Shown here: positions 1 to 64,000 of the stretch, piece by piece
How positions within the stretch are numbered: position 1 is the stretch's first letter
Layout: each line of letters begins with the position of its first letter
Source of the DNA: Eubacteriales bacterium
GTDB taxonomy: Bacteria; Bacillota; Clostridia; Oscillospirales; CAG-272
Length of the DNA stretch: 64,000 bases
Reading direction: 5' to 3'
Assembly (NCBI GenBank): GCA_045606685.1
Contig: JAZUSJ010000081.1
Span: 10,439 to 74,438, forward strand
Position numbers and translations under genes: made by a program
Notes under the pieces: model-generated
The model's database searches: none
Seen by the model: only the letters and a program-made list of their open reading frames with translations
What the model was told of the DNA's origin: nothing

Positions 1-529
1 GACAAAGGATTGCTTTGCAAACGATGGCGTGATCTTTTATTGCGCAGGAAGCGTACTGGCAGCCAAAGAGGAATGCAGCGATTCAATGGAGCTTGACTCC
101 TATTCTTACGGAGATGGATGGGCGCTTGGTATTTATGATCTGTCCGACGATGAGGCCTGGGCAGGCAGAATCAACGCGATCCGTATTGGCTTTGGCTTCT
201 CAGCAGACGATCTGACCGATGAAGAGTATAATAACTTCAAAATTGCTTATTACGGTGCGTTCCGATCTGAAGAGGAGGCGGTTGCATATGCAGAGGCTTA
301 TCTGACCAATCTTAACGGCGGTGAGTTACCTACGGAACAAACGACGACCGAACCCGAAGTAAATACAACAAAAGCACCCGACACCGATGCCCCTACAACG
401 GATGATACAGATACCAAGGATGTCATCAACGATACGGAACAACCGGTCGGCTGTAAGGCATATGCAGCCCCCATTGTTGCATTGATTGCATTTTTCGGAG
501 CTGCATACGTGATAAAGAAAAGGGGCTGA
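1..529 (+). CDS. 3' end of secreted-protein paralogue A (5' end cut by window edge)
   Basis: The frame is open from nt 2, so the GTG at 29 is not a real start. The translation TKDCFANDGVIFYCAGS...YGDGWALGIYDL...WAGRINAIRIGF aligns with the C-terminal third of the two downstream genes. It ends in a T/E/P-rich linker, then GC, a hydrophobic helix and KKRG. Confidence 0.8.
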   Translation, partial: TKDCFANDGVIFYCAGSVLAAKEECSDSMELDSYSYGDGWALGIYDLSDDEAWAGRINAIRIGFGFSADDLTDEEYNNFKIAYYGAFRSEEEAVAYAEAYLTNLNGGELPTEQTTTEPEVNTTKAPDTDAPTTDDTDTKDVINDTEQPVGCKAYAAPIVALIAFFGAAYVIKKRG

Positions 530-621
530 TTTACCGTCAAATGACTCATTCATCTCAGTATGTTTGGATTAATTTGTCTATGTTGTCGTTATATTAGTCG
601 CGATTTTGTGCAATATCTCCA

Positions 622-650
622 TTTACAGGCGAGCGACTTGGTGATATAAT
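622..650 (+). promoter_or_regulatory. sigma-A-type promoter for paralogue B (TTTACA-17-TATAAT)
   Basis: TTTACA at 622-627, a 17-nt spacer, TATAAT at 645-650. The context CCATTTACA...GTGATATAATAT recurs upstream of paralogue C. Confidence 0.55.
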
Positions 651-687
651 ATTCATGTCAATAAATTCTAAGAAAAGGAGAAAAATC

Positions 688-2247
688 ATGAAGAAATTTT
701 TGACAGTTTTGCTGGCAATGAGCATGGTAATTGCTTCCATGACATTACTGGCAGTACCCGCAAGTGCGGACATCGTTGAAGGTGACTGGGTAACCTCCAG
801 AGCCGGAGACGCATATGAGGAGGACGTAACGGATTATACTCCCGCAGCAGGCTATAAGTATACCCCCGACGGCTTCCAGACCATTGCTCCTGATTTTACC
901 AACTGTAACCCCTACGTACAGGCGCATACCAGAATTGCTTATAATCTGAAGGCTCCCAATGCTGATGAAAACGGCAATGCGCTTTCCGTTAAGTTTACCG
1001 TTCAGGATTTCGCATACGGCGGTGAATACAACAACAAAGACGAATGGATTGCAATCACTCTCAACAGCGATCCTGTCGTAACCCAGGGTAATCCTAAGTA
1101 CGGCTCCGGTCTGTGCATCCTGATCCGCGGTGCCGGCAACGGTGCTGCCACCGGACAGCCTCACTATTCCGATAAGGAAAATAACCAGTTCCAGCTTTTC
1201 ACGCAGGGACAAATCAGCCCCACGCTCAATGATAAGGAACAGGAAGAATATTACTTCTCAATCAAGCATGACGGTACAAAGTATGTGATGAATCTGTGCG
1301 GCGTTGAATTCAGCGATCCGGATGGTAACCTTGACAGAATTTTAGACGAACAGTGCGCAGAAGGTGCATATCTCGGCATTACTCTGATGACCACCGAGAT
1401 CGAAACACCCGCTTCCTTTATTATCACCGAATTCCAGGGCCAGGTTCCTTTCGGTGAAGACACAGCAGAGCCTGAAACCAACGTTAAGTCGTTTGCAGAG
1501 ATCGCGGATTCTTCTACCGTAGCTGCAGGTCAACCTGCTGTTATCTGGGACGGCAAGGGCGAGTTCTACGATAAGATCTCCATTTCCAATGCCGACTATA
1601 CCGTACAGGGAAACGGTATTGTATCTCTGAAGGCAACCAGCGCCACTCCTTACATCAGCTTTAACATCAAGAATGATATTTCTTACGAAGCATCCGATTT
1701 CCCGATCATCGTTGCATTGACCAAGAATTGCGCTGCATTTGACGGTCAGATGTACTACTATTCCGGCAGAACTCTGGGCGCAAACGCAGATTGCCTGATG
1801 GACATCATCTACGACGAATATGATTTCGGTGAAGGTTGGGGTATGTCTGTTTTGGATCTGAATGAGGATCCCGAATGGGAAGGCAGAATGAACGGTATGA
1901 GACTTGACTTCCTTGAAGTTGATTACACCGATGAAGAATCTGCAAGCTTTGATGTTGCTTATTTCGCTGCATTCCGTACTGAAGAGGAAGCAGTAGAGTA
2001 TGCTAAGAGCTATCTGATCGCTTTGCTTGGCAAGCTGCCTGAAACGACTGAAAAGCCCACCGAAGAGCCTACAACCGAAGCTCCTACGACTGAGGAAAAG
2101 ACAAATGCTCCCACTGAGGAGACTCCCTCTGATGAGGTTACTACCGGTGCTGATGAAAACACAGGCTGCAAGGCATTTGCCGCAGCTCCCGTGGTAGCAC
2201 TGATTGCAGTTCTGAGCGTTGCATTTGTTGCAAAGAAGAAGGACTGA
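688..2247 (+). CDS. secreted protein of unknown function, paralogue B (signal peptide, C-terminal GC/TM/KKK tail)
   Basis: RBS AAAAGGAG lies 7 nt before the ATG at 688; the ORF-track start at 655 falls at or inside the predicted promoter. Signal peptide MKKFLTVLLAMSMVIASMTLLAVPASA. It shares the blocks IVEGDW, DFAYGG, LIRGAGNGAA, FQGQVPFGED and W-x-G-R-x-N-x-x-R with 2394..3935. Confidence 0.85.
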   Translation: MKKFLTVLLAMSMVIASMTLLAVPASADIVEGDWVTSRAGDAYEEDVTDYTPAAGYKYTPDGFQTIAPDFTNCNPYVQAHTRIAYNLKAPNADENGNALSVKFTVQDFAYGGEYNNKDEWIAITLNSDPVVTQGNPKYGSGLCILIRGAGNGAATGQPHYSDKENNQFQLFTQGQISPTLNDKEQEEYYFSIKHDGTKYVMNLCGVEFSDPDGNLDRILDEQCAEGAYLGITLMTTEIETPASFIITEFQGQVPFGEDTAEPETNVKSFAEIADSSTVAAGQPAVIWDGKGEFYDKISISNADYTVQGNGIVSLKATSATPYISFNIKNDISYEASDFPIIVALTKNCAAFDGQMYYYSGRTLGANADCLMDIIYDEYDFGEGWGMSVLDLNEDPEWEGRMNGMRLDFLEVDYTDEESASFDVAYFAAFRTEEEAVEYAKSYLIALLGKLPETTEKPTEEPTTEAPTTEEKTNAPTEETPSDEVTTGADENTGCKAFAAAPVVALIAVLSVAFVAKKKD

Positions 2248-2258
2248 CATGAAATTTC

Positions 2259-2296
2259 CAATGGCTGACGCTGTGCGTCAGCCATTGTTATTTTTG
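2259..2296 (+). terminator. rho-independent terminator after paralogue B
   Basis: 12-bp stem CAATGGCTGACG / CGTCAGCCATTG, loop CTGTG, followed by TTATTTTT. Confidence 0.75.
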
Positions 2297-2332
2297 CACG
2301 AAACATATGCACAAATTTGTGAAATGTCACCA

Positions 2333-2361
2333 TTTACATTAAAAGGGATAAGTGATATAAT
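2333..2361 (+). promoter_or_regulatory. sigma-A-type promoter for paralogue C (TTTACA-17-TATAAT)
   Basis: TTTACA at 2333-2338, a 17-nt spacer, TATAAT at 2356-2361. The flanks are near-identical to the promoter at 622..650. Confidence 0.55.
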
Positions 2362-2393
2362 ATATGTAATAATTCCAAAAAAGGAGAAATTTT

Positions 2394-3935
2394 ATGAAAA
2401 AATTGATTTCAATCACCTTGACTGTTGTCATGCTGCTTTCTCTGGCATCTGTGATGATGATTCACGGTTCAGCAATTGTTGAAGGTGACTGGACCGTTTC
2501 CCGAGCAGCAGATGACTATCAGGATCCGGACAGCTACAGACCTTATTGCGGCTATCGATATGATTTGAACAAGGGCCTTGTTTTGGTTTCTGCGGACTAT
2601 ACCAATAACACCCCTTATACACACGTTCATACCAAGTCGACCTATAGTCTGAAGGATAACAACGCAGCAGGAAACGGAAAATCCATATCTTTGGAATTTA
2701 CCGTGACCGATTTTGCATACCAGGGAAGTGATCACTGGGTTGGTATTTCGCTTCACAGCCGGGAAATCTTCGCTCCCGGTCAGAAGGGCTATGGCGAGGG
2801 TGTATCCGTGCTGATCCGCGGTGCAGGCGAAGGTGCGGCTATTGCGCAGTTCCACTATCTCAACGACGACAGAGGATATACGCTGTTCAGCCAGCAGCAA
2901 ATCACTATCCCGGTCAACGAGCAGGGACAGGAAACCTACACCTTTGAGGTAGAATATACCGGTACGGGCTATGCATTTTATCTGTGCGGAACCAAGTTTG
3001 AGGACGTTACGAAATTGGCGGACGAAACGCTCGATACCTATTGCGCAGACGGTGCGTACGTAGGCCTTTCTTTCTATTCCACCGAGTCAGGAACTCCCAT
3101 TGAAGCGTATATCAGCAAGTTCCAGGGCGAAGTACCCTTTGGCGAGGATAGCATGGAAGCTGAGGAAAACCGCAATAACTTTGCTCCCATCATTGATTCT
3201 TCGACCGTGCCTGAAGGTCAGCCCGCGCTGATCTGGAACTCTGCCATGGAGCAGTTCAATAAGCTGCAGGGCTCGAACATTGACCTTGTTGTAAATGATA
3301 ACGGTACGATTGGGGCAACAGCTGTAAATCCTTCGGGTTACTTCATTTTCTCTCCCAAGGTATCTGTTTCTTATGAGGCTGCTGATTTCCCGGTGATCGC
3401 AATTCTGACAAGAGCCTGCTATGCGGAATCCGGCTTGATCTATTATAGCGCAGGTCACAATCTGAGTGCTGCGCCCGATTGCAGCAGTGAGATAGATCTT
3501 GCTGAATATAATTTCGGTGAAGATTGGTGCATGGGCCTGTTGGATCTGACAGACGATCTTGATTGGCAGGGAAGAGTCAATATGATCCGTATGGATATTC
3601 AAAATGTTGACAATACCGACGAGGAAATGAAGCACTATGATATCGCTTATCTGGCCTGCTTCCGTACGATTGAGGATGCTGAGCAATATGCGAAGGACTA
3701 TCTGATCGGATTGCTTGGCAAGCTCCCCGAAACGACCGAGAAGGAAACCGATCCTCCCAAAACAGAAGAAACCGAAACCAAAGCTCCCTCTTCTGACCAG
3801 ACTGAGGAACAGGGCGGTGAGCAGAGCACGCAAGAAGAGCAGAAGAGCAAAGGCTGCGGCTCGGTTGTAGCTGCTCCTGCAATCGTTCTGATCGCATCAC
3901 TTGGCGTTGCGGTTGTCTCTAAAAAGAAGAAATAA
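2394..3935 (+). CDS. secreted protein of unknown function, paralogue C (signal peptide, C-terminal GC/TM/KKKK tail)
   Basis: RBS AAAAAGGAG before the ATG. Signal peptide MKKLISITLTVVMLLSLASVMMIHGSA. Collinear with 688..2247 over its full length, including the identical LLGKLPETTEK segment. Confidence 0.85.
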   Translation: MKKLISITLTVVMLLSLASVMMIHGSAIVEGDWTVSRAADDYQDPDSYRPYCGYRYDLNKGLVLVSADYTNNTPYTHVHTKSTYSLKDNNAAGNGKSISLEFTVTDFAYQGSDHWVGISLHSREIFAPGQKGYGEGVSVLIRGAGEGAAIAQFHYLNDDRGYTLFSQQQITIPVNEQGQETYTFEVEYTGTGYAFYLCGTKFEDVTKLADETLDTYCADGAYVGLSFYSTESGTPIEAYISKFQGEVPFGEDSMEAEENRNNFAPIIDSSTVPEGQPALIWNSAMEQFNKLQGSNIDLVVNDNGTIGATAVNPSGYFIFSPKVSVSYEAADFPVIAILTRACYAESGLIYYSAGHNLSAAPDCSSEIDLAEYNFGEDWCMGLLDLTDDLDWQGRVNMIRMDIQNVDNTDEEMKHYDIAYLACFRTIEDAEQYAKDYLIGLLGKLPETTEKETDPPKTEETETKAPSSDQTEEQGGEQSTQEEQKSKGCGSVVAAPAIVLIASLGVAVVSKKKK

Positions 3936-4050
3936 TATATCGTAGAAGGTGCCGATGCAAATGGGTGATGTCCTTATCGGAGAAATAAGATAGGGGTATG
4001 GGCGCAGCCCGATGCATTTGTTAAACAAATGCGAAACTGGCAATAAAAAC

Positions 4051-4112
4051 AGAAAGAGAGAGTAACACGGTTACAAAATTCCGTGAAGCTCTCTCTCTTT
4101 TTCTGCTTTTTT
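4051..4112 (+). terminator. rho-independent terminator after paralogue C
   Basis: Long nested stem: AGAAAGAGAGAG...CTCTCTCTCTTTTTCT with an inner CACGG/CCGTG pair, followed by GCTTTTTT. Confidence 0.7.
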
Positions 4113-4312
4113 AGTGATATTCTTTGCTTTCGCAAAGAGTGATATTGCCCTTGCGGGCAGTGATATTGTTTGGCTACGCCTCACAGTGATATTCTATTCG
4201 CCCATAAGCTCGCGGAGCGAATACCACTCGGCGTAAGCCGAATATCACTGCGTAGCAATATCACTCGCCAAAGGCGAATAGAACTGGTGTGATACTCCGA
4301 TAAGAGTATCAC
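4113..4312. repeat. array of the 9-mer AGTGATATT (4 direct copies, 3-4 inverted copies) interleaved with short GC-rich hairpins
   Basis: AGTGATATT starts at 4113, 4138, 4159 and 4185. The inverse, AATA(T/C)CACT, starts at 4220, 4241 and 4257, with a degenerate copy at 4277. The terminal palindrome is GTGATACTC-CGATAA-GAGTATCAC at 4288-4311. Each spacer is itself a mini-hairpin: CTTTGC-TTTC-GCAAAG, GCCC-TTGC-GGGC, GGC-TAC-GCC, CGGC-GTAA-GCCG, CGCC-AAA-GGCG. Confidence 0.8.
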
Positions 4313-4332
4313 GCCAATGCCTCGGCGCCTTC

Positions 4333-4361
4333 TTGACAAATATCATGATTTGTTGTATAAT
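4333..4361 (+). promoter_or_regulatory. consensus sigma-A promoter for the lipoprotein gene (TTGACA-17-TATAAT)
   Basis: TTGACA at 4333-4338, a 17-nt spacer, TATAAT at 4356-4361, about 34 nt upstream of the ATG at 4395. Confidence 0.65.
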
Positions 4362-4394
4362 AATAGAAATACATCCCAAGAAAGGATTTCAGGC

Positions 4395-6446
4395 ATGAAC
4401 ACAAAAAGAATTCTGTCATTTATGGCTCTTTGTCTTTGCCTTGTTATGACGTTGCAATTTGCAGCATGCACGAATGAAGGCACAGAGCAGGAACAGACTA
4501 CCGAGGATCAAACAGATACGCAAACACCCGAGTCGGATACGCAACCGTCAGATACGGGCAACGGCTCCGAAAATACAACCGATGACCAAACCAATCCTCC
4601 AAGCACGGAAAACGAGTTGGCTGCAAAGCCCTCGATCAATTTTGATCAGACCGTGCAGATCAGTCAAAACGGACAGGCGGCAGAGGTTACTGCAGCCGGT
4701 GGCCTGAAGTATACTGCTTCCGGCTACAGCAAGCTTGAAAACAACAGTTTCACCATCCGTACCGGCTTCAAAGTCGAGCTTGGCGATCAGTTTTCCGATG
4801 CATTTAACCGTCTGACGCTTTGCTTTGTTTCAAGTCAGCCGCTCAACTGTACCGTTACCTATACGCAGGATGGAAAGACTGTTGAGGATCTGTTTTATCT
4901 GGAGGCAGGAAAGCAGACCTTCTGCGCACTTATCAAGGGCTATCTTTCCGGCAAGCAAGCCACTCAGCTGAATTCCATTACGTTTGATACTTGCGAAGAA
5001 ACCGATGCAACGTTTGTTTTGTGCGATGTCAAGACCGAAATGTATCAAGTATACAGCGATGAAGTCTACTATCTGCAGAACGATTCGTATAAGCTTGGTG
5101 TCCGTCTTTCCTGGGGTGGCGGCATCTGCTATCTGCAGGATCTGAACAAGAAGATCAACGGTGTAGAAAACCTGATTAACCAGGCCGATACGGGCAGACT
5201 TGTCCAGCAGTCCTATTACGGTACACACGGCAACGGTGAATATGTTGACGGTGATTACAACGGTGTCAGATGGCCGTACAACCCTGTTCAGGGCGGTGAC
5301 GTACACGGCAATCCCAGCCGTATTATCGATATTGTGGTGGGCAAGCATTCCTTGTATATCAAGGCGCAGCCGCAGGACTGGGGCCATGACGGTGATCTTA
5401 CCATCAGTTATATGGAAAACCTGTACATTCTTGAAGAGGATCATATCCGCGTAGATAACCGCTTCGTGGACTTCTCCGGTTGGGAACACAGATACGCAAA
5501 CCAGGAGCTGCCCGCATTCTATACCCTGAGCTTCTTTGGTGACTTTACCTATTACGCAGGCTCCAAGCCCTGGCAGGATGAGGAGCTGACTACCAAAAAG
5601 AATCTGGAATTCTGGGGTGACGCTGCATACCACGATGATTGCACCTTCAAGCTGCGTTACAGCAATACCGAAACATGGTGCGCATGGACCAACAGATATG
5701 CAAACTACGGTATCGGCCTGTTCGTTCCCGGTACGGACGTGTTCCTGGCGGGCAGACATGCTTATAACGGCAGCAAGGACTCGCTCAACGGAGCAACCAA
5801 CTACGTAGCCCCCTTGTGTACCATGAAGATCGTGTCCTATGAGCCGATCGAATACAGCTATATGATGACAACCGGATCGCTCGAGAAGATTCGAAGCGTC
5901 TTCAAAGAAAACAAGGATTTCACGACCAACGAATCTCTGCATCTGAATTATATCAGCGACAGACTTGAGGACGAGGGCTCGGCTATCAAGATGGATTTGC
6001 TTCAGTTTGCTGAAAAGAGCAGCACATTGAAGCTGACACCTACCAGCAACACTAACGTGGGCTTCAGTGAGGAACAAAAGGCTGCAATGTTGACGATTGC
6101 AGCAGCATCTGACCCGCACGTAACCATTGATTACACCAAGTCTGATCCCAAGCTCAAGGCAGAGGACTATTCCGTGATCAGGATCACGTATATGATTCCC
6201 ACCACAAACAGTATGAAATATTACACGGCAGAGCTGTTCTTGTCAACCGGCACGTCTATGGGCGCCGAGGGCGGTAAGTCTGTTCGTACTGAACTCGTGG
6301 CAGACGGTGAATATCATACCGTCGAGGTCAATGTTTCCGGTCTTAACTTCTGGAGTGGAAATGTCAACGCAATCCGCTTTGACTACTTTGATGCTTGTGC
6401 CGAGGGCGACGTCGTATACGTTCAGGCTATCGAGCTTGGCAACTAA
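4395..6446 (+). CDS. lipoprotein of unknown function (possible glycan-active or glycan-binding surface protein)
   Basis: RBS AAAGGA before the ATG at 4395. The signal MNTKRILSFMALCLCLVMTLQFAAC carries a lipobox Cys and is followed by a T/E/Q/D-rich linker. The C-terminal motif FWSGNVNAIRFDYFD resembles the W-x-G-R-x-N-x-x-R-x-D block of the three upstream paralogues. Confidence 0.8.
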   Translation: MNTKRILSFMALCLCLVMTLQFAACTNEGTEQEQTTEDQTDTQTPESDTQPSDTGNGSENTTDDQTNPPSTENELAAKPSINFDQTVQISQNGQAAEVTAAGGLKYTASGYSKLENNSFTIRTGFKVELGDQFSDAFNRLTLCFVSSQPLNCTVTYTQDGKTVEDLFYLEAGKQTFCALIKGYLSGKQATQLNSITFDTCEETDATFVLCDVKTEMYQVYSDEVYYLQNDSYKLGVRLSWGGGICYLQDLNKKINGVENLINQADTGRLVQQSYYGTHGNGEYVDGDYNGVRWPYNPVQGGDVHGNPSRIIDIVVGKHSLYIKAQPQDWGHDGDLTISYMENLYILEEDHIRVDNRFVDFSGWEHRYANQELPAFYTLSFFGDFTYYAGSKPWQDEELTTKKNLEFWGDAAYHDDCTFKLRYSNTETWCAWTNRYANYGIGLFVPGTDVFLAGRHAYNGSKDSLNGATNYVAPLCTMKIVSYEPIEYSYMMTTGSLEKIRSVFKENKDFTTNESLHLNYISDRLEDEGSAIKMDLLQFAEKSSTLKLTPTSNTNVGFSEEQKAAMLTIAAASDPHVTIDYTKSDPKLKAEDYSVIRITYMIPTTNSMKYYTAELFLSTGTSMGAEGGKSVRTELVADGEYHTVEVNVSGLNFWSGNVNAIRFDYFDACAEGDVVYVQAIELGN

Positions 6447-6458
6447 ATAATACAAAAA

Positions 6459-6492
6459 CAGGGAGAAAGCCAAGACTTTCTCCCTGTTTGGT
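6459..6492. terminator. bidirectional terminator between convergent genes
   Basis: 11-bp stem CAGGGAGAAAG / CTTTCTCCCTG, flanked by an A-run upstream and TTTGGTT downstream. Confidence 0.7.
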
Positions 6493-6508
6493 TCAATGAA
6501 ACATCCGA

Positions 6509-7621
6509 CTAAATGATGCAGCGCTTGAGCTCCATGTGTTCATCTGCGACTTTCATTGCACGGTGAAGACAACTGTCAATCAACTGCTTGCGTGGTGTGA
6601 TGGTATCTTCATCGCAAAACACGCTGATTCGGTTATCCAGCAGCATCATTGATTCTCCCATGTGATCGGATTTAAGCGCTTTATAGTATTCTTTGCACAG
6701 ATAATTCAGCTCAGAATAATGATTCTTTGCCAAAGCAATTTGATCTGTTTGTGCGTATAATTCGATCAGACCGGTATGCAATAAGAGCTTTTGATATACT
6801 TGCTCATATGGTAATGCTTCACCTCCGCTTAAGAGTGCATCAATGATTCGAAGCATATACTCCATATATGCGATTCGCTGCTGAATTGTTTTATTAGAAA
6901 GGGATGCAACGAGGTTGACGTTTTTAATCAAATAACGTGCCTGATTGGTAAAGCTCTTTTTGCAGTATTCTTCAGCCATATGTGATTCTCCGGCGATTTT
7001 TGCAATCTCTGCAGATCTGTAGTAACGGTCTCCGTATTCGAATGGGAGCTTTTCAAGGATCGATAAAGCGCGGGAAAAATCTCCTGTTCTTGTCAATACA
7101 GAGGCAAGCAAATAACGTGCTTGTGCTTGCATGTCTGCATCATCGGAGTAATGAATAATGCAGTTTGCAAAACGCTCGCACTCTTTAAGCATAGCCTTTT
7201 GATCGGGAAAGTGAGGGAATTGTCCCCAGTAGAGCTCCGCCATATCCAGCAAATATTTTGCAGCACGTACATGATACGGATGCTCAGAGAAATACTCATA
7301 CATCATGCGATATCCCTGTTCACCAATATCAGGCGCAGGCGGCCATTGACAAGGATTCATCGATTCTAAAGCCAGGCATTCGCTCAGAATTTTTTCAAAT
7401 TCATCATCAAGGTGATCATCGCTGATACCCAATAACGCATCGGTGCTGACGTGCAATACATGAGCCAACGGTACAATTTGCGAAATATCCGGCATGCCTG
7501 TGTCGGTCTCCCATTTTGAGATTGCTTGATTGCTGACTCCAATCATTTCAGCCAACTCTTGCTGTGTGAATTGGGAGTTTTTTCGAAATGTTTTCAATCT
7601 TTGTCCAAACGTAGTTTTCAT
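6509..7621 (-). CDS. XRE-family HTH transcriptional regulator with a long helical (TPR-like) C-terminal domain
   Basis: The N-terminus FGQRLKTFRKNSQFTQQELAEMIGVSNQAISKWETDTGMPDISQIVPLAHVLHVSTDALLG is a typical Cro/C1 HTH. About 300 further residues are helix-rich. RBS AAGGAGG. Confidence 0.85.
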   Translation of the reverse strand: MKTTFGQRLKTFRKNSQFTQQELAEMIGVSNQAISKWETDTGMPDISQIVPLAHVLHVSTDALLGISDDHLDDEFEKILSECLALESMNPCQWPPAPDIGEQGYRMMYEYFSEHPYHVRAAKYLLDMAELYWGQFPHFPDQKAMLKECERFANCIIHYSDDADMQAQARYLLASVLTRTGDFSRALSILEKLPFEYGDRYYRSAEIAKIAGESHMAEEYCKKSFTNQARYLIKNVNLVASLSNKTIQQRIAYMEYMLRIIDALLSGGEALPYEQVYQKLLLHTGLIELYAQTDQIALAKNHYSELNYLCKEYYKALKSDHMGESMMLLDNRISVFCDEDTITPRKQLIDSCLHRAMKVADEHMELKRCII

Positions 7622-7693
7622 AAGCTCCTCCTTTATTTTGGTAGCTATATGATATCATACAGAAAGGGAATAGTACATATATAGAAAGAAGAT

Positions 7694-7724
7694 AAAAAAA
7701 CAATGCTGCGTTGATGCAACGCAG
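7694..7724 (-). terminator. rho-independent terminator after ruvB
   Basis: On the minus strand: CTGCGTTG-CAT-CAACGCAG followed by CATTGTTTTTTT. Confidence 0.7.
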
Positions 7725-7770
7725 TAAAGTAAGGCTTCCCGCAAGGAAAGCCTTTTGTGATACTTTTTGT

Positions 7771-8847
7771 TTATTTATCATCATCAAACAGCGATACCTG
7801 ATTTGCGACGCCGCCTTTGCCCGCAGGAGATGCAGAGCGAATGCCGAGATGCTCGTATGCCAGCTTGGTCACGCATCTGCCGCGCGGTGTACGTGACAAA
7901 AATCCCAGCTGCATCAGATAAGGCTCGTATACATCCTCAATGGTCACAGCCTCCTCGCCAATGGTTGCCGCCAGCGTATCAAGGCCAACGGGGCCGCCGT
8001 CATAGAACTTGATGATAGCCTCCATCATTCTGCGGTCGGTGTTGTCAAGTCCCAGTTCGTCAATCTCCAGCTTGTTGAGCGCATAGCCGGCAATTTCGGA
8101 ATCGATGGTATCCTTACCGCTGACCATGGCAAAGTCACGCACGCGCTTGAGCAGGCGGTTGGCAATACGCGGCGTGCCTCTGGAGCGGGATGCAATCTCA
8201 TAAGAGCCGTCGTCGGTAATGGCAATGCCGAGAATGCCTGCGCTGCGACGCACGATCTGTGCAAGTTCTTCGGGTGTGTAAAGTTCCAGCTTGAGCAGGA
8301 CGCCAAAGCGGTCGCGTAAGGGGGTTGTAAGCTGTCCTGCGCGCGTAGTCGCTCCGATCAGCGTGAATTTGGGCAGATCGATACGGATGCTTCTTGCCGC
8401 AGGGCCTTTACCGATGATGATATCCAGCGCGTAATCCTCCATCGCAGGGTACAGAATTTCTTCAACCGAGCGTGAAAGACGGTGGATCTCGTCAATAAAC
8501 AGCACGTCACCCTCGTTGAGGTTGGTCAGAAGTGCTGCCAGATCGCCTTGCTTTTCAATGGCCGGCCCGGAGGTGATGCGGATATTGACACCAAGCTCGT
8601 TGGCAATGATGTTGGAAAGTGTGGTTTTACCCAAGCCGGGAGGGCCATACAGTAACACATGGTCAAGCGACTCCCCGCGCATTTTGGCAGCCTCAATGTA
8701 GACCTTCAGATTCTCCTTCGCCTTGTCCTGGCCGATATAGTCGCCCAACGCCTTGGGGCGCAGGGAAGAATCTATATCGGAGTCTTCAGGGGAGTAGTCG
8801 GTGGAAACGATGCGGTTTTCAAAATCAAATTCTTGTTCGTCAAACAT
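7771..8847 (-). CDS. ruvB: Holliday junction branch migration DNA helicase RuvB
   Basis: [49 protein letters not shown] (Walker A), DEIHRL, and full-length collinearity with RuvB. Confidence 0.97.
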
Positions 8848-8859
8848 GCCGTATCCTCC

Positions 8860-9471
8860 TTACATCAGCTTTTTGAGTGCCTGGCGGATAATCTCCTCCA
8901 GCGTCATCTGGTCGGTAGGCATGGATTTGAGCACGTTGGTGGCCTCAGCTCTTTGGTAACCAAGCACCATCAGAGCGTCCAGTGCTTCGGTCAGCTTGCC
9001 GCGTGCAGGAGCGCTGCCCTTGGCGGATACTGCTACGTCGGGCGTTGCTGCAAAATCGTTGCCGCGTTCTTTGATCAGTTTGTCTTTCAGCTCAAGTACG
9101 ATCCTTGCTGCAGTCTTAGGTCCTACACCGCTGGCTTTGGAAATGGCTTTGGTATCCTCTGTGCAAACTGCCAGCGCAAATTTTTCGGGTGTCAGAAGCG
9201 AGAGAATGGACATGGCGGCCTTGGGGCCAACACCGGAAACGGTGATCAGCATTTGGAAAGAGGAAAGCTCTGTTTCATCGGAAAAGCCGAACAGCTCAAT
9301 GCCATCCTCGCGGACAGCCAGATACGTATAAAGCTTAGCCGCGTTGCCCGAAAGGGGCAGGCGGTCGTATGTGTTTTGGCTAACCGTCAGCTTATAGCCA
9401 ACGCCGCCTGCATCGATCACGGCAAATCCCGTGCTTTTATGCGCAAGCGTGCCGCTTATATAGTAGTACAT
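8860..9471 (-). CDS. ruvA: Holliday junction branch migration complex subunit RuvA
   Basis: MYYYISGTLAHKSTGFAVIDAGGVGYKLTVS..., HhH motifs (VSGVGPKAAMSIL, ASGVGPKTAARIVLELK). RBS AAGGAGA before the ATG at 9471; the longer ORF-track start at 9666 overlaps yfhO and is rejected. Confidence 0.93.
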   Translation of the reverse strand: MYYYISGTLAHKSTGFAVIDAGGVGYKLTVSQNTYDRLPLSGNAAKLYTYLAVREDGIELFGFSDETELSSFQMLITVSGVGPKAAMSILSLLTPEKFALAVCTEDTKAISKASGVGPKTAARIVLELKDKLIKERGNDFAATPDVAVSAKGSAPARGKLTEALDALMVLGYQRAEATNVLKSMPTDQMTLEEIIRQALKKLM

Positions 9472-9520
9472 AAAATCTCCTTGAAAGCCACGGAGCGCAG
9501 TTGCTCCGTGGCTGTATTTT

Positions 9521-12349
9521 TTATTGTGGTTGCGTGTCTGTCGGCGGTGTTTCGTCGGAAGGTTCCTGCGGAGCATCAGGCAAATCTGACTGTGCGGGAG
9601 CTGCTGCAGGCTCGGGGATCCTGAAAAATTCACCGTAGCCTCGGATGCGGCGAAGCTTGCTTTCAAAGATGATCAAAAGGAAGAACCCAATCACGGAAAT
9701 GACGGATATTGTGGTTCCAAGCACAAGCTCCTTGGGACAATAGCGCATTTCAACCGTATGCTCACCGGCACCTTCGATATAGTAACCCACAAGCGCATTG
9801 GCAAGCTCAATCGTTTCCACCTTTTGGCCGTCAACGGTTATCTGCCAGCCCTTATCGTAGGGAATGGTCGTGGTGATCAGCTGCTTTTCAGCGGTGGTCG
9901 TGATAGTGCCGGGCAGATAATCCTCGCGATAGTGATCGGGATCGATCTGCACATTTCCTTGCTGCAATCTTGTAATGGCTTGCTTGAATACTTCCATATC
10001 AAGCGTGTAGATAAATGGCTTTTCAAGGTCCTGCTTGATATAGAAGTTATCATAATCATTCTTGATGGTCAGTTTAAGCTCAAGATCGTTCTTGTCAATA
10101 CTTCCGATCGAGACAATTCTCCAGGTATTGTTGTCGCCCCACTTACCAACAGATTTTCCGTTTGCTGTCATGTTGACTTGTCTGGAATATACGGTGGGGA
10201 AGTAAACAAACAATTCGGTGTTTCTGGGAACTTCGTATTTAAACGTGATCGTACCGCCATCGCCCTTATAAAGATCGTGCTTGGCAGCCGAGCCCTTGGT
10301 AACGTCCTTTGTGGTCATGGAGATCTGCTTGCCGGGAACAAAGATCTGCAGAGTTTCTTCTTCGCCAAGCATCATGGAGATCATAGCGTTCATACGCTCA
10401 AAGGGATTCTCGTAATCGTCGAGTGCAAAGTCTGCAAAGGAGTTGTCGACCGCATAAGCTATGCTCATCGCATAAGGGTTCTGATATACAACGTAAGTTT
10501 CGTTGTCATAATCGTCCGAATCGAATCTCGGCTCTCCGTAGTACAAGTCATAATCCTTATCCGTCATGATATACTTGATACCGAGCAGGGAGTCGCTGAC
10601 CGGTGTTTCACCTTGATACTGTGACCAGTGGGACTTGGAGGAATATCCCATCATGCGAAGGAAATAGATGGTATCTGCGTTGAGCGTTGAGGTCGAGTTG
10701 GAAAGACCGCGGATCTGGAGTGCAAGGTTGTCGTTGAGCTTGCGGTGGTAGGTCTTTTCCATACGGTAGAATGAGGTATCATTTTCCTGTACGGTATTGA
10801 TGATTGGCCTTACCGTATCAAGATAGTCGTTATAGTAGGAGTATTTAGTAAAGGTAACGTCCTTATCAAGGTCGTTGAGATCGCAAAGGCCGCTGATAAA
10901 CATTTCCACGCACACAAAGAACACAAGCACACAGGATACCAGCTCTTTGTTTTTGACACGCGGCATGACACAAACGATAATGGTATATACGATCAGACAA
11001 CCGATCGTCAGCCACACGGTCTGGAAATCATGAACGTCAACGTATTCGTTGAGATCCTCCTTGATGATGGCTGAGAATTCTTGAAGAATGATTACGCCAA
11101 GACCAATGAGTGCTGCAATGCTGACCATGGGCTTGCGGCTGACTGTGCGCAGATTGGTAAATGCACGGTAGGCCATGACGATCAAGAAGAAGCATAGCAT
11201 GAAGCTGTAGCGATTGTTAAGCCAGTTGGGCTTCTGGAAGCCGTGCCATACGAGGTCGATCGAGCTGGTCACAAAGCTAAACACGAAAATGGTGATCAGA
11301 ACAGCATAAGCAACCTTTTCACCGGTCTTGAACTTCTTATTAAAGAAGAACATGGGAACCAGCAGCAGCGTCAGCACACCGCAATATACAAATGGAAGTC
11401 CTGCGGGGCGGACAGTGTCATAAGAGGAAGGCAGGAACTTATAGAACAACTCTAAGAAATTGAATCTTGAAGCGAAAGCCCAGTTGGGATCCGAGAAATC
11501 GTTCTTACCGAATGTCAGCGAGTAATATGCTGTGAAAATGATGAAGGCCGAGATGCCGATGGCAAGTAAAGAGTAAAATCCGATACGCATGAACGAACGG
11601 ATGCCGTGCAGCCTCTCATTGTATGGGTTATTGGAGTGCTTGAAGCCCCAGAGATAAGCAAAGAAGTAAATGGCAACTGCAATGCAGACCATGTATCCGA
11701 TATAGTAGTGGCTGACAAGCGTCAAGGTCAGGAAAATTACGAACACCTTGTATTTTCCGTATTTGATCAGCTGTTCAACACCGTACATGACCAGCGGGAA
11801 CCAGATGACTGCGTCGATCCACATGGTGTTGTTCTGCTGCACGACACAGTAAGACATGAGCGCATACATGACCGAGAAAGCAATGATGCCGATGCGGTTG
11901 ATGCGCGCTTCAGACTGATGGAGGTAGAACGCCATGGTGCCTGCACACAGTGCTGCCTTGACCATGAACATAAAGAGCAGCGCTTCCAGCATTCTTTCCT
12001 CGGGAAATAGGCAAACAAGATAAGAAAAGGGACTTGCGATGTAGTATTCGTAAATACCCATGAACTCACCGCCAAGCGCACGTGAGAATGAGTAAATGAT
12101 ACTCGTATCACCGTTGACAACAAAATTGCGTAGTGCTTCAAAGAAGTAAACATACTGTCCGTTCAAGTCAAGCACAAGCACGCATCCATTGCCAAACGGG
12201 TACAGGCCACGTGCCAAGTACATCAGATAGACCAGCACGGCAGGGATGAGCATGGCAATCAGTATATACCAATATTCGGAGATGAAATTGGTAGCTTTAG
12301 TTTTACATTTGAGAAGTCCGTCCTTATTGACGGCGGTATTGAGTTTCAT
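9521..12349 (-). CDS. YfhO-family polytopic membrane protein (putative glycosyltransferase)
   Basis: 942 aa with many TM helices in the first ~500 residues and a large soluble C-terminal region. The N-terminal pattern YPFGNGCVLVLDLNGQYVYFFEALR...IIYSFSRALGGEFMGIYEYYIASPFS is typical of YfhO. Confidence 0.8.
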   Translation of the reverse strand: MKLNTAVNKDGLLKCKTKATNFISEYWYILIAMLIPAVLVYLMYLARGLYPFGNGCVLVLDLNGQYVYFFEALRNFVVNGDTSIIYSFSRALGGEFMGIYEYYIASPFSYLVCLFPEERMLEALLFMFMVKAALCAGTMAFYLHQSEARINRIGIIAFSVMYALMSYCVVQQNNTMWIDAVIWFPLVMYGVEQLIKYGKYKVFVIFLTLTLVSHYYIGYMVCIAVAIYFFAYLWGFKHSNNPYNERLHGIRSFMRIGFYSLLAIGISAFIIFTAYYSLTFGKNDFSDPNWAFASRFNFLELFYKFLPSSYDTVRPAGLPFVYCGVLTLLLVPMFFFNKKFKTGEKVAYAVLITIFVFSFVTSSIDLVWHGFQKPNWLNNRYSFMLCFFLIVMAYRAFTNLRTVSRKPMVSIAALIGLGVIILQEFSAIIKEDLNEYVDVHDFQTVWLTIGCLIVYTIIVCVMPRVKNKELVSCVLVFFVCVEMFISGLCDLNDLDKDVTFTKYSYYNDYLDTVRPIINTVQENDTSFYRMEKTYHRKLNDNLALQIRGLSNSTSTLNADTIYFLRMMGYSSKSHWSQYQGETPVSDSLLGIKYIMTDKDYDLYYGEPRFDSDDYDNETYVVYQNPYAMSIAYAVDNSFADFALDDYENPFERMNAMISMMLGEEETLQIFVPGKQISMTTKDVTKGSAAKHDLYKGDGGTITFKYEVPRNTELFVYFPTVYSRQVNMTANGKSVGKWGDNNTWRIVSIGSIDKNDLELKLTIKNDYDNFYIKQDLEKPFIYTLDMEVFKQAITRLQQGNVQIDPDHYREDYLPGTITTTAEKQLITTTIPYDKGWQITVDGQKVETIELANALVGYYIEGAGEHTVEMRYCPKELVLGTTISVISVIGFFLLIIFESKLRRIRGYGEFFRIPEPAAAPAQSDLPDAPQEPSDETPPTDTQPQ

Positions 12350-12570
12350 TAGGCTTGATCCTTTCCTGTATTTTGCTCCCCATCGGAACCAGTGATGCTC
12401 TTTATCGATTTTTCAAGCTTGATGCGATCCACGTTCATATCACGCCCGCAGCCCTTGCACACAATGCGCACCACGCTGCCGACTCGCATGACCAAAAAGT
12501 CTGAGCATCCACAGGGATGCGGCTTTTTGAGGTGCAGAATATCGCCTGCCTGTATTTTGATAATGTTCAT
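12349..12570 (-). CDS. DUF951-family small protein
   Basis: 73 aa. GDILHLKKPHPCGCSDFLVMRVGSVVRIVCKGCGRDMNVDR matches my recollection of the DUF951 pattern (HPCG...C-x2-C). Its stop overlaps the yfhO start (TAATG). Confidence 0.65.
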   Translation of the reverse strand: MNIIKIQAGDILHLKKPHPCGCSDFLVMRVGSVVRIVCKGCGRDMNVDRIKLEKSIKSITGSDGEQNTGKDQA

Positions 12571-12711
12571 AGTGATTCTCCGTTTTTTGGATCTGCTTTG
12601 CGGAGCTTTCCGTCGAAAGCAGATAATCTATCCTATTATACCATAATTTGATCCGTTTGTAAACGATTATTCGGATAATATTATAAAAAAATAAAAATTA
12701 ATAAATAGTAT

Positions 12712-12740
12712 TTGACATGTAAAGAAAAAGGTGGTATAAT
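12712..12740 (+). promoter_or_regulatory. consensus sigma-A promoter for ruvC (TTGACA-17-TATAAT)
   Basis: TTGACA at 12712-12717, a 17-nt spacer, TATAAT at 12735-12740. Confidence 0.6.
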
Positions 12741-12784
12741 TTAGGATGAATTATTATGGAATATTGTTGCCGATGGGAGGAATT

Positions 12785-13282
12785 ATGGTCATACTTGGTA
12801 TTGACCCCGGACTTGCGATCGTAGGTTGGGGCGTGGTTTCATATGACGGTGTGAGATTTCGCACGCTGGGGTACGGTTCTATCAATACTCCCGCGGGGAC
12901 TCCGACACAAGATCGACTTGAAATGATCTGGCAGGGCATGAACGAGCTGTTCGAGCGATACAAGCCGGATCAGATGGCGGTAGAAGAGCTATTCTTCAAT
13001 ACCAACGTCACAACAGGCATTGCGGTTGCTGAGGCACGCGGTGTGATTCTGCTTTCGGGTATCCAGCACGGCATCAGAGTTGCGGAATATACGCCGCTGC
13101 AGGTCAAGCAAGCAGTTGTCGGATATGGCAGAGCCGAAAAAAAACAGGTGATCACTATGGTCACCACGCTTTTGGGGCTGCCAAAGCCGCCCAAGCCCGA
13201 CGATACGGCAGACGCTCTTGCCATTGCCGTTTGCCACGCGCACAGTGGCTGCTCAAGACTTGCGAATTACTATAACAAATAA
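12785..13282 (+). CDS. ruvC: crossover junction endodeoxyribonuclease RuvC
   Basis: MVILGIDPGLAIVGWGVV...MAVEELFFNTNVTTGIAVAEARGV...DTADALAIAVCHA. RBS GGGAGG before the ATG at 12785. Confidence 0.93.
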   Translation: MVILGIDPGLAIVGWGVVSYDGVRFRTLGYGSINTPAGTPTQDRLEMIWQGMNELFERYKPDQMAVEELFFNTNVTTGIAVAEARGVILLSGIQHGIRVAEYTPLQVKQAVVGYGRAEKKQVITMVTTLLGLPKPPKPDDTADALAIAVCHAHSGCSRLANYYNK

Positions 13283-13301
13283 CACGACTTGGAGAAAAAC
13301 A

Positions 13302-14162
13302 ATGTGGTATTCTGAAAATTGGAAGGATTATGAACTTCTCGACACCTCGGACGGTGAGCGTCTGGAGCGTTGGGGAAAATATATTTTAGTAAGGCCCGAT
13401 CCGCAGATCATTTGGAAGGGAGTAGCAGACCATCCGGCATGGAAGCGCGCTGACGGTGTGTACCGTCGCTCCTCTTCGGGCGGCGGCAGTTGGGTAAAGA
13501 ACAAGCTGCCCGAATCATGGAACATCTCCTATGGGGATTTGCATTTCGTGCTGCGTCCAATGGGCTTTAAGCACACGGGACTTTTTCCGGAGCAGGCAGC
13601 TAACTGGGATTGGTTCTCGGATCTGATCCGCAAGGCTGACAGACCGGTCAAGGTGCTGAACCTGTTTGCATATACGGGCGGTGCAACTGTCGCAGCAGCG
13701 GCAGCGGGTGCATCCGTCGTACACGTGGATGCTGCAAAGGGAATCGTGGCACAGGCTAAGGAAAACGCGGCACTTTCAGGACTTGAAAGCGCGCCTATCC
13801 GTTACATTGTGGACGATTGCAAGAAATTTGTTGAGCGCGAGATCAGACGCGGCAATAAATACGATGGCATCATCATGGATCCACCCTCTTATGGCAGAGG
13901 CCCTAACGGTGAGGTTTGGAAGCTGGAGGATTGCGTGGATGAATTTGTCGGGCTTGCCTCACAGCTGCTCTCGGATCAGCCGCTCTTTTTCCTGATCAAC
14001 TCTTATACGACAGGTCTTTCTCCCATGACCATGAGTTATTTGCTTGACCTGAACGTCAAGCGCAAATTCGGCGGTCGTGTGGAATCGGGTGAGCTTGGCC
14101 TGAAGGTCACACGCACGGGCAGCTATCTGCCTTGCGGTGCAAGCTCCCGTTGGCAGAGGTGA
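13302..14162 (+). CDS. class I SAM-dependent methyltransferase (RlmI/PF10672-like, no PUA domain)
   Basis: LNLFAYTGGATVAAAAAGASVVHVDAAKG (SAM-binding motif I), DGIIMDPPSYGRG. RBS GGAGA before the ATG at 13302. Confidence 0.8.
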   Translation: MWYSENWKDYELLDTSDGERLERWGKYILVRPDPQIIWKGVADHPAWKRADGVYRRSSSGGGSWVKNKLPESWNISYGDLHFVLRPMGFKHTGLFPEQAANWDWFSDLIRKADRPVKVLNLFAYTGGATVAAAAAGASVVHVDAAKGIVAQAKENAALSGLESAPIRYIVDDCKKFVEREIRRGNKYDGIIMDPPSYGRGPNGEVWKLEDCVDEFVGLASQLLSDQPLFFLINSYTTGLSPMTMSYLLDLNVKRKFGGRVESGELGLKVTRTGSYLPCGASSRWQR

Positions 14163-14164
14163 GT

Positions 14165-15034
14165 ATGGCTTTTATAGAGATTAAGAATCTTGCTTATTCG
14201 TACGTCACGGATACCGATGGTCAGGGAGTTCCCGTTTTGCGCGGTGTCGATCTTGCTATAGAGCGCGGAGAGTACGTGGCGATTCTCGGCAGAAACGGTT
14301 CAGGCAAGTCAACGCTTGCCAAGCTGCTCAATCTTGTCATTGACGATTTTGACGGTGCAAGCGGTGAGATCGTTGTGGATGGTATGAGCATACTTTCCGA
14401 GGATATGACTGAGGATATGGCTTTCGATCTTCGTAAAAAAGTTGGCATGGTATTCCAGAACCCCGATAATCAGCTGGTAGCAACCGTTGTAGAAGAAGAT
14501 GTTGCTTTCGGTCCGGAGAATCTTGGACTTGATCCCAAGGAGATCAGACGTCGCGTGGATGAAGCGCTTGCTACGGTCGGCATGACCGAGTTTGCCAAAA
14601 GAGAACCCCACAGACTTTCCGGCGGGCAGAAGCAGCGCGTTGCGATCGCGGGTGTGATTGCTATGATGCCCGATTGCATTATTTTTGACGAATCCACGGC
14701 TATGCTGGATCCGATTGGCCGCAAGGAAATCGTGGCAACCATGGAAAAGCTCAACCGTGAGCATGGCATTACCGTGCTGACAATTACCCACTATATGGAG
14801 GAGGCTGTACGTGCGGATCGCGTGGTCGTTCTTAATGACGGCAAGATAGCCATAGAGGGAACGCCCAACGAGGTATTCTCGGATGCAAAGGCGCTTCGCA
14901 ATGCGGGACTTGAGCTGCCGCAATGCGCACAGCTGCTTGAAGCTCTTGCCAAAGAGGGGATGCCGATCTGTGAATGCGGTATAACCCCTGAGGAGTGCGC
15001 GCGTATCATCATAGAGGCAGGAGGTGCTGTGTGA
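14165..15034 (+). CDS. ecfA1: energy-coupling factor (ECF) transporter ATPase, first copy
   Basis: Walker A GRNGSGKST, signature LSGGQKQRVAIA, Walker B IIFDESTAMLD. Located in the canonical ecfA-ecfA-ecfT-truA cluster. Confidence 0.93.
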   Translation: MAFIEIKNLAYSYVTDTDGQGVPVLRGVDLAIERGEYVAILGRNGSGKSTLAKLLNLVIDDFDGASGEIVVDGMSILSEDMTEDMAFDLRKKVGMVFQNPDNQLVATVVEEDVAFGPENLGLDPKEIRRRVDEALATVGMTEFAKREPHRLSGGQKQRVAIAGVIAMMPDCIIFDESTAMLDPIGRKEIVATMEKLNREHGITVLTITHYMEEAVRADRVVVLNDGKIAIEGTPNEVFSDAKALRNAGLELPQCAQLLEALAKEGMPICECGITPEECARIIIEAGGAV

Positions 15035-15891
15035 TGCCGGCAAAGCTTGAATTACAGAATGTGTCGTATTATTACGGCAAGGGTACTGCTTTTGAGGTCA
15101 AGGCTCTTGATAATGTCAGCTTTTGTATCAATACAGGCAGTATCACGGGATTGATCGGTCATACCGGCTCGGGCAAATCCACTCTTGCACAGCTTTTCAA
15201 CGGCCTTGAAAAGCCGACAGAAGGCAAAGTATTGTTGGACGGTTGCGATATCTGGGACAAAAAATATAAAGGAAATCGAATCTGCTTCCGTGTAGGACTT
15301 GTGATGCAGTATCCGGAATATCAACTGTTTGAAGAGACTGTATATGATGATATTGCCTTTGGCCCGCGCAATATGGGCCTTGAGGATGAGGAGATCAAAA
15401 AGAGGGTTTCTGACGCGGTTGCATTCGTAGGCTTGTCGCCTGAGGTCATGCAGCAATCTCCCTTCGATCTTTCGGGCGGGCAGAAGCGCCGCGTTGCAAT
15501 TGCGGGGATTATGGCCATGCAGCCCGAGCTGCTTGTGCTGGATGAGCCTGCAGCGGGACTGGATCCTTCGGGCAGAGCCGAAATATTCGGTGGCATCAAG
15601 AAATACAGGGATACCACGGGCGCGACTGTGCTGATCATCAGCCACAGTATGGAGGACATGGCGGAATACTGTGACGATATCATTGTCATGAATCGCGGTG
15701 CTGTGATGCTCAGCGGCGCCAAGGATGACATCTTTTCGGATAGCGACTGCTTGATAGAGGCAGGCTTGGATATTCCGCAGATCACGCGCGTCATGCGCAT
15801 TCTGAAGCAAAACGGTATAGAGATCGATGACTCCTGCTGTACGAAGGACAGGGCTGTTGCAGAGTTGCTTCGTGCCTTGAAAAAGAAATAA
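15034..15891 (+). CDS. ecfA2: energy-coupling factor (ECF) transporter ATPase, second copy
   Basis: GHTGSGKST, LSGGQKRRVAIAG, LVLDEPAAGLD. Its start overlaps the ecfA1 stop (TGATG). Confidence 0.93.
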   Translation: MPAKLELQNVSYYYGKGTAFEVKALDNVSFCINTGSITGLIGHTGSGKSTLAQLFNGLEKPTEGKVLLDGCDIWDKKYKGNRICFRVGLVMQYPEYQLFEETVYDDIAFGPRNMGLEDEEIKKRVSDAVAFVGLSPEVMQQSPFDLSGGQKRRVAIAGIMAMQPELLVLDEPAAGLDPSGRAEIFGGIKKYRDTTGATVLIISHSMEDMAEYCDDIIVMNRGAVMLSGAKDDIFSDSDCLIEAGLDIPQITRVMRILKQNGIEIDDSCCTKDRAVAELLRALKKK

Positions 15892-15913
15892 ATCATATAG
15901 GGAACTGTTATTC

Positions 15914-16738
15914 ATGAAAAATATAGCATTGGGACAATATTATCCCGTAAGGTCTCCCTTGCACAAATTAGATCCTCGCATCAAGCTGGTGCTTGCCATG
16001 CTGTATATCGTAGCAGCATTTTTATGCAAGAATCTGCTTGGCTTTGCCTTATTGACAGCATCGGCTGTTTTGATGGTCGTGCTTAGCCGTGTTCCGCTCA
16101 AAACGGTGCTTGGCAGCTTGAAGGTCGTGGTTTTTGTGCTGATACTCACGGTTGCGATCAATATTTTCCTGACCAAGGAAGAGGGAGTTGAACCGCTGCT
16201 ATCCTTTTGGATCTTTGAGATCTATAAAAAAGGACTATACAGCGCATTATTTATCGCCATTCGTATTCTTTGCATGATCATAGGCACGTGTATGCTGTTG
16301 ACCTACACGACCACACCGATTGCCCTGACGGACGCATTGGAAAGATTGCTAACGCCGCTTCGTTATATCAAGCTGCCTGTGCATGAATTTTCCATGATGA
16401 TGTCAATCGCGCTGCGCTTTATTCCCACCATTATGGAAGAAGCTGAGAAGATCATGGCAGCACAAAAGGCAAGAGGCGCAGGATTTACCGAGGGAAATCT
16501 GATCAAAAGGATCAAGTCGCTCATCCCCATTCTGATCCCGTTGTTTGCATCGGTGTTCAGAAGAGCATTTGAACTGGCTACGGCTATGACTTGCCGTTGC
16601 TATCGCGGCGGGGACGGCAGAACGCGCATGACGACCATGCGTCTGCATGCAGCGGATATAGTTGTACTCGCAATTAGCGTGATTGCGTTGGCGGGCATCG
16701 TATCCTGCAATTACTGGAATATCGGATATACACTTTAG
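15914..16738 (+). CDS. ecfT: ECF transporter transmembrane component EcfT
   Basis: Multi-TM protein with SPLHKLDPRIKL and ALRFIPT...AQKARGA motifs, positioned after the two ecfA genes. Confidence 0.9.
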   Translation: MKNIALGQYYPVRSPLHKLDPRIKLVLAMLYIVAAFLCKNLLGFALLTASAVLMVVLSRVPLKTVLGSLKVVVFVLILTVAINIFLTKEEGVEPLLSFWIFEIYKKGLYSALFIAIRILCMIIGTCMLLTYTTTPIALTDALERLLTPLRYIKLPVHEFSMMMSIALRFIPTIMEEAEKIMAAQKARGAGFTEGNLIKRIKSLIPILIPLFASVFRRAFELATAMTCRCYRGGDGRTRMTTMRLHAADIVVLAISVIALAGIVSCNYWNIGYTL

Positions 16739-16764
16739 TTTTTAGAATGTTACGGGAGGAAAAG

Positions 16765-17547
16765 ATGAAGCTGTTTTTGCGCTTGGCTTACGTGGGAACT
16801 GCATATAACGGCTATCAGGTGCAGGGCGATCAGCCTACCGTGCAGCGCGAATTGACGCGTGCGTGTGCGGAGCTGTTTGGTATGCGCTGCGATATCGTTG
16901 GCTGCAGCAGAACGGATAGCGGTGTACATGCAAATATGTTTTGCGTCACTGTAGCAAAGCGCGGAACCGACGTCCTGGAAACCACCATTCCCGCAGATCG
17001 AATCGCACTTGCACTCAACGCGCATCTGCCCGAGGATATTTCGGTTTACGAGGCTGTGTTTGTAAGCAGCGATTTTCACCCCAGATATGATGTGGAGTAT
17101 AAGGAATACGTTTACCGTATTTACAATTCGCAGTATCGCAATCCCTTCGAGCAGGGGCGTGCATGGTTTTATCCCAAAAAGATTGATGATCAGGCTCTGG
17201 AGAACATGCAAAAAGCAGCACAGTATTTTTGCGGCACGCATGATTTTTCATCCTTTATGGCACAGGGATCTCAGGTCGCGCATGCCGTTCGCACGGTCAG
17301 ACATGCAAGTGTAGCAAGATGCGGTGATGTGATTGAATTCCATGTTGCTGCAGATGGCTTTTTATATCATATGGTACGCATCATGGCGGGAACTTTGATT
17401 GCCGTTGCAGAAGCAAAGCTTTTGCCGGAGGATATCCCCGCTGTAATAGATGCAAAGGATCGATCAAAGGCAGGCATGACAGCACCTGCACAGGGACTTT
17501 ATTTGCACCGCGTTGCATATCAATACATTCCAAAGGAGACGCTATGA
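16765..17547 (+). CDS. truA: tRNA pseudouridine(38-40) synthase TruA
   Basis: LRLAYVGTAYNGYQVQ...CSRTDSGVHA (catalytic Asp)...FLYHMVRIMAGTL. RBS GGGAGG before the ATG at 16765. Confidence 0.95.
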   Translation: MKLFLRLAYVGTAYNGYQVQGDQPTVQRELTRACAELFGMRCDIVGCSRTDSGVHANMFCVTVAKRGTDVLETTIPADRIALALNAHLPEDISVYEAVFVSSDFHPRYDVEYKEYVYRIYNSQYRNPFEQGRAWFYPKKIDDQALENMQKAAQYFCGTHDFSSFMAQGSQVAHAVRTVRHASVARCGDVIEFHVAADGFLYHMVRIMAGTLIAVAEAKLLPEDIPAVIDAKDRSKAGMTAPAQGLYLHRVAYQYIPKETL

Positions 17548-18782
17548 AAAAATGGAGTATAGGCCGCAAAGGCTTGCAAAATGCGTCTGTCGAGGGAGAG
17601 CAGGTCAAGCTGCAATCACCCCGTAACGCTTACTATGACAGCGTTTCCAATGTGTATCATGCGCTGTTCCTGATTTTGTTAGCAGCACTGTTAGTGTTTA
17701 TCTGTGTGGCAATGCTGTGCAATATTGAGCTGTTCACGTATGAAAATTTCTATTATCTTGCAAAGGATTTAGGCGCAGCATCGGATCTGCTTGCCGGCTC
17801 GGGGAACGTGATCAATTACGAAACCTCTGTGCGAAATCAGACGTTTGCGCTGTATCGCAAGGGGCTTGCCGTTGCAGGTGACTCAGGTTTGCAGCTGTTT
17901 ACTGCCACAGGCAGAGAAACGCTCAATGCCTCTCCGGACTATGTCGAACCGGTACTGCACGGCTCGGATCAATACCTTTTGATGTATGATATCGGAGAGA
18001 AGCGGTATTCCGTATATAATTCCTTTGTCTGCGTGCGACATGAGGAATGTCAGTACCCTGTGTTCACGGGTGCTATGTCAGATTCAGGTTATTATGCGAT
18101 AGTTACAGAATCCTATAACCATGCAGGTGTTGTATGTCTTTATAACGATCGCTTTGAGCTGATTAATCGATACAACCGCACCGAAAAGGTAACGTGCGTA
18201 GATATCAATCAAGCGGGGAACCGCGTTGCCTTTGCTACTGCGGGCATGAAGGACGGTGCTTTTCTGACCACACTTGTCATTGCAGTCCCGGGCCAGGCGC
18301 AAACCAGCGCAGAGATGAAGTTTGAAGGACTGTTTCCGTACAGTGTGCAGTTCATTGATCAGCACAGATTGCTGCTTCTTTGTGATGACTCGGCATTTAT
18401 CGTTTCAGTTGACGACGGTACCGTGATTTGCCCGATCAAATATGCAGATATGCAGCTTTCCTATGCAGATGCCAACGAATGTCATGTTGCTATGATCTTT
18501 TCCGTCAATGCCGTGACGGATACGTACCGTATGATCGTAACTGATCAAAACGGTAAGCTGGTGCTGGATCATACGTTTGACGCAAGCATCAGCCAAGTGG
18601 CTTTGTTTGATCATTATCTCTATTTGCTCAGTGCAAAAGGAATCGTGTGTATCGATCCCCGGGATCAGAGCTACAACCTGATCGAATGTGACACCGATGG
18701 CAAGACGCTTTTGATCTGCGAGAGCGATGAGGTGCTTTTGTGCGGCGCTCAGAGTGCTGTTTACTACAAGTTTGAAGATTGA
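17544..18782 (+). CDS. membrane-anchored protein of unknown function (single N-terminal TM helix, beta-rich ectodomain; possibly DUF5711-like)
   Basis: 412 aa. TM helix ALFLILLAALLVFICVAMLC. No catalytic motif recognised. Its start overlaps the truA stop (ATGA). Confidence 0.7.
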   Translation: MKKWSIGRKGLQNASVEGEQVKLQSPRNAYYDSVSNVYHALFLILLAALLVFICVAMLCNIELFTYENFYYLAKDLGAASDLLAGSGNVINYETSVRNQTFALYRKGLAVAGDSGLQLFTATGRETLNASPDYVEPVLHGSDQYLLMYDIGEKRYSVYNSFVCVRHEECQYPVFTGAMSDSGYYAIVTESYNHAGVVCLYNDRFELINRYNRTEKVTCVDINQAGNRVAFATAGMKDGAFLTTLVIAVPGQAQTSAEMKFEGLFPYSVQFIDQHRLLLLCDDSAFIVSVDDGTVICPIKYADMQLSYADANECHVAMIFSVNAVTDTYRMIVTDQNGKLVLDHTFDASISQVALFDHYLYLLSAKGIVCIDPRDQSYNLIECDTDGKTLLICESDEVLLCGAQSAVYYKFED

Positions 18783-18813
18783 ATTTTCCGACCTAAGGAG
18801 GTTATTTGAATAA

Positions 18814-21138
18814 ATGGTCATGTGTTCCAATTGCCACAAGCGTGTGGCGGTGATCTTTGTCACCAAATACGAAAATGAAAAAAAGGTCAGCAAAGGCCTT
18901 TGCATCAAGTGCGCCAAGGAAATGGGTATTCCTATGGAGAATATGTTGGGGGATCTCTCAGGACAACTGGGACTTTCCGCAGATCAGCTGGAAAATATGG
19001 AAGACGAACTCAATAATATGTTCCATAACAGCCAGCTTCCTTCCGAAATGGACGACAACGAGGATGGTGGCGCACCTGCCATAGATCTTCCCAAGCTGTT
19101 TGGTGAGGACGGTGATGAAAACAACGAATCCGGTATCGTTCCAGCAGAACAGCCCCAAAAGAAGGAAAAAAAGGCAAAAAAGGAAAACAAAAAGCAAGAG
19201 GCTCCCAACTATAAGTTTTTGAATACCTACTGCAGGCACCTGACAGGACATGCAAGACAGGGCAGACTTGATCGCATTGTCGGAAGACATACAGAGCTTG
19301 CACGTGTAATACAGATCCTTTGCCGCAGACAAAAGAATAATCCTTGTCTGATCGGTGAGCCCGGCGTTGGTAAAACAGCTATTGCAGAGGCACTTGCATT
19401 GCGTATTGCAAGCGGTGAGGTGCCTTATAAACTCAAAAACAAGGAACTTTATCAGGTTGATCTGACTGCTCTTGTTGCAGGCACACAGTTCCGAGGACAG
19501 TTTGAGCAGAGAATACTCGGACTTTTAACTGAAGTCAAGCAGGCAGGTAACGTGATTCTGGTCATTGATGAGGTGCATAACATTGTGGGTGCAGGCGGCG
19601 GTGAAGGCAGTATCAATGCAGCCAATATCTTAAAGCCCGCGCTTTCCCGCGGTGAAGTGCAGATCATTGGCGCTACAACGCTGACAGAATACCGCAAGCA
19701 TATTGAAAAGGATACTGCTCTTGAGCGCAGATTCCAGCCCGTGACCGTCAACGAGCCATCTGTGGAGGACTCTGTGGAAATGCTGCGCGGTATCAAGCAC
19801 TATTATGAGGAATTTCATAACATTACCATTCCGGAAGACGTGCTGAGAAGAGCTGTTGTCTTTTCGGAAAGATATATCACAGACCGTTATCTTCCGGATA
19901 AGGCGATTGACCTGCTTGACGAGGCTGCAAGCGCACTTTCGCTGGCCAGCGCACCGCTCAATGAGTCTCATGAGATCCGTGATAAACTGCTGGTTCTGAA
20001 GCAAGAGCGCGAAGAGCTCGAAAATGCGCCTGCCGACCAGGAAAAGAACGAGCAGCTTCGCTATGAAAAGATCGCAAAGATCAAGGCAAATGAAATGCAG
20101 CTTGCTGAAAAGCTTGTCGTGCTGGAAGAGGATTGCAAAAAGATCGTATTGACTCCCGATCAGCTGGCAGAGGTCATTGAGGTATGGACGGGCATTCCCG
20201 CGACTACCATCAAGAGAAATGAATACGAGCGCATTGACAGTCTCAAGGCAAGACTTTTGCAAAAGATCATCGGTCAGGATCATGCCGTAGAGGCGGTCGC
20301 ACATGCTATCAAGCGTAACAGAGCAGGCATTTCTTATAAGCGCAAGCCCGTGTCCTTCATTTTTGCAGGACCTACCGGTGTCGGAAAGACCGAGCTTGTT
20401 AAAACGCTTGCCGAGGATCTGTTCCAATCTCCCGAAACACTTATCCGTCTGGATATGTCTGAGTTTATGGAAAAGCATTCGGTATCGCGCATCATCGGCT
20501 CACCTCCCGGCTACGTCGGATACGATGATGCAGGTCAGTTGACAGAAAAGATCCGTCGCAGACCGTATTCTGTCGTATTGTTCGATGAGATCGAGAAGGC
20601 TCACCCCGATGTGCTGAATATTCTGCTTCAGATTCTGGATGACGGCAGGATCACAGATGCACACGGCAAGACTGTCAACTTTGAAAACACCGTGATTGTT
20701 ATGACAACCAATGCTGGTTCTAACCGCTCTTCTTCGATCATGGGCTTTTCCGGTGATATACAAAGCGGCGCGCAGACCAATACAGAGAAGGCTTTGGCAG
20801 AATTCTTGCGCCCCGAGTTTATCAACCGTGTAGACGAGGTCATTACCTTCAGACATCTGGATGAAGCAGACTTTATCAAGATCGCGGACATTATGCTCGG
20901 CCAGCTTGCAGACGTTTTAAGCGAACGAGGCTTTACACTCACATGGACACAACCTGCAGCCGCACTGATTGCAAAAGAATCCTTCTCGCAAAAATACGGT
21001 GCGCGTAACATGCGCCGCTATATCCAAAAGCACGTCGAGGACGCTTTGGCCGAGATCATCGTGTCCGATTATACCAATCAATATACGAAAGCCACCATTT
21101 CCGTACAGGACGGCAGCATTCACGTCGACTGTCAATAA
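18814..21138 (+). CDS. ATP-dependent Clp protease ATP-binding subunit, ClpE-like (N-terminal C4 zinc ribbon, two AAA+ modules)
   Basis: CSNC...CIKC ribbon at the N-terminus in place of Clp_N repeats. GEPGVGKTAIAE and [10 protein letters not shown] Walker A motifs. RFQPV, GARNMRR, and an IMGF loop resembling a ClpP-docking loop. Confidence 0.9.
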   Translation: MVMCSNCHKRVAVIFVTKYENEKKVSKGLCIKCAKEMGIPMENMLGDLSGQLGLSADQLENMEDELNNMFHNSQLPSEMDDNEDGGAPAIDLPKLFGEDGDENNESGIVPAEQPQKKEKKAKKENKKQEAPNYKFLNTYCRHLTGHARQGRLDRIVGRHTELARVIQILCRRQKNNPCLIGEPGVGKTAIAEALALRIASGEVPYKLKNKELYQVDLTALVAGTQFRGQFEQRILGLLTEVKQAGNVILVIDEVHNIVGAGGGEGSINAANILKPALSRGEVQIIGATTLTEYRKHIEKDTALERRFQPVTVNEPSVEDSVEMLRGIKHYYEEFHNITIPEDVLRRAVVFSERYITDRYLPDKAIDLLDEAASALSLASAPLNESHEIRDKLLVLKQEREELENAPADQEKNEQLRYEKIAKIKANEMQLAEKLVVLEEDCKKIVLTPDQLAEVIEVWTGIPATTIKRNEYERIDSLKARLLQKIIGQDHAVEAVAHAIKRNRAGISYKRKPVSFIFAGPTGVGKTELVKTLAEDLFQSPETLIRLDMSEFMEKHSVSRIIGSPPGYVGYDDAGQLTEKIRRRPYSVVLFDEIEKAHPDVLNILLQILDDGRITDAHGKTVNFENTVIVMTTNAGSNRSSSIMGFSGDIQSGAQTNTEKALAEFLRPEFINRVDEVITFRHLDEADFIKIADIMLGQLADVLSERGFTLTWTQPAAALIAKESFSQKYGARNMRRYIQKHVEDALAEIIVSDYTNQYTKATISVQDGSIHVDCQ

Positions 21139-21173
21139 GGCATCATATCAACATTATGAAAGGAGGAATGAAA

Positions 21174-23918
21174 ATGGCAACCGGAAAATCCTGGCACATT
21201 TTAAATACGGATCAGATTGCTGTCAAGCTTGAGACCAACGCTGCAACGGGACTTACACGTAAGCAAGCGGTCAGCAGAGCCAAAAAGATCCGTATCCGTC
21301 AGCCGGACGCAGCTAAGCCCTTGTTTCTTCCTCCCGAACGGCCGTTTTACCGATTTGTAGGAAAAATGCTGTTGGATCCAATCTTGCTTTTGACGTTATT
21401 GGTCGCCGTTATTGCTTTTTTCTTTAGTCACCATGCGCTTGGTGCAGCCACGGTTGCAATCATTGCGTGTCATATCATTTGCTGCGCATTTGCGGGTGCA
21501 AAGGCAGCTGACGTTTGGAAAACGCTGCAGCTGTATTCCAACCCCATGGTCAAGGTGATCAGAGGCGGCAAGCTGTACACGACGGACGCACGGAATATTG
21601 TTCCCGGAGACCTTGTCATACTGACAGAAGGGGATATTTGTCCGGCTGATGTCAGACTCGAAAAGGGAAGTCAGGCTCGCGTGTTACAGTATCTATTCAA
21701 GGCTGATCAAAAGGAGCTGTATACAAGAGTATCCGTAATCAAAAGCGGAGATCGCATATACCTTTCGGAGCAGGAGGTGCATAATCCGGACTGCGATAAT
21801 ATCATTTATGCCGGATCTGTCATAGAAGAAGGCTTTGCGAAAGGCATTGTAGTGGAAACCGGACTGCACACCTATATTGGTGCCGTCAATGGCACCGTTC
21901 CCGGGACAGAGGATGAATCGGAATCGGATAGCATTCAGTTTATCCGACGGTATTTCATGCGGTTTTCAACATTCCAAGCTGTACTTCTTGTACCATTGAC
22001 CATTATTATGACAGTCACCATGCGTCAGACGCTTACCTTTGCCGAGTGCTTTTTAACAGCCCTTGCACTATGCTGCACGGTTATAGCCGAGCATCTTGTT
22101 TATTTGGCAAGCATTGTGCGCGCAACGGGAATCGATGCTGCTGCAACCAAAAAAGAAAACGCTGCCGTTGCCATCATCAAAAACAGCAAGGCTTCTGACA
22201 GCCTGTGTGAGATGACTGATCTGCTTTTGTTGGATTCTGCGGCGGTTTGTGACGGTAAATATCATCTTGAATCCGTGTACGCAGGCGGTAGCATATACAA
22301 TAAACAAGAGCTTCTCAATCAGGATGTATCCCGCCTGGCAAAAGATCTGTATTTGTATCGAACTGCACCGTCCTCCCCTGAAAGGATGGGGCGCAATGCC
22401 TTTGATACGGGGCTTTCTGCTCCCATTGACGCTTTGATCAGGCACGTAGGCGTTGATACGGAAGCCCTTGAGCTTACGCGTTTGAACTCTCACATATCCT
22501 ACAGCGCGGATACCTGTGAGGTATATAACAGGTTTAAGCAGGGCGAATACCGCGTTCTCTTGTCTTGTAACGTCCAAATTTTGGAGTATTGTACGCATAT
22601 GGCGTGCGGTGATCATGCAAAGGATTTTGATGATAGTGAGTACGTGGCGCTCAGCACTCTGTGTCGCATTTACAGCGAGTCAGGCTATCGGATCTTGCTT
22701 GTGGCAAATCAGATTGACGAAGCCATTACGCTGATGGGGGTTCTTGCGTTTGGCACAAGGCCCGGATACGGCTTTTATAATTGTTGCGAGGAGCTGATCA
22801 ACAGCGGTGTTCGTGTTTCCGTGTTTATGCCGGATAACGCTCAGACCATGAAAATATTGACTGACAGTGAGCTTGTTCGAGACGAATTAAATGATGTATT
22901 GACCGCAAGCAAGGCAGAGCAGGAAGGACTTGCTTTGCACGTGGCTTACGGCAGTTACCGCGCTTATCTTGGCTTTTCGTACGAGCAGATTTCGGATCTG
23001 ATAGATCGGCTGCAGAGCAGAGGCAATCGGATTGCTTCGTATTGCGTTGACAACCAAGCACAACCGCTGCACGAAAAATCCGATCTCAGTATCACTTGCG
23101 ACGCAATAGAGTACCGCTCTGCAAAGGTCGCGGAGTCGCTTTACGATAAAATGCCCTTGGACGGTAGACCTTTCAGTGCGCGTGCATCGCAAAATACAAG
23201 ACGCACCTCCGATATCGTGCTAAGGCGTGCCGGTGATCAGGGGGGAGGATTGCATGGCATTCTGACAGGCAGGAAAGCAGCGTTTGCCATCAATCATAAC
23301 TTGGCGAATATGATGACCTATCTGATTACCGTGCAATTTTTCCGTACAGTACTGGTAGCTCTGCCGGCAGTGTTTGGCACGTATACACTTTCAACGTTCG
23401 CATTGCTGATATTGGGCCTTGTGATGGATGTAGCAGCAGTTATGCTGTTTGCGTTCGCAACACCCGATCAGGCTGCGATTTCAGCACCCTATCCGATCTT
23501 GCGCAGATTGGAAAAGCCTGTTGCGTATAATACCGCCAATATCGCAAGTGCGTGCGTCAGCGCAGTTGTGCTATGGCTTGGAATCGCGCTTTTGCAGGTA
23601 TTTGATGTGATCGACAGTACACAGTGCGCCGGGATTGGCTTTATTGCTGCATATCTGCTTCAAATGACGGTGTTTACCGTAACCCTGGCTGAATATACGG
23701 CAAAAAATAAAAGGGGAAAGCCTTCACCTGTATTGATCGGAGCATTGATCGCATCCTTGCTGTTGCTCGTTGCAGGTATTATTATTCCGGGATTCAATTC
23801 GCTGACCGGCTGCGTCGGTATTGCGCCGATCTCTTTGCTGATCACTCCGCTTGCTGCATTGATCTACTTCTCTCTGTATCAAATTCTGAGTGCGCGCGGC
23901 TTGAATCTGCACAGATAA
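21174..23918 (+). CDS. P-type ATPase homologue with degenerate catalytic motifs
   Basis: Cation_ATPase_N-like N-terminus (WHILNTDQIAVKLETNAATGLT). A-domain signature VPGDLVILTEGDICPADVRL. About 10 TM helices. The phosphorylation site reads LLLDSAAVC instead of CSDKTGTLT, and I found no TGES or GDGxNDxP. AGGAGG lies 7 nt before the ATG at 21174. Confidence 0.8.
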   Translation: MATGKSWHILNTDQIAVKLETNAATGLTRKQAVSRAKKIRIRQPDAAKPLFLPPERPFYRFVGKMLLDPILLLTLLVAVIAFFFSHHALGAATVAIIACHIICCAFAGAKAADVWKTLQLYSNPMVKVIRGGKLYTTDARNIVPGDLVILTEGDICPADVRLEKGSQARVLQYLFKADQKELYTRVSVIKSGDRIYLSEQEVHNPDCDNIIYAGSVIEEGFAKGIVVETGLHTYIGAVNGTVPGTEDESESDSIQFIRRYFMRFSTFQAVLLVPLTIIMTVTMRQTLTFAECFLTALALCCTVIAEHLVYLASIVRATGIDAAATKKENAAVAIIKNSKASDSLCEMTDLLLLDSAAVCDGKYHLESVYAGGSIYNKQELLNQDVSRLAKDLYLYRTAPSSPERMGRNAFDTGLSAPIDALIRHVGVDTEALELTRLNSHISYSADTCEVYNRFKQGEYRVLLSCNVQILEYCTHMACGDHAKDFDDSEYVALSTLCRIYSESGYRILLVANQIDEAITLMGVLAFGTRPGYGFYNCCEELINSGVRVSVFMPDNAQTMKILTDSELVRDELNDVLTASKAEQEGLALHVAYGSYRAYLGFSYEQISDLIDRLQSRGNRIASYCVDNQAQPLHEKSDLSITCDAIEYRSAKVAESLYDKMPLDGRPFSARASQNTRRTSDIVLRRAGDQGGGLHGILTGRKAAFAINHNLANMMTYLITVQFFRTVLVALPAVFGTYTLSTFALLILGLVMDVAAVMLFAFATPDQAAISAPYPILRRLEKPVAYNTANIASACVSAVVLWLGIALLQVFDVIDSTQCAGIGFIAAYLLQMTVFTVTLAEYTAKNKRGKPSPVLIGALIASLLLLVAGIIIPGFNSLTGCVGIAPISLLITPLAALIYFSLYQILSARGLNLHR

Positions 23919-23968
23919 AATAAAGGCGATCTTTTCCTCATATACTTTAGGGAAGAGGAGGGATCATC

Positions 23969-24268
23969 ATGAAAACATACAGTTTTTTAGAGCTTGCCGA
24001 AAAGGACGTGATCAATCTTTGCACGGGTGAAAATCTTGGAAGTATTTGCGATATTGAGATCAATATCAAGGATTGCACGGTCAGCTCGATCGTTGTTCCA
24101 GGACAGGGGAACGTGTGGGGAATCGGCAAAGCCACCGAAATAATTATCCCGTGGTGCAAGATCGAATGTATTGGAGAAGATGCGATATTGGTACGGCTGA
24201 CTGCTGACGAGCAAAGCACCTGCACAGCACCCAAACGGAAGATAAAACGTCATTTGTTCGGAAAATAA
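23969..24268 (+). CDS. YlmC/YmxH-family sporulation protein (PRC-barrel)
   Basis: FLELAEKDVINLCTGENLGSICDIEINIKDCTVSSIVVPG matches the YlmC/YmxH pattern. 99 aa. Confidence 0.8.
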   Translation: MKTYSFLELAEKDVINLCTGENLGSICDIEINIKDCTVSSIVVPGQGNVWGIGKATEIIIPWCKIECIGEDAILVRLTADEQSTCTAPKRKIKRHLFGK

Positions 24269-24301
24269 TTGTAAATATTTTGTAAACACTTGTAATATCT
24301 A

Positions 24302-24330
24302 TTGCTAATTGGTAACAGTTATGCTATAAT
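24302..24330 (+). promoter_or_regulatory. sigma-A promoter for rpsB-tsf (TTGCTA-17-TATAAT)
   Basis: TTGCTA at 24302-24307, a 17-nt spacer, TATAAT at 24325-24330. This leaves a leader of roughly 150 nt before rpsB. Confidence 0.55.
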
Positions 24331-24483
24331 ATTGGCCGTTGTGCCGGGGATCCGGCATGATAAATAAAAATACACACACAGGGAAGGCAGGGTACTACCG
24401 GTGTTTCCGAAGGCAATAAAAGCCCCGGAGATTGATGCGTACCGAACGACTCTGTGGTGGAAAAAACCGAAGGAGGACAAAAA

Positions 24484-25227
24484 ATGTCTATCATCACAAT
24501 TAAACAGCTCTTGGAAGCAGGTGTACACTTTGGACACCACACCAGAAGATGGAACCCCAAAATGCAGGAATACATCTTCACCGAAAGAAACGGCATCTAC
24601 ATCATCGACCTGCAGAAGACCGTTAAGAAATTTGAGGAGGCTTATGACTTCATTCGTGAGCTTTCTGCAAACGGCGGCACTCTGCTCTTCGTTGGTACTA
24701 AGAAGCAGGCAGCTGAAGCTATCAAGGAAGAGGCTACCAGATGCGGTATGTACTATGTAAACGTAAGATGGCCCGGCGGTATGATGACCAACTTCAAGAC
24801 CATCAAGAGCTCTATCAACCGTCTGAACAGCCTGACCAAGATGCAGGAGGACGGAACCTTTGATATGCTTCCCAAGAAGGAAGTTGCTGCAAAGCAGAAG
24901 GAAATCTTCGACCTGGAGAAGTCTTACGGTGGTATCAAGACCATGGACAGACTGCCCGATGCAGTATTCATTGTTGACCCCCGCAAGGAAAGAAACGCAG
25001 TGCTTGAAGCTAAGAAGCTGGGTATTCCGGTTATCGCTATCGTTGACACCAACTGCGATCCCGACGACGCTGACTACGTCATTCCCGGTAACGATGACGC
25101 TATCCGCGCTATCAAGCTGATCTCCTCCATCATTGCTGACGGTATCATCGAAGGCAGACAGGGCGAGCAGCTGACCGAGGCAGTAGAGGTTAAGGCTCAG
25201 GCTGAGACCGAAGAGGCTGCTGAATAA
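24484..25227 (+). CDS. rpsB: 30S ribosomal protein S2
   Basis: [27 protein letters not shown]... RBS GAAGGAGG before the ATG at 24484. Confidence 0.98.
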
Positions 25228-25257
25228 TCCCCGAATTAAATAATAAGGAGAATAAAA

Positions 25258-26184
25258 ATGGCTAACATTACTGCAAAAGACGTTGCAACACTGCGCGCTA
25301 AGACCGGTATCGGTATGATGGAGTGCAAGAAGGCACTTGTTGAAGCTCACGGCGACATTGATGCCGCTATCAAGATCCTGCGTGAAAAGGGCGAACTCAA
25401 GGCAGAAAGCAAGATGGCAACCAGAATTGCTGCTGACGGTATCGTTGACGTATACACCGAGGGCAACACGACTGCCATGATCGAGGTTAACTCCGAGACT
25501 GACTTCGTTGCTAAGAACGCTTCCTTCCAGGAATTCGTAAAGAACCTGCTCAAGACTATCGTGGCTAACAAGCCCGCTGACGTTGATGCTCTCATGGCAT
25601 CTGATTACATCGACGGTACTTGCACCGTTGAGGCTAAGCTCAAGGAACAAATTTTCGTAATCGGTGAAAAGCTGAGCATCCGCCGTTTCATGGTAATTGA
25701 GGGTGTTACCAGCACTTACGTACACGGCATGGGCTCTATCGGTGTTGTAACCCTGTTCGACACTGACTGTGCTTATAAGGAAGGCTTCGCTGAATTTGCA
25801 AAGAACATTTCTCTGCAGATCGGTGCATACGTAACTCCTTACCTTGACAGAAATCACGTTCCCGCTTCCGTTATCGAGTCTGAGAAGGAAATCCTGCTTG
25901 CACAGATTTCCAACGATCCTGCAATGGCTAAGAAGCCTGATGCAATCAAGGCTAAGATGGTTGAGGGTAGAATCTCCAAGTTCTACGACAACAACTGCCT
26001 GGTAGATATGGGTTATATCAAGGACGACGATATGACCGTTGGCCAGTATATCGCAGCAACCGCTAAGGAGCTGGGCGGCAACATTGCCGTTAAGGCTTTC
26101 TGGCGTTACGAAAAGGGCGAAGGCATCCAGAAGAAGGAAGAAGACTTTGCTGCTGAGATCGCTAAGCTGACTAACAACCAGTAA
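25258..26184 (+). CDS. tsf: translation elongation factor Ts
   Basis: ITAKDVATLRAKTGIGMMECKKALVEAHGDIDAAIKILREKG (UBA-like N-terminus). EVNSETDFVAKN. Confidence 0.98.
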   Translation: MANITAKDVATLRAKTGIGMMECKKALVEAHGDIDAAIKILREKGELKAESKMATRIAADGIVDVYTEGNTTAMIEVNSETDFVAKNASFQEFVKNLLKTIVANKPADVDALMASDYIDGTCTVEAKLKEQIFVIGEKLSIRRFMVIEGVTSTYVHGMGSIGVVTLFDTDCAYKEGFAEFAKNISLQIGAYVTPYLDRNHVPASVIESEKEILLAQISNDPAMAKKPDAIKAKMVEGRISKFYDNNCLVDMGYIKDDDMTVGQYIAATAKELGGNIAVKAFWRYEKGEGIQKKEEDFAAEIAKLTNNQ

Positions 26185-26198
26185 TCAGGGACTCCTGA

Positions 26199-26233
26199 AT
26201 AAGAGCACGGCAATGCTGTGCTCTTATTTTTTT
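26199..26233 (+). terminator. rho-independent terminator after tsf
   Basis: Stem AAGAGCAC / GTGCTCTT followed by ATTTTTTT. Confidence 0.75.
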
Positions 26234-26264
26234 ATCTTTCTCTTAAATTATTTACAAATACCTG

Positions 26265-26293
26265 TTTACAAATTGCCAAAAATGTAGTAAAAT
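26265..26293 (+). promoter_or_regulatory. sigma-A-type promoter for pyrH-frr (TTTACA-17-TAAAAT)
   Basis: TTTACA at 26265-26270, a 17-nt spacer, TAAAAT at 26288-26293. Confidence 0.5.
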
Positions 26294-26334
26294 ATATCCT
26301 GTATAATACTATGACAATTCAGAGGTGATCGCAC

Positions 26335-27054
26335 ATGAACAGCAAACCTGAATATCGCAGAATCGTTCTCAAGCTTTCCGGTGAGGCATTGGCTCCCGCG
26401 CAGGCAGGAGAGGGCATTCTGGATTTCAATAAAATCGAGCAAGTGGCAGAAGTAATCAAAAAATGCATGGATCAAGGTGTACAGGTCGCTGTTATCGTAG
26501 GCGCAGGAAACATCTGGCGCGGCAGAGTCGGCGGATCTATGAATCATTCGCGTGCGGATCAGATGGGCATGCTTGCTACATCCATTAACGCCATAGCAAT
26601 TCAGGATACATTTATCAAATGCGGAATCGATACGGTTGTCATGACCTCCGTGGAAATGCACGCTTATGCTGATTATTATACCGCAAGACACGCAGATAAG
26701 GCGCTCAACGAAGGTAAAGTCGTTGTATTCGGATGCGGTCTTGGTTGGCCTTTCTTCTCAACCGATACTCCTGCGGTTGTTCGTGCTGCAGAAATTGAAG
26801 CAGATGCCGTTTTGATGGCGAAAAATGTGGATTATCTTTACACGGCTGACCCCAAAAAGGATCCTGATGCAAAGCCTATCTACGATATTACCTATGCAGA
26901 GATCCTTGATAAGGGACTCAAAGCGTTCGATATGACTGCGGTCAGCTTCTGCAAGGAAAACAATATTACCACATACGGCTTTGCACTCAGCGATCCCGAG
27001 AATATTTACCGTGTGGTCATGGGTGAGAAGATCGGTACAAAAATGCACAATTAA
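26335..27054 (+). CDS. pyrH: UMP kinase
   Basis: YRRIVLKLSGEAL...VIVGAGNIWRG...MGMLATSINAIAIQD. Confidence 0.97.
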   Translation: MNSKPEYRRIVLKLSGEALAPAQAGEGILDFNKIEQVAEVIKKCMDQGVQVAVIVGAGNIWRGRVGGSMNHSRADQMGMLATSINAIAIQDTFIKCGIDTVVMTSVEMHAYADYYTARHADKALNEGKVVVFGCGLGWPFFSTDTPAVVRAAEIEADAVLMAKNVDYLYTADPKKDPDAKPIYDITYAEILDKGLKAFDMTAVSFCKENNITTYGFALSDPENIYRVVMGEKIGTKMHN

Positions 27055-27098
27055 AAAATAAAACAATTACTATACATAAACAGAAAGGAAACTACATT

Positions 27099-27653
27099 AT
27101 GGGCTACAACACCAAGGACTTTGAAGCAAAGCTTCAGAAAAACAACGTTGCATACGAAAACAATCTTGAAAACATTCGTGCAAACCAGGCGAACCCCAAG
27201 CTTCTTTCCAGAATTACTTTTGAATATTACGGATCTCCCACACCTCTGAATACAATGGCAGACATCCGTGTCAGCGATGCAAGAACGCTGACCATTATGC
27301 CTTATGACAAGTCTACGCTCAAGGCCATCGAGAAGGCAATCCTTGCCTCCGATATCGGCATTACTCCCAACAACGACGGCCAGGCAATCAGACTGGTATT
27401 CCCGCAGCTTACCCAGGATCGCAGAAAGGAGCTCTCCAAGCAGATCTCCAAGATGGGCGAAGAGGCTAAGGTTTCGGCTCGTATGATCCGTAAGAATGCA
27501 AACGACGAGATCAAGCAGCTCAAGAAGGACAACATGCTGACTGAGGACGACGAAGAGAACGCAAAAAAGAAGGTTCAGGATCTGACCGATAAGTATATCA
27601 AGCAGATCGACGTAATCACCGACAAGAAGATTGCTGATATCATGGCAGTATAA
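27099..27653 (+). CDS. frr: ribosome recycling factor
   Basis: LENIRANQANPKLLSRITFEYYGSPTPLNTMADIRVSDARTL...PQLTQDRRKEL. Confidence 0.97.
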   Translation: MGYNTKDFEAKLQKNNVAYENNLENIRANQANPKLLSRITFEYYGSPTPLNTMADIRVSDARTLTIMPYDKSTLKAIEKAILASDIGITPNNDGQAIRLVFPQLTQDRRKELSKQISKMGEEAKVSARMIRKNANDEIKQLKKDNMLTEDDEENAKKKVQDLTDKYIKQIDVITDKKIADIMAV

Positions 27654-27659
27654 CATTAC

Positions 27660-27686
27660 GGCGGGTCGATTGGCCCGCCTTTTGTT
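27660..27686 (+). terminator. rho-independent terminator after frr
   Basis: Stem GGCGGG / CCCGCC, loop TCGATTGG, followed by TTTTGTT. Confidence 0.7.
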
Positions 27687-27700
27687 GGTTAAGGTTAGAT

Positions 27701-28414
27701 ATGATGAATATAAAAAAAGATAACGGCATTCGAGTGGATCAAAGCCTGCGCCACATTGCGTTTATTATGGACGGCAATGGCAGATGGGCAAAAAAACGCG
27801 GCATGCCAAGAACACAAGGACACAAGCAAGGCGTCAAGACCTTTGAAAAGATTGCGGAATATTGCTCCCAAATCGGGCTTGAAGCGATTACTGTATATGC
27901 GTTTTCAACCGAAAACTGGAAAAGACCGCAAGACGAGGTGAATGCCTTGATGAAGCTTGTGGAGCAATATCTCGATGAATTTGCAAAGAAGGCTGAAGAC
28001 ATGTCGGTTGAGTTGCACATGATCGGCGATATGACGGTATTTCCACTTTCTTTGCAGGAAAAGATTGAAAACGTTCAAAAGCTTTCCATGGGTAAACCCT
28101 GTAAGCTTTGTGTGGCCTTCAATTACGGAGGCCGCGATGAGATCGTGCATGCCTGCAATGCCTTGCTCGCACAAGGCAAGACGCAGGTAACGGCGCAGGA
28201 CATCTGCGAACATTTGTATACTGCAAATATTCCCGATCCTGATCTGATCGTCAGAACGGGAGGGGAAATGCGTCTGTCCAATTTTCTTTTGTGGCAGGCT
28301 GCATATTCTGAGTTTTACGCAACCGACAAGCTTTGGCCCGATATGACGCCTTCTGACGTAGACGATGCGATCAAGGCATTTTATCAGAGATCCAGACGCT
28401 ATGGCGGTATTTAA
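27701..28414 (+). CDS. uppS: isoprenyl transferase (undecaprenyl-diphosphate synthase)
   Basis: HIAFIMDGNGRWA...AITVYAFSTENWKRP...IRTGGEMRLSNFLLWQAAYSEF. Confidence 0.96.
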   Translation: MMNIKKDNGIRVDQSLRHIAFIMDGNGRWAKKRGMPRTQGHKQGVKTFEKIAEYCSQIGLEAITVYAFSTENWKRPQDEVNALMKLVEQYLDEFAKKAEDMSVELHMIGDMTVFPLSLQEKIENVQKLSMGKPCKLCVAFNYGGRDEIVHACNALLAQGKTQVTAQDICEHLYTANIPDPDLIVRTGGEMRLSNFLLWQAAYSEFYATDKLWPDMTPSDVDDAIKAFYQRSRRYGGI

Positions 28415-28429
28415 TCATGTGAGGTTATT

Positions 28430-29257
28430 ATGTTGATCAGAGTCATTTCCGCGGTTGTTGCACTTTGCATTTTGGTTCCGGTCGTATATTTTTCGGGAAC
28501 ACTTGCTCTGCCTTTGGCTGCAGCGATCGTATGCTGCATTTGCTTATTTGAAATGCTGGGCTGCCTGAAGCTCAGAAAGAATTTGTTTGTTTCGATTCCT
28601 TTTTATCTGGCAGGCTTTTTTGCGCCTCTTGCTATGCGCTATATACAAAACAAAACGCTGCTTCTTGCCAGTCTGTGCGGATGCGTTGGCGTACTTGCCT
28701 TGATCATGCTGACGGTGAACGTATTTTCCAAGCGCAAGATTCCAACCACGCAAACCTCCTCTATGTTCATGACGGGATGCTATATCATCGCAGCTTTTAC
28801 TTCTATTGTCTATATCCGTGATACGGGTGTACATGGGACGATTCTGTTGGTCATGATGTTTGCCGCTCCTTGGGTGACCGATACGTTTGCATATCTGTTT
28901 GGCAGACTGCTTGGTAAGCATAAGCTGATTCCCGAGGTCAGCCCTAAGAAAACTGTGGAGGGAAGTGTTGCGGGTATCGTATTCTGCATGATCTACGTCA
29001 TGGCATTCGGATTTGTTTGCACAAGAATTTGGGATGTGACCTGCAATTACGCGATCCTGGCAGCACTGGGCATCTTGCTCTCTATTGTAGGCCAGATCGG
29101 CGATCTCGCCATGTCTGCAATCAAGAGAGAATACGACGTCAAGGATTTCGGCAAGATCATGCCCGGTCATGGCGGTGCGCTTGACAGATTTGATTCTGTT
29201 TTGGCCGTATCGATCGTCGTTGCCGTAGCTGAGATTTTTATGAATATTTTCGCATGA
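28430..29257 (+). CDS. cdsA: phosphatidate cytidylyltransferase
   Basis: Multi-TM protein. KKTVEGSVAG...GQIGDLAMSAIKREYDVKDFGKIMPGHGGALDRFDS. Confidence 0.95.
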   Translation: MLIRVISAVVALCILVPVVYFSGTLALPLAAAIVCCICLFEMLGCLKLRKNLFVSIPFYLAGFFAPLAMRYIQNKTLLLASLCGCVGVLALIMLTVNVFSKRKIPTTQTSSMFMTGCYIIAAFTSIVYIRDTGVHGTILLVMMFAAPWVTDTFAYLFGRLLGKHKLIPEVSPKKTVEGSVAGIVFCMIYVMAFGFVCTRIWDVTCNYAILAALGILLSIVGQIGDLAMSAIKREYDVKDFGKIMPGHGGALDRFDSVLAVSIVVAVAEIFMNIFA

Positions 29258-30432
29258 TGCAGCAAGAATATCCTTCAATGATCATTTTAGGCGTAACCGG
29301 ATCTGTTGGAAAACAGGCGGTTGACGTTGCTTTGATGCACGGTGTTCGTGTAGATGCTTTGAGTGCAAACACAAATGTTTCTGAAACAGAAAAAATGGTG
29401 CGAAAGCTGTGTCCTAAGGCTTGCGCTATGGCAGATGAGCAAAGCGCGAAGGATCTTGCCATACGTATTTCTGATCTGCCCGTGAAGGTTTACAGCGGTG
29501 CGCAGGGGATTTGCCAAATGATCGGAGATACTGATAGCGAGAGCAATCGTCAGGTCGTTGTCAATTCCATTTTAGGCCAAGCGGGACTTGCTCCTACTAT
29601 GACCACGTTGAAAGCCGGAAAACAGTTGGCACTTGCCAACAAGGAATCTTTGGTCGTGGCGGGAGAATTGGTTATGCCTCTTGCAAAGAAACAAGGTATT
29701 GATATTCTTCCCGTTGACAGTGAGCATTGTGCGATTTATCAGTGCCTGCGCTCGGGAGACAAAAAAGAGATCAAAAGAATTATGCTGACGGCCTCGGGTG
29801 GCCCCTTTTACGGCTATACCAGAGAGCAACTTGAAGGTGTGACTAAGCAAAAGACGCTTGCACATCCTACGTGGAATATGGGAGCAAAAATCACGGTTGA
29901 CAGCGCCACTATGATGAATAAGGGCTTTGAGGTCATAGAAGCAGTTCATCTTTTTGATGTAAAGCCTGAACAGGTGGAAGTAACGGTACATCGCGAAAGT
30001 ATAATTCATTCCGCAGTGGAATATATTGATAATAACGTGATCGCACAGCTCTCCGTTCCGGATATGCGTTCTTGCGTACAGTATGCTCTTACACATCCCG
30101 CTCGCGTCAATGCAGCTATTGAGCAGTTGGATTGGTTCAAGGTTGGAAAGCTCTCCTTTGCCAAGCCGGATCCTGAAACATTTGTTTTGTTGCAGCTTGC
30201 TTTTGATTGTATTAAAAAAGGTGGAGCCTTACCTGCTGTACTCAATGCAGCGAATGAAGTATGCGTGGCTGCTTTTTTGGAAGAGCGTTTAACTTTCTGC
30301 GGCATCATGGATACCGTTTCACAGGTAGTATGCGATCTGCAGGCTGTGACAGATTATCATAGTCTGGAACAAATTCTGGAAGCGGACGCTATGGCAAGAG
30401 AGCTGGCACACAAGTATTTGCAAAAACAGTAA
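29254..30432 (+). CDS. dxr: 1-deoxy-D-xylulose-5-phosphate reductoisomerase
   Basis: ILGVTGSVGKQA...LANKESLV...DSEHCAIYQC...HPTWNMGAKITVDSATMMNKGFEVIEA. Its start overlaps the cdsA stop (ATGA). Confidence 0.96.
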   Translation: MMQQEYPSMIILGVTGSVGKQAVDVALMHGVRVDALSANTNVSETEKMVRKLCPKACAMADEQSAKDLAIRISDLPVKVYSGAQGICQMIGDTDSESNRQVVVNSILGQAGLAPTMTTLKAGKQLALANKESLVVAGELVMPLAKKQGIDILPVDSEHCAIYQCLRSGDKKEIKRIMLTASGGPFYGYTREQLEGVTKQKTLAHPTWNMGAKITVDSATMMNKGFEVIEAVHLFDVKPEQVEVTVHRESIIHSAVEYIDNNVIAQLSVPDMRSCVQYALTHPARVNAAIEQLDWFKVGKLSFAKPDPETFVLLQLAFDCIKKGGALPAVLNAANEVCVAAFLEERLTFCGIMDTVSQVVCDLQAVTDYHSLEQILEADAMARELAHKYLQKQ

Positions 30433-30454
30433 TTTATTAAGAGGAGATTTATCT

Positions 30455-31543
30455 TTGGAAACCCTTTTACAGAACCCTACGGTCAGGGGCGCTTTATATG
30501 TCCTGCTTGCAATAGGCATTTTCAGCGCCCTGATCATGATACACGAATTCGGTCATTACTTGACTGCAAGGCTCTGCGGTGTTACCGTGCATGAATTTGC
30601 GCTGGGAATGGGTCCGCAGATCTTTTCACGCGTGTCTAAAAAATCCGGTATTCGCTATTCGCTCAGATTATTTCTGATCGGTGGCTACGTCAGCATGGAC
30701 GGTGAGGATGGCGAATCTGAAAATCCGAATGCATTTTGCAATAAAAGCGTTTGGAAAAGAATACTGATCGTAGTTGCCGGAGCGGGAATGAATATCCTGC
30801 TTGGCTTTATTGCTATGTTTATTCTGACTACAACCACTGTGCTGTCTAATCAAGGAGGCTTGTTGCCAACCAACGTCATAGCAGAGTTTGACGAGGGAGC
30901 GACCTCCAATCAGATGGGAGAAGCAGGACTTATGGTAGGTGACCGTATTATTGCAGTAAACGGAGTTCCGGTATTTACGGGATATGATCTGATTTATGAA
31001 ATCACAAACGGTGCTTACGAGCCTGTCGATATGGTAGTAGTAAGAAACGACCATTTCTATCGGTTAGAGGACGTGAAATTCCCAACGACTGAGGAAAGCG
31101 GTGTTGTATTCGGTTCTTACGATTTTAAGGTGTATGGCAAGGCGCCTAATATTTTCAATCTATGTTTTTATTCGGTCAACCGATCCATGTCAACAGTCAA
31201 AATGGTCTACGATTCGCTCTTTGATCTGCTACGCGGCAGGTATGGAGCAGAGGCAGTTTCCGGTCCTGTCGGAACAACGCAGGTCATAGGGGAAGCAGCC
31301 CAGGCCGGAGGTGCAACGCTTTTGTATCTTGTAGCCGTCATCACGATCAATCTTGGTGTATTCAACCTGTTGCCCGTGCCGGCACTGGACGGTGGCAGAC
31401 TGCTGTTTTTGATCATAGAGCTTTTCAGAAGAAAACCGATCAACAGAAATCTGGAAGGGTACGTGCATTTTATCGGCATACTGGTACTATTTGCACTGAT
31501 GGCACTCATTTCAATCAAAGACATTATAGGACTATTCAAATGA
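30455..31543 (+). CDS. rseP: RIP metalloprotease RseP/RasP (site-2 protease, M50)
   Basis: HEFGHYLTAR (HExxH), an internal PDZ-like segment, NLLPVPALDGG. TTG start 8 nt after GAGGAG. Confidence 0.92.
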   Translation: METLLQNPTVRGALYVLLAIGIFSALIMIHEFGHYLTARLCGVTVHEFALGMGPQIFSRVSKKSGIRYSLRLFLIGGYVSMDGEDGESENPNAFCNKSVWKRILIVVAGAGMNILLGFIAMFILTTTTVLSNQGGLLPTNVIAEFDEGATSNQMGEAGLMVGDRIIAVNGVPVFTGYDLIYEITNGAYEPVDMVVVRNDHFYRLEDVKFPTTEESGVVFGSYDFKVYGKAPNIFNLCFYSVNRSMSTVKMVYDSLFDLLRGRYGAEAVSGPVGTTQVIGEAAQAGGATLLYLVAVITINLGVFNLLPVPALDGGRLLFLIIELFRRKPINRNLEGYVHFIGILVLFALMALISIKDIIGLFK

Positions 31544-32634
31544 TAGATTATCAGAAAATCAGAAGAAAAACGCATGCGGTCAAGGTAGGAAACGTCACGA
31601 TCGGTGGCAACGCAAAGATCTCGATCCAATCCATGACAAATACGGATACGATGGATGCAGCAGCCACGATTGCGCAGGTGACGGCACTTGAGCAGGCCGG
31701 CTGTGATATTGTACGCATCACTGTTCCGAATGCACAGGCCGCAGATACTGTGACAAAGATTAAGGAATCGGGAATCCGCGTCCCCATCGTTGCAGACATT
31801 CATTTTGACTATAAGGCTGCGATCGCATGTGCTGAGAGAGGCGTGGATAAGATCCGCATCAATCCGGGCAATATCGGTGATGATGCTCGTGTCAAGGCGG
31901 TTGTGGACGCCTGCAAGCAAAAGAGTATTCCGATCCGCATTGGTGTAAACAGCGGCTCACTTGAAAAGCATATTCTTGCAAAGCACGGCGCACCCACACC
32001 CGAGGCATTGTGTGAATCCGCAATGTATCACGCTGAACTCTTGGAAAGATTCGATTATCACGATATCGTGATCTCCATCAAGGGTTCTTCTGTTGAGCAG
32101 ATGATCAAGGCAAACCGTCTTGTAGCCCAGCGGTGCGAATACCCCATTCACATCGGTGTTACCGAGGCCGGCAGCGAGGAATACGGCATGATCAAAAGCG
32201 CTGCAGGAATTGGCGCACTTTTATGCGATGGTATTGGTGATACAATGCGCGTATCACTGACTGCAGATCCCGTAAGAGAGGTACGGGCTGCCAAGAATAT
32301 TCTGAACGCGCTCGAAATTCAAGGACAATGTGGTATGAATATCGTCAGCTGTCCGACCTGCGGACGTACCAAGATTGATCTGATCAACCTTGAGAATCAA
32401 TTCAGAGCTGCCGCAGAGCGTGAAGGACTGATGGACTATCCGATCCGCGTTGCGCTTATGGGATGCATTGTAAACGGCCCCGGAGAGGCAAGAGAAGCGG
32501 ACATTGGTATCGCAGGAGGGCAGGGCGAGGCCTTGCTGATCTCACATGGAGAGATCATTTGTAAAATCAAAGAAAATGAAATTATTGAAGCTTTGATCCG
32601 CAAGATCAAAGAGATGCGGAATAATAGTATTTGA
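31540..32634 (+). CDS. ispG: 4-hydroxy-3-methylbut-2-en-1-yl diphosphate synthase (flavodoxin)
   Basis: VKVGNVTIGGNAKISIQSMTNTDT...RINPGNIG...VSCPTCGRT...MGCIVNGPGEA. Confidence 0.96.
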   Translation: MIDYQKIRRKTHAVKVGNVTIGGNAKISIQSMTNTDTMDAAATIAQVTALEQAGCDIVRITVPNAQAADTVTKIKESGIRVPIVADIHFDYKAAIACAERGVDKIRINPGNIGDDARVKAVVDACKQKSIPIRIGVNSGSLEKHILAKHGAPTPEALCESAMYHAELLERFDYHDIVISIKGSSVEQMIKANRLVAQRCEYPIHIGVTEAGSEEYGMIKSAAGIGALLCDGIGDTMRVSLTADPVREVRAAKNILNALEIQGQCGMNIVSCPTCGRTKIDLINLENQFRAAAEREGLMDYPIRVALMGCIVNGPGEAREADIGIAGGQGEALLISHGEIICKIKENEIIEALIRKIKEMRNNSI

Positions 32635-32683
32635 TGACAAACAAATTATCGAGAAATTAAAAGTTTAAAACACGAGGTCTGAG

Positions 32684-35600
32684 ATGAAAAAGACGTTTCT
32701 TGAGATATTTCATAAATATCACCCCGATACTTATACGGAAAAATTGTTGCTGACCATCACCGATCTTAAGCTGATGGCTGATAAGGAATTGAAAATTATT
32801 GAGATTACGGCAAACTTCCCGCAAATTGTTGAAAAAGCAGAGCTTTATCGAATTCAGGAAGAGATTTGTAAGGCATACGATCTCAATCGCGTCAAAATTC
32901 TGCCCAAATATGCAGCAGAACTATTTGACGAGGAGTATGTTCCGCAATTATTGGCCGAAACCGAAGAGGTTGGCATTGTTGCGCGAGGATTTTTCCACAG
33001 ATATAAGTATAAACTTGATCAAGGGGTGCTTACAGTAGAGTTGCCCGTGATTGACGCGGGCATTTTACTTATGGAGGACGCACGTACACCGCAGATCATG
33101 GAAAATATCCTGCTCTCGGAATTCGGAATCAGAATCAGCGTAAAGATCGTGCATTCCGAGGATTTCAGCGAAAACGAGCGCAGCGAGTTGTATCTGCGTC
33201 AATTAGAGGAGCTGGACAAGCGTCTTGCTCAGGCTGCAAAGGAATATGATGCAGCCAAGTCGCAAGGCGGCTATTCCTCCAAAGCTCCCGAGCCGCAGGG
33301 AATCGAGCAGCCCGAATTCCCACGCATCCGTTCAGTTTATGATGAAGATCCCACGCCAATCATCGCGGACGGAATTTGTACCATCGGTCACACCTCCTAT
33401 GACATTTCTGCGGTTGAATACGTAAAAGGCGATACTTTTGAGATCAAACCGACGCCTATTGCGCATCTGGACAAGCCCGTGCGTAACGTAGTTATCCTTG
33501 GCGAGATCTATTGCTTTAATAAGGAAAGAAACAGAACGGGCGAGAAATTCAATCTCAATTATTGCATCACCGACGGGAACGGATCGATCGAAATCAAGTT
33601 GTTTAACGTTGAGCCTGAGGAGTCGGATGAGATCTGTAAGGTCATTTCCAACGGAGCTGTTGTGGCTATGCGCGGCTATACCAAATATGAAACCAAGAAG
33701 TCCAAGGACGGTAACCGTACCGAGGGACCCGATTGTTTGTTTTATCCTGTAGAGATTGCTAAGATCAAAAAGCTCTCCCGTAAGGATAATGCCCCGGTCA
33801 AGCGCGTAGAACTGCATTTACATACACAAATGTCTACCATGGACGCGATGATTCCGCCTTCTGTCGCTGTCAAACAGGCAAATAAGTGGGGGCATCCTGC
33901 TGTGGCGATTACCGATCACGGTAATGTCCAGGCTTATCAGGATGCCATGCTGACTGCGGAAAAGATCGGACAGAAGGTCATTTACGGCATGGAGGCATAT
34001 TTTGTCAATGATACGGCGGGCGCTGTAACCGGCCATTGCGCGTATACGCCTTACGATGAATGTATTGTTTTCGATATAGAAACAACCGGCCTTTCTGCAA
34101 AAACCTGCAAAATCACCGAGATCGGTGCCGTGCGTATCAGACAAGGCGAGGTATTGGATACATTCAATACCTTTGTCGATCCGGAGGTACCTATTCCCGA
34201 GGAAATCGTGAATTTGACAGGAATTACCGATGAAATGGTCAAGGGGGCGCCCAAGATCAAAGAGGCTCTGGAAGCGTTTTTTGCGTTTATTGGGGATACT
34301 CCGGACGCGCCTGCCAAGCTATTGATCGCGCACAATGCAAGCTTTGATATCGGATTTATTCGTCACAATGCGCAAGCGTGCGGTATGGAGCTGCGCAATC
34401 CTTATCTGGATACAGTCGCACTTTCCAGATTTCTCAACCCGTCGCTCAACAAGCACAAGCTGAATCTGCTTGCGGAGCATTATCATCTTGGCGATTTCAA
34501 TCACCACCGCGCAAGCGATGACGCGGAAATGCTGGCTTACATCTATTTTAAGATGTGCGAACAGATGAAATCCGCTGAGATCTACACATTTGAGCAGCTG
34601 TGTCACGAAATGACTGTCAGCTCTGATCCGCTCAAGCTCAAGCCATATCATCAGATCCTTCTTGTCAAAAATGCGACAGGACTAAAGAACCTCTACAAGC
34701 TGGTTTCTATGAGTAATCTTCAGTATTACAGACGCAGTCCGCGTATTCCAAAGACGCAGCTTGAAAAGCACCGAGAGGGCTTGATCATCGGATCTGCCTG
34801 CGAGGCCGGGGAAATCTTTACGGCTATTCTGGAAAACAAGAGCGAGGCAGAGCTTGAGGATCTTGTTTCTTTCTACGATTATCTTGAAATACAGCCGATC
34901 ACCAACAATATGTTTCTGATCGATGAGGGCAAGGTCGCTGACGAAGAGGGCTTGCGAGATCTTAATCGCCGCATTGTTGCGCTTGGTGAACAGTACAATA
35001 AGCCCGTTGTTGCAACTTGTGACGCACATTTTTTGAATAAAGAAGACGGAATTTACAGAAAAATTCTGCTTTGCGGACAGAAGTTCAAGGATGGCGACAG
35101 GGATATTTTCTTATACTATCGAACGACCGAGGAGATGCTGGAAGAATTCGCATATCTCGGAGAAGAAAAGGCATATGAGGTCGTCGTGACCAATACCAAC
35201 ATGATCAACGACATGATCGAAAGCAACATCCGCCCGTTCCCTAAAGGGACGTTTACACCCACTATGGAAGGTGCGGAAGAGGATCTGCAGCGCATCTGCT
35301 GGGAAAAAGCAAAAAAGATGTACGGAGATCCTTTGCCGGAGATCGTTTCATCACGCCTTGCAAGAGAGTTGGAATCCATCATCAAAAACGGTTTTGCGGT
35401 GCTGTATATGATCGCCCAAAAGCTTGTTTGGTATAGCGAGCAGCAGGGATATCTGGTTGGTTCGCGCGGATCTGTCGGATCTTCTGTCGTGGCATCCATG
35501 GCAGGAATTTCGGAGGTCAATCCGTTACCTGCGCATTACTGGTGCGATAACTGCCAGTATTCCGACTTTGAATATGCAAAAAAGCACAAGATAGGATCCG

Positions 35601-37132
35601 GCTTTGACCTGCCGGACGCAAATTGCCCAAGATGCGGCAAAAAGCTCAACTATGACGGACATGATATTCCTTTTGAGACATTCCTTGGATTCTATGGCGA
35701 CAAATCACCCGATATTGACCTGAACTTCTCCGGTGAGGTACAGGGTAAGGTACATAAGTATACGGAAGAATTGTTCGGTGCGGAAAACGTGTTCCGCGCA
35801 GGAACGATCGGTACTTTAGCAGACAAAACTGCGTACGGTTACGTTATGAAGTATTTTGAAGAGCGTAACGTCAGTGTTTCCAATGCGGAGGCAAACCGTT
35901 TGGTTGCAAACTGCGTGGGTGTCAAGCGTAACACAGGCCAGCACCCCGGTGGTATCGTCGTTGTACCCAAAACCATGGAGATCTACGACTTTTGCCCGGT
36001 ACAACATCCCGCAGAGGATGTCAAATCCGATATCGTCACCACACATTTCACCTTTGAATACCTGCACGACACGCTTCTTAAGCTGGATGAGCTGGGACAC
36101 GATATGCCGACGAAATACAAGTATCTTGAAAAATATTCGGATACAAGTGTTCTGGACGTTCCGATGAACGACAGATCCATCTACGAACTGTTCCTGTCCA
36201 CAAAGCCTTTGGGCGTTACGCCCGAGGATATCAACTGTCCTCTGGGAACGCTCGGTCTGCCTGAGCTTGGCACGCGCTTTGTTATCAAAATGCTTCAGGA
36301 ATGTAAACCACAGACCTTTTCCGACCTTTTGCAGATCTCGGGACTCTCTCACGGAACAGACGTCTGGACAAACAATGCACAAGAGCTGATCAAAAACGGT
36401 ACTTGTACCATTTCCGAGGTTATCGGTACGCGTGACTCGATTATGCTGGCGCTCATTGATTACGGTGTGCAAAAGGACCATGCCTTCAAGATCATGGAAA
36501 TGGTACGAAAAGGGAAGGGCTTGACACCTGAATACGAGCAGGAAATGCTGGAGGCAGGTGTCCCGGAATGGTATATCTGGTCTTGTAAGCGTATCAAATA
36601 CATGTTCCCCAAGGCGCACGCTGCGGCTTACGATATGTCTGCTATCCGTCTTGGGTGGTACAAGGTACACATCCCGCTTGCATTCTATTGTGCTATGTTC
36701 ACAGTACAGCCAGACGGATTTGACGGTGAATTGATTATGAAAGGCAAGAAGGCACTTGTTGCGCACATCAAGGATATCGAGTCAAGAGGTCTTGACGCGT
36801 CGCCCAAGGAGCAGGCAAGCCTTGCCGTGCTGCAGCTTGCCAACGAGGCATTTGCACGCGGAATCAGATTTTTGCCCGTTGACCTTGAAAAATCCGACTG
36901 GCGAGAATTCTTGCCTGAAAACGGAAAGATTCGTCTGCCTTTCTCGTCCCTGGCAGGGCTTGGCGAAACTGCAGCTGAGAATATTGTTCGTGCAAGAGAG
37001 GAAGAGCCTTTCTTCTCTGTAGAAGATCTCAAGATCCGTGCCAAGCTTTCGCAGGCTGTGATCGATATTCTACGCAAAAACGGTGTTTTGGACGGCATCA
37101 ACGAAACCGACCAGTTGACATTTAATTTTTAA
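32684..37132 (+). CDS. polC: DNA polymerase III PolC-type (replicative polymerase with intrinsic 3'-5' exonuclease)
   Basis: 1482 aa. PHP domain (VELHLHTQMSTMDA), exonuclease domain (VFDIETTGL...HNASFDIGF...HRASDDA), zinc-finger segment (CDNC...CPRCG), polymerase core. Confidence 0.98.
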   Translation: MKKTFLEIFHKYHPDTYTEKLLLTITDLKLMADKELKIIEITANFPQIVEKAELYRIQEEICKAYDLNRVKILPKYAAELFDEEYVPQLLAETEEVGIVARGFFHRYKYKLDQGVLTVELPVIDAGILLMEDARTPQIMENILLSEFGIRISVKIVHSEDFSENERSELYLRQLEELDKRLAQAAKEYDAAKSQGGYSSKAPEPQGIEQPEFPRIRSVYDEDPTPIIADGICTIGHTSYDISAVEYVKGDTFEIKPTPIAHLDKPVRNVVILGEIYCFNKERNRTGEKFNLNYCITDGNGSIEIKLFNVEPEESDEICKVISNGAVVAMRGYTKYETKKSKDGNRTEGPDCLFYPVEIAKIKKLSRKDNAPVKRVELHLHTQMSTMDAMIPPSVAVKQANKWGHPAVAITDHGNVQAYQDAMLTAEKIGQKVIYGMEAYFVNDTAGAVTGHCAYTPYDECIVFDIETTGLSAKTCKITEIGAVRIRQGEVLDTFNTFVDPEVPIPEEIVNLTGITDEMVKGAPKIKEALEAFFAFIGDTPDAPAKLLIAHNASFDIGFIRHNAQACGMELRNPYLDTVALSRFLNPSLNKHKLNLLAEHYHLGDFNHHRASDDAEMLAYIYFKMCEQMKSAEIYTFEQLCHEMTVSSDPLKLKPYHQILLVKNATGLKNLYKLVSMSNLQYYRRSPRIPKTQLEKHREGLIIGSACEAGEIFTAILENKSEAELEDLVSFYDYLEIQPITNNMFLIDEGKVADEEGLRDLNRRIVALGEQYNKPVVATCDAHFLNKEDGIYRKILLCGQKFKDGDRDIFLYYRTTEEMLEEFAYLGEEKAYEVVVTNTNMINDMIESNIRPFPKGTFTPTMEGAEEDLQRICWEKAKKMYGDPLPEIVSSRLARELESIIKNGFAVLYMIAQKLVWYSEQQGYLVGSRGSVGSSVVASMAGISEVNPLPAHYWCDNCQYSDFEYAKKHKIGSGFDLPDANCPRCGKKLNYDGHDIPFETFLGFYGDKSPDIDLNFSGEVQGKVHKYTEELFGAENVFRAGTIGTLADKTAYGYVMKYFEERNVSVSNAEANRLVANCVGVKRNTGQHPGGIVVVPKTMEIYDFCPVQHPAEDVKSDIVTTHFTFEYLHDTLLKLDELGHDMPTKYKYLEKYSDTSVLDVPMNDRSIYELFLSTKPLGVTPEDINCPLGTLGLPELGTRFVIKMLQECKPQTFSDLLQISGLSHGTDVWTNNAQELIKNGTCTISEVIGTRDSIMLALIDYGVQKDHAFKIMEMVRKGKGLTPEYEQEMLEAGVPEWYIWSCKRIKYMFPKAHAAAYDMSAIRLGWYKVHIPLAFYCAMFTVQPDGFDGELIMKGKKALVAHIKDIESRGLDASPKEQASLAVLQLANEAFARGIRFLPVDLEKSDWREFLPENGKIRLPFSSLAGLGETAAENIVRAREEEPFFSVEDLKIRAKLSQAVIDILRKNGVLDGINETDQLTFNF

Positions 37133-37150
37133 TTAGAATCGGAGGTAGCT

Positions 37151-39496
37151 ATGAAACAGAGTATACGGATCGACGATTGGAAGCTTGCTTGGATAGAAAA
37201 CGCACAAGTAAAAAAAGAAAAGATATCCCTGAAAACGCCTGCTGACGTTGCGTGCGGTGGATATAAAACAATTCGCGCAAGTGTTCCCGGGAATTTTGAA
37301 TTGGATTTTATGCGTGAAGGTATGATTGAAGACGTATATTGGGGACAGAATACGGTTAAAACGCAGCGTCTTGAGAATTTGCATCTGTATTATTATACCG
37401 AATTTTCTTTTAAAAAAAACGATGGCATGGACTCAGAGCTTGTATTTGGCGGAATTGACACGGCTGCCGAGATCTATCTTGACGGTACGCTTCTCGGATT
37501 TGTCGAGAACATGTTCCATGCCCATACATTCAATATCAATGGCCTTGAAGATGGTAAGCATACTTTGCTTGTGCATATTCTGCCTTCTGCCATCTACGCA
37601 AGAGAATTTGACGTGCCTGCTATGTGCTTTGGTCTGAAGTACAATCAGGACGGGATTCAGCTGCGAAAGGCCGGTTCCATGTTCGGCTGGGATATTATGC
37701 CTCGTCTTGTTTCGGGAGGCCTTTGGAAACCTGTTGAAATCGTCTATAAGCCCCAAAATCGCATCGTGGATCCGTTCACCTATACCATGTGGGCAAATGA
37801 GCATGATGCCTATATCTGCACCACGCTACGTATTCAGAGCGATGAGGATTTTATTTCTGATTTCAGAGTGATTTTGCACGGTGAATGTGGCGATAGCGTG
37901 ATACACCATGAATACAGACCTTTCTGCGCGTCCTGTAAGATTCAGTTCGGATTTTTGGCACCCAAGCTGTGGTGGCCCAAGAATTACGGGGAACAGAATA
38001 TGTACGATATGGAAATCAAGCTTGTCAAGGATGGCGTGGAATACGATAGCGTCAAATATCGCTTCGGTATCCGCACGCTGCATCTCAAGCGTACCTCCTG
38101 CTCCGGTGATGACGGAGATTTCTGCTTTATCGTCAATGGAAAACGCATTTTTGCAATGGGCACGAACTGGGTACCTTGCGATGCGTTTCCTTCAAGACAC
38201 GACGACTACACGCTGCGCAATATCAAGCTTGCAGACGAACAGGGCTGCAATATGATCCGCTGCTGGGGCGGCAACGTGTATCCGAGTGACGTGCTATATG
38301 ATTATTGTGACGAGCATGGCATTATGATCTGGCAGGATTTCAGCTTTGCATGCGGCCACTATCCGGATGATGAGCGTCTTTGCAAGCTTGTCAAGGAGGA
38401 GATCAAGCATATCGCCATTGAAAAGCGCAATCACCCCTCACTCGTTTTGTGGGCAGGGGATAACGAGTGTGATATTTTTGTTGTGCCTTACTGGGAGCAG
38501 CACAGAACGGACGACGATCCTGTAGCAATGCTTGATCCCAACTACAACGTGATCACGCGTGACATGATTCTGCACGAGCTGCGCAATCATGACGCAACTC
38601 GTCCGTATCTGCCAAGCTCTCCTTACCTTGATGCAACCGCATACAAATACGGTATGCCCTCTGAGGATCACCTCTGGGGACCGCGCGACTATTTCAAGGG
38701 GGATTTTTACGGGAATTCGGAGTGCCATTTCGCATCCGAGATCGGATATCACGGTTGTCCTTCACCCGAATCGATCAAGAAGTTTATTCCCGAAGAGAGC
38801 TTGCCCAAGGAGTCCATTTATGAGATCTGCGACAATCCGGATTGGCTGATCCACGCAGCAGGTATAGAACCCTACTTGGACGGTAATCCTTATTTTTACC
38901 GTAACAGACTGATGGTCAGTCAGGTTGAGCGCTTGTTCGGTACACCCTCAAACGAACTTGGTGAATTTGCAAGACAAAGCCAGGTGTCGCAGGCTGAGGC
39001 GGTCAAGTATTTCATCGAAAGATTCAGAATTCACAAATGGAGAATGAGCGGCATTCTTTGGTGGAATATTGCAGACGGATGGCCGCAGGTATCCGACGCT
39101 GTTGTTGACTGGTATGGATGCAAAAAGATTGCTTATCACTATATCAAACGCTCTCAAACACCTTTCTGCTTGATGTTTGATGAGCCTGTGGACGGTCAGC
39201 TTACGCTTGTTGCTGCAAACGACACGCAAGCGGAGGTACACGCAAGCTACACAGTGACGGATCTGACGACGAATCATACCATTACAAAGGGGAATCTTGT
39301 GTTAGAAGCAAACGGCTGCGCTCGCATAGAAAAGGTTCCGGAAACAAAGAACGGCTTCTACATGATCACATGGGAAAGCGACGCCGGTAACGGTCAAAAC
39401 CATTTTACCTGTACCATTGGCGATGGCTGGACGTGGGAGGCATACCGTGCCTGCATGCAAAAGGCCGGCTTCTATGAAGAGTACGAGGGATTCTGA
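37151..39496 (+). CDS. glycoside hydrolase family 2, beta-mannosidase-like
   Basis: FIVNGKRIFAMGTNWVPCDAF...NMIRCWGGNVYPSDVLYDYCDEHGIMIWQDFSFAC...HPSLVLWAGDNE...FASEIGYHGCPS. It starts 18 nt after the polC stop. Confidence 0.88.
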   Translation: MKQSIRIDDWKLAWIENAQVKKEKISLKTPADVACGGYKTIRASVPGNFELDFMREGMIEDVYWGQNTVKTQRLENLHLYYYTEFSFKKNDGMDSELVFGGIDTAAEIYLDGTLLGFVENMFHAHTFNINGLEDGKHTLLVHILPSAIYAREFDVPAMCFGLKYNQDGIQLRKAGSMFGWDIMPRLVSGGLWKPVEIVYKPQNRIVDPFTYTMWANEHDAYICTTLRIQSDEDFISDFRVILHGECGDSVIHHEYRPFCASCKIQFGFLAPKLWWPKNYGEQNMYDMEIKLVKDGVEYDSVKYRFGIRTLHLKRTSCSGDDGDFCFIVNGKRIFAMGTNWVPCDAFPSRHDDYTLRNIKLADEQGCNMIRCWGGNVYPSDVLYDYCDEHGIMIWQDFSFACGHYPDDERLCKLVKEEIKHIAIEKRNHPSLVLWAGDNECDIFVVPYWEQHRTDDDPVAMLDPNYNVITRDMILHELRNHDATRPYLPSSPYLDATAYKYGMPSEDHLWGPRDYFKGDFYGNSECHFASEIGYHGCPSPESIKKFIPEESLPKESIYEICDNPDWLIHAAGIEPYLDGNPYFYRNRLMVSQVERLFGTPSNELGEFARQSQVSQAEAVKYFIERFRIHKWRMSGILWWNIADGWPQVSDAVVDWYGCKKIAYHYIKRSQTPFCLMFDEPVDGQLTLVAANDTQAEVHASYTVTDLTTNHTITKGNLVLEANGCARIEKVPETKNGFYMITWESDAGNGQNHFTCTIGDGWTWEAYRACMQKAGFYEEYEGF

Positions 39497-39506
39497 TTCA
39501 TATCAA

Positions 39507-39536
39507 AGAACACCGCAGAGAATTCTGCGGTGTTCT
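39507..39536. terminator. perfect 12-bp hairpin between convergent genes (terminator-like; weak U-tracts)
   Basis: AGAACACCGCAG-AGAATT-CTGCGGTGTTCT. Confidence 0.5.
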
Positions 39537-39574
39537 GCATGATAGAGTCCTTGATCATTGTTGGATCAGGGAGC

Positions 39575-40735
39575 TTATGATAGTTTATTCACCCAAGCTG
39601 CCCAACGAGGATCTGCTTTGATCTCTTCTTCAATATCCGAAAAATCCGGATAACACCAAAACGGCCAGTCAACAGCCAGATCCTTGACCGCACCTTTTAC
39701 ATGATCCGGTGTATAACGGACGAATGAAACAAGCGGCGCTGTAAGACTGTGTTCAGCCCCGTCAAATACTGCTTCATACGCTTTTTCATGTTCAAGTGCC
39801 ATATCAAGCGAAACAAAAGCGTCATCACAATACCCGCGGGCATACTGAAGCCTGGAAAGGTAAAGATAAAGCTTGGCAACAAAATCATGATATTCGCCCA
39901 TATTACCGTCATCACAGATCAAATCAAAATTAGCAATCGCTCCTTTTACTTTGTCAATAGGCATATCGCTTTCAAAATTATTACTGTTCGCAATCAGACC
40001 AAATATCAGTTGCTCAGCAAATTCTTTTGCACAGCAAAGAAGGAATTGGCCAATATAAGCGGCCTGTTGCTTTCCGTCTGTACCGTCTGCAAGTAAATAT
40101 TCGCGACATTGCTGGATTCCGGGCATGTCTTTTGCATGCGCTATCGCTTTATCATACCGGCCGGTATTACGGTATAACATGACCAGAATACTTACAGCAC
40201 GTGTTCGGAAGCATGCAATGGTGGTATTTTCAGCAAGATGCTCACATATTTTTATACTTTCTTGCCAATACGGGTTGTTTACATGTCTTTGATGATCATG
40301 CTGAATGAATCCTTGTTCATCATAATAAAGATGTTCGCCGTATCGCCTCCATCCCATTTCGCACAATGTGTCTGCAAGTTCAATCATGATTGACTCATTA
40401 TCAGGGAACTCTGCAAGACCGTTTCTCAGTAAAGTCAGACATTCATCAAACCATATCCCATCATTGCGATAGCGCAAATTGTATTCGTGCGCCTTATCTA
40501 AAATGGTATTGATCTTTACTTGCCTGTCATTATCGTAACCAAACAAATGATCAATAGAAACGCCAAAATAGTTTGCAATAGCCGGAACAATCTCCATATC
40601 CGGATAACTGCCCCCCGACTCCCAGCGAGATACCGCTTGCGATGTAACGCCCAAAGCATCTGCCAACATTTCCTGTGTGCGCCTGTCGCGATGCCTTAAT
40701 TCGCGTATTTTATTTCCAATATTCAGTTGCATCAT
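39575..40735 (-). CDS. XRE-family HTH transcriptional regulator with a long helical (TPR-like) C-terminal domain
   Basis: IGNKIRELRHRDRRTQEMLADALGVTSQAVSRWESGGSYPDMEIVPAIANYFGVSIDHLFG, then about 310 helix-rich residues. The start may instead be the second ATG at 40732, which has better RBS spacing. Confidence 0.85.
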   Translation of the reverse strand: MMQLNIGNKIRELRHRDRRTQEMLADALGVTSQAVSRWESGGSYPDMEIVPAIANYFGVSIDHLFGYDNDRQVKINTILDKAHEYNLRYRNDGIWFDECLTLLRNGLAEFPDNESIMIELADTLCEMGWRRYGEHLYYDEQGFIQHDHQRHVNNPYWQESIKICEHLAENTTIACFRTRAVSILVMLYRNTGRYDKAIAHAKDMPGIQQCREYLLADGTDGKQQAAYIGQFLLCCAKEFAEQLIFGLIANSNNFESDMPIDKVKGAIANFDLICDDGNMGEYHDFVAKLYLYLSRLQYARGYCDDAFVSLDMALEHEKAYEAVFDGAEHSLTAPLVSFVRYTPDHVKGAVKDLAVDWPFWCYPDFSDIEEEIKADPRWAAWVNKLS

Positions 40736-40934
40736 AATCTCCTTTATTCATTCGTTATCACCGGTGTAATTGTATTATACATCATCTCTGACTGAAAAAC
40801 AATTATCAAATGGTTGTTTCAAATACAACCGATGTTTGGATGATATCAATACTATCAAAACTTTTGATTATTATGAACCTTTTTTTGCTCAAAAACAACT
40901 TATCCATCAGCGAATATGCGCTTTGAATATTGAA

Positions 40935-40974
40935 AAGAACCCAGCCAGTATCAAACAGGCCGGGTTCTTTTTTG
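40935..40974. terminator. terminator hairpin downstream of the DUF4956 gene
   Basis: AAGAACCCAGCC...GGCCGGGTTCTT (one mismatch), with T-runs on both strands. Confidence 0.6.
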
Positions 40975-40981
40975 TGCAATA

Positions 40982-41704
40982 TCAATCGTCGGATGCTCTT
41001 TGTGTGATGGAAATGTTGAGGTTGCCGTTGCGGACGCGCAGATCGTCCAAAAGAGCCTTTTGCGCGTTTTTGTCCTTGAGGCGGATTCTGTAGCGAAGCT
41101 CATTGAGCGTACCGTACTCAACGGATTTTACTCTCTCAAGATTGTAAGTCTTGCAATACTGTTTGAGAACAGGATCAAACACACCTGCAAAATCAAGAGA
41201 TTCGGGAATCATGATGGTCAATCTCATCGAACCGCCGCCGATCTTGTCAAAGCCGGTCAGGGTAGCAATCATAATGACTGCAAGAATGATACCGATCGCA
41301 ATGGCAGCAAAGCCAATACCGCCCGTACCGCAAGCCATACCGACTGCTGCGGACAAATAAATGAAGATCAGGTCCTTGGGGTTTTCCACAGAATGTCTGA
41401 AACGGATCAGCGCAAGACCACCGCCAATACTGATCGCACGCGCCAGGTTGGAGCCGACTGCGATTACGATAACCGATACGATGGGGCCCATCAGAAGAAT
41501 GGTCATCAGAGATTTGGTAGAATAACCGGTTTTGCGATTGGCGAATATGTAAACAAGGGTGACAAGCAGACACATACCGATGCTCGCACCGATCAGTGCA
41601 AGCGTTTTGCCAAGCGTCAACGTGGAAATGCCGGTGCTGGCAGTGTCATAATAAATCTCAATGTTTACCAGTAGCTGGTTAAAAAAGTTTTGTAATGCTT
41701 GCAT
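40982..41704 (-). CDS. DUF4956-domain membrane protein
   Basis: 4-5 TM helices. LIRFRHSVENPKDLIFIYLSAAVGMACGTGG matches my recollection of the DUF4956 core. RBS AAAGGAG. Confidence 0.75.
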   Translation of the reverse strand: MQALQNFFNQLLVNIEIYYDTASTGISTLTLGKTLALIGASIGMCLLVTLVYIFANRKTGYSTKSLMTILLMGPIVSVIVIAVGSNLARAISIGGGLALIRFRHSVENPKDLIFIYLSAAVGMACGTGGIGFAAIAIGIILAVIMIATLTGFDKIGGGSMRLTIMIPESLDFAGVFDPVLKQYCKTYNLERVKSVEYGTLNELRYRIRLKDKNAQKALLDDLRVRNGNLNISITQRASDD

Positions 41705-41719
41705 ATTTGAAAATCTCCT

Positions 41720-42469
41720 TTATAAAAAGCCGGTCAACAAAAACTCGTCGATGCCGTTCTTTTTCAGTACTGTTTTTTTCAGATCCGTGCCGATTTTGGA
41801 AAACGTGTGGAACGAAAGGCCAAATTCATTCATGATATCCACGAACCACATGGGAACTGCTCCGGAAAACTTGACTTCAAGCAGCGCCAGATCCGGGGGC
41901 AGCAGGGGATCACCGTATCTACCACTTTCCAGCGAAAGATCGTGTCTTCTTGATATAATATCAAAATCAAACGTCACGCGAAAATTGGGATCCTCCTTGC
42001 CAAAATATGCATACCGTTGATAGCTGACGTATGCAACCGGCTCGACTGGGGTATGCGAAAGATAATAGTCAATCTCACGCAACACCTGCGTGTTGATGAA
42101 CTTGGTGTCCTCGGGATACGCACGATGCTCCAGAAAAGCATACACCTCGCAAAGTTTCAGCTTTGCGCGCCGCTTTGTTCCGATGCCTTGCAGCTTCTTT
42201 TTCAGCTCCAAAAACACCTTGGTATCCGCATCGGGTGTGCCATAACTGCGCAGTCTGAGCTTTTCCTTGTATTTGGGAAGCTGTACCGAATTCCTGATAA
42301 CGTCATTATTCTGATTGTCGAAATAGAGATTGCAGATCGTGTAGGGCTTGCCGTCCTTGTTATAGGGATCGGCATTCATATACTCTTCGATCCTTTGCCT
42401 GAGTGGCTCGGCAAGGCTTGCATCGAACAGTATTTTCTTCTCTCTGCGTTGGAACGTGTTTTCTGCCAA
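41720..42469 (-). CDS. VTC-domain (polyphosphate polymerase-like, triphosphate tunnel) protein
   Basis: FQRREKKILF...YTICNLYFDN...YKEKLRLRSYG...VFLELKKK...TKRRAKL...LLEVKFSG fits the VTC/TTM beta-strand pattern. I prefer the TTG at 42469, 7 nt after GAGGAGG, over the ORF-track TTG at 42490. Confidence 0.75.
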   Translation of the reverse strand: MAENTFQRREKKILFDASLAEPLRQRIEEYMNADPYNKDGKPYTICNLYFDNQNNDVIRNSVQLPKYKEKLRLRSYGTPDADTKVFLELKKKLQGIGTKRRAKLKLCEVYAFLEHRAYPEDTKFINTQVLREIDYYLSHTPVEPVAYVSYQRYAYFGKEDPNFRVTFDFDIISRRHDLSLESGRYGDPLLPPDLALLEVKFSGAVPMWFVDIMNEFGLSFHTFSKIGTDLKKTVLKKNGIDEFLLTGFL

Positions 42470-42585
42470 ACCGTCACCTCCTCGTGTCAATCTCTGGTCA
42501 TTCTACCACGAATAGTTGAACGCATGGTGAACTTAGCATGAACGCGTCATGACTTTTGATCGATTTGCATAAATATATAGGAGTA

Positions 42586-43968
42586 TTATTCTGCTTTTGT
42601 CAGAATGTTGCGCAACTCTTCAATCTGCTTGATCACACTTTGCGGTGCAGGCCCACCGTAGCAAGCGCGTCCTGCAACACAGGTATCGGGATCGATTGCT
42701 GCATATACGTCATTTTCAAATATGGGATCAGCTGATTTGTATTCTTCAAGCGTCAGAGTTTCAAGAGTTTTGTTGTTTTGAATGCAATACGCGACAAGCG
42801 TACCGACCACCTTGTATGCACTGCGGAAGGGAAGTCCTTTTTTTACCATGTAGTCTGCACAATCCGTTGCGTTGATAAAGCCCTTGGAAACAGCTTCACG
42901 CAGCGTTTGGGTACGAAATGTCGCTGTTTCAAGCATGGAAGCGAACAACTCAAGGCATATCTTGGCTGTATCTACAGCATCAAATACTGCTTCCTTGTCC
43001 TCCTGCATATCCTTGTTGTATGCAAGCGGAATGCCTTTCATAACAGTCAGAAGCGTGGTCAGATCCCCGTAAACGCGTCCCGTTTTGCCGCGCACCAGCT
43101 CGGCAATATCGGGATTCTTCTTTTGCGGCATGATAGAAGAACCGGTAGAGTATGCGTCATCCAGCTCCACGAATCCGAATTCGGAGGAAGACCACAAAAT
43201 GATCTCCTCGGAAAAACGCGACAGGTGCATCATCACGATCGAAAGCGCACTGAGAAGCTCGATGGCATAGTCACGGTCGGAAACACCGTCCATACTGTTT
43301 GCGCAAACGCTTTCAAAGCCCAAAAGATCGGCTACCATAAAACGGTCGATCGGATAGGTCGTGCCTGCAAGTGCGCACGATCCCAATGGGAGAACATTCA
43401 TATACTTGGCAACATCGTCAAGTCTTCGAGCGTCACGTGCAAACATTTGTCCGTAAGCCAGCAGGTAATGACCAAGCGTCACCGGCTGCGCACGCTGGAG
43501 ATGCGTGTATCCCGGCATAATATCACCTGCGTGCTGCTCGGATTTATTGCAGATCACCTCAATCAGATGATATACCAGTGCCTTAAGCTCGGATATTTCA
43601 TCGCGCAGATACAAACGAAGATCAAGAGCAACCTGGTCATTTCTGCTTCTTGCGGTATGCAGTCGTTTGCCAACGTCACCGATGCGGCTTGTCAGCTCGG
43701 ATTCTACAAACATGTGAATATCCTCGGCTGTCATATCAAAATCAAGCGCACCACTGTCAAGATCTGCGAGGATCTCCTGAAGCGTTTTACAGATCAAAGC
43801 AGCGTCCTCTTGCGAAATAATGCCGCAGTTTCCAAGCATGGTAGCGTGTGCAATCGATCCCGTAATATCTTGCTTATACATTCTGCAATCGAAATGAATG
43901 GATGAATTGAAGTCGTTTACACGACTGTTCAGCTGCTTTTGAAAGCGGCCTGCCCACATGGTATTCAT
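42586..43968 (-). CDS. argH: argininosuccinate lyase
   Basis: MWAGRFQK...TARSRNDQVALDLRL...GYTHLQRAQPVT...GSSIMPQKKNPD. Confidence 0.97.
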   Translation of the reverse strand: MNTMWAGRFQKQLNSRVNDFNSSIHFDCRMYKQDITGSIAHATMLGNCGIISQEDAALICKTLQEILADLDSGALDFDMTAEDIHMFVESELTSRIGDVGKRLHTARSRNDQVALDLRLYLRDEISELKALVYHLIEVICNKSEQHAGDIMPGYTHLQRAQPVTLGHYLLAYGQMFARDARRLDDVAKYMNVLPLGSCALAGTTYPIDRFMVADLLGFESVCANSMDGVSDRDYAIELLSALSIVMMHLSRFSEEIILWSSSEFGFVELDDAYSTGSSIMPQKKNPDIAELVRGKTGRVYGDLTTLLTVMKGIPLAYNKDMQEDKEAVFDAVDTAKICLELFASMLETATFRTQTLREAVSKGFINATDCADYMVKKGLPFRSAYKVVGTLVAYCIQNNKTLETLTLEEYKSADPIFENDVYAAIDPDTCVAGRACYGGPAPQSVIKQIEELRNILTKAE

Positions 43969-43998
43969 GATTATGTATCCTTTCTATCTATCAAACGA

Positions 43999-44025
43999 GG
44001 GGTGTCTTTGTCATAAAGACACCCC
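43999..44025 (-). other. 11-bp perfect hairpin in the argG-argH intergenic spacer
   Basis: GGGGTGTCTTT-ATGAC-AAAGACACCCC on the minus strand, with no strong U-tract after it. Confidence 0.6.
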
Positions 44026-44032
44026 GAAATGA

Positions 44033-45259
44033 TTATTTATTCTTTTGTGCATCCAGCATTGCCTTGACCTTGATCGGCAGACCGTACAGATTGATAAATC
44101 CTGCAGAATCCTTTTGATCATAAGCACCGCCATCTTCACCAAAGGATGCGATGGTCTCGCTGTAAAGGGAATTGGGGGAAGTGACACCTGCATTGATAAT
44201 GTTGCCCTTATAGAGCTTGAGCTTTACGTCGCCGCTGACGCTTTCCTGCGTCTTATCAACGAATGCGGAAAGAGCTTCACGCAAAGGCGTAAACCATTGT
44301 CCGTTATAAACCAGCTCACCAAATTTGATCGCGATCTGCTGTTTGTAATGCTGGGTGTCACGGTCAAGTGTGATGGATTCCAGCACCTTATGTGCATGGT
44401 ACAAAATGGTTCCGCCGGGCGTTTCGTAAACACCGCGGCTCTTCATGCCGACCAGACGGTTTTCTACCAGATCAAGCAGACCAATGCCGTGTGCGCCACC
44501 CAGCTTGTTGAGCTTTTCTACCAATGCCACGCTATCCATTTGCTGTCCGTCAATGGCAACGGGAATGCCTTTTTCAAACGTGATCGTCAAATAAGCGGGA
44601 GTATCGGGAGCCTGCTCGGGAGCTACACCAAGCTCTAAGAATCCCGGCTTGCTGTACTGCGGTTCGTTCGCAGGATCTTCCAGATCAAGTCCTTCATGAG
44701 AGAGATGCCAGATATTCTTATCCTTGGAATAGTTGGTCTCGCGGCTGATCTTCAAGGGAATATTGTGCGCTTCCGCATAGTCGATTTCCTCATCGCGGGA
44801 TTTGATATCCCAAACACGCCAAGGAGCAATGATTTGCATGTCGGGTGCAAAAGCCTTGATGGTTAATTCAAAGCGTACCTGATCGTTGCCCTTACCGGTG
44901 CAGCCGTGGCAGATCGCATCAGCACCTTCTTTAATAGCAATCTCAGCAAGTCCCTTAGCAATACAAGGACGTGCATGGGATGTTCCCAGCAAATATTCTT
45001 CATAAGAAGCGCCTGCTTTCAGGCAAGGATATATGTAATTCTCAATGTAGTCCTTTTTCAGATCCAGCACGTACAGCTTGGAGGCACCGGTCTTAATCGC
45101 TTTTTCTTCCAGACCGTCAAGCTCAGTCCCTTGACCTACGTCACCGGAAACTGCGATGACTTCGCATCCGGGATAATTTTCTTTGAGCCACGGAATGATA
45201 ATGGATGTGTCAAGACCGCCGGAATACGCGAGAACGATTTTTTTGATTTCTTTTTTCAT
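44033..45259 (-). CDS. argG: argininosuccinate synthase
   Basis: [14 protein letters not shown]...[13 protein letters not shown]...[13 protein letters not shown]-like motifs. ATG at 45259; the ORF-track extension to 45313 is rejected. Confidence 0.96.
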
Positions 45260-45274
45260 GGTAATTGCCTTTCG

Positions 45275-45365
45275 TTTTGGGAATTCAAAATATGAATATA
45301 TTATACTGCACAATTATGCAAATTTCAATAGTAATATTCAACAATATTGCATATATATTCATATG
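45275..45365. promoter_or_regulatory. cluster of ARG-box-like AT-rich palindromes upstream of argG (putative ArgR/AhrC operator)
   Basis: TATGAATATATTATACTG (45291-45308), AATAGTAATATTCAACAA (45327-45344) and TTGCATATATATTCATAT (45347-45364) resemble the ARG box TNTGAATWWWWATTCANW. Confidence 0.45.
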
Positions 45366-45450
45366 GAATTTGACTAATATTTACGGATTTCATTTCCATG
45401 CAACAATCCGTTAAAACTATTCATAATAAATAGAGAAAGGAGTTGATCGC

Positions 45451-46248
45451 GTGCTGAAAACGGTAAAGAAAAAAATTTGGGGCGCTTTCTGTATATTTTT
45501 AGTAATATGCACTATATTATGCATATATGCAAGTGCTGATACGGCCTTGCATTGGTATTGTAAGCGTAATGCGCAACACAAGCAACCTCTGCTTGATCCC
45601 GCCTATTCCATGATCGAAGAATATCAGTGCGTTTACGTGGATAAGGCTCATAACCAAGAATCCACCGACAAAGTAGTATATCTCACATTTGATGCGGGTT
45701 ACGAAAACGGAAATGTGGAAAAGATTCTCGATATTCTGAGGGATGAGAATATATGCGGAGCTTTTTTTATTCTTGACAATCTGATCAAAAGAAATCCGGA
45801 GCTGGTAAAACGAATGGCTGATGAAGGACATTTGGTGTGTAACCATACAAGCAATCACAAGAATATCACAAAGGTTTCAAAGCAGGATCTTATCAAAGAG
45901 ATCAGGACGCTTGAACAATCCTATACGAATTTGACGGGCAAGCAAATGGCTCCGTACTTTCGGCCGCCCGAAGGTACGTTTGATCGGAATTCTTTGTCAA
46001 TCATCAGCGATTACGGATACAAAACGGTTTTCTGGAGCTTTGCTTACGCGGATTGGGATAACGGAAATCAAATGAGTCCCGAAGCAGCAAAAAAGAAGAT
46101 TTTTGAAAATCTGCACAACGGAGAGATCATGCTGCTGCACCCCACCTCTGCTACCAATGCCGGGATTCTCCGCGATGTGATCGTAGAATTAAAAAACATG
46201 GGCTATAGATTCGGCTCTTTGGACGAGCTTTCATTTGAGCAATCATGA
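45451..46248 (+). CDS. polysaccharide deacetylase, PdaA-like (delta-lactam-biosynthetic de-N-acetylase family)
   Basis: VVYLTFDAGYENGNVEKILDILRDENICGAFFILDNLIKRNPELVKRMADEGHLVCNHTSNH is collinear with the B. subtilis PdaA core as I recall it. GTG start after GAAAGGAG. N-terminal TM/signal segment. Confidence 0.8.
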   Translation: MLKTVKKKIWGAFCIFLVICTILCIYASADTALHWYCKRNAQHKQPLLDPAYSMIEEYQCVYVDKAHNQESTDKVVYLTFDAGYENGNVEKILDILRDENICGAFFILDNLIKRNPELVKRMADEGHLVCNHTSNHKNITKVSKQDLIKEIRTLEQSYTNLTGKQMAPYFRPPEGTFDRNSLSIISDYGYKTVFWSFAYADWDNGNQMSPEAAKKKIFENLHNGEIMLLHPTSATNAGILRDVIVELKNMGYRFGSLDELSFEQS

Positions 46249-46907
46249 AACGGGCTTTATCATTCATCTGCGTATTGCTGATGCTGACTCCGTTGATGCG
46301 TTTTTCATGTTATGCAAAATCGCAAGAAAAGCACAAATTGATCGCTCTGACTTTTGACGACGGACCGCATCCAAGACAGACGAAACAGATTTTGGAAGTG
46401 CTTGATAAATATGATATCAAAGCAACGTTTTTCGTGATCGGAATCAACGTCAAAAATTATCCCGGCATTGTTGAACAAGTCATACAGCACGGGCATGAAA
46501 TTGGGAATCACACCTATACGCATTCACACGCAGCAAAGCTGGACGCAGATGCATTTGAGCAGCAAATTCTGGACTGCGAAAGAGAAATATTTATGCAAAC
46601 AGGGAAGTCCCCTGTGCTGTTTCGCCCTCCCGAAGGCGCTATCAGCGTTCAAATGAAAGGGATCGTTCACGATCTTGGCTATGTAAATGTTCTATGGAGT
46701 TTGGATACGCTTGATTGGGCGCATACACCGCCCGAATCCATCAGCGCCAAGATCGTGGAAAATGCTACGCACGGTGACATCATTCTCATGCACGACTATA
46801 TAGGTGCGAACAGTCCCACCGTGCAAGCCTTGGAGATGTTTATTCCGCAGCTGCTTGATATGGGATTTACGTTCGTGACGGTAAGCGAATTGCTGGAATA
46901 TAAGTAA
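46245..46907 (+). CDS. polysaccharide deacetylase family protein (NodB domain)
   Basis: LIALTFDDGPHPRQTKQILEVLDKYDIKATFFVIG...GHEIGNHTYTH...FRPPEG...ILMHD. Signal peptide present. Its start overlaps the upstream stop (ATGA). Confidence 0.88.
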   Translation: MKRALSFICVLLMLTPLMRFSCYAKSQEKHKLIALTFDDGPHPRQTKQILEVLDKYDIKATFFVIGINVKNYPGIVEQVIQHGHEIGNHTYTHSHAAKLDADAFEQQILDCEREIFMQTGKSPVLFRPPEGAISVQMKGIVHDLGYVNVLWSLDTLDWAHTPPESISAKIVENATHGDIILMHDYIGANSPTVQALEMFIPQLLDMGFTFVTVSELLEYK

Positions 46908-46937
46908 AAGCCAACCGCCCCAAAGCGGTTGGCTTTT
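46906..46937. terminator. bidirectional terminator
   Basis: 13-bp stem AAAAGCCAACCGC / GCGGTTGGCTTTT, loop CCCAAA. Confidence 0.75.
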
Positions 46938-46941
46938 ACTA

Positions 46942-47913
46942 TCAGTCCTGTTGGGATTGATCGGCTGTATCGTTGTTGACTGTGACGGGATCGATCATAT
47001 GCTTTTTTATGATCGGATAAGCTGCGTATACCGAAATAAATCCGATCAGTGCAAACATAATGAATGCGGGAATAAAGAATAAGAAGCCTAAATTATACTG
47101 TAATCCGACTATGCCGAGTGCCGCCCATAGTGCCAGACAAAGCACAATGCCAAGTGCTGCCATCAGATTTCGTTTGATACCGAGCGCTGTAAAGATCAAA
47201 GCATTTTTCAGCATTTTATAAATGGAAATATTAAACGTGATCATCATCAGATACATGTACATTCTCATAAAAAGATACACGATGATCAAAGCAGTTATGA
47301 TAAAGAACATCAAATAAGACCAGTATCCGGATCGCATGCTCCATGTGTACATAAAGTCTATGATCAGGATGATGATCGCAGCCGCATCTAAAAGGCCCAG
47401 AAGTAAACCTTGTTTGAAATTCTTCTTGATCGCGTATATATAGTCCGAAAACATGAACACACCATCACCTCGAACAAGTCCGCGAAGGATGTAGGTCACA
47501 GCAGTATTCTGCCAGCCCCATGTGATTGCCAAAATACCGATCAGCACATATGGCAGCCAGCTTGCATAAGAATCATACGTGATAAAGTTTACCTGAGGCA
47601 GCATGTGCATCATTTTTGTCATAAGCTCAGAGCCTGAAACACCGGTCATATGACTACCTGCAAGAACTGAAAATCCCGGGCTGCTCAGCGTCGGCATTTG
47701 CGGACCGTTAAAAAAGATGTATATGGCAATCACGATAGGAAGCACCATACCGAACATCATCAGATTCAGTGTAAGCAGATTAGAGAACTTACGGAAAAAG
47801 AGCTTGAAGAAATACTTCAGATTTGGTGTGGTATCCTCACCGGGTTCAACACCTTTTCCGTCACGGTTCATATTAAAGATATTGGGGATCTTGAATTTTT
47901 TTTGCTTTTCCAA
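46942..47913 (-). CDS. polytopic membrane protein, DUF624/YesL-like
   Basis: 323 aa with 6 or more TM helices. The N-terminal FKLFFRKFSNLLTLNLMMFGMVLPIVI resembles YesL-family proteins. TTG start after AAAGGA. Confidence 0.6.
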   Translation of the reverse strand: MEKQKKFKIPNIFNMNRDGKGVEPGEDTTPNLKYFFKLFFRKFSNLLTLNLMMFGMVLPIVIAIYIFFNGPQMPTLSSPGFSVLAGSHMTGVSGSELMTKMMHMLPQVNFITYDSYASWLPYVLIGILAITWGWQNTAVTYILRGLVRGDGVFMFSDYIYAIKKNFKQGLLLGLLDAAAIIILIIDFMYTWSMRSGYWSYLMFFIITALIIVYLFMRMYMYLMMITFNISIYKMLKNALIFTALGIKRNLMAALGIVLCLALWAALGIVGLQYNLGFLFFIPAFIMFALIGFISVYAAYPIIKKHMIDPVTVNNDTADQSQQD

Positions 47914-47952
47914 AACAGTGAATTCCTTTTTATATAATGATTTTGTATAATG

Positions 47953-48726
47953 TTACTTGCTGTCGGGTGTATTTTGGTGCAATACCTCAAATGCAATGAC
48001 CGTCGTAGCAGAGGCTGCAGAGAGTGATCCGTTGAATTCTCGGCCATAGTCGATGCGTACAATCTGATCTGCTTTACTTAAAATATTACGAGAAATGCCG
48101 CGTTTTTCGCCACCAACGATCAGTAAAAGCGGCTTTTTTAGATCAGCTTCATATATGCTCACAGAATCACGGATTCCTGCACATACAATGCGATAACCGG
48201 CTCTGACAAAAGCATCTATGGCAACATCCTGCTCATCGACTCGGATATCAAGCATCTCTGAGGTGCCTGCGGAGGATTTCGCAACCGTGCCTGCAGCACA
48301 CAATCTGTTTTGCGGTGGAAATACCACACCGTTAACACCTGCGGCATACAAGGATCTGAGCGTGTATCCGAGATTAAACGGATCTTCAATGCCATCAGGC
48401 ATAACCCAAAATCCATCAGTTGATAAAACCTTGCAGTCGTTATATTCACGGTCACTGCACAAAGCAATGATGCCACCGTGCGTCGTACCTTGTGTAAGTT
48501 GATCGATCACTTGCGATGAAACGAATTCGATAGAATAATTGTGCTGATCGGCCATAGCCTTAAGATAACCGATCTCTCGGTATTTACTGCGTTTTTTATC
48601 AGCATCCACCAATACGGTATAAATCATACGCAAATTCAAACCGGCTTCACGGCCATGGATCAACGCCGATATCGACGTCATGCCTTCAAGCACGCATGAA
48701 TATGAAATATCATGATAAAGTGACAT
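47953..48726 (-). CDS. TrmH/SpoU-family RNA 2'-O-methyltransferase (RlmB-like)
   Basis: LLLIVGGEKRGISRNILSKADQIVRIDYGREFNGSLSAASATTVIAFEV is the SpoU C-terminal knot motif. Confidence 0.82.
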   Translation of the reverse strand: MSLYHDISYSCVLEGMTSISALIHGREAGLNLRMIYTVLVDADKKRSKYREIGYLKAMADQHNYSIEFVSSQVIDQLTQGTTHGGIIALCSDREYNDCKVLSTDGFWVMPDGIEDPFNLGYTLRSLYAAGVNGVVFPPQNRLCAAGTVAKSSAGTSEMLDIRVDEQDVAIDAFVRAGYRIVCAGIRDSVSIYEADLKKPLLLIVGGEKRGISRNILSKADQIVRIDYGREFNGSLSAASATTVIAFEVLHQNTPDSK

Positions 48727-48802
48727 AAAACAACTCCTGTATGTTCATAAAACGCATGCTTGATGCATAAATTGAAACAGAAATAAGACGTGAGGTGCGC
48801 GT

Positions 48803-49105
48803 ATGATGTACATATCTTCAGAAAAAGAAAGATGCGTATTGCTTGCCAATTATCTGATCGAAAACGATGCAACTGTCAGAGCAGCCGCAGCAAGATTCGG
48901 GATCAGCAAAAGTACGGTACATAAGGACGTAACGCAAGTATTGCCTAAGGTAAACAGGTCTTTGTATCTGCATGCAAAGCAGGTTCTTGAAAAAAACAAG
49001 AGGGAAAGGCATTTGCGCGGTGGGCAGGCTACAAAAGAAAAGTATCTGTCTAACCCCGGCCAAAACAGCAAAAATACCCGGGGAAGTACCCCAAGGGGGC
49101 TATAA
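48803..49105 (+). CDS. spoIIID: sporulation transcriptional regulator SpoIIID
   Basis: ERCVLLANYLIENDATVRAAAARFGISKSTVHKDVTQVLPKVNRSLYLHAKQVLEKNKRERHLRGGQATKEKY is collinear with B. subtilis SpoIIID. Confidence 0.9.
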   Translation: MMYISSEKERCVLLANYLIENDATVRAAAARFGISKSTVHKDVTQVLPKVNRSLYLHAKQVLEKNKRERHLRGGQATKEKYLSNPGQNSKNTRGSTPRGL

Positions 49106-49459
49106 TTGCCTTTTTCAGTCCCCTACATTATACAAAACTTTAATTTTGTATAATGACATAGATTCCGTAAAGGTATGCCCTGTTGGTGTATCTCTGCTTA
49201 AAACCGAATATCATTATAACATAGAAAAATTCCAAATACAAGGTATCTGTATAAATTTAACTTATAGCGCGAGAAAAATTTACATTAATCTTGATTTGAC
49301 AACTTGCATTCTTCCCTCGGAGTGTGTCAACCTAACTAAATTACAAGCCATAAATCTGTATAATATCCCGATTTTAGAAAATATACTTTACTTTGCGACC
49401 ATTTATATGTTATAATAATAAAAACCGGTTTATTTTGCCGGTAAGGAGGAAAAAATATT

Positions 49460-49879
49460 ATGGCTATTAAAATGCGCGTACTTTGCACCCCCGGTAAAAA
49501 GAAGCTGGTGTCTATCACACAGATGATCAAGCAGGAATTTGAGCTGAATATCAATGCTGCTGACGTGATTCCCCCTGCTTATTCTTGTGACAAGGAAAGA
49601 TTGGTCGTCCTGGTTGTTACCTGTAAGGGTTCGTTGAAGGATGATGTTCGCCTGTTTATCAGTGAGCTTAACAAAACACGTGCCGCAAATGTCGCTCTTA
49701 TGATCGACGGCACACCCGAAGGTGACGCTTACGTTCGTTCTCTGCTTCAGTCTGCAGGCACAAATATTTGCCCCGATACACTTTACATCAACGGCGGCAA
49801 TTTGTTCAACTCCAAGATCAGTGATCAGGAAAAGACCGACATTCTTGCTTGGGTAAACAAGTGCATTGCAGCTATCTGA
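49460..49879 (+). CDS. hypothetical protein (139 aa, alpha/beta; family not recognised)
   Basis: Strong RBS AAGGAGG. The ORF is followed by a clean terminator. No motif identified. Confidence 0.6.
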   Translation: MAIKMRVLCTPGKKKLVSITQMIKQEFELNINAADVIPPAYSCDKERLVVLVVTCKGSLKDDVRLFISELNKTRAANVALMIDGTPEGDAYVRSLLQSAGTNICPDTLYINGGNLFNSKISDQEKTDILAWVNKCIAAI

Positions 49880-49884
49880 GCAAA

Positions 49885-49916
49885 ATAAAAAAAGAGGCTC
49901 GCGCCTCTTTTTTTAT
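49885..49916. terminator. bidirectional terminator
   Basis: AAAAAAAGAGGC-TCGC-GCCTCTTTTTTT: the stem is flanked by an A-run and a T-run. Confidence 0.8.
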
Positions 49917-50629
49917 TACTTGGATTTCAAGTATTCTATCAAATCGTCAAAGCTGCCGTTCGGATACTGCGCAATATCTTGATTATGCGGATTGATGAGA
50001 TCACGTGTAACCAGGAACACGTCGCACCCAAGCTGCTTGGCGATCATATCTTCCGCGACGTTATTGCCAACCATCAAACATTTTTCAGGATCACCCCCCG
50101 TGCGCTCGAACAGCTCGCGGTAGTACATCAGATTAGGTTTGCAATAATGCGAGTTTTCATACACTGTGATATCGTAAAAATCTGTGGGATTCAACCCGGC
50201 CCAACCAAGTCTGATCTGCGTGGCTATACGTGGAAAAAACGGATTGGTGGCTACGATCATGGGTATATTCTGACGTTTGATATAATCTACAGCTTTTGCA
50301 GCGGCAGGATCATATCCGCAGGATTGGCGTACCTGTGTATCGAATTTCGTAGCATAGAATTCTTCGATATCCTCCACCTTGATCAGAACCCCGGTCTTTT
50401 CGTAATAGGTATTATAAAAATCAGCAAACGCCTGCTTGTTGGTACGGGATCCGTCATTGGCGATCACATAGCGCAGACTTCCCTCCAATACTTCTCCGAC
50501 AATTTTTGGGGAAACGCCCGAGGGGGCTACGTGTTTGATCAAAGCACCGTAAAAGTATTTGACAAAGGTTGGCTCGTGCATCGGCAGCAGAGTGCCGTCC
50601 AGATCAAATAAAATTGCCTGATATTGCAT
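49916..50629 (-). CDS. HAD-family hydrolase
   Basis: N-terminal AILFDLDGTLLPM (DxDGT), VATNPF, VGNNVAEDM. Confidence 0.85.
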   Translation of the reverse strand: MQYQAILFDLDGTLLPMHEPTFVKYFYGALIKHVAPSGVSPKIVGEVLEGSLRYVIANDGSRTNKQAFADFYNTYYEKTGVLIKVEDIEEFYATKFDTQVRQSCGYDPAAAKAVDYIKRQNIPMIVATNPFFPRIATQIRLGWAGLNPTDFYDITVYENSHYCKPNLMYYRELFERTGGDPEKCLMVGNNVAEDMIAKQLGCDVFLVTRDLINPHNQDIAQYPNGSFDDLIEYLKSK

Positions 50630-50642
50630 ACGGATACCTCGA

Positions 50643-51377
50643 TCAATGGCTGAAGAAATACGGGAAATGCGTATCCTCGATCAATAGCTCGCCGTTCCGG
50701 TCGGTGATTACAATATAGTTGGCTGCATTTTTATCACTGCCGATATCGCTTCGGAACGTTCCGTTATTTTTGTGAATCGAGTACTGAAGAACAAATTCAT
50801 ACTGAGTATAATCACCCAGCTTTTTGTCGGACACCTTTTTTTGTCCCATATTGGTGATCTTGATATCGTAGAGCTGCGTCATGGTAAAGCCGGGATCTGG
50901 CTCAATGCCTTTGTGCTCGAAATAATAGTCGCTGAAGCATGCGTTGTAAGCATCCACGTCACCAGCAATAATGGCGTCTACCATATTGTAAAGCAATGTC
51001 ACACCCATAGCTTGCTTGTCACAGTTGCTTTCATCAAGTACGACCACGGATCCGTACTGGTCGCTGGATGCGTAATAATAAACGCTTCTGTCAAGTGCAA
51101 GGTATTCTTTGTCCTTCATGATGTTATGGTCATAATCAATCGGATAAAAAATATTGGTAAAGTCATTTCCCTGATACTCATTTTTAGCACCGTTGATCCA
51201 TGGGAAATAACCGCTCAGAGTCTGTTCGAGCAAATCGTAAAAGAATGCCGAGAAAATGAAGTACACCAATACGAACGCCACCATAATACAAAACGTAATG
51301 ATAATGATCTTTTTGAGCTTTTTGGTTTGCTCACGCGCACTTCTCGGAATATTTGCCTGTTGATTTTCTTGATTCAC
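50643..51377 (-). CDS. membrane-anchored hypothetical protein
   Basis: GTG start 8 nt after AAGGAG. Basic N-terminus, then one TM helix (IIIITFCIMVAFVLVYFIFSAFF), then a soluble domain with no recognised motif. Confidence 0.65.
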   Translation of the reverse strand: MNQENQQANIPRSAREQTKKLKKIIIITFCIMVAFVLVYFIFSAFFYDLLEQTLSGYFPWINGAKNEYQGNDFTNIFYPIDYDHNIMKDKEYLALDRSVYYYASSDQYGSVVVLDESNCDKQAMGVTLLYNMVDAIIAGDVDAYNACFSDYYFEHKGIEPDPGFTMTQLYDIKITNMGQKKVSDKKLGDYTQYEFVLQYSIHKNNGTFRSDIGSDKNAANYIVITDRNGELLIEDTHFPYFFSH

Positions 51378-51504
51378 AAAGAGATCTCCTTATGTCAGAA
51401 TGATTTATTTTATTATATCACAAAGTCCCGTCAAAAACAAGGTTGATTACAAGGAAAGGTATGAATTTCTTGCAAATTTTTTTGGAATGTTTGCGTCAAA
51501 TGTG

Positions 51505-51533
51505 TTGTATATTTTCAAGGATTGTGGTATAAT
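51505..51533 (+). promoter_or_regulatory. sigma-A-type promoter (TTGTAT-17-TATAAT)
   Basis: TTGTAT at 51505-51510, a 17-nt spacer, TATAAT at 51528-51533. This puts the ORF-track start at 51522 inside the promoter. Confidence 0.55.
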
Positions 51534-51563
51534 AGTATGAATATTTATATCCCGGAGCTAATT

Positions 51564-53438
51564 ATGAAATATCTTGTTTTAATTCCAGACGGAATGGCCG
51601 ATGTAAAGGTCGAACAGTTAAGCGATCAGACTCCCATGCAGGCTGCGTATAAGCCTTGTATGGATACGCTTGCCAAGGAATCCATGGTAGGTATGGTATC
51701 CAACGTACCCGAAGGTATGGTGCCTGAAAGCGACACCGCAAATATGGCTATTTTGTCGTTTGACCCTAAGGTTTATTCCCGCGGTCGCTCTCCCTTGGAG
51801 GCTGTCAGCATGGGAATCGATATGCAGGCGGATGAAACGGCCTTCCGCTGTAATCTCGTCACACTCTCGGAAGATGAGGACGAATATGAGCAGAAAATCA
51901 TGATCGATCATAGCGCGGATGAGATCACTACAGAAGAAGCAGATCAGCTGATCAAAGCTCTGCAGGAGCATTTCGGTAACGATCAACGCACGTTCCATAC
52001 CGGAGTCAGCTACCGCCATTGCTTGATCTGGAAAAACCGCCCCGATCAATATCCTTTTATGCGGCCGCATGACATTCTCGGTCAGTGTATTGCACAGCAT
52101 CTTCCTTTGGCAGAAGGTGGCGAGGAATATTATGCACTCATGAAAGAAAGCTATGAGGTGCTCAACCATCACCCCGTAAATGAAGCCAGAAGAGCCCGCG
52201 GATTGCGTCCTGCAAATTCTGCTTGGCTCTGGAGTCCCGGAAAAAAGCCCACACTTCCCTCCTTTAAAGAAAAATGGGGAATTGACGGTGCTGTAATTTC
52301 GGCTGTGGATCTGATCAAAGGAATCGGACTTTGCGCGGGTATGCAATCCATTGACGTACCCGGCGCTACCGGTAATGTACACACCAATTATGACGGAAAG
52401 GCACAGGCAGCAATTGACGCATTCAAGTCGGGAACGGATTTCGTGTACATCCACGTAGAAGCTCCCGATGAGTGCGGACACCGCGGTGAGATTGAAAACA
52501 AGGTGCTGTCGATCGAGCTGATTGATAAACTGATCCTGAAACCGGTCAGCGAATACCTTGCCGATTGTGGCGAGGATTATAAGATCCTTGTTTTGCCCGA
52601 TCATCCAACGCCTTTGGAAATTCGCACACACTCCTCTGATCCCGTTCCGTTCATGCTATACGATTCACAAAAAATCTACGATGGTGTGGATTGCTTCGAT
52701 GAACAATCCGCAAGTATGACCGAGGTCGTGGTAGAGCACGGACACGATCTGCTGGAAATGGTAATAGAGCGCGATGATACAGAGAAGAATCCGAACGGCA
52801 AAGAATCAAACAAGCAAAAAAAAAGCGGATTCGCCTCGGGATTATTCGACTATCTTGAGATTTTTGTTGTTTCCATAGCCGCTGTCCTGTTGGTGTTTAC
52901 ATTTGGTGCAAGACTTTGTCGCGTCGATGGCGGTTCTATGAAAAACTCTTTTGAGGATGGCCAGATGCTGATCATCAGTAATTTCTTTTACACACCGGAT
53001 AACGGTGACGTGATCGTATTCCATCAGATCGAGTATTTCCAAAAACCGCTTGTCAAGCGCGTGATCGCAACTGGTGGTCAGACTGTTACAATCAACTTTG
53101 AAAGAAAGTCCATTGAGATCAAGAATACAAAAACCGGAGAACCCGTTGCATTTAACGATGAATTCGCTACGTATTACAATCCCGATGAAACAGATTTCGG
53201 TGACCGGTACGCCTGGGAGAACAACTGGGAACACAGTGAACTGTACAAGAAGGTAAACGCTGTATATAATGAGCAGGACGGTTCATACACGTTTGATGTA
53301 CCCGAAGGCATGCTGTTTGTAATGGGCGATAACCGAAATAACTCCTCAGACAGCCGCCTGCTTGGCTTTATTGACGAAAGAACCGTGCTTGGCAAAGCAA
53401 TCGTTCGCGTCAAGCCCTTTGACATTTATCTTGATTAA
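51564..53438 (+). CDS. fusion protein: ApgM-family cofactor-independent phosphoglycerate mutase-like enzyme (proposed homoserine kinase family) + signal peptidase I
   Basis: N-terminal ~400 aa: MKYLVLIPDGMAD...SDTANMAILSFDP...GRSPLEA...AFRCNLVT...IHVEAPDECGH...VLPDHPTP...HSSDPVPFMLY. A linker follows, then the TM helix YLEIFVVSIAAVLLVFTF and LepB boxes: GGSM (Ser), KRVIATGGQTV (Lys), GDNRNNSSDSR. One uninterrupted frame. Confidence 0.85.
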   Translation: MKYLVLIPDGMADVKVEQLSDQTPMQAAYKPCMDTLAKESMVGMVSNVPEGMVPESDTANMAILSFDPKVYSRGRSPLEAVSMGIDMQADETAFRCNLVTLSEDEDEYEQKIMIDHSADEITTEEADQLIKALQEHFGNDQRTFHTGVSYRHCLIWKNRPDQYPFMRPHDILGQCIAQHLPLAEGGEEYYALMKESYEVLNHHPVNEARRARGLRPANSAWLWSPGKKPTLPSFKEKWGIDGAVISAVDLIKGIGLCAGMQSIDVPGATGNVHTNYDGKAQAAIDAFKSGTDFVYIHVEAPDECGHRGEIENKVLSIELIDKLILKPVSEYLADCGEDYKILVLPDHPTPLEIRTHSSDPVPFMLYDSQKIYDGVDCFDEQSASMTEVVVEHGHDLLEMVIERDDTEKNPNGKESNKQKKSGFASGLFDYLEIFVVSIAAVLLVFTFGARLCRVDGGSMKNSFEDGQMLIISNFFYTPDNGDVIVFHQIEYFQKPLVKRVIATGGQTVTINFERKSIEIKNTKTGEPVAFNDEFATYYNPDETDFGDRYAWENNWEHSELYKKVNAVYNEQDGSYTFDVPEGMLFVMGDNRNNSSDSRLLGFIDERTVLGKAIVRVKPFDIYLD

Positions 53439-53458
53439 TCCCCGAAAGGAAAACAAAA

Positions 53459-54337
53459 ATGCCCTCACAGGTAATTCAATGGTTCCCGGGACACATGGCC
53501 AAAACGCGCCGTCTGATCTCGGAGAACCTGAAAAACGTCGACATTATTATTGAAATTCTTGACGCAAGAATTCCATATTCCTCGCGAAACCCCGAAATCG
53601 GCAAGTTGATCGGGGATAAACCCACATTGCTGTTACTCAACAAGGCTTCCCTTGCCGATCCTGCCGCGAGCAAATACTGGGTGCAGCATTATACCAATGA
53701 TCACACCGTATGCATCCTGACAGATTGCATAGGCGGAGAAGGCATCAAGCAACTCAGCCCGGCCATACACGACATACTGATTGAAAAGGTAGAAAGATAC
53801 AAAAACAAAGGAATGACCGGCAGAAAGCTTCGCGCCATGGTGTTGGGAGTCCCCAACGTGGGAAAATCCTCTTTGATCAACAAACTGTGCGGAAACAAAA
53901 AAGCCAAGGTCGAAAACCGTCCCGGTGTTACGGTTGATAAGCAATGGGTAGCTACAAACATCGGCATCGATCTTTTGGATATGCCCGGTATTCTTTGGCC
54001 CAAATTTGAAGAAAAGACTGTTGGCGAAAACCTGGCTATCACAGGCGCGATCAAGGACGATATATTGGACATTGAGGAGATCGCTATGATCCTTTGCGGC
54101 CGTTTGCGCAAGCTCTACCCTGCCCTTTTAAGTGAAAGATACAAGCTGGGTGATCTTTCCCAATATCAGGAAATGAGCGATTACGATCTGATGCTTGCAA
54201 TCGGAAAGAAACGAGGCTTTTTGATCTCGGGCGGCGAAGTGCATTCGGAGCGTACGGCAAATATGCTGTTGGATGAATACCGTGCAGGAAAGATCGGACG
54301 AGTAACGCTGGATACGATTCCCGAGCATAAGGAGTGA
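53459..54337 (+). CDS. rbgA: ribosome biogenesis GTPase A (YlqF/RbgA)
   Basis: IQWFPGHMAKTRR, LLLNKASLAD (circularly permuted G4), GVPNVGKSSLIN (G1), DMPGILWP. Confidence 0.95.
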   Translation: MPSQVIQWFPGHMAKTRRLISENLKNVDIIIEILDARIPYSSRNPEIGKLIGDKPTLLLLNKASLADPAASKYWVQHYTNDHTVCILTDCIGGEGIKQLSPAIHDILIEKVERYKNKGMTGRKLRAMVLGVPNVGKSSLINKLCGNKKAKVENRPGVTVDKQWVATNIGIDLLDMPGILWPKFEEKTVGENLAITGAIKDDILDIEEIAMILCGRLRKLYPALLSERYKLGDLSQYQEMSDYDLMLAIGKKRGFLISGGEVHSERTANMLLDEYRAGKIGRVTLDTIPEHKE

Positions 54338-54344
54338 GGATATC

Positions 54345-54956
54345 ATGCTGCAATATCAACTTGAAACGGAGCTTTACGAGCGCGGATATACACAGGTTTG
54401 CGGTGTGGACGAAGCAGGACGAGGCCCTTTGTGCGGCCCGGTTGTCGCTGCTGCATGCATTCTGCCGTGCGGTCTTGTCATTCCGGAACTGAACGACTCC
54501 AAAAAGCTTTCAGAGAAAAAAAGAGACATATTATTTGAACAGATCAAGGAAAATGCGATCTCTTACAGCATTGCGTGTGCAACCGTGGAGGAGATCGACC
54601 AACTCAACATTTTGGAAGCCACGCTTTTGGCTATGCGTCGTGCGATCGACGGCTTGGAAACAAAAGCGGATTTTGCGTTGATCGACGGCAACGTAGCAAG
54701 AGATTTTCAGATCGATGCCAAGGCCGTCATTTCCGGTGATGCAACGTCACCTTCCATAGCAGCTGCGTCCATTTTGGCCAAGGTCACGCGTGACCGTATG
54801 TGTATTGAGCTTGATGCTGCATATCCGCAATACGGCATTGCCAAGCACAAGGGCTATGGAACAAAAGCACATATGCAGGCCTTGCGTGAATACGGCCCTT
54901 CCCCCATTCACAGAAAACAGTTTATCCGTTTTCTTGATAAAGAGAAGCATGGATAA
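54345..54956 (+). CDS. rnhB: ribonuclease HII
   Basis: VCGVDEAGRGPLCGPVVAAA...DSKKLS...ASILAKVTRD...GYGT..H. Confidence 0.95.
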   Translation: MLQYQLETELYERGYTQVCGVDEAGRGPLCGPVVAAACILPCGLVIPELNDSKKLSEKKRDILFEQIKENAISYSIACATVEEIDQLNILEATLLAMRRAIDGLETKADFALIDGNVARDFQIDAKAVISGDATSPSIAAASILAKVTRDRMCIELDAAYPQYGIAKHKGYGTKAHMQALREYGPSPIHRKQFIRFLDKEKHG

Positions 54957-55401
54957 AGCGCAGGTCGGAAAACGCGGTGAACAGGTCGCCGCAAAATATC
55001 TGAAACGACACGGATACGAGATACTTGAGCGAAATATTCATATTTCTCATCAAGAAATAGATATTATCGCGATCAACCGTGAATGCATTGCTTTTGTCGA
55101 GGTGAAAACACGTTTGCTGGAACCCGGTCGTGCCGATCGTTACACAACGCCATCCGCAGCAGTAACTCCCGAAAAAAGACGGTTTCTATTAAAAGCTGCC
55201 TTTGCTTACATGGGAGAGCACGGATACGAGCTTCAGCCGCGTATGGACGTCATCGAGGTCTATTTAACACCCGATCAGATCGTTCCCCCTCTGTCAAGAC
55301 TTTGGGAGAAGGTAACCGGAATTTTTGGTACACCGAAAAGACAGGTGCTGCGAATCAATCACATTGAAAATGCCTTTGGCTTGAACGGATACATAACGTG
55401 A
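54949..55401 (+). CDS. YraN-family (UPF0102) endonuclease-like protein
   Basis: GKRGEQVAAKYLKRHGYEILERNIHISHQEIDIIA...IAFVEVKTR...AVTPEKRR. It carries an insertion of about 25 aa before the C-terminal INHIENAF. The ATG at 54949 overlaps the rnhB end. Confidence 0.8.
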   Translation: MDKAQVGKRGEQVAAKYLKRHGYEILERNIHISHQEIDIIAINRECIAFVEVKTRLLEPGRADRYTTPSAAVTPEKRRFLLKAAFAYMGEHGYELQPRMDVIEVYLTPDQIVPPLSRLWEKVTGIFGTPKRQVLRINHIENAFGLNGYIT

Positions 55402-55421
55402 AGTCGGAATGGAGTAAAAAC

Positions 55422-56384
55422 ATGAAATTATCCTTATTTGATACGCACTGCGATACGGCATACGAGTTGTATCACAGAAATCAGGGACTGTGGGAGAATA
55501 CCTGCCACATTTCCCTTTCCAACGCGCAGGATTATGAGAAATACGTGCAGTTATTTGCGATATGGTCCAACCGCAGGCTGGATGATCAGACCTGTTGGGA
55601 GCATTTCTTGCATATTGCCGATAACTTTGATAAGCTTATCCTGGAAGAAAGCGGAAAAATCGCACGAGTTACGAACGCGGATGATTTGCAAGCAACACTC
55701 GCCTCGGGTAAAAGAGCTGCAGTGCTTGCCGTTGAAGACGCTCGCTTGCTGGCCGGTGACATTGACAGGCTTGACGTACTGTACGACAAGGGCGTGCGCT
55801 GCATGACGCTTTTGTGGGGCGGCGAGTCCTGTATTGGTGGCTCGCACGACACTTCTTCTGGCTTGACCGATTTTGGTAAGCTTGTCACGTCCAAGTGCTT
55901 TGAGCTTGGCATCGTGCCTGATATTTCGCATGCATCCGTGCAAAGCGTTGATGACGTGATCGAGATCGCGCATCGGTACAAAAAGCCCTTTATCGCAACA
56001 CATTCCAATTCCTATTCCGCATATGCACACACAAGAAATTTGCGTGACCGACATCTTACAGAGTTGATGGCACTTGGCGGCATTGTTGGAGTGAGCATGT
56101 GCTGCATTCATTTGCGGGATTGTTCACAGCAAAATGCGGGCATTGATGACGTTGTAAGACATATTGACCGATACATGGAGCTGGGTGCGCAGGATCACAT
56201 CTGCTTTGGCTGTGACTTTGACGGCACAGACCTGCCAACAGGCATTATACACGTTGGGGATCTTCAAAAAATTGCAGATCGCCTTACAGCCCTTGGCTAT
56301 AACCAAGAACTGCTTGATAAGCTGTTCTGGCAAAACGCATATACATTTTTCAAAAAGCAACTTTCAACACAATCGGAGACCTAA
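55422..56384 (+). CDS. dipeptidase, peptidase family M19-like
   Basis: LFDTHCDTAYEL...CMTLLWGGESCIGGS...PDISHAS...IATHSNSYS...GCDFDG fits the TIM-barrel renal-dipeptidase pattern. ATG at 55422 after GGAG. Confidence 0.75.
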   Translation: MKLSLFDTHCDTAYELYHRNQGLWENTCHISLSNAQDYEKYVQLFAIWSNRRLDDQTCWEHFLHIADNFDKLILEESGKIARVTNADDLQATLASGKRAAVLAVEDARLLAGDIDRLDVLYDKGVRCMTLLWGGESCIGGSHDTSSGLTDFGKLVTSKCFELGIVPDISHASVQSVDDVIEIAHRYKKPFIATHSNSYSAYAHTRNLRDRHLTELMALGGIVGVSMCCIHLRDCSQQNAGIDDVVRHIDRYMELGAQDHICFGCDFDGTDLPTGIIHVGDLQKIADRLTALGYNQELLDKLFWQNAYTFFKKQLSTQSET

Positions 56385-56386
56385 TT

Positions 56387-57877
56387 ATGAGATTTCAAAG
56401 CACAAGAGATTCAAAACAAGAAAAATTCACGTCTGCACAAGTCATTCGTAAGGGACTTGCCGATGATGGCGGCCTGTTTGTGCCGGATAGCATTCCCTCT
56501 TTGAGTAAAGACGAGATCATCGAGCTTTGCTCCATGGATTACGCACACAGAGCTGCATATATCCTTGGAAAATATCTGACAGACTATACCTACCAAGAGC
56601 TTCTGGAGGATTGTACCAAGGCATACAGCCCCACATCCTTTGTTGGGGGTGCTGCTCCTTTATGTAAAATCGGTGATAACGTATATACGCAAGAGCTGTG
56701 GCACGGCCCTACGGCAGCATTTAAGGACATGGCTTTGCAGATCATGCCCCGACTGCTTTCGCGCGCACTCAAAAAGACAGGCGAAGACCGCAAGGCTTTG
56801 ATTTTGGTTGCAACCTCCGGTGACACGGGAAAGGCTGCGTTGGAAGGCTATCGCGACGTGGATCAGGTATGTATCTCGGTGTTTTATCCCGTCAACGGTG
56901 TCAGCAAGATCCAAAAGCTTCAAATGGTAACCCAGCAGGGCGAAAACGTGAATGTTTGCGCCATTCACGGCAACTTTGACGATGCACAAACAGGCGTCAA
57001 AAAGATCTTTGCAGATACAAATGCTGCAAAAGAGCTCGATCAAAAGGGGTTCTTCCTGTCCAGCGCAAACTCGATCAACTGGGGCAGACTTGCGCCGCAG
57101 ATCGTATACTACGTCTCCGCTTACTGTGATCTGCTCAACAGCGAAGCGCTTTCGGAAGGCCAGTGCTTCAACGTCTGCGTTCCTACGGGAAATTTTGGCA
57201 ATATATTCGCAGCATACCTTGCAAAGCAGATGGGGATTCCGATCGGCAAGCTGATCTGTGCCTCCAACAAGAATAACATCCTGACTGATTTTCTGAATAC
57301 CGGCACATATGACCGCAACCGTCAATTCCATCTGACCATGTCCCCCTCTATGGATATTCTGATCTCCAGCAATCTGGAACGTCTTCTGTACTTTGTTGCA
57401 GGTGCTGATCAGACGAGAGAATATATGGAATCACTTTCAAAGAACGGTGCATATACTGTCAGCAATGCAGTCAAATCCCGTATTGACAATGATTTTTGCG
57501 GATTTTTTGCTGATGAAGAAAAAACAGCACAAACCATTCGCAAGTATCAGGAAAGCGGCTATTTGATGGATACACACACAGCTGTTGGCGTTTGCTGTGC
57601 CGAACAGTACATGCAAAACAGCGGTGATACCGTAACACCTCTTGTAGTCGCATCCACTGCGAGCCCCTATAAATTTGCTGCAGACGTATACGCCTCTTTG
57701 GGTAAGAACGCCCCCGAGGATCCTTTGCAGTCGCAGGCATTGCTGTCTGAATATACCGGCACGCAGATCCCCTATCCGCTTGTCGGTCTCGGTGAACGTC
57801 AGATTCGATTTGACAGAACCGTTGATGCGCAGGATATTCTTGCAGAGGTATTCCGATTCGCCGACACACAAAACTAA
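56387..57877 (+). CDS. thrC: threonine synthase (long form)
   Basis: FQSTR...LWHGPTAAFKDMALQ (PLP Lys)...ATSGDTGKAA...VPTGNFGN. Confidence 0.95.
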   Translation: MRFQSTRDSKQEKFTSAQVIRKGLADDGGLFVPDSIPSLSKDEIIELCSMDYAHRAAYILGKYLTDYTYQELLEDCTKAYSPTSFVGGAAPLCKIGDNVYTQELWHGPTAAFKDMALQIMPRLLSRALKKTGEDRKALILVATSGDTGKAALEGYRDVDQVCISVFYPVNGVSKIQKLQMVTQQGENVNVCAIHGNFDDAQTGVKKIFADTNAAKELDQKGFFLSSANSINWGRLAPQIVYYVSAYCDLLNSEALSEGQCFNVCVPTGNFGNIFAAYLAKQMGIPIGKLICASNKNNILTDFLNTGTYDRNRQFHLTMSPSMDILISSNLERLLYFVAGADQTREYMESLSKNGAYTVSNAVKSRIDNDFCGFFADEEKTAQTIRKYQESGYLMDTHTAVGVCCAEQYMQNSGDTVTPLVVASTASPYKFAADVYASLGKNAPEDPLQSQALLSEYTGTQIPYPLVGLGERQIRFDRTVDAQDILAEVFRFADTQN

Positions 57878-57884
57878 AAATAAA

Positions 57885-57911
57885 CGGACATCGGCCAATG
57901 GCCGATGTCCG
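57885..57911. terminator. terminator hairpin shared by convergent thrC and the DUF1540 gene
   Basis: 12-bp perfect stem CGGACATCGGCC-AAT-GGCCGATGTCCG. The U-tract is on the minus-strand side (TTTATTTTT). Confidence 0.7.
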
Positions 57912-57919
57912 AATAAGGG

Positions 57920-58108
57920 TTACAGCTTGTTGTGATCCTGCTTAAAGGTTGAACAGATCGTGTCTGTAGAAGTTGTCGCGTGAGAAGGGCCGATCGCAAT
58001 TTCACCTGCTGTACAGTAGCAGTCACCATCGTGATATACGCAATTCATAACGTCGCATTTGACGTCTTTGATGTGCTTTTCACATCCGCATCCGCGTTTA
58101 TTATCCAT
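57920..58108 (-). CDS. DUF1540-domain protein (small Cys-rich, sporulation-associated family)
   Basis: 62 aa: MDNKRGCGCEKHIKDVKCDVMNCVYHDGDCYCTAGEIAIG. RBS AAAGGAGA before the ATG at 58108. Confidence 0.75.
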   Translation of the reverse strand: MDNKRGCGCEKHIKDVKCDVMNCVYHDGDCYCTAGEIAIGPSHATTSTDTICSTFKQDHNKL

Positions 58109-58188
58109 CTTAGTATCTCCTTTTGTCAATCTGACAATAGTAGTATGCTGCAAAATAAGAACTTTATTCTGAGAGAAAGGAGTCCAAC

Positions 58189-58914
58189 ATGGCAATTTAT
58201 ACCATTGCAGATCTGCATCTGTCCATCAATGATCAAACCAATAAATCCATGGAGGTCTTCGGCTCTCGTTGGAACGGGTACGTGGAAAAGCTGGAGTATC
58301 ATTGGAGAAATACAATTGGAGAGCAGGATACCGTCATCATTCCGGGAGATATTTCCTGGGCTTTGACATTGGAGGAGGCTACGCAGGATTTATGTTTTTT
58401 GAATTCCCTGCCGGGCAAAAAATTGATTGGAAAAGGAAATCATGATTTTTGGTGGTCAACCGCAACAAAGCTACACGCTTTTTTTGCTGAAAACCACATT
58501 GATACCATATTGCTGCTGCATAACAATGCTCACTTGGTTGAAAACAAAATCATTTGCGGCACCAGAGGCTGGTTTACCGATGACAGCCAGCAACAAACCG
58601 TTTCTCAAACCGATTATACAAAGATCGTTAACCGTGAGGTCATCAGATTGGAATTAAGCCTGCAGCAAGGACTCAAGCTTCAAAGCAGTGAAGATCCCGA
58701 GGAGCTGCTTGTATTTCTGCATTTTCCACCGATCTGGGGCAACTTTGTCTGTCCGGAGATCATTGCAACGCTGCAGAAATACAGTGTCAAAAACTGTTAT
58801 TTCGGACACATACACGGAGGCTATCATCTTCCGAGCGTGCTCTACTATGACGATCTGCGTTTTGTCAGAATATCCGCAGATCACCTTTCTTTTGTCCCTT
58901 ACCCAATAAAATAA
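58189..58914 (+). CDS. metallophosphoesterase family protein
   Basis: IADLHLS (DxH), PGDISW (GD), GKGNHDFWW (GNHD), FGHIHG (GHxH). Confidence 0.85.
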   Translation: MAIYTIADLHLSINDQTNKSMEVFGSRWNGYVEKLEYHWRNTIGEQDTVIIPGDISWALTLEEATQDLCFLNSLPGKKLIGKGNHDFWWSTATKLHAFFAENHIDTILLLHNNAHLVENKIICGTRGWFTDDSQQQTVSQTDYTKIVNREVIRLELSLQQGLKLQSSEDPEELLVFLHFPPIWGNFVCPEIIATLQKYSVKNCYFGHIHGGYHLPSVLYYDDLRFVRISADHLSFVPYPIK

Positions 58915-58945
58915 CATATTTTCCCCGGTAAAATTATGATTTCTA

Positions 58946-58974
58946 TTGACAAATCAAAGGAAATTGTGTAAAAT
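58946..58974 (+). promoter_or_regulatory. sigma-A promoter for tig (TTGACA-17-TAAAAT)
   Basis: TTGACA at 58946-58951, a 17-nt spacer, TAAAAT at 58969-58974. Confidence 0.55.
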
Positions 58975-59029
58975 TAATAGGTTGTGAAAATTAAAAAATA
59001 AAAATAAATCAAAATTTTGGAGGATCAAA

Positions 59030-60316
59030 ATGAATCTTGTAAAATCTGAAAAGAACGAAAAAAGCATGCACTATCTTGAGTTCGCCATTGATAAGGCTAC
59101 TTTTGATGAGGCTGTTGAAAAGACTTACCGTAAGCAGGTAAAGAACATTAACGTACCCGGCTTCCGCAAGGGTAAGGCTCCCAAGTCCGTGATCGAAAAG
59201 ATGTACGGTGCAGGCGTATTCTATGAGGATGCGATCAACGCGCTCATTCCCGAAAACTACGAGGCTGCTGTCAAAGAAGCCGGTATCACCCCCGTAGCAC
59301 AGCCTGAGATCGATGTCGTTTCTCTTGACGACAACGGTCTTGTACTGTCTGCAAAGGTTGCTGTTAAGCCCGAGATGCAGATCAAGGACTATAAGGGTAT
59401 CGAAGCTGAAAAGAATGCGGCAGTTGCAACCGATGAGCAGGTTGACCGTGAGATCGAAATGCTTCGTGAGAGAAATTCCCGCGAGATCGAAATTACTGAC
59501 GAGGCTGCTCAGATGGGTGACATCGTCAAGATCGATTTTGACGGTTCTGTTGACGGCGTTGCTTTTGACGGCGGTAAGGGTACCGATTATTCTCTGAAGC
59601 TTGGCTCCGGTTCCTTCATCCCCGGATTTGAGGAACAGATTGCCGGTCATGTAATCGGTGATGAATTTGACGTAAACGTTACATTCCCCGAAGATTACCA
59701 CGCTGCAGAGCTTGCAGGCAAGGCTTCCGTATTCAAGACCAAGGTCAACGCAATTACCCGCATTGAGCTTCCCGAGCTTGACGACGAATTTGCAAAGGAT
59801 GCATCTGAATTTGATACCATTGATGAATTAAAGGCTGATATCAAGGCAAAAATTCAGGAGAGACTGAATGTACAGGCTGAAAACGAGTATGAAGAGAAAC
59901 TGATCGAGGCTCTGATCGAAAAACTCGAGGGCGATATTCCCGAGGCTATGTTCGTCAATGAAACCGAGAACTTCGTTCGTGATTTCGACAACAGACTCCG
60001 CAGCCAGGGTATGGACATGAACCTGTATCTCAAGTATACCGGTATGACTCTGGACGCTCTGCGTGAGCAGATGAGACCTCAGGCTGAGCGTCAGGTCAAG
60101 GCAAGACTTGCTCTTGAATCCGTCGCTTCCATCGAAGGCGCAGTCGCTACCGAGGAAGAGATCAATGCTGAGTACCAGAGAATTGCTGATGCTTACCATC
60201 TTGAGGTTGAGCAGGTCAAGTCCATGCTTGATGATGCTTCCATCATCGCTGATATTCAGGTCAAGAAGGCAATGGATATCGTAAAGGAATCCGCTGTTGT
60301 AAAGTCCGCTGAATAA
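59030..60316 (+). CDS. tig: trigger factor
   Basis: VPGFRKGKAPKSVIEKMYG (ribosome-binding signature), a central FKBP-type PPIase segment (GDIVKIDFDGSVDGVAFDGG...FIPGFEEQI). 428 aa. Confidence 0.96.
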   Translation: MNLVKSEKNEKSMHYLEFAIDKATFDEAVEKTYRKQVKNINVPGFRKGKAPKSVIEKMYGAGVFYEDAINALIPENYEAAVKEAGITPVAQPEIDVVSLDDNGLVLSAKVAVKPEMQIKDYKGIEAEKNAAVATDEQVDREIEMLRERNSREIEITDEAAQMGDIVKIDFDGSVDGVAFDGGKGTDYSLKLGSGSFIPGFEEQIAGHVIGDEFDVNVTFPEDYHAAELAGKASVFKTKVNAITRIELPELDDEFAKDASEFDTIDELKADIKAKIQERLNVQAENEYEEKLIEALIEKLEGDIPEAMFVNETENFVRDFDNRLRSQGMDMNLYLKYTGMTLDALREQMRPQAERQVKARLALESVASIEGAVATEEEINAEYQRIADAYHLEVEQVKSMLDDASIIADIQVKKAMDIVKESAVVKSAE

Positions 60317-60353
60317 TTCGCATATCCACTATTATTGAAACGAGGTAAAAAAG

Positions 60354-60971
60354 ATGTATTATCCGCAATATCCGAGAGACGCCCTTGTCCCGACCGTCAT
60401 TGAACAAACCGGCAGAGGTGAGCGAGCTTATGATATTTTCTCTCGCCTGCTTGGTGACCGTATCATTTTCCTGTCTGATGAGGTCAATGATGCAACCGCT
60501 TCTCTGGTCGTTGCACAGATGCTCTTCCTCGAATCGCAGGACCCCGACAAGGATATTTATTTCTACATTAATAGCCCCGGCGGTTCTGTGACTGCAGGTA
60601 TGGCTATCTACGACACCATGAATTTTATCCGCTGTGACGTTTCTACCATTTGTATCGGTCTTGCTGCAAGCATGGGTGCATTCCTGCTTTCCGCAGGCAC
60701 TAAGGGCAAGAGAATTGCCCTGCCTCATAGTGAGATCATGATCCATCAGCCCAGCGGCGGCGCAAGAGGCCAGGCCAGCGATATCAAGATCCAGGCGGAT
60801 CTGATCCTTCGCACGCGCAAGACCTTGAATGAGCTGCTCGCCCAGCATACCGGCCAATCGGTCAAGCAGATCGAAAAGGACACCGAAAGAGATCATTTCA
60901 TGACCGCAGAAGAAGCATTGGCATACGGCATCGTTGACCAGGTCAAGGCATTCCGCGGCGAGATCAAGTGA
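60354..60971 (+). CDS. clpP: ATP-dependent Clp protease proteolytic subunit
   Basis: [22 protein letters not shown]...[11 protein letters not shown]...[11 protein letters not shown] (Ser)...MIHQP (His)...ERD. Confidence 0.97.
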
Positions 60972-60981
60972 GGTAGATCGC

Positions 60982-62328
60982 ATGGCCAACACCCATAACG
61001 GTTCCCGCAAAGGCGGCAATGGGGATGTTCCCTTTTGCAGCTTTTGCGGCAGACATGAAAGTCAGGTCAATTTTTTGATCTCTTCCCCTACGGGCGCTTA
61101 TATTTGTGACTATTGCGTGGAGGCTTGCAGTGAATCGATTGAGCACACCATGGCTCCTACCATTGATCTTGCCAAGCTTTCCATGGACACCTTGCCCAAG
61201 CCAATGGATATCAAGAAAGCACTTGATGAATATGTAATCGGTCAGGATCAAGCCAAGATCGCTCTGTCTGTATCAGTTTACAATCACTATAAACGCGTGC
61301 TGTCCAAAAATGCCAAGCCTAAGGGACGCAGAAAAAAGGCACAGTCCGAACAGGATGATGTCGAGCTGCAAAAAAGCAACGTGCTTCTGATCGGCCCCAC
61401 CGGTGTCGGCAAAACGTATCTTGCTCAGACGCTCGCAAAAACGCTTCAGGTTCCTTTTGCCATTGCCGATGCTACGACATTGACCGAAGCCGGTTACGTT
61501 GGCGAGGATGTGGAAAACATTTTGCTTCGATTGATCCAGGCGGCTGATTATGATGTGGATCTTGCCGAACACGGTATCATTTATATCGACGAGATCGATA
61601 AGATCTCCCGCAAGAGCGAAAACAGATCTATTACGCGCGATGTTTCCGGTGAAGGTGTGCAGCAGGCGCTTCTCAAGATCCTGGAAGGTACTGTTGCTAA
61701 CGTTCCCCCTCAAGGCGGTCGTAAGCATCCTAATCAGGAATTCATCAAGATCAATACGGAAAACATTCTGTTTATCTGCGGCGGTGCATTTGACGGTCTT
61801 GAAGGCATCATTGAAAAAAGAAAAGGCAATCAAGCCATTGGCTTCTGCGCTGAGATCCAGACAAAGTCGCAAAGACGCGACAGCGGCGTTTACCGCGATG
61901 TCACGCCCCATGATATTGTCAAGTACGGTTTGATCCCTGAGCTGATCGGCAGACTTCCCGTTATTGTATCACTCAACGATCTGGATAAGGATGCTCTGCT
62001 GAGAATCATCAAGGAGCCCAAATCTGCTTTGCTCAAGCAGTATATCAAGCTGTTTGATATGGACAACGTCAAGCTGACACTGACTGATGACGCGCTTGAA
62101 GCTGTTGCTGAGCTTGCTATCAAGCGTAATACGGGTGCCCGCGGTCTGCGTTCCATCATGGAAGGCATCATGATGCAAACCATGTTTGAGATTCCCTCTC
62201 GCGATGACGTTACCGAGGTCATTATTCACCGGGATTGCATTGAGCAAGGTGCTTTACCCGAGCTGGTGATTCGTACGGAACAGTTGCCTCAAGGCAATGA
62301 TCAGATTCTAATTGACTTTGAGAATTAA
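60982..62328 (+). CDS. clpX: ATP-dependent Clp protease ATP-binding subunit ClpX
   Basis: Zinc ribbon [57 protein letters not shown] (IGF-type loop), TGARGLRSI. Confidence 0.97.
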
Positions 62329-62334
62329 TAGCAA

Positions 62335-62378
62335 AAATGACTTATTGCTTACCTTGCAATGAGTCATTTTGTTTTTTG
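62335..62378 (+). terminator. rho-independent terminator after clpX
   Basis: AAATGACTTATTGC...GCAATGAGTCATTT (one mismatch) followed by TTGTTTTTT. Confidence 0.7.
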
Positions 62379-62403
62379 TGCTATGGGTGATGTATATTTT
62401 GCT

Positions 62404-62432
62404 TTGACAAAACCATCATTTTAATGTATAAT
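62404..62432 (+). promoter_or_regulatory. consensus sigma-A promoter (TTGACA-17-TATAAT) for the AraC-family gene
   Basis: TTGACA at 62404-62409, a 17-nt spacer, TATAAT at 62427-62432. Confidence 0.6.
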
Positions 62433-62467
62433 ATACTTGGGGGGAATAGTAGATTACGAGGTGAATT

Positions 62468-63313
62468 ATGAAGTACCAACCCAACCTTGTCATGCTTTCC
62501 GATGAATTAAAGCCTTCTGCGCAAATGATGACTGTCGTACTGTTGCGTACCGAATCATTACATTTGACGTCAGGCCAAACACAGTTGTATTTAAGCGGTC
62601 ATTTTGCGCTATGCTTGGGCCCGGATGAATCAATCCGCATAGGAAAAGGCGACTATGATGCAAGATCATTCGCCTTTAGTCCGTATTTTTACAACGTGAA
62701 TCTCAATTATGATATGATTCATGCATCGGATTACGCAGTACTTTGCAAAAGACATGACTTCCCTGATTTCCATTTGTTCTTAGAGAGAAACAGCAACTAT
62801 TTTGGCGTTATTCCATTGTCAGCTGACGGTTATGACTGTATGAATGATTATTATACCAGGATCGACCGATTTATAAAAAATCACAATTCTGATCTTATGT
62901 GGTCGTGTCACGTGCGATCGCAACTGATCTCAGTATTATATTTTTTAGAAAGTGCATATCTTGGAAATGATGAAAAAGAGGTCAGCGGGATTATACGGTA
63001 TATCCGAGAACACGTTGCTTCTCCCTTGAATCTGAAACAATTATGTCAGACCTTTCGTACAAATCGAACCACGCTGACAAAACAGTTCAAAGAATTGACA
63101 GGGCTGACACCTATGCAATTTGTTCTGGAGGAACGACTCAATCAAACGCGCTCGGAGCTGCTATTTACCGGATTGCCCATTGGCGAGATCGCGCTGAAAT
63201 ACGGTTTTTCAGATGCCAATTACTATATTCGTGCTTTCAAACGCAGATACGGAAAATCTCCTTTGCAATACAGAAAAGAATGCAGAGAAAAACGCGCAGA
63301 ACTGCAAAAATGA
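62468..63313 (+). CDS. AraC-family transcriptional regulator
   Basis: C-terminal double HTH: LNLKQLCQTFRTNRTTLTKQFKELTGLTPMQFVLEERLNQTRSELLFTGLPIGEIALKYGFSDANYYIRAFKRRYGKSPLQYR. Confidence 0.9.
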   Translation: MKYQPNLVMLSDELKPSAQMMTVVLLRTESLHLTSGQTQLYLSGHFALCLGPDESIRIGKGDYDARSFAFSPYFYNVNLNYDMIHASDYAVLCKRHDFPDFHLFLERNSNYFGVIPLSADGYDCMNDYYTRIDRFIKNHNSDLMWSCHVRSQLISVLYFLESAYLGNDEKEVSGIIRYIREHVASPLNLKQLCQTFRTNRTTLTKQFKELTGLTPMQFVLEERLNQTRSELLFTGLPIGEIALKYGFSDANYYIRAFKRRYGKSPLQYRKECREKRAELQK

Positions 63314-63347
63314 AGGATCCGCACCATTGGTGCGGATCCTTTGCTTT
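63313..63347. terminator. bidirectional terminator
   Basis: 13-bp stem AAGGATCCGCACC-ATT-GGTGCGGATCCTT followed by TGCTTT. Confidence 0.75.
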
Positions 63348-64000
63348 ATGAGCAACCGCAGTTCCCTGCACGATCTCCCTTGAGCTCACCGCAATATCCG
63401 GGCGGACAAAACTCCGCAGTCGGAAACGGCATATGTCTGAAGACACTGCAAGGATCAGAGGAATCATTGCTGACGCATTCCTTATCCGGAACACAGAATT
63501 CTGTTGCATGGATCAAATACTGTGCAGGTCTCACCAGGCGAATGACCGAGAAAAGGCCAAAGGATACCGCAAGGAATCTGCGATAATCCTCGTCATGCCC
63601 CATCGATTGCGCAAGATCATCACAGACACCGTCCGGAATATCGCAAGCACAGCAACAGCAGTTACAGCAATCCTGTACTTGTTCAACCACCTTAATCCCC
63701 AGCACAATGGGATCTACAACCTCAATGATGGCTTCAGGAACGTTCTTTTCACCGCAAACGGGAACGGGACGGGCACAGAAATCATTGTTGCACTTTCCGG
63801 ATTTGAAAATACTGACGTTGCTTTCGCTGCCATACAGAACAACGCTCTTTTCAAGCACCGCAATACCTTGGAATTCCTGCGTTCTCGCGTTGATACAAGC
63901 TTCAAAGGCAAGCTTGATATAGAAGCGAATGGTTACAGTATAAAAGCCGCGGTTAAACTGTACAGGCTCAATATTGATGTGCGTCCAGGCAATATCCGCG
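63346..64000 (-). CDS. cysteine-cluster protein of unknown function (5' end beyond window edge)
   Basis: The minus-strand frame stays open upstream of the ORF-track GVG-coded start at 63858 (a GTG) through to nt 63997 (...ADIAWTHINIEPVQFNRGFYTVTIRFYIKLAFEACINARTQEFQGIA...). It contains DCCNCCCCACDIPDGVCDD and a Cys-rich C-terminus, FCPPGYCGELKGDRAGNCGCS. Confidence 0.65.
   Translation of the reverse strand, partial: ADIAWTHINIEPVQFNRGFYTVTIRFYIKLAFEACINARTQEFQGIAVLEKSVVLYGSESNVSIFKSGKCNNDFCARPVPVCGEKNVPEAIIEVVDPIVLGIKVVEQVQDCCNCCCCACDIPDGVCDDLAQSMGHDEDYRRFLAVSFGLFSVIRLVRPAQYLIHATEFCVPDKECVSNDSSDPCSVFRHMPFPTAEFCPPGYCGELKGDRAGNCGCS

Follow-up and report, generated by a model that had tools for sequence, protein, structure and literature searches.

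The window analysed here, a stretch of 64,000 nucleotides, contains a homK-lepB open reading frame that is a genuine, inherited fusion, in which an ApgM-family domain (aa 1-402) is followed by a disordered linker of about 25 residues, one transmembrane (TM) helix and a complete type I signal peptidase. The fused product would be one polypeptide carrying both domains, predicted to be bitopic in the membrane and about 70 kDa in size. The account that we consider likely is that of a genuine homK-lepB fusion with two independent activities, which originated as a nearly neutral accident of adjacency and is maintained in a ratchet-like manner. The elements of the fused gene are the following.

51554..51557, + strand: Shine-Dalgarno-like GGAG, 6 nt 5' of ATG 51564
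51564..53438, + strand: homK-lepB fusion ORF, 624 aa plus stop (ATG 51564, TAA 53436-53438)
51564..52769, + strand: HomK/ApgM-family metalloenzyme domain, aa 1-402, predicted cytoplasmic (PRK04200 aa 1-402, TIGR02535 aa 1-401)
51729..51731, + strand: Ser56 codon AGC, predicted phospho-accepting catalytic serine of HomK (equals S56 of BT2402; invariant)
52458..52460, + strand: Glu299 codon GAA, specificity-determining residue (Glu in HomK, Lys in phosphoglycerate mutases; from alignment)
52770..52841, + strand: disordered Lys-rich linker, aa 403-426 (pLDDT < 50 at aa 404-426)
52816..52824, + strand: A9 homopolymer inside the linker (read from the sequence)
52842..52910, + strand: single TM anchor, aa 427-449, FDYLEIFVVSIAAVLLVFTFGA, predicted N-in/C-out (hydrophobic 22-aa segment; AF2 helix aa 423-447)
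52911..53435, + strand: type I signal peptidase (S26) catalytic domain, aa 450-624, predicted extracytoplasmic (PF10502 and TIGR02227)

Architecture and conservation of the fused frame

An earlier note on this DNA had described a single ORF joining an ApgM-family metalloenzyme to a full type I signal peptidase, and both the ORF and the profile matches agree with it. The Pfam matches are far beyond chance (PhosphMutase 7.9e-56, Metalloenzyme 1e-40, Peptidase_S26 3.5e-34), and each of the NCBIfam matches exceeds its curated cut-off (PRK04200 513 bits, TIGR02535 492 bits, sigpep_I_bact 112 bits). The motifs quoted in that note are found where it had placed them, both in the enzyme (DGMAD aa 9-13, PDHPTP 345-350, HSSDPVPF 356-363) and in the peptidase (GGSM 456-459, KRVIA 498-502, GDNRNNSSDSR 588-598). 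The quoted linker DDTEKNPNGKESNKQKKSGFASG and TM segment are likewise both present in the fusion protein; judged by pLDDT, the linker measures 24-25 aa (aa 403-426) and not about 35 aa. The AF2 model shows two well-folded domains, confident across aa 1-400 of the HomK domain, separated by a linker with pLDDT < 50 and the TM helix. The start at 51564 gives a residue numbering equal to that of BT2402, and the GGAG preceding it is found at identical spacing in the fused orthologues L002 and L027. Alternative upstream starts are TTG 51522 and ATG 51537, the latter giving a 633-aa form as in P0001, a protein from an NCBI assembly that is 100% identical to the window fusion protein.

In the C-terminal part, PF10502 covers aa 429-615 (118.6 bits) and TIGR02227 aa 432-620 (112.5 bits against a cut-off of 47). 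Ser458-Met459 (Ser458 at 52935-52937) and Lys498-Arg499 (Lys498 at 53055-53057) are invariant among 73 fused proteins, as are G588, D589, N590, R591, D596, S597 and R598 of Box E, and an FDY.E motif is common to the fusion and to unfused LepB proteins. The topology put forward in the earlier note, N-in, one TM helix and C-out, holds as a prediction. Its main basis is that N-in is the usual topology of Gram-positive signal peptidases; the charges flanking the helix (four K/R and one D/E before it, three K/R and two D/E after it) are weakly consistent with the same orientation. One N-in/C-out helix would anchor the fusion, and the domain carrying Ser458 and Lys498 would remove signal peptides outside the membrane as usual.

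The fusion is not peculiar to the window genome and is conserved across a clade. A search of related genomes for the same fused architecture, as the earlier note had proposed, found it in dozens of independent assemblies and in diverged relatives: about 70 protein clusters of 595-663 aa, from independent assemblies, share all three Pfam domains over 100% coverage, with identities of 50-100%. The catalytic residues of both domains are invariant across the fused proteins, and the dN/dS values between the window and L027, 0.019 for HomK and 0.049 for S26 at dS 0.8-1.0, place both domains under strong purifying selection. In the same comparison dN reaches 0.25 in the linker vs 0.02-0.04 in the domains. 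The linker differs among relatives in length and sequence and the frame is kept in every case, also across a 3-codon indel that separates 97%-identical relatives. An assembly or sequencing artefact, such as an indel in the A9 homopolymer deleting a stop codon, might be suspected from the presence of a 9-base homopolymer within the junction and from a lineage known from metagenome assemblies only, but this explanation can be regarded as refuted, because the comparative data show the same fused frame. The frame is fused in over 15 independent assemblies at >=92% identity and in the roughly 70 clusters down to 50%, it survives a synonymous divergence of about 1, and a one-base shift at A9 would leave LepB without a start codon.

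The fused genes also inform the question of how LepB is translated. A scan of the junctions for an in-frame start preceded by a Shine-Dalgarno sequence 4-12 nt upstream found none for LepB in eight fused genes (0/8), and the junction in three of the eight (L002, L003, L025) is devoid of any ATG, GTG or TTG. Since the fused genes have no ribosome-binding site and start codon for LepB, the peptidase is probably made only as part of the fusion. It is quite unlikely that separate HomK and LepB proteins arise from the one ORF, whether by internal initiation (e.g., at Met399), by cleavage of the linker or by transcriptional slippage at A9, which would yield soluble HomK. The in-frame ATG 52758 where the HomK domain ends, the disordered and exposed linker and the A8-A10 runs in the linker DNA of 5/9 fused loci could all be read in this direction. 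However, this ATG (Met399), which the earlier note had suggested as a possible LepB start, is neither preceded by a Shine-Dalgarno sequence nor conserved, the junctions of L002, L003 and L025 offer no possible start codon, the A-runs are absent from L002, L003, L028 and L086, a frameshift at A9 yields no LepB, and no conserved cleavage motif was seen in the linker.

A probable HomK domain in a gene cluster with thrC

The earlier note had called the N-terminal domain phosphoglycerate-mutase-like; its placement in the ApgM family stands, and its identity is refined here to most likely that of HomK/ThrB2, a BT2402-type homoserine phosphotransferase, on the grounds of profile matches and conserved residues. 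TIGR02535 is matched with 492.4 bits against a trusted cut-off of 446.3, with aa 1-401 aligned to profile positions 1-396 of 397, and the sister mutase models score slightly higher (TIGR00306 505.2 bits, cut-off 320; PRK04200 513, cut-off 426). Residues D9, S56, E299, D346 and H347 have identical numbers in the window protein and in BT2402, and across 121 homologues there is no variation, or next to none, at D9, D13, S56, D57, E299, D302, H306, D346, H347 and H356. Glu299 (HVEAPDECGH) shows no exception among 73 fused and 48 unfused relatives, and in the alignment its counterpart in the solved mutase 3idd is Lys. ApgM enzymes are recognized by Lys at this substrate-specificity position, where it suits the anionic phosphoglycerate, and the domain, having Glu299 instead, is not filed as a mutase, under a Glu/Lys rule derived from a single preprint and a predicted complex. 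An E. coli thrB mutant is rescued by BT2402 (bioRxiv 10.1101/2024.10.14.618325), and DET_RS08350, classified as TIGR00306, is a HomK by complementation; O-phosphohomoserine formation has been shown only for these two proteins.

The fusion belongs to a tight cluster on the same strand, in which the following features lie downstream.

53459..54337, + strand: rbgA (ylqF), ribosome-biogenesis GTPase, next gene after the fusion (TIGR03596, 333 bits)
54345..54956, + strand: rnhB, RNase HII (NF000594, 267 bits)
54949..55401, + strand: yraN (UPF0102) family gene (start inferred as the first ATG fitting the family match)
55398..56384, + strand: Peptidase_M19-family dipeptidase-like gene (PF01244, 230 bits)
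56387..57877, + strand: thrC, threonine synthase, last gene of the cluster (TIGR00260, 244 bits; Thr_synth_N, PALP, THR4_C)
57885..57911, no strand assigned: strong 12-bp GC-rich hairpin directly 3' of thrC (scored on the minus strand; stem palindromic)

The lepB-rbgA-rnhB-yraN arrangement recognized in the earlier note is present, with lepB in its usual position, as it is in L001. The best E-value from the YraN-family NCBIfam models is 4e-25, the full-length ones lying below their curated cut-offs, and the orthologous gene in L001 carries PF02021. Threonine synthase uses O-phosphohomoserine, the product of HomK, and thrC lies downstream in 5/5 fused and 49 unfused related loci among those with enough flank. 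HomK, as an ApgM-family enzyme standing in for ThrB in threonine synthesis, would make O-phosphohomoserine in the cytoplasm for the ThrC encoded 3 kb downstream. The hairpin likely marks the end of the transcription unit, and a promoter and terminator scan found nothing else over shuffled background. An Rfam scan of the whole window at gathering thresholds found only a far-off Gut-1 RNA and none at 51378-51563 upstream of the fusion, and tblastn found neither a second S26 peptidase nor a second HomK in the 64-kb window.

That the N-terminal domain is a true cofactor-independent phosphoglycerate mutase (ApgM), the fusion tethering a glycolytic enzyme, is very unlikely. PRK04200 and TIGR00306 do pass their cut-offs with scores a little over that of TIGR02535, and NCBI and JGI label the relatives 'cofactor-independent phosphoglycerate mutase'. 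Yet the trusted cut-off of TIGR02535 is passed too, the invariant Glu299 occupies the position of the mutase Lys, the gene is kept in one cluster with thrC, and the example of DET_RS08350 demonstrates that a TIGR00306-classified protein can prove to be a HomK. In addition, in the P0132 cluster discussed below, the loss of metal ligands coincides with the absence of thrC.

Origin, recurrence and persistence of the fusion

Among 77 classifiable species representatives, homK and lepB are adjacent but separate in 70 and fused in seven. A stop codon between the domains, whose constant presence in orthologues the earlier note would have taken as evidence against a fusion, is therefore usual but not universal, and the fused state is a minority but a stable one. 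In the separate loci the spacer between homK and lepB is 1-84 nt long; L001, for example, has homK (418 aa), a 21-nt gap and lepB (220 aa), followed by rbgA-rnhB-yraN-M19-thrC, while homK and lepB of L037 overlap in a near-fusion. Unfused LepB proteins begin with MNEE... or MSEE... after an AAGGAG and have a tail of 20-35 aa before the FDY.E-TM motif. In this clade of uncultured gut Clostridia (Oscillospiraceae/Eubacteriales MAGs), loss of the homK stop codon, of the short spacer with its ribosome-binding site and of the lepB start codon would have produced the fusion, and the cytoplasmic N-terminal tail of LepB would then have become the disordered linker of about 25 aa. The present linker, in this reconstruction from sequence, appears to correspond to that former tail plus a read-through spacer. 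The loss of a stop codon between adjoining genes, already suggested in the earlier note, is thus probably the origin, the neighbours being separate in relatives.

Fitch parsimony on both the HomK and the LepB neighbour-joining (NJ) trees gives 9-10 changes between the fused and unfused states with an unfused root. The number of independent fusions is rough, as the trees are quick ones without support values, and the sampling is biased toward loci having both domains. The fused clades are congruent between the two trees. Together, this suggests that the fusion arose repeatedly, from an unfused ancestor, out of a widespread adjacent homK-lepB pair. An ancestral fusion, first suggested by deep fused branches in the initial tree, was rejected because the hit list had been ordered by the score of the whole protein, so that distant fused proteins came out ahead of unfused ones just as distant; once species-representative loci were added to the tree, the parsimony root became unfused, and the MNEE-type start common to the unfused LepB proteins also points to an unfused ancestor. 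A frameshift at A9 was rejected as well as the cause of the fusion, as a shift in either direction terminates the HomK frame inside some 20 codons and gives LepB no ATG, GTG or TTG before the TM helix.

A special case is represented by P0132 and P0270, which both have D9E, D57V, D346N and H347V/I and intact peptidase residues. The N-terminal domain of these proteins shows 61% identity vs 74% for the C-terminal domain and thus diverges faster, the reverse of what is seen in intact relatives, and the P0132 locus (one of the clade's two members) has neither M19 nor thrC. Having lost its metal ligands, the HomK domain of these proteins is presumably catalytically dead while still attached to an intact LepB. 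We propose that the fusion forms readily, many relatives being a single small mutation short of it, and that it is difficult to reverse, since the translation of LepB then relies on the homK start; this would explain both its recurrence and the survival of a dead HomK in P0132 and P0270. The situation seems ratchet-like: an essential peptidase without start signals of its own cannot easily shed the domain upstream of it, even a dead one.

Under this account the HomK and LepB activities would be independent and the fusion a nearly neutral accident of adjacency. The earlier note had thought of a functional reason for tethering the enzyme to the secretion apparatus, an idea that is unsupported to date, and no sign of functional coupling between HomK and LepB was found. 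It is unlikely that the fusion is adaptive, in the sense that selection repeatedly favoured HomK at the membrane or beside the secretion machinery, be it for a membrane-associated phosphate donor or partner, for fixed 1:1 co-expression or for cross-regulation with LepB. What speaks for such selection is that there were seemingly several independent fusions, each kept over long divergence, that the phosphate donor of HomK is not known from the HomK literature, and that a second, unrelated class of membrane-anchored HomK exists. The latter consists of eight further 50%-identity clusters of 974-1123 aa, in which an intact HomK precedes a charged linker, a single TM helix and an extensive extracytoplasmic part; they occur in unrelated genomic contexts away from lepB and thrC and therefore represent a separate phenomenon. 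On the other hand, the genes are separate in 70/77 relatives and most HomK proteins are soluble and of about 400 aa, the linker evolves fast, varies among relatives and carries no conserved interaction motif, the two domains do not touch in the AF2 model and have the membrane lying between them, and a ratchet accounts better for the dead HomK of P0132 and P0270 than a selected enzymatic tether does. The broader proposition that membrane tethering is selected, the LepB fusions and the 1000-1100 aa HomK-linker-TM-ectodomain family both meaning that HomK works better at the membrane, appears quite improbable. If it were correct, HomK might use a membrane-associated donor or partner, or link threonine synthesis to envelope or secretion status, and the fusions would offer a direct handle on how HomK obtains its phosphate.

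Significance and relation to known systems

Neither full-text literature searches nor term look-ups in the HomK/ThrB2 papers found a description of a HomK/ApgM-signal peptidase fusion, in line with the earlier note, whose author knew of none. Current labels, 'cofactor-independent phosphoglycerate mutase' or 'signal peptidase I', each miss the bifunctional HomK-LepB protein, and pathway tools that seek ThrB/HomK or count signal peptidases may misjudge these gut Clostridia. The locus illustrates clearly how unrelated neighbouring genes can fuse in nature, repeatedly and across a low barrier, and cautions against inferring functional linkage from every fusion protein.

With ApgM (PDB 3idd, 3kd8, 2zkt) the N-terminal domain shares the fold family and the metal-binding motifs, with matches of 1e-51 to 1e-55 to the solved structures, but it differs in the substrate-side Glu299 in place of Lys and in a genomic context that points to threonine synthesis. 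It resembles HomK/ThrB2 (BT2402 of Bacteroides thetaiotaomicron; TIGR02535) in the full-length model match above the trusted cut-off, in Ser56, the metal ligands D9/D346/H347 and Glu299 at matching numbers, and in its co-localization with a threonine-pathway gene. Unlike the described HomK proteins, which are soluble and of about 400 aa, it runs on into a linker, a TM helix and a signal peptidase; moreover, a hom/asd operon has been reported in Bacteroidetes and many Firmicutes, whereas here the pathway gene is thrC, four housekeeping genes away. As in 'Rosetta stone' fusions of co-transcribed genes, same-strand neighbours seem to have merged by loss of stop, spacer and start while relatives keep the separate state, but HomK and LepB have no known pathway or physical relationship and are found on opposite sides of the membrane, which makes the usual inference of a functional link doubtful here. 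Finally, the C-terminal part is organized like a Gram-positive type I signal peptidase (S26A; B. subtilis SipS/SipT type; TIGR02227): a single predicted TM anchor leads into a catalytic domain that has the SM serine, the KR lysine and the GDNR...DSR boxes, and it is found in the usual place upstream of rbgA-rnhB-yraN. It departs from that type in that the peptidase part has no start codon of its own and the cytoplasmic N-terminal tail of 20-35 aa is swapped for a folded 400-aa enzyme, so that the anchor has become an internal rather than an N-terminal signal-anchor.

Domain architecture and gene neighbourhood

The window contains at 51564-53438 (+) one uninterrupted reading frame of 624 codons, with a GGAG 6 nt 5' of its ATG. 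The earlier note had read it as an ApgM-family domain, here called HomK for reasons given in the last section, joined to a complete type I signal peptidase (LepB); Pfam and NCBIfam matches agree, and every motif that the note quoted lies where it was said to lie.

Domain matches in the fused protein
aa 1-369, Metalloenzyme (Pfam, 1e-40)
aa 37-206, PhosphMutase (Pfam, 7.9e-56)
aa 1-402, complete cofactor-independent-mutase-type domain (NCBIfam, well over the curated cut-off)
aa 429-615, Peptidase_S26 (Pfam, 3.5e-34)
aa 432-620, complete bacterial signal peptidase I (NCBIfam, well over the curated cut-off)

AlphaFold2 modelling with 21 fused homologues folds the two domains with confidence, gives the linker a pLDDT below 50 (aa 404-426) and predicts a long helix, the membrane anchor, at aa 423-447. 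Gram-positive signal peptidases usually lie N-in/C-out, and the weak charge bias around the hydrophobic segment (4 K/R and 1 D/E in the 15 residues N-terminal of it, 3 K/R and 2 D/E in the 15 C-terminal) is consistent with this orientation.

The fusion is the first gene of a tightly packed same-strand cluster (gaps of at most 21 nt, or overlaps) that continues with rbgA, rnhB, yraN, an M19-family gene and thrC and is followed by a strong hairpin. The lepB-rbgA-rnhB-yraN order, which had been described as a conserved arrangement, is present both here and in the unfused relative L001. ThrC uses the product of HomK. Every fused locus with sufficient flank (five) has thrC downstream, as do 49 unfused loci. 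Further features of the region and the window are:

51564-57911, homK and thrC bracketing the housekeeping block lepB-rbgA-rnhB-yraN and the M19-family dipeptidase-like gene; the bracket recurs with M19 in 36 unfused related loci and without it in 13 more
50643-51377 (-), divergent 244-aa ORF just 5' of the fusion, whose N-terminus is basic and which has a single predicted TM segment; no match in Pfam or NCBIfam
4216-4286 (-), Gut-1 RNA (RF01706) at 50.9 bits, barely over the gathering score of 50; an Rfam scan of the window found nothing else

Conservation of the fusion and its probable origin from adjacent genes

It is scarcely conceivable that the fusion is an artefact. A run of nine A lies at the junction (52816-52824), where a one-base shift would stop the upstream frame after ~20 codons and leave the peptidase without an ATG, GTG or TTG ahead of its anchor, so that an indel in this run could not have joined two genes and is ruled out as the cause. 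The comparative evidence is stronger. Among 5.8 billion proteins searched, ~70 clusters of 595-663 aa from NCBI, ENA, JGI and Logan assemblies carry all three domains at 100% query coverage and 50-100% identity; their linkers vary in length and sequence, the frame is always kept, and relatives at 97% identity show a clean 3-codon linker deletion. Between the window and its 93%-identical orthologue in locus L027, synonymous divergence is 0.8-1.0 and dN/dS only 0.019 in the N-terminal domain and 0.049 in the peptidase, the linker having a non-synonymous rate ~10 times that of the domains. Across 73 fused proteins, neither domain shows any change at its catalytic and metal-binding positions. One fused clade (P0062-P0067, P0072, P0073, P0112, P0132 and P0270) has a ~15-aa insertion right after the peptidase catalytic Ser-Met box (…SSMYPTLIGKPTG…YT…), which the other fused clades lack.

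A one-genome-per-species scan gave 80 further loci (L002-L081). Each comes from a metagenome-assembled genome under the label Oscillospiraceae, Eubacteriales or Clostridia, and animal guts are the source of many. In L001, homK (418 aa) is followed after a 21-nt gap by a separate lepB (220 aa) and then by rbgA-rnhB-yraN-M19-thrC. The comparison of fused with separate genes that the earlier note proposed, made by reading frames on these 81 loci, finds seven fused and 70 in which homK and lepB are neighbours but distinct genes, 30 of these pairs sharing a frame and 40 not, beside the ~70 fused clusters of the protein search; in the other four no lepB match was detected, mostly owing to a contig end. 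Unfused HomK ends in '...GYTLMELLVK*', a spacer of 1-84 nt bears an AAGGAG-like site, and LepB begins with 'MNEE...' or 'MSEE...' and a charged tail of 20-35 aa. Since this tail precedes an FDY.E-hydrophobic motif that marks the anchor start in unfused LepB and fused proteins alike, the linker is, judged by sequence, the old LepB tail. In locus L037 (7172-7277), homK runs on into a Lys/Asn-rich tail (…KQKRKENKNGQKSKNQNNR*) that shares 35 nt, in a different frame, with the start of lepB; this looks like an intermediate one frameshift short of fusion.

Two neighbour-joining trees, one from 192 HomK parts and one from 140 LepB parts, split the fused proteins into a matching set of separate clades with unfused ones interspersed, and Fitch parsimony places 10 and 9 state changes on them, respectively, with an unfused root. 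Because the trees are rough and carry no support values, and one 'unfused' label within the query clade is a truncated protein, we claim only that several independent fusions are suggested. Fusion rather than fission is supported by the MNEE-type start and ribosome-binding site common to unfused genes of different clades, and losing one stop would be much easier than gaining a stop, a Shine-Dalgarno (SD) sequence and a start together. The best 150 matches among 1.8 billion representatives (50% clustering) include three fused proteins, P0064, P0132 and the partial P0145.

A probable bifunctional protein and a relic clade

An SD-preceded in-frame ATG, GTG or TTG at the junction was found in none of eight fused genes examined, three of which have no candidate start there whatever, so LepB in these genomes appears to be made solely within the fusion, as its C-terminal portion. 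The internal ATG at 52758, raised earlier as a possible LepB start, does not fit this role: it has no SD, and its Met399 is Leu or another residue in most relatives. In five of nine fused genes (window 52816-52824, L004, L025, L027, L031) the linker DNA contains A8-A10 runs, read as lysine codons, and runs of this length are known transcriptional slippage sites. Separate products from the one frame are nevertheless quite unlikely; they could come from slippage there or from cleavage of the exposed linker, neither feature being conserved across fused clades. Slippage, if real, would yield a truncated soluble HomK without LepB.

What we regard as the probable explanation is a bifunctional bitopic membrane protein: neighbouring homK and lepB would have merged across a low barrier that is hard to recross, and the two halves would act independently, one on either side of the membrane. 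Adaptive tethering, the main rival, seems unlikely; the recurrence of the fusion and a second class of HomK proteins with a membrane anchor lend it some weight, but unfused genomes outnumber fused ones 70:7, the linker is unconstrained, and one small fused clade has a dead HomK domain.

Members of the dead-domain clade
P0132 (609 aa), NCBI GCA_016648615.1, fused, HomK residues changed
P0270 (610 aa, named 'signal peptidase I' at NCBI), locus L086 4028-5860, fused, HomK residues changed

In both, the metal and catalytic residues of HomK are altered alike (D9E, D57V, D346N, H347V/I), and all their peptidase residues are intact. They are 61% identical in the N-domain and 74% in the peptidase, the reverse of intact fused relatives (83-88% and 65-72%). 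The P0132 locus reads fusion-rbgA-rnhB-yraN-Metallophos-tig-clpP-clpX, lacking both M19 and thrC, whereas the window keeps M19-thrC within an otherwise identical order; the P0270 contig stops after yraN and is uninformative on thrC. In the simplest reading, threonine synthesis would have been lost first and HomK activity next, the dead domain being retained because the essential peptidase depends on it for its translation start and perhaps its folding context. Such a relic would fit a ratchet.

The second class comprises eight clusters (50% identity) of proteins 974-1123 aa long with an N-terminal intact HomK domain (P0124, P0125, P0127, P0128, P0130, P0136, P0141, P0151; loci L082-L085). They keep D9, S56, the specificity Glu and the D-H pair, except that P0141 is N-terminally truncated and lacks the D9 region. 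In P0124 and P0127, whose full sequences were read, HomK leads into a low-complexity acidic linker, then a basic stretch, a single TM helix and a predicted extracytoplasmic region of ~450-500 aa; Pfam at 1e-5 finds nothing beyond HomK in five scanned members. Their genes lie away from lepB and thrC in unrelated contexts (adjoining a two-component system, for example, or with cysS close by). On these predicted features, the class is a second, independent route of HomK membrane anchoring.

The fused proteins are already in public databases under partial names. Our literature search found no published description of the HomK/ApgM-signal peptidase architecture; the novelty is this architecture, both component families being known. 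A specialist would see in it less a surprise than a tidy example of how gene fusions evolve and a helpful correction to annotation.

The N-terminal domain compared with HomK and mutases

The N-domain passes PRK04200 (513 bits), TIGR00306 apgM (505) and TIGR02535 (492, cut-off 446), the last a 'proposed homoserine kinase' family now named HomK or ThrB2. According to a preprint (bioRxiv 10.1101/2024.10.14.618325), BT2402 of Bacteroides thetaiotaomicron is needed to make threonine and rescues a thrB mutant of E. coli, as does DET_RS08350, a mutase by TIGRFAMs classification; a Glu (E299 in BT2402) is proposed to discriminate HomK from mutases, in which Lys is near-universal. thrB2 has been reported in ~100 Firmicute gut genomes, mostly without thrB (Ashniev et al., PMC9026213).

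The earlier placement in the ApgM family holds, with PRK04200 and TIGR00306 passed; the database name of phosphoglycerate mutase is probably wrong. Because of the TIGR02535 match, the BT2402-like residues, Glu299 and the cluster with thrC, the N-domain is very probably HomK. A true mutase is very unlikely, since none of the 121 relatives, fused or unfused, departs from Glu299. The window protein and BT2402 have D9, S56, E299, D346 and H347 in common, at the same numbering, whereas in the solved structure of the Thermoplasma mutase (3idd) the residue aligned to Glu299 is Lys.
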